A stretch of 5,959 nt of DNA from a virus. Both the position numbers and the translations under genes were made by a program. Under the pieces are notes generated by a model that was not told the DNA's origin, made no database searches, and saw only the letters and a list, made by a program, of their open reading frames with translations. Position 1 is the first letter of the stretch. The number at the start of each line of letters is the position of its first letter. This document shows positions 1 through 5,959 of this stretch, piece by piece. The stretch spans positions 1-5,959 of IMG/VR virus record IMGVR_UViG_3300045988_009917; one strand, given 5' to 3'.

Positions 1-95
1 ATAATCAGTAGCAATTGCATCAGTATTAAGAGAATTAATATAATCAGCAATAGACTGAGATGTAGAATAAGGCATATCACCATTCAAAAAAAAAT
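1..95. repeat. Terminal direct repeat, copy 1. It is an assembly overlap of a circular genome, not a biological repeat.
   Basis: 1..95 (ataatcagtagcaattgcatcag...cattcaaaaaaaaat) is identical base for base to 5865..5959. The capsid reading frame runs through the junction in frame. Confidence 0.97.
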
Positions 96-420
96 TCTGA
101 GTAGGGTCAAGAGAAACAGCATGCTGCGGATTATCATACATCTGCGTCAAGACTGTATTAGACTTATTCCATAGCAAATCATAGGGAACAAAGAAAAAAT
201 CATAATACTCTCTAATACGCGCAAATGCAGCAGTATTAACAGGCTGCGTTCGAGTAAACGCCTTAAGATTAATCTTAAACGTATCACCGGGCAAGACCTC
301 TTTTACCATAACTGGCAACAACTCACCAGCTTTAGCAGTAAAATTTTTCTTAAAAGATAAATCAAATCCATTACGCGAGGGTTTATTGCGGATGGACTTT
401 AGAGACATAATATTTGCCAT
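1..420 (-). CDS. VP1: Major capsid protein VP1 (F-like), N-terminal 140 codons. It continues at 5864..4545 on the circle. 1..95 is the duplicated part.
   Basis: ATG at 420..418. My own translation gives MANIMSLKSIRNKPSRNGFDLSFKKNFTAKAGELLPVMVKEVLPGDTFKINLKAFTRTQPVNTAAFARIREYYDFFFVPYDLLWNKSNTVLTQMYDNPQHAVSLDPTQNFF, followed by LNGDMPYSTS. That joins the listed 4545..5951 ORF, whose first M is really a TTG Leu codon. The motifs SRNGFDLS, GELLPV, EVLPGDTF and EYYDFFFVPY are the conserved N-terminus of microvirus capsid proteins. The joined length is 1740 nt, giving 579 aa. Confidence 0.95.
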   Translation of the reverse strand, partial: MANIMSLKSIRNKPSRNGFDLSFKKNFTAKAGELLPVMVKEVLPGDTFKINLKAFTRTQPVNTAAFARIREYYDFFFVPYDLLWNKSNTVLTQMYDNPQHAVSLDPTQNFFLNGDMPYSTSQSIADYINSLNTDAIATDY

Positions 421-445
421 AACATCAAAAAAATTAAATTAAACA

Positions 446-1945
446 TTATTCGTCGACGAAAATTTTATTCAAATCATTTAGTTTCTTATGTTTAATACGA
501 TCAGAAAACAACTTACTTATCTGTATATCATACAATCTATATACAGGAGTCTTCTTATAAACCAAAGAACTAAAATAAACATTATCATAAAAAAATGGAT
601 AATAACTATTTTCCCAAGCATCAGACATTAAATCAAGGTCACCAACCAAATCACTCGCATAGAATAATTGCTGATTCTCAAAGAACGTCTTCAAGTGCAT
701 ATAATCCAAACGGGAATAAAATTCTTCAATAAGCTTCAACTTTCGTCTCTGCTCCGACAAGGTAGGTCTATCACACACATAGTATAAAAAGTGTTTCGAA
801 AGAAGAAGTTCCGTATAAATACGATGAACATAACGACACATCTCAATACTATCAAGAGAATAGTTAACCATTTCAGGCTCAAAAAAATACTGTGCAAGCT
901 GAAACAAATTCGATTGGTCAGAAACCTCACCGAATATATCCAAGCAATAAGTATCTCTCTTATTATGAAAGTAGTAAATATAACCAACTATTTCCTGCGC
1001 GAGCGAGAACGTCGTTTCGGCGGACGGGAATAGGCGCCTTGCTGTATCATATATTCCATAAGAGTAAGCACGTTCACGTGAAGATTTATTAGCAAATCCT
1101 TTACATTTGGGGAAGAAGTAAGCGTAAGCCGACCGCCATACATCAAATTCCTTATAGCGTCCATTGATAACGATGCTTCTATTAATAAATCGCTCAGGGG
1201 TAAGCGTGTATACTTTTTCTCGTTCACCTTGCAAAAAGCCTTGACCCAGCTTTTGAGAATGAACGCAGAATGGACAGAGGGTAGGTAATGTAAGAACTTT
1301 GGGTACAAGCACACTGCTATTAACATAGCCCGCAACGTACGATGAACACTTACCTTTGGATAGCTGACAGTCGACACGACCATAGGACCAAGCCTCAGAT
1401 ACAGCCGCTGAACATACTTGTAGGACTTCATCTGATTGGAGGAATAATAAGATATGATAATGCGGGCGGAAGTGTACAGGTCCGTATTCGCCAATGGCAA
1501 AATAACGCACTTTTTCTTTGGGAAATCTCTTTGCAACATAATATCGTAAACGTTTAAAAAATAATTGTAAATCAAACTTTCTCAAATAAGGAAGATAACC
1601 AAATAAATGAAATTTGTCTTGTAAACGTTCAATCTCTTCTATAGACAAATCAGCCTCACCAAGATACTCACCAGTCTCAACATCTACGAGGTCATGTCCA
1701 TAAGGTCTTTCCATAGAGTCAACAAATTGAGCACGAGGAATGAAGCGGTTTGCATAAGTAAGTGTAATAAACAACACATGTTTAGATAAATAACTTTCCA
1801 AATCACACTGAAAAGCATATCGGGAATTTTTAGCCAAAATACAAGCCTTACAATGTCCACAGGGGACAGTCATAGCTTCATTTGTATAAGGATTAACAAT
1901 ACGTTGAGGGTTCAGACACTTGCAAAAGGGATTGAACAACGACAT
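446..1945 (-). CDS. VP4: Rolling-circle replication initiator protein VP4 (phiX174 gene A-like HUH endonuclease), 499 aa from ATG 1945. The track ORF starts 2 codons earlier, at GTG 1951.
   Basis: Three Rep motifs are present: LFITLTY (motif 1), GPVHFRPHYHILLF (HUH motif 2) and SSYVAGYVNSS (the paired catalytic tyrosines, compare YVAKYVNK in phiX174 A). There is also an N-terminal Cys cluster, CKC...VPCGHCKAC. Stop is TAA at 446..448. Confidence 0.95.
   Translation of the reverse strand: MSLFNPFCKCLNPQRIVNPYTNEAMTVPCGHCKACILAKNSRYAFQCDLESYLSKHVLFITLTYANRFIPRAQFVDSMERPYGHDLVDVETGEYLGEADLSIEEIERLQDKFHLFGYLPYLRKFDLQLFFKRLRYYVAKRFPKEKVRYFAIGEYGPVHFRPHYHILLFLQSDEVLQVCSAAVSEAWSYGRVDCQLSKGKCSSYVAGYVNSSVLVPKVLTLPTLCPFCVHSQKLGQGFLQGEREKVYTLTPERFINRSIVINGRYKEFDVWRSAYAYFFPKCKGFANKSSRERAYSYGIYDTARRLFPSAETTFSLAQEIVGYIYYFHNKRDTYCLDIFGEVSDQSNLFQLAQYFFEPEMVNYSLDSIEMCRYVHRIYTELLLSKHFLYYVCDRPTLSEQRRKLKLIEEFYSRLDYMHLKTFFENQQLFYASDLVGDLDLMSDAWENSYYPFFYDNVYFSSLVYKKTPVYRLYDIQISKLFSDRIKHKKLNDLNKIFVDE
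988..1539 (-). CDS. Candidate overlapping (overprinted) ORF in the +1 frame inside rep. It is 183 aa from ATG 1539, or 195 aa from TTG 1575, with an Arg/Ser-rich basic C-terminus.
   Basis: See the finding for details. The +1 frame has 1 stop in 281 codons here, against 6 stops in each flanking ~100-125 codons. The product ends ...QQGAYSRPPKRRSRSRRK. I recognise no homology. Confidence 0.3.
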   Translation of the reverse strand: MLQRDFPKKKCVILPLANTDLYTSARIIISYYSSNQMKSYKYVQRLYLRLGPMVVSTVSYPKVSVHRTLRAMLIAVCLYPKFLHYLPSVHSAFILKSWVKAFCKVNEKKYTRLPLSDLLIEASLSMDAIRNLMYGGRLTLTSSPNVKDLLINLHVNVLTLMEYMIQQGAYSRPPKRRSRSRRK

Positions 1946-1947
1946 AA

Positions 1948-2142
1948 TCACTTATAATTTAAATCAACAGTAGTAGAATCAACAGAAGTAGCCTGTGATT
2001 GCTCAGTAGACTGATTACTATTAGTATTGTTCTTACTAACACTCATACTCATAGTGCATGAAACACAGAGCCAAACAGCTGCAATAGCTACAACCGCTTT
2101 GACTACAATCTCAATTGTTTTATAAATCTTTTCTTTGTCCAT
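1948..2142 (-). CDS. Small membrane-anchored or lipoprotein-like protein, 64 aa, function unknown (lysis or exclusion candidate).
   Basis: ATG at 2142 and TGA at 1948..1950, only 2 nt before the rep ATG. The sequence MDKEKIYKTIEIVVKAVVAIAAVWLCVSC-TMSMSVSKNNTNSNQSTEQSQATSVDSTTVDLNYK has a charged N-terminus, one hydrophobic helix ending in Cys residues, and a polar S/T/N/Q tail. A Bacteroides-type -7 box lies 24 nt upstream. Confidence 0.6.
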   Translation of the reverse strand: MDKEKIYKTIEIVVKAVVAIAAVWLCVSCTMSMSVSKNNTNSNQSTEQSQATSVDSTTVDLNYK

Positions 2143-2165
2143 AACAATAATAATTAATTACGACA

Positions 2166-2173
2166 CAAATATA
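2166..2173 (-). promoter_or_regulatory. Candidate Bacteroidetes-type -7 promoter element TAnnTTTG (TATATTTG on the minus strand).
   Basis: Plus-strand caaatata at 2166..2173 reads TATATTTG on the coding strand. It ends 23 nt upstream of the ATG at 2142. It was the only perfect TAnnTTTG I found in the intergenic regions. The -33 TTTG is not perfect. Confidence 0.35.
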
Positions 2174-2240
2174 ATCATAAAAATAAATTCTACAATAGCA
2201 TAAACATATTAATATAAAATATTAACAGATGCAATATTGT

Positions 2241-2269
2241 ATTTAACATAAAAATACATTAAAAACGTA
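2241..2269 (-). promoter_or_regulatory. dif-like XerC/XerD recombination site (candidate attP).
   Basis: The minus strand reads TACGTTTTTAA TGTATTT TTATGTTAAAT. The 11-nt right arm is identical to the XerD arm of E. coli dif (GGTGCGCATAA TGTATA TTATGTTAAAT). The octamer TAATGTAT spanning the XerC-arm end and the central region is also identical. The central region is 1 nt longer and the rest of the XerC arm is degenerate. Confidence 0.55.
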
Positions 2270-2459
2270 ATATTCGATAAGTAATGTGATACAAACCGTC
2301 AACATAGGCAATAATAAGCTGCATAATGGGAAAACCATTCAATAAAATATATAATCCGTCAAACTGATATAACCGCACAACAGATAGGGAAGACAAGAAA
2401 TCAAATATTTCCATTAAGTCATGAAAGGGAATAGGACACCATTGTATAGAGTAATTCAT
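2259..2459 (-). CDS. Hypothetical 66-aa ORF in the AT-rich region (doubtful).
   Basis: ATG at 2459 and TAA at 2259. The product is hydrophobic. An internal DGLY motif occurs twice (FDGLYI and VDGLYH), encoded with synonymous differences (GGA TTA versus GGT TTG). I recognise no family. An ORF of this length is only weakly significant on a T-rich strand. Confidence 0.3.
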   Translation of the reverse strand: MNYSIQWCPIPFHDLMEIFDFLSSLSVVRLYQFDGLYILLNGFPIMQLIIAYVDGLYHITYRILRF

Positions 2460-2500
2460 AATGCAAAAATTTACATCCTGTCATTTTTCGTATAATAGGA

Positions 2501-2548
2501 CAAGAAAAGAAGACAGCCGAAAAATTCATTAATCGGCTGCCCTTCGGG
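2501..2548 (-). terminator. Candidate intrinsic terminator downstream of VP2.
   Basis: The coding strand reads CCCGAAGGG CAGCCGA-UUAAUGAAUUUU-UCGGCUG UCUUCUUUUCUUG. The 7-bp stem pairs 2514..2520 with 2533..2539, has 5 GC pairs and can extend by G-U/G-C pairs. A U-rich tract follows it and a CCC-GAA-GGG mini-hairpin (2540..2548) precedes it. The 12-nt loop is large for a classical terminator. Confidence 0.35.
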
Positions 2549-2631
2549 AAAATGACTAAGGTTTCACTTACGATTAAGATAACGTATAACAGCATTAACC
2601 AATCGAAAAAATAAAATAAGAAACGGAATAG

Positions 2632-2649
2632 ATAATAATAATAATAATA
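2632..2649. repeat. Trinucleotide microsatellite (ATA)6.
   Basis: ataataataataataata read directly at 2632..2649, 49 nt downstream of the VP2 stop on the coding strand. Confidence 0.9.
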
Positions 2650-2697
2650 TCCACATAATAACAAAAATCAATATTATAATGTAAATATAATAAAATA

Positions 2698-3864
2698 TTA
2701 CTCAATACCAGAGGGAACGCCTATAGATTGTAAAAAACGAGCGCCAGTTTTAAAGATACCAATTTTATCCGTATTATACAGAGAATCAAAGATAGATTCC
2801 TTAATAAGACGGACACGATCCTTATAAGTTTCAGACTGGAATTGATTCTCCGTTTGACGAGAAGTATTTTCTAACTGTGCATTAACAGTATTAGCGCGCT
2901 CAGTCCAATATTGCTGATTAGTAAGAGAAGTACGAGCAACAGTTTCAGCAAGTTTCTCAATCTCATGCTGAGCTTGTTTTTCAGTAAGATCCTTCTGTGA
3001 ATACTTCAATGCAATATCAGCAACAGATAAAGACAACTGCATTTTTTGTTCATACGGCAAAAATTTAAGTTGCTGCTCACGCAACAAATTCTCAGTAACA
3101 GCAAGCTTTGTTTGAGCCTGTATTTGACGAACATTCTCATTATTAACAGCAATCTGCGATGCAGAAAGGTCTTTCTGAATAGAAGAGAGAACACGCTGTA
3201 TAGCTACACGTTCATCATCATTCTTAGCATCATTATAAGACTTATACAATTCAGCAATAGCCTTACTTGCAATATACTTACCTTCAATACGCAAGTTGCG
3301 GGCTTGAGCATCCTGAAAATTACGCTGTGAACCGGTCATAATAGTATCAATCGCGTGTCCAAGTCCTTGCATAACACCTGAATAATCAGCAGAATAAGGA
3401 GTAGCGGTAGGAGGTTGAACACCTTGTGCACTGGGAGAACCAGCAGACGGGACAGAACCTTGTGTTCCTGATACAGAACCAGCAACACCAGCAGAACCGC
3501 CATTCATCATCATATAGGGATTCAAACCAGCAGCTTCCAAACGTTCACGTTGAGCAGACGGATCATTGTATTCATTCGTCTTATTCCACATTTCAGTCTG
3601 ATAAGCCTTATTATCTTCATACAACTTCCAAGCATTCGCCTTTTGGTCATCATAGAATTTCCACTGGTCACCTAATTGTGTCTGATACATTTCCTTATTA
3701 TAAGCAATTTGCTTATCAAACATTTTCTCGTTAAAGGCATTGTTCATTTGAGCAATTTCCTTATTGGCTTTATTCTGCATAGCACTAGTAGAGGCACCAC
3801 CGATAAGGGAAGTACCTGCACCAATTGCAGAACCGACAAGACCAGTCATAGCAGCAGCACCCAT
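2698..3864 (-). CDS. VP2: VP2 minor capsid / DNA pilot protein (phiX174 H-like), 388 aa.
   Basis: ATG at 3864 and TAA at 2698..2700. The Gly/Ala-rich hydrophobic N-terminus is MGAAAMTGLVGSAIGAGTSLIGGA. It is followed by the N/Q/K/E-rich segment NKEIAQMNNAFNEKMFDKQIAYNKEMY, then the conserved RERLEAAGLNPYMM motif, and then a long coiled-coil-like Q/E/K-rich C-terminal half. All of this is typical of microvirus pilot proteins. Confidence 0.9.
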   Translation of the reverse strand: MGAAAMTGLVGSAIGAGTSLIGGASTSAMQNKANKEIAQMNNAFNEKMFDKQIAYNKEMYQTQLGDQWKFYDDQKANAWKLYEDNKAYQTEMWNKTNEYNDPSAQRERLEAAGLNPYMMMNGGSAGVAGSVSGTQGSVPSAGSPSAQGVQPPTATPYSADYSGVMQGLGHAIDTIMTGSQRNFQDAQARNLRIEGKYIASKAIAELYKSYNDAKNDDERVAIQRVLSSIQKDLSASQIAVNNENVRQIQAQTKLAVTENLLREQQLKFLPYEQKMQLSLSVADIALKYSQKDLTEKQAQHEIEKLAETVARTSLTNQQYWTERANTVNAQLENTSRQTENQFQSETYKDRVRLIKESIFDSLYNTDKIGIFKTGARFLQSIGVPSGIE

Positions 3865-3920
3865 AATTCAATATTTTTATAATTACACATAACTTAATAT
3901 TTAAAAGGTATTATTTCATA

Positions 3921-3960
3921 GGGCATAGCCCTGGAGCCCCCCCTTAAAAGGGGACCCCCC
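3921..3960 (-). other. G/C-tract structured island (hairpins, and a possible G-quadruplex on the viral strand).
   Basis: The viral strand reads GGGGGG T CCCC TTTTAA GGGGGGG CTCCA GGGC TAT GCCC. Two hairpins are possible: CCCC/GGGG (3940..3943 with 3950..3953) and GGGC/GCCC (3921..3924 with 3928..3931). The C7 and C6 runs are the only homopolymer C runs of 5 or more that I noticed in the window. Confidence 0.5.
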
Positions 3961-3978
3961 AGTTAAGGTTCAGGTTAA

Positions 3979-4019
3979 AAAATAAAAGGGGAAACTGCTC
4001 GCAGGCTCTTTTTTATTTT
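3979..4019 (-). terminator. Candidate terminator-like inverted repeat downstream of the VP3-like gene.
   Basis: aaaataaaa (3979..3987) is the perfect reverse complement of ttttatttt (4011..4019). Together they enclose the GC-containing core ggggaaactgctcgcaggctctt. On the coding strand the structure ends in CCCCUUUUAUUUUUU. The A-tract and T-tract arms resemble a bidirectional intrinsic terminator. Confidence 0.3.
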
Positions 4020-4050
4020 AAAACTGAAGACCATAACTAAGGGGAAATAA

Positions 4051-4527
4051 TTATTCAGCAACAGTAGTAGCAGAATTATCAGTAGCAACATTAGCGGCAG
4101 AATTATCAGCAGCAGTAGCAGCAGCAGCAGCAGCAATCATTGCATCCTGAGAGCTCATAAGATACTGAGACCAAGACATTAACTCACTCGGGGTTTGAAT
4201 AAATCTCGATTTAACAAATGAGCACAACTGAGCATCAGTCATTCTTTTACGCAAATCTGACATTTTAGGCTCAGAAACAGACAGATTGTCAAAATACTCA
4301 ACAAGTTGTGCACGAGTAAGCTTATCCAATCGATGCTGATTAAACAGCATATGAATATCAGAAGTAATACGAATAGACTTCCTTCCATCACACTCTATCT
4401 CTTGAAACATAAAATCATGAAGAGGAGAGGGTTCTACAAATTCACTGATTGACAATACGGAAGAATTAACATTATTAGATTGAGAATTATCTACATAAGG
4501 CTCAACACGTCGTTTTGTACACCACAT
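4051..4527 (-). CDS. 158-aa protein between VP1 and VP2. It is a putative internal scaffolding (VP3-like) protein, and the function is assigned by position only.
   Basis: ATG at 4527, 17 nt after the VP1 stop, and TAA at 4051..4053. The composition is acidic and polar with an Ala-rich repetitive tail, MIAAAAAATAADNSAANVATDNSATTVAE. Size and synteny match the VP3 slot of non-phiX microviruses. I cannot confirm homology. Confidence 0.75.
   Translation of the reverse strand: MWCTKRRVEPYVDNSQSNNVNSSVLSISEFVEPSPLHDFMFQEIECDGRKSIRITSDIHMLFNQHRLDKLTRAQLVEYFDNLSVSEPKMSDLRKRMTDAQLCSFVKSRFIQTPSELMSWSQYLMSSQDAMIAAAAAATAADNSAANVATDNSATTVAE
4108..4134 (-). repeat. In-frame trinucleotide repeat (GCT)6 ACT (GCT)2, encoding AAAAAATAA in the VP3-like tail.
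   Basis: Read directly: the plus strand is agc agc agt agc agc agc agc agc agc. In addition, the 13-nt direct repeat gcagaattatcag occurs at 4070..4082 and 4097..4109 (period 27 nt) and encodes the duplicated (T/A)DNSA motif. Confidence 0.9.
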
Positions 4528-4544
4528 AATAAATAAGTTTTAAG

Positions 4545-5959
4545 TTAATAAGGTAAACCATCAGTATCAAGATTACGGACAGCTTTAATATCAAAAAATG
4601 AACTACACAAAAACTGGTCTGTACTAATATCACTATCAGCTTTAACCGCAAAAATAGGATCAAGGCAATTAGGATTAACTTTAAAAAAAGTAAAATTCAT
4701 AGGAGAAACAGACGGAACAGGCTCAGACGGTTCAACAGGAGGTGCACCAGCAGGAAGTGTAACCTGATTCTTAACAGATTCATTACTATAAGATATTACC
4801 CAAGAATTCAATGTACGTTTAAAACCACCAACTGACTGGTCTACTGATGTTTTATAATCAATATAACGAGGTACATAACCAAGAACCAATCCAGAAGCAT
4901 TAGCAACCGAAAGTAATGGGTTCATAAGCTGTACCAGCGGCACAGACTGCATACCTACTCGGTCAAATTCAGGGATAGCATAATCAGTTGAGTTCACTTT
5001 CAAAAATGCGGGGTCAAGCATATCAGTAGTATAATCGAGCAGAGGAAGACAATGATAAACACACATAATCAAGCCGTAGCGACCATTACTGTTAAAATTA
5101 ATCTCACCATTCGCAACACCAACACCTTTACCAGCAATATCAGCAGCAGCACTTCCTGTAATATTAGTATTAACAACTTCGTTAATATCAATAGAAGAAG
5201 AGACACCACCAAGATAGGTACATAATTCAGAAAAACCGTCACCGACAGAAACACCCCAATGTCTTTCTAACTGATCTTTATAATCCTTATTACCTGACTG
5301 AGCAATTTCTTTCCATTTCTGTAGAAACTCAGCTTGACGAAGAGCCAATATAGATAAATCACCAACTGTATCAAACGCAGGAAAGCTCTTAGTAGCTGTA
5401 CCACTCGCAGTAGTAGGAGAAGTTCCAACAGTAGAAAAATTAGTGAGAGTAAGTTTACCAGTTACATTCGGAGTAATCGAAGCAACAGCAGCTTCTCCAT
5501 ATTGCTGATGTGGAAGAACACCATGAAACAAATCTTTCTGCCAATTGCAATAACGAAGATCAAACATATTATAAGAATGAATAAATGATTCATTGTTATA
5601 AAAATTAGTCAAATACATATTCTGACCGTCCAAATAATCAACATTAAATGTAGAGGGCGAAATTCGCTCCCATTGACTATCACGATAAAAATCAGAATAA
5701 ATTTTTTGATAAGCCAACAAACCAAACAAATTATGATTCAAATCAGCCATTAGAGGAGTAGAACGCCAACTATTAGTCAAAAACGACTCATAATTACCAT
5801 AACCAAGATATTCAAGAAGTTTAACAGAACAAACAGCACGAGAATAACCCATATAATTACTCGAATAATCAGTAGCAATTGCATCAGTATTAAGAGAATT
5901 AATATAATCAGCAATAGACTGAGATGTAGAATAAGGCATATCACCATTCAAAAAAAAAT
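4545..5959 (-). CDS. VP1: Major capsid protein VP1 (F-like), C-terminal part. It is open at the window edge and upstream codons are at 420..96.
   Basis: The ORF is 468+ aa, ends in TAA at 4545..4547 and stays open to the window end. It is in frame with the 420..1 segment across the 95-nt overlap. Confidence 0.95.
   Translation of the reverse strand, partial: FFLNGDMPYSTSQSIADYINSLNTDAIATDYSSNYMGYSRAVCSVKLLEYLGYGNYESFLTNSWRSTPLMADLNHNLFGLLAYQKIYSDFYRDSQWERISPSTFNVDYLDGQNMYLTNFYNNESFIHSYNMFDLRYCNWQKDLFHGVLPHQQYGEAAVASITPNVTGKLTLTNFSTVGTSPTTASGTATKSFPAFDTVGDLSILALRQAEFLQKWKEIAQSGNKDYKDQLERHWGVSVGDGFSELCTYLGGVSSSIDINEVVNTNITGSAAADIAGKGVGVANGEINFNSNGRYGLIMCVYHCLPLLDYTTDMLDPAFLKVNSTDYAIPEFDRVGMQSVPLVQLMNPLLSVANASGLVLGYVPRYIDYKTSVDQSVGGFKRTLNSWVISYSNESVKNQVTLPAGAPPVEPSEPVPSVSPMNFTFFKVNPNCLDPIFAVKADSDISTDQFLCSSFFDIKAVRNLDTDGLPY
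5865..5959. repeat. Terminal direct repeat, copy 2 (duplicate of 1..95).
   Basis: Exact 95/95 identity to 1..95, read directly from the sequence. Confidence 0.97.

Follow-up and report, generated by a model that had tools for sequence, protein, structure and literature searches.

Does the replication gene of this virus carry a second protein-coding gene within it? The question arises from a window of 5,959 nt, the whole stretch of DNA that was analysed (IMG/VR record IMGVR_UViG_3300045988_009917, positions 1–5,959). Here rep, the VP4 gene, occupies 446..1951 on the minus strand, as identified from the list of open reading frames and from matches to PHROG 942 and Pfam PF23343. It has 501 codons when counted from GTG 1951, but translation probably begins at ATG 1945, which gives a protein of 499 aa; most of the 2504 Rep homologues found in the database search have 490–510 aa. 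The AlphaFold model of Rep has a pLDDT of 85. By translation, the HUH motif (His164-Tyr-His166) lies at 1454..1462 and the catalytic Tyr motif YVAGY (codons 205–209) at 1325..1339, both on the minus strand, and Y205 and Y209 are invariant across 55 Reps. Microviruses of the Alpavirinae type (Family 5) are defined by a VP4 of about 500 aa alongside VP1 and VP2, by the lack of any recognisable VP3 or VP5, and by an association with Bacteroidota, as hosts or through prophages (PMC3394797; PMC9239249). The genome is of this type as judged by its gene content and by the occurrence of relatives within contigs of Bacteroides, Prevotella and Xylanibacter.

The open +1 frame of rep

A recount places the +1-frame stops at Rep codons 1, 13, 27, 89, 104 and 123, at codon 321, and at codons 405, 420, 441, 478, 491 and 494. 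The first six run up to the TGA at 1582..1584 (minus strand), the last stop upstream, which bounds the open stretch in this genome; the seventh is a lone TAG at 988..990, and the others are the TGA at 736..738 and five more. The frame is open for 197 codons (Rep codons 124–320). As a null we used 20,000 synonymous-codon shuffles within rep, which leave the encoded protein and the codon usage unchanged. The whole gene has 13 stops in the +1 frame against a shuffle mean of 21.7 (P = 0.0014), and codons 124–320 have none where the shuffles predict 5.4 (P = 0.0004). At most one stop in 281 codons was seldom reproduced (P = 0.0006), and so was an uninterrupted stretch of 197 codons or more (P = 0.0015, about 0.15% of trials). 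The stop-codon desert that the initial annotation had reported was thus confirmed, with shuffle P values of 0.0004–0.0016, and randomisation rarely yields such a run. The +2 frame of rep contains 62 stops, so stop avoidance is restricted to the +1 frame.

The pattern of codon pairs noticed at the outset was also recovered. All 16 NTA codons within codons 124–320 precede a codon beginning with a pyrimidine, whereas 6 of the 14 in the flanks precede a purine (Fisher P = 0.005; probability of 16/16 by chance, 3e-5). The earlier expectation of about 15 stops in the central stretch did follow from the flank density, but it was overstated, as sites where L, I or V is followed by a purine are only half as many in the overlap stretch of Rep as in its flanks. 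This genome has 14 such sites at which a Rep-synonymous change would put a stop into the +1 frame. Even so, the open +1 frame in rep is not a product of chance.

Within it we delimit an embedded gene, here called alt, at 988..1539 on the minus strand (ATG 1539..1537 to TAG 990..988), which encodes 183 aa over Rep codons 138–321. Its limits come from the list of open reading frames, from conservation and from the synonymous trough described below. The start ATG (1537..1539) is made of Rep codons TAT/G (Tyr138-Val139) and the stop TAG (988..990) of Rep codons ATA/G (Ile321-Val322); both are conserved in relatives. Both active-site motifs of Rep lie within the overlap, and the bases of the HUH motif double as alt residues in a conserved 'RIIISYY' strand, as seen in the translation and the alt alignment. 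The product from ATG 1539 has a pI of 10.3 and includes the peptides LPLSDLLIEASLSMDAIR and DLLINLHVNVLTLMEYMIQQGAYSR. Its C-terminus, SRPPKRRSRSRRK, is a basic tail encoded at 991..1029 (minus strand) and predicted to be disordered (pLDDT <50 at residues 176–183). As first noted, the patch encoding the tail is GC-rich: 68% G+C at 997..1036 versus 36% for the whole window. The list of open reading frames also gives 195 aa for 988..1575, counted from TTG 1575, and 83 aa for 736..987 (minus strand), a second +1-open stretch of 83 codons that lies outside alt.

Conservation and selection over the embedded frame

The same open +1 frame is found in the same place in all 36 long-Rep relatives, down to 25–27% Rep identity, and the depletion of stops is therefore not peculiar to this genome. 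The set comprises 27 phage or metagenome representatives and nine copies from Bacteroidota genomes or prophages. In each of the 27 representatives, whose Rep identity spans 96% to 25%, this position holds the longest +1 ORF (171–293 codons). The cultured Bacteroides phage phiHBP1 is among the genomes with the frame open (PV598014.1 complement(1214..1741), 175 aa). The nine Bacteroidota copies have no stop in the alt frame against 3–5.6 expected, and prophage copies with the frame occur in Bacteroides, Prevotella, Xylanibacter and Chitinophaga. Per-genome shuffle P values for the alt ORF in relatives were mostly 0.001–0.05. Three short-Rep (gokushovirus-type) microviruses and about 17 short-Rep prophages, which have the same HUH and Tyr motifs, served as a control that also calibrates the null: their +1 stops were roughly as many as expected. 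The alt gene is absent from short-Rep microviruses.

Both ends of the gene are conserved. The ATG is present in all 34 gap-free aligned relatives and the TAG in 37 of 38 aligned sequences. All 23 representative divergent genomes have an ATG 11–44 (mostly 11–23) codons upstream of the HUH position, and most of the distant members of the alt family begin one residue before profile position 9. In distant relatives the upstream bounding +1 stop is nearer the ATG, at codons 132–143, and the ORF ends at window codons 310–325, with the exception of one genome (L060) in which it runs to codon 412. A profile of alt matched 154 clusters at 50% identity, mostly of 160–200 aa, and the database homologues are mostly of exactly 183 aa.

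These comparisons narrowed the earlier proposals. TTG 1575, offered as an alternative start, is ruled out: it is not conserved, and in distant relatives the +1 stops at codons 132–143 fall between TTG and ATG. Of the open stretch first drawn from 736 to 1581, only 988..1581 proved meaningful. Relatives have +1 stops in the remainder at Rep codons 322, 325, 332, 337, 349, 361, 366, 383 and 401, and the synonymous rate in 736..987 is high, at 1.37x expectation. Read-through or extension into 736..987 is ruled out on both grounds, and the second stretch is open here by chance. Conservation of the ATG and of the basic tail had been proposed as a check; the ATG is conserved throughout, but the tail persists only among relatives at roughly 70% Rep identity or above.

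Synonymous variation was examined with an in-house pairwise method in 28 close relatives, and was halved between ATG 1539 and TAG 988. The ratio of observed to expected synonymous diversity was 0.60 inside the alt ORF versus 1.14–1.37 outside (column permutation z = -4.3), and an unbiased scan located the trough at codons 136–315, compared with 138–320 for the ORF. Only 68 of 364 possible distinct synonymous variants were seen inside the ORF, versus 192 of 491 outside (Fisher 8e-11). None of those inside creates a stop, while 12 outside involve one. Synonymous sites of Rep are under purifying selection exactly over the span of alt.

The encoded protein carries a signal of its own. Among 14–20 divergent genomes, the similarity of +1 proteins exceeded that of synonymous shuffles with a mean z of 7.4 (whole-gene shuffle) or 5.9 (region-restricted), and 97% of 190 genome pairs had z > 2; comparison values were about 0.2–0.8 for the flanks and 2.3–3.6 for the +2 frame. 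Between genomes, alt identity is close to Rep identity (e.g., 0.53 vs. 0.54 and 0.40 vs. 0.39). Judged from these alignments, Rep and the +1 amino-acid sequence are conserved to about the same degree across the long-Rep, Bacteroidota-associated (Alpavirinae-type) lineage. Codon usage shifts too. Within the overlap, T fills 0.34 of Rep third positions, compared with 0.53 elsewhere in rep and 0.59 in the other genes; over 20 genomes the figures are 0.36 in the overlap versus 0.48 (Wilcoxon 4e-6). Within the close clade, alt replacements were more conservative than those of the flanks only as a non-significant trend (Mann-Whitney P = 0.11).

Excess ORF length, positional conservation, a synonymous dip, protein conservation and an initiation codon, marks by which an overprinted gene is recognised, are found in alt. 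With relatives, synonymous rates, start and stop, and shuffles pointing the same way, the embedded gene proposed by the initial annotation is well supported, and we conclude that 988..1539 (minus strand) is very probably a genuine gene for a second protein, superimposed on the catalytic core of rep in the +1 frame. Its 183-aa product would be made from an mRNA containing rep, by ribosomes that initiate internally and independently at ATG 1539; the A/U-rich context of this start is what we take to be the kind expected for Bacteroidota. Rep would be the ancestral frame, and the ancestor of viruses with a long Rep would have gained alt de novo.

Other explanations for the open frame

One alternative is that ribosomes reach the +1 frame solely by programmed +1 frameshifting out of Rep, giving a trans-frame protein with a Rep N-terminus and an alt C-terminus. 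Databases do hold several Rep-to-alt fusions of 316–380 aa from different lineages, in which the switch often comes shortly after the HUH motif. However, the junctions vary from case to case, and one fusion is a 1-nt assembly indel (L065 is shifted, the near-identical L064 intact). There is also a selection bias, as gene callers report the alt frame only where Rep is broken. As evidence of frameshifting the fusions had to be rejected, being traced to assembly indels, N-gaps and truncations. In addition, in most of the distant lineages the conserved ATG comes right after a +1 stop. Frameshifting as the sole route to this frame is thus improbable, although it fares better than the two explanations that follow.

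A nucleic-acid element of about 550 nt (origin, packaging signal, internal promoters, or structure in ssDNA or mRNA) could constrain the synonymous sites of rep and leave the open frame incidental. The replication origin of phiX174 sits in gene A, constraint on synonymous sites does not by itself reveal what causes it, and similarity in the +2 frame is raised as well (z = 2.3–3.6). Nevertheless, the signal is specific to one frame: stops are avoided only in +1 (62 are present in +2), and the +1 z is about twice that of +2. The ATG and the stop are conserved, the synonymous trough ends at the boundaries of the ORF, and known origins span tens of bases, not 550. The constraint also persists at 25–30% Rep identity, where nucleotides are no longer alignable. 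We consider such an element very unlikely to account for the data.

The open frame might also be a non-coding by-product of conservation of the Rep HUH/Tyr core combined with T-rich codon usage. A known false positive of this kind is the conserved non-coding ORF over a Rep motif of phiX174, which is retained among relatives (PMC9865509), and ORF conservation alone is for this reason no proof of coding. The scarcity of potential +1 stop sites in the overlap, half those of the flanks, is in keeping with this explanation, and so is the L+R+S content of the alt product (32.8%), which falls within the range reported for non-coding frames (PMC9865509). Alt differs from the phiX174 ORF in having a synonymous trough, a start codon that is conserved, and protein conservation specific to its frame and far above shuffles; it is also missing from sister lineages with the same motifs, where +1 stops reach their expected number. 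This explanation is largely refuted and has very little probability left, given that shuffles keeping the Rep protein and codon usage reproduce neither the ORF nor the +1-protein similarity (z = 6–7), that synonymous diversity is halved precisely inside the ORF, and that third-position T in the overlap is depleted rather than enriched.

The predicted alt product among microvirus proteins

The alt product is predicted to be a folded alpha/beta protein that is very basic (pI about 10). The AlphaFold model is a folded alpha/beta domain with a pLDDT of 81 and a pTM of 0.77. Over the N-terminal half of alt, its model and that of Rep have three strands and one helix in matching places, and alt may for that reason partly echo the Rep fold; over the C-terminal half their predicted secondary structures differ. 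Searches of Pfam, PHROGs, NCBIfam and PDB sequences gave no homologue of alt, and Foldseek found no match to the model in the PDB (best E = 0.28). The one Foldseek match in BFVD, A0A858NND1 (E = 3e-4), is unnamed and is absent from the top 50 matches of the Rep model.

Comparison with known small microvirus proteins gave no counterpart. Alt has no match to Pfam Phage_B or to a PHROG, and its overlap lies on the HUH/Tyr motifs and not on C-terminal rep as expected for protein B of phiX174. No transmembrane helix was predicted in it (maximum Kyte-Doolittle value of 1.33 in a 19-residue window), at variance with lysis proteins of the phiX174 E type and their N-terminal helix, and the ORF also occurs in relatives encoding an M15 peptidase. 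At 183 aa with a predicted folded domain it does not resemble proteins of the J/VP8 type, which are highly basic, have about 20–40 aa and are packaged together with the DNA. Neither sequence nor profile similarity to VP5 or protein C was found, with an hhalign probability of 0.1% against the gokushovirus 'DNA binding protein' (VP5).

Gokushovirus VP5, phiX174 C and J/VP8-type proteins are, like alt, small basic accessories beside or overlapping rep. They have another size and no detectable similarity to alt, and the likeness is one of charge and context, of which charge is not diagnostic. The basic tail, earlier taken to suit a J-, VP5- or B-like role, is a weak basis for one. A net charge of +3 or more in the tail is seen in about one third of the alt family, and +1 frames in these genomes are basic in general, as alt is; basicity, of the tail or overall, was weakened accordingly as a clue to function. 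Alpavirinae have no recognisable homologues of VP5, C or J-type proteins (PMC3394797), which makes alt a candidate substitute for them. Our best guess, and a tentative one, is that alt might bind nucleic acid as a non-structural accessory in ssDNA replication or packaging, by analogy with protein C/VP5 or J-type proteins. This guess draws on the make-up of the protein, its context and the lack of genes resembling VP5 or J.

The new frame in phiX174 E within D and K across A/C is +1, and alt is like them in this respect. With phiX174 B within A it shares same-strand, complete nesting in a microvirus rep, a tiny ssDNA genome, and having been missed by standard gene callers (PMC8227390; PMC9865509). 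Alt and B show no similarity in sequence, and the alt product is the longer (183 aa), with a predicted fold. The part of A that B overprints is its less conserved C-terminal region (PMC9865509), whereas the alt overlap covers the catalytic HUH and Tyr motifs. Alt also belongs to a different lineage (Bacteroidota-associated, with a long Rep) and is of independent origin. Another parallel is OG63, overprinted in the C-terminal end of Rep in reekeekeeviruses (PMC9865509). Like alt, it is a computationally inferred overprint in the Rep of a microvirus outside Bullavirinae, with conservation and selection signals; compared by description, it differs in occupying a less conserved C-terminal region of Rep, in very small genomes of an unrelated lineage.

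In agreement with the initial annotation, the literature searched describes no overprinted gene for the Bacteroidetes-associated lineage. Experimentally established microvirus overprints have so far been confined to the phiX174 group. Only VP1, VP2 and VP4 are recognisable conserved genes of Alpavirinae (PMC3394797), and the global microvirus classification explicitly omitted overprinted genes (PMC9239249). On balance, and with limited confidence, we favor the broader proposition that all Alpavirinae-type microviruses, which are the chief ssDNA phages of human-gut Bacteroidota, carry an unrecognised core gene, arisen de novo on the HUH/Tyr core of Rep, whose well-folded product has a fold unlike solved structures and has co-evolved with Rep codon by codon. 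The alt hypothesis can now be put to the test, since Bacteroides fragilis supports the growth of phiHBP1 (PMC13064476).

Alt would be an extra core protein for a dominant group of human-gut phages, lineage-wide and absent from annotations, and gene callers will continue to miss it. In these phages, recoding rep with 'synonymous' codons would not be a silent change. Two proteins encoded by the same 550 bases over active-site motifs, and co-conserved to about 25% identity, make a demanding test case for dual coding and de novo gene birth. If true, a folded alt on the Rep core counters the usual pattern of disordered overprints on weakly constrained parts of their host genes. For the phages themselves, alt may supply a function that has seemed to be missing, such as switching from replication to packaging, DNA binding or the regulation of lysogeny.

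Genome context and a stop-poor frame in rep

The window is a microvirus genome of 5959 bases whose minus strand carries every gene: VP1 (Pfam Phage_F), a VP2-like pilot protein, rep/VP4 (446..1951, -; 501 codons; matches to PHROG 942 and Pfam PF23343) and small ORFs. The VP1 ORF (region 4545..5959, -) is cut by the end of the window at 5951, and ATG GCA AAT ATT ATG is found near 420, after the rep stop (region 1..445, -). This suggests that the window is a complete circular genome opened within VP1. The likeliest start codon of Rep is ATG 1945 rather than GTG 1951, because its homologues have 499 aa. Upstream lies a 64-codon ORF (1948..2142, -) whose TAA (1950..1948) overlaps GTG 1951 and sits 2 nt ahead of ATG 1945. 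It has no family match; given its hydrophobic stretch IEIVVKAVVAIAAVWLCVSC, the predicted product could be a small membrane protein.

By Rep, the closest relatives in GenBank are microviruses from lemur and tortoise faeces (70-72% identity); metagenome relatives, several of them lying in bacterial contigs of 20-200 kb, reach 91-96%. Near-identical genomes (L016, L021, L023, L026, L031, L039-L041 and L067) lie within bacterial contigs of 20-270 kb, one a Bacteroides MAG, and are therefore integrated prophages. Full-length relatives occur in GTDB genomes of Bacteroides, Prevotella, Xylanibacter and Chitinophaga. The window belongs to the long-Rep, Bacteroidota-associated (Alpavirinae-type) lineage of PMC3394797 and PMC9239249.

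In the +1 frame of rep, stops fall at Rep codons 1, 13, 27, 89, 104 and 123, then at 321, and then at 405, 420, 441, 478, 491 and 494. Within codons 124-320 the base after an NTA codon is a pyrimidine in all 16 cases (3e-5 by chance), whereas a purine follows 6 of 14 in the flanks (Fisher P = 0.005). The stop positions, the NTA pattern and the GC-rich patch encoding a basic tail (68% G+C) all proved correct on recount, and the stop desert noticed in the initial annotation is confirmed. When synonymous codons were shuffled within rep 20,000 times, keeping the Rep protein and codon usage, the mean was 21.7 +1 stops against 13 observed, and only 0.15% of shuffles kept 197 or more consecutive codons open, as the overlapping-gene proposal had anticipated. 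No other gene of the window has a +1 open run longer than 65 codons. Corrected for the roughly 10 gene-frame combinations a reader could inspect, P is about 0.01-0.02. Judged from this single genome, the desert is suggestive, not decisive.

Conservation and constraint in the relatives

Depletion of +1 stops recurs at the same place in long-Rep relatives. With the +1 stops of 38 aligned rep genes placed on window codon numbers, codons 124-320 are free of them in every sequence down to 59% Rep identity, and the three most divergent genes each have a single stop, close to one end of it (L006, codon 317; L007, 303; L008, 132). Another 17 representatives at 42-25% identity, including the cultured Bacteroides fragilis phage phiHBP1, follow the same pattern: their longest +1 ORF has 171-283 codons and always spans window codons ~133-143 to 310-325, although in some distant representatives the open frame begins further upstream. 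Nine genomic or prophage copies have zero +1 stops against 3-5.6 expected, and the ORF is intact in all the contig-embedded copies. L060 (bajarodmic virus 324, PQ006433.1) has a lineage-specific C-terminal extension: its embedded ORF, of 236 codons, reaches about window codon 412. Three other relatives (L044, L046 and L049) and the database protein P0027 instead have insertions of at least ~29 codons, longest in L049, that lie past the HUH position and are open in +1.

The 83 open codons after the TAG (736..987, -), to which the initial annotation also drew attention, are open by chance, because +1 stops of relatives fall at many positions there (322-401, within codons 322-405); the synonymous rate is also above average. 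An alternative is that conservation of the Rep motifs itself forces the frame open. However, short-Rep viruses with the same HUH and Tyr motifs, namely three gokushovirus-type genomes (293-306-aa Reps) and about 17 microvirus prophages of other phyla, have about as many +1 stops over the homologous region as shuffles predict. Motif conservation is thus not enough to keep the frame open, and these viruses also calibrate the shuffle null.

The drop in synonymous variation expected of an overlapping gene coincides with the ORF. Among 28 distinct close relatives (on average 14.5% of synonymous codons differ), observed/expected synonymous difference is 0.60 in codons 138-320 and 1.17, 1.37 and 1.14 in three flanking segments (column permutation, z = -4.3). 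A scan blind to the ORF chose codons 136-315 as the best low-rate segment. Counting each distinct third-position synonymous variant once, 68 of 364 possible variants occur inside the ORF against 192 of 491 outside (Fisher 8e-11); none inside creates a stop, and 12 outside involve one. Third-position T in rep falls to 0.34 in the overlap, compared with 0.53 in the rest of rep and 0.59 in other genes (0.36 in the overlap against 0.48 across 20 genomes; Wilcoxon 4e-6), a classical signature of a second constraint. In the new frame it is 0.28. By the logic of Fiddes and Godson (summarised in PMC8227390), the slightly higher Rep value is consistent with Rep being ancestral.

The +1 protein is itself conserved. 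Translations were scored by BLOSUM62 on the Rep alignment for all pairs of 14-20 divergent genomes against synonymous-shuffled sequences. Similarity over the ORF region has a mean z of 7.4 with whole-gene shuffling and 5.9 with shuffling restricted to that region, which preserves regional codon usage (z > 2 in 97% of 190 pairs). In the flanks z is about 0.2-0.8, and for the +2 frame over the ORF region 2.3-3.6. Over the same bases, the +1 product and Rep have identities of 0.73/0.75, 0.53/0.54, 0.40/0.39 and 0.29/0.28. Of the two starts first offered, ATG 1539 stands, being kept in 34/34 gap-free aligned relatives, and TTG 1575 is rejected as unconserved; the TAG at codon 321 (988..990) is kept in 37/38 aligned sequences. 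In distant lineages a +1 stop lies just 3-6 codons ahead of the ATG, the context is A-rich, and the ATG opens a conserved N-terminus, M-K-K-[FYL]-V. Of the distant family members found by profile search of 1.84 billion representatives, most start one residue before profile position 9.

The open frame, the synonymous trough, the protein conservation and the ATG and TAG all support the original overlapping-gene reading. On this comparative evidence, rep very probably contains an overlapping gene in its +1 frame (ATG 1539 to TAG 988..990, -), here called alt, and the reading is strongly supported.

Predicted alt product: database entries and modelled fold

The predicted product has 183 aa (21 kDa, pI 10.3; 30 Lys+Arg, 8 Asp+Glu), no transmembrane segment and no match in Pfam, PHROGs, NCBIfam, PDB sequences or gokushovirus VP5. 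In a large protein collection there are 29 close homologues, most of them exactly 183 aa long, as well as 154 clusters at 50% identity; none has a name. Such entries arise where an assembly indel, an N-gap or a contig end disrupts Rep, which leads gene callers to choose the alt frame, and the same bias explains Rep-alt "fusion proteins" of 316-380 aa. Seven database proteins (P0001, P0015, P0023, P0029, P0032, P0044 and P0153) pass from the N-terminal part of Rep into the alt frame at varying junctions, and between the near-identical contigs L064 and L065 the frame shift is a 1-nt assembly difference. These chimeras call for caution with truncated "Rep" entries, which may be hybrids produced by a frame shift.

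An AlphaFold2 model (22-sequence alignment; pLDDT 81, pTM 0.77) predicts, in order, a four-stranded sheet, four long helices, a further strand and a disordered tail. Foldseek returned no PDB match and one significant structural match, BFVD A0A858NND1 (E = 3e-4, TM 0.56, 364 aa, unnamed). Its accession belongs to a series that includes microvirus proteins, and it is outside Rep's top 50 structural matches; it may itself combine Rep and alt, or be homologous to alt. Because the alt alignment inherits Rep covariation, Rep was also modelled (pLDDT 85). At a 137-residue shift, the two models line up in three strands and one helix over the N-terminal half (alt residues 9-85, Rep 146-222), at the HUH strand and Tyr-motif helix (models m2becfb5e3d60 and m16095e554671), which could reflect real coupling of two folds or a modelling echo. 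In the C-terminal half a helix stands against strand-strand and a strand against a helix, so the alt model is not simply a ghost of Rep. The predicted fold is provisional.

Known nested genes and possible role

Genes nested in rep are already known, such as phiX174 B in A and OG63 in the C-terminus of reekeekeevirus Rep (PMC9865509). Alt differs from both in being an unrelated family from a different lineage, and it overlies the best-conserved region of Rep, not the variable C-terminus. An ordered product, as predicted for alt, runs counter to what is generally seen in overprinted proteins (PMC8227390). Kirchberger et al. state that their survey left out overprinted genes other than those of Bullavirinae. 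The initial statement that none had been described for this lineage agrees with the literature searchable here, which holds nothing like alt, and with the GenBank records of all relatives, phiHBP1 included, which have no annotation inside rep.

The basic tail, first put forward as a trait of the protein, is present here, but is retained only in relatives above ~70% Rep identity, and about one third of the alt family has a comparably charged tail. Basicity is also common to +1 frames of these genomes (+8.6 per 100 aa in the flanks and +9.8 in the ORF). Since M15 peptidases coexist with alt in some genomes, alt is not a substitute for them. Alt shares its bases with the Rep catalytic core, and prophage copies keep it. 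It is found only in a lineage that has no recognisable genes of the VP5/C and J types (PMC3394797). From this context our best guess, a tentative one, is a putative nucleic-acid-binding accessory of ssDNA replication or packaging; it may no less be a putative regulator in the temperate life cycle. Alt is of high interest to researchers of microviruses and of overlapping genes, and the overlapping-gene reading is now experimentally testable.
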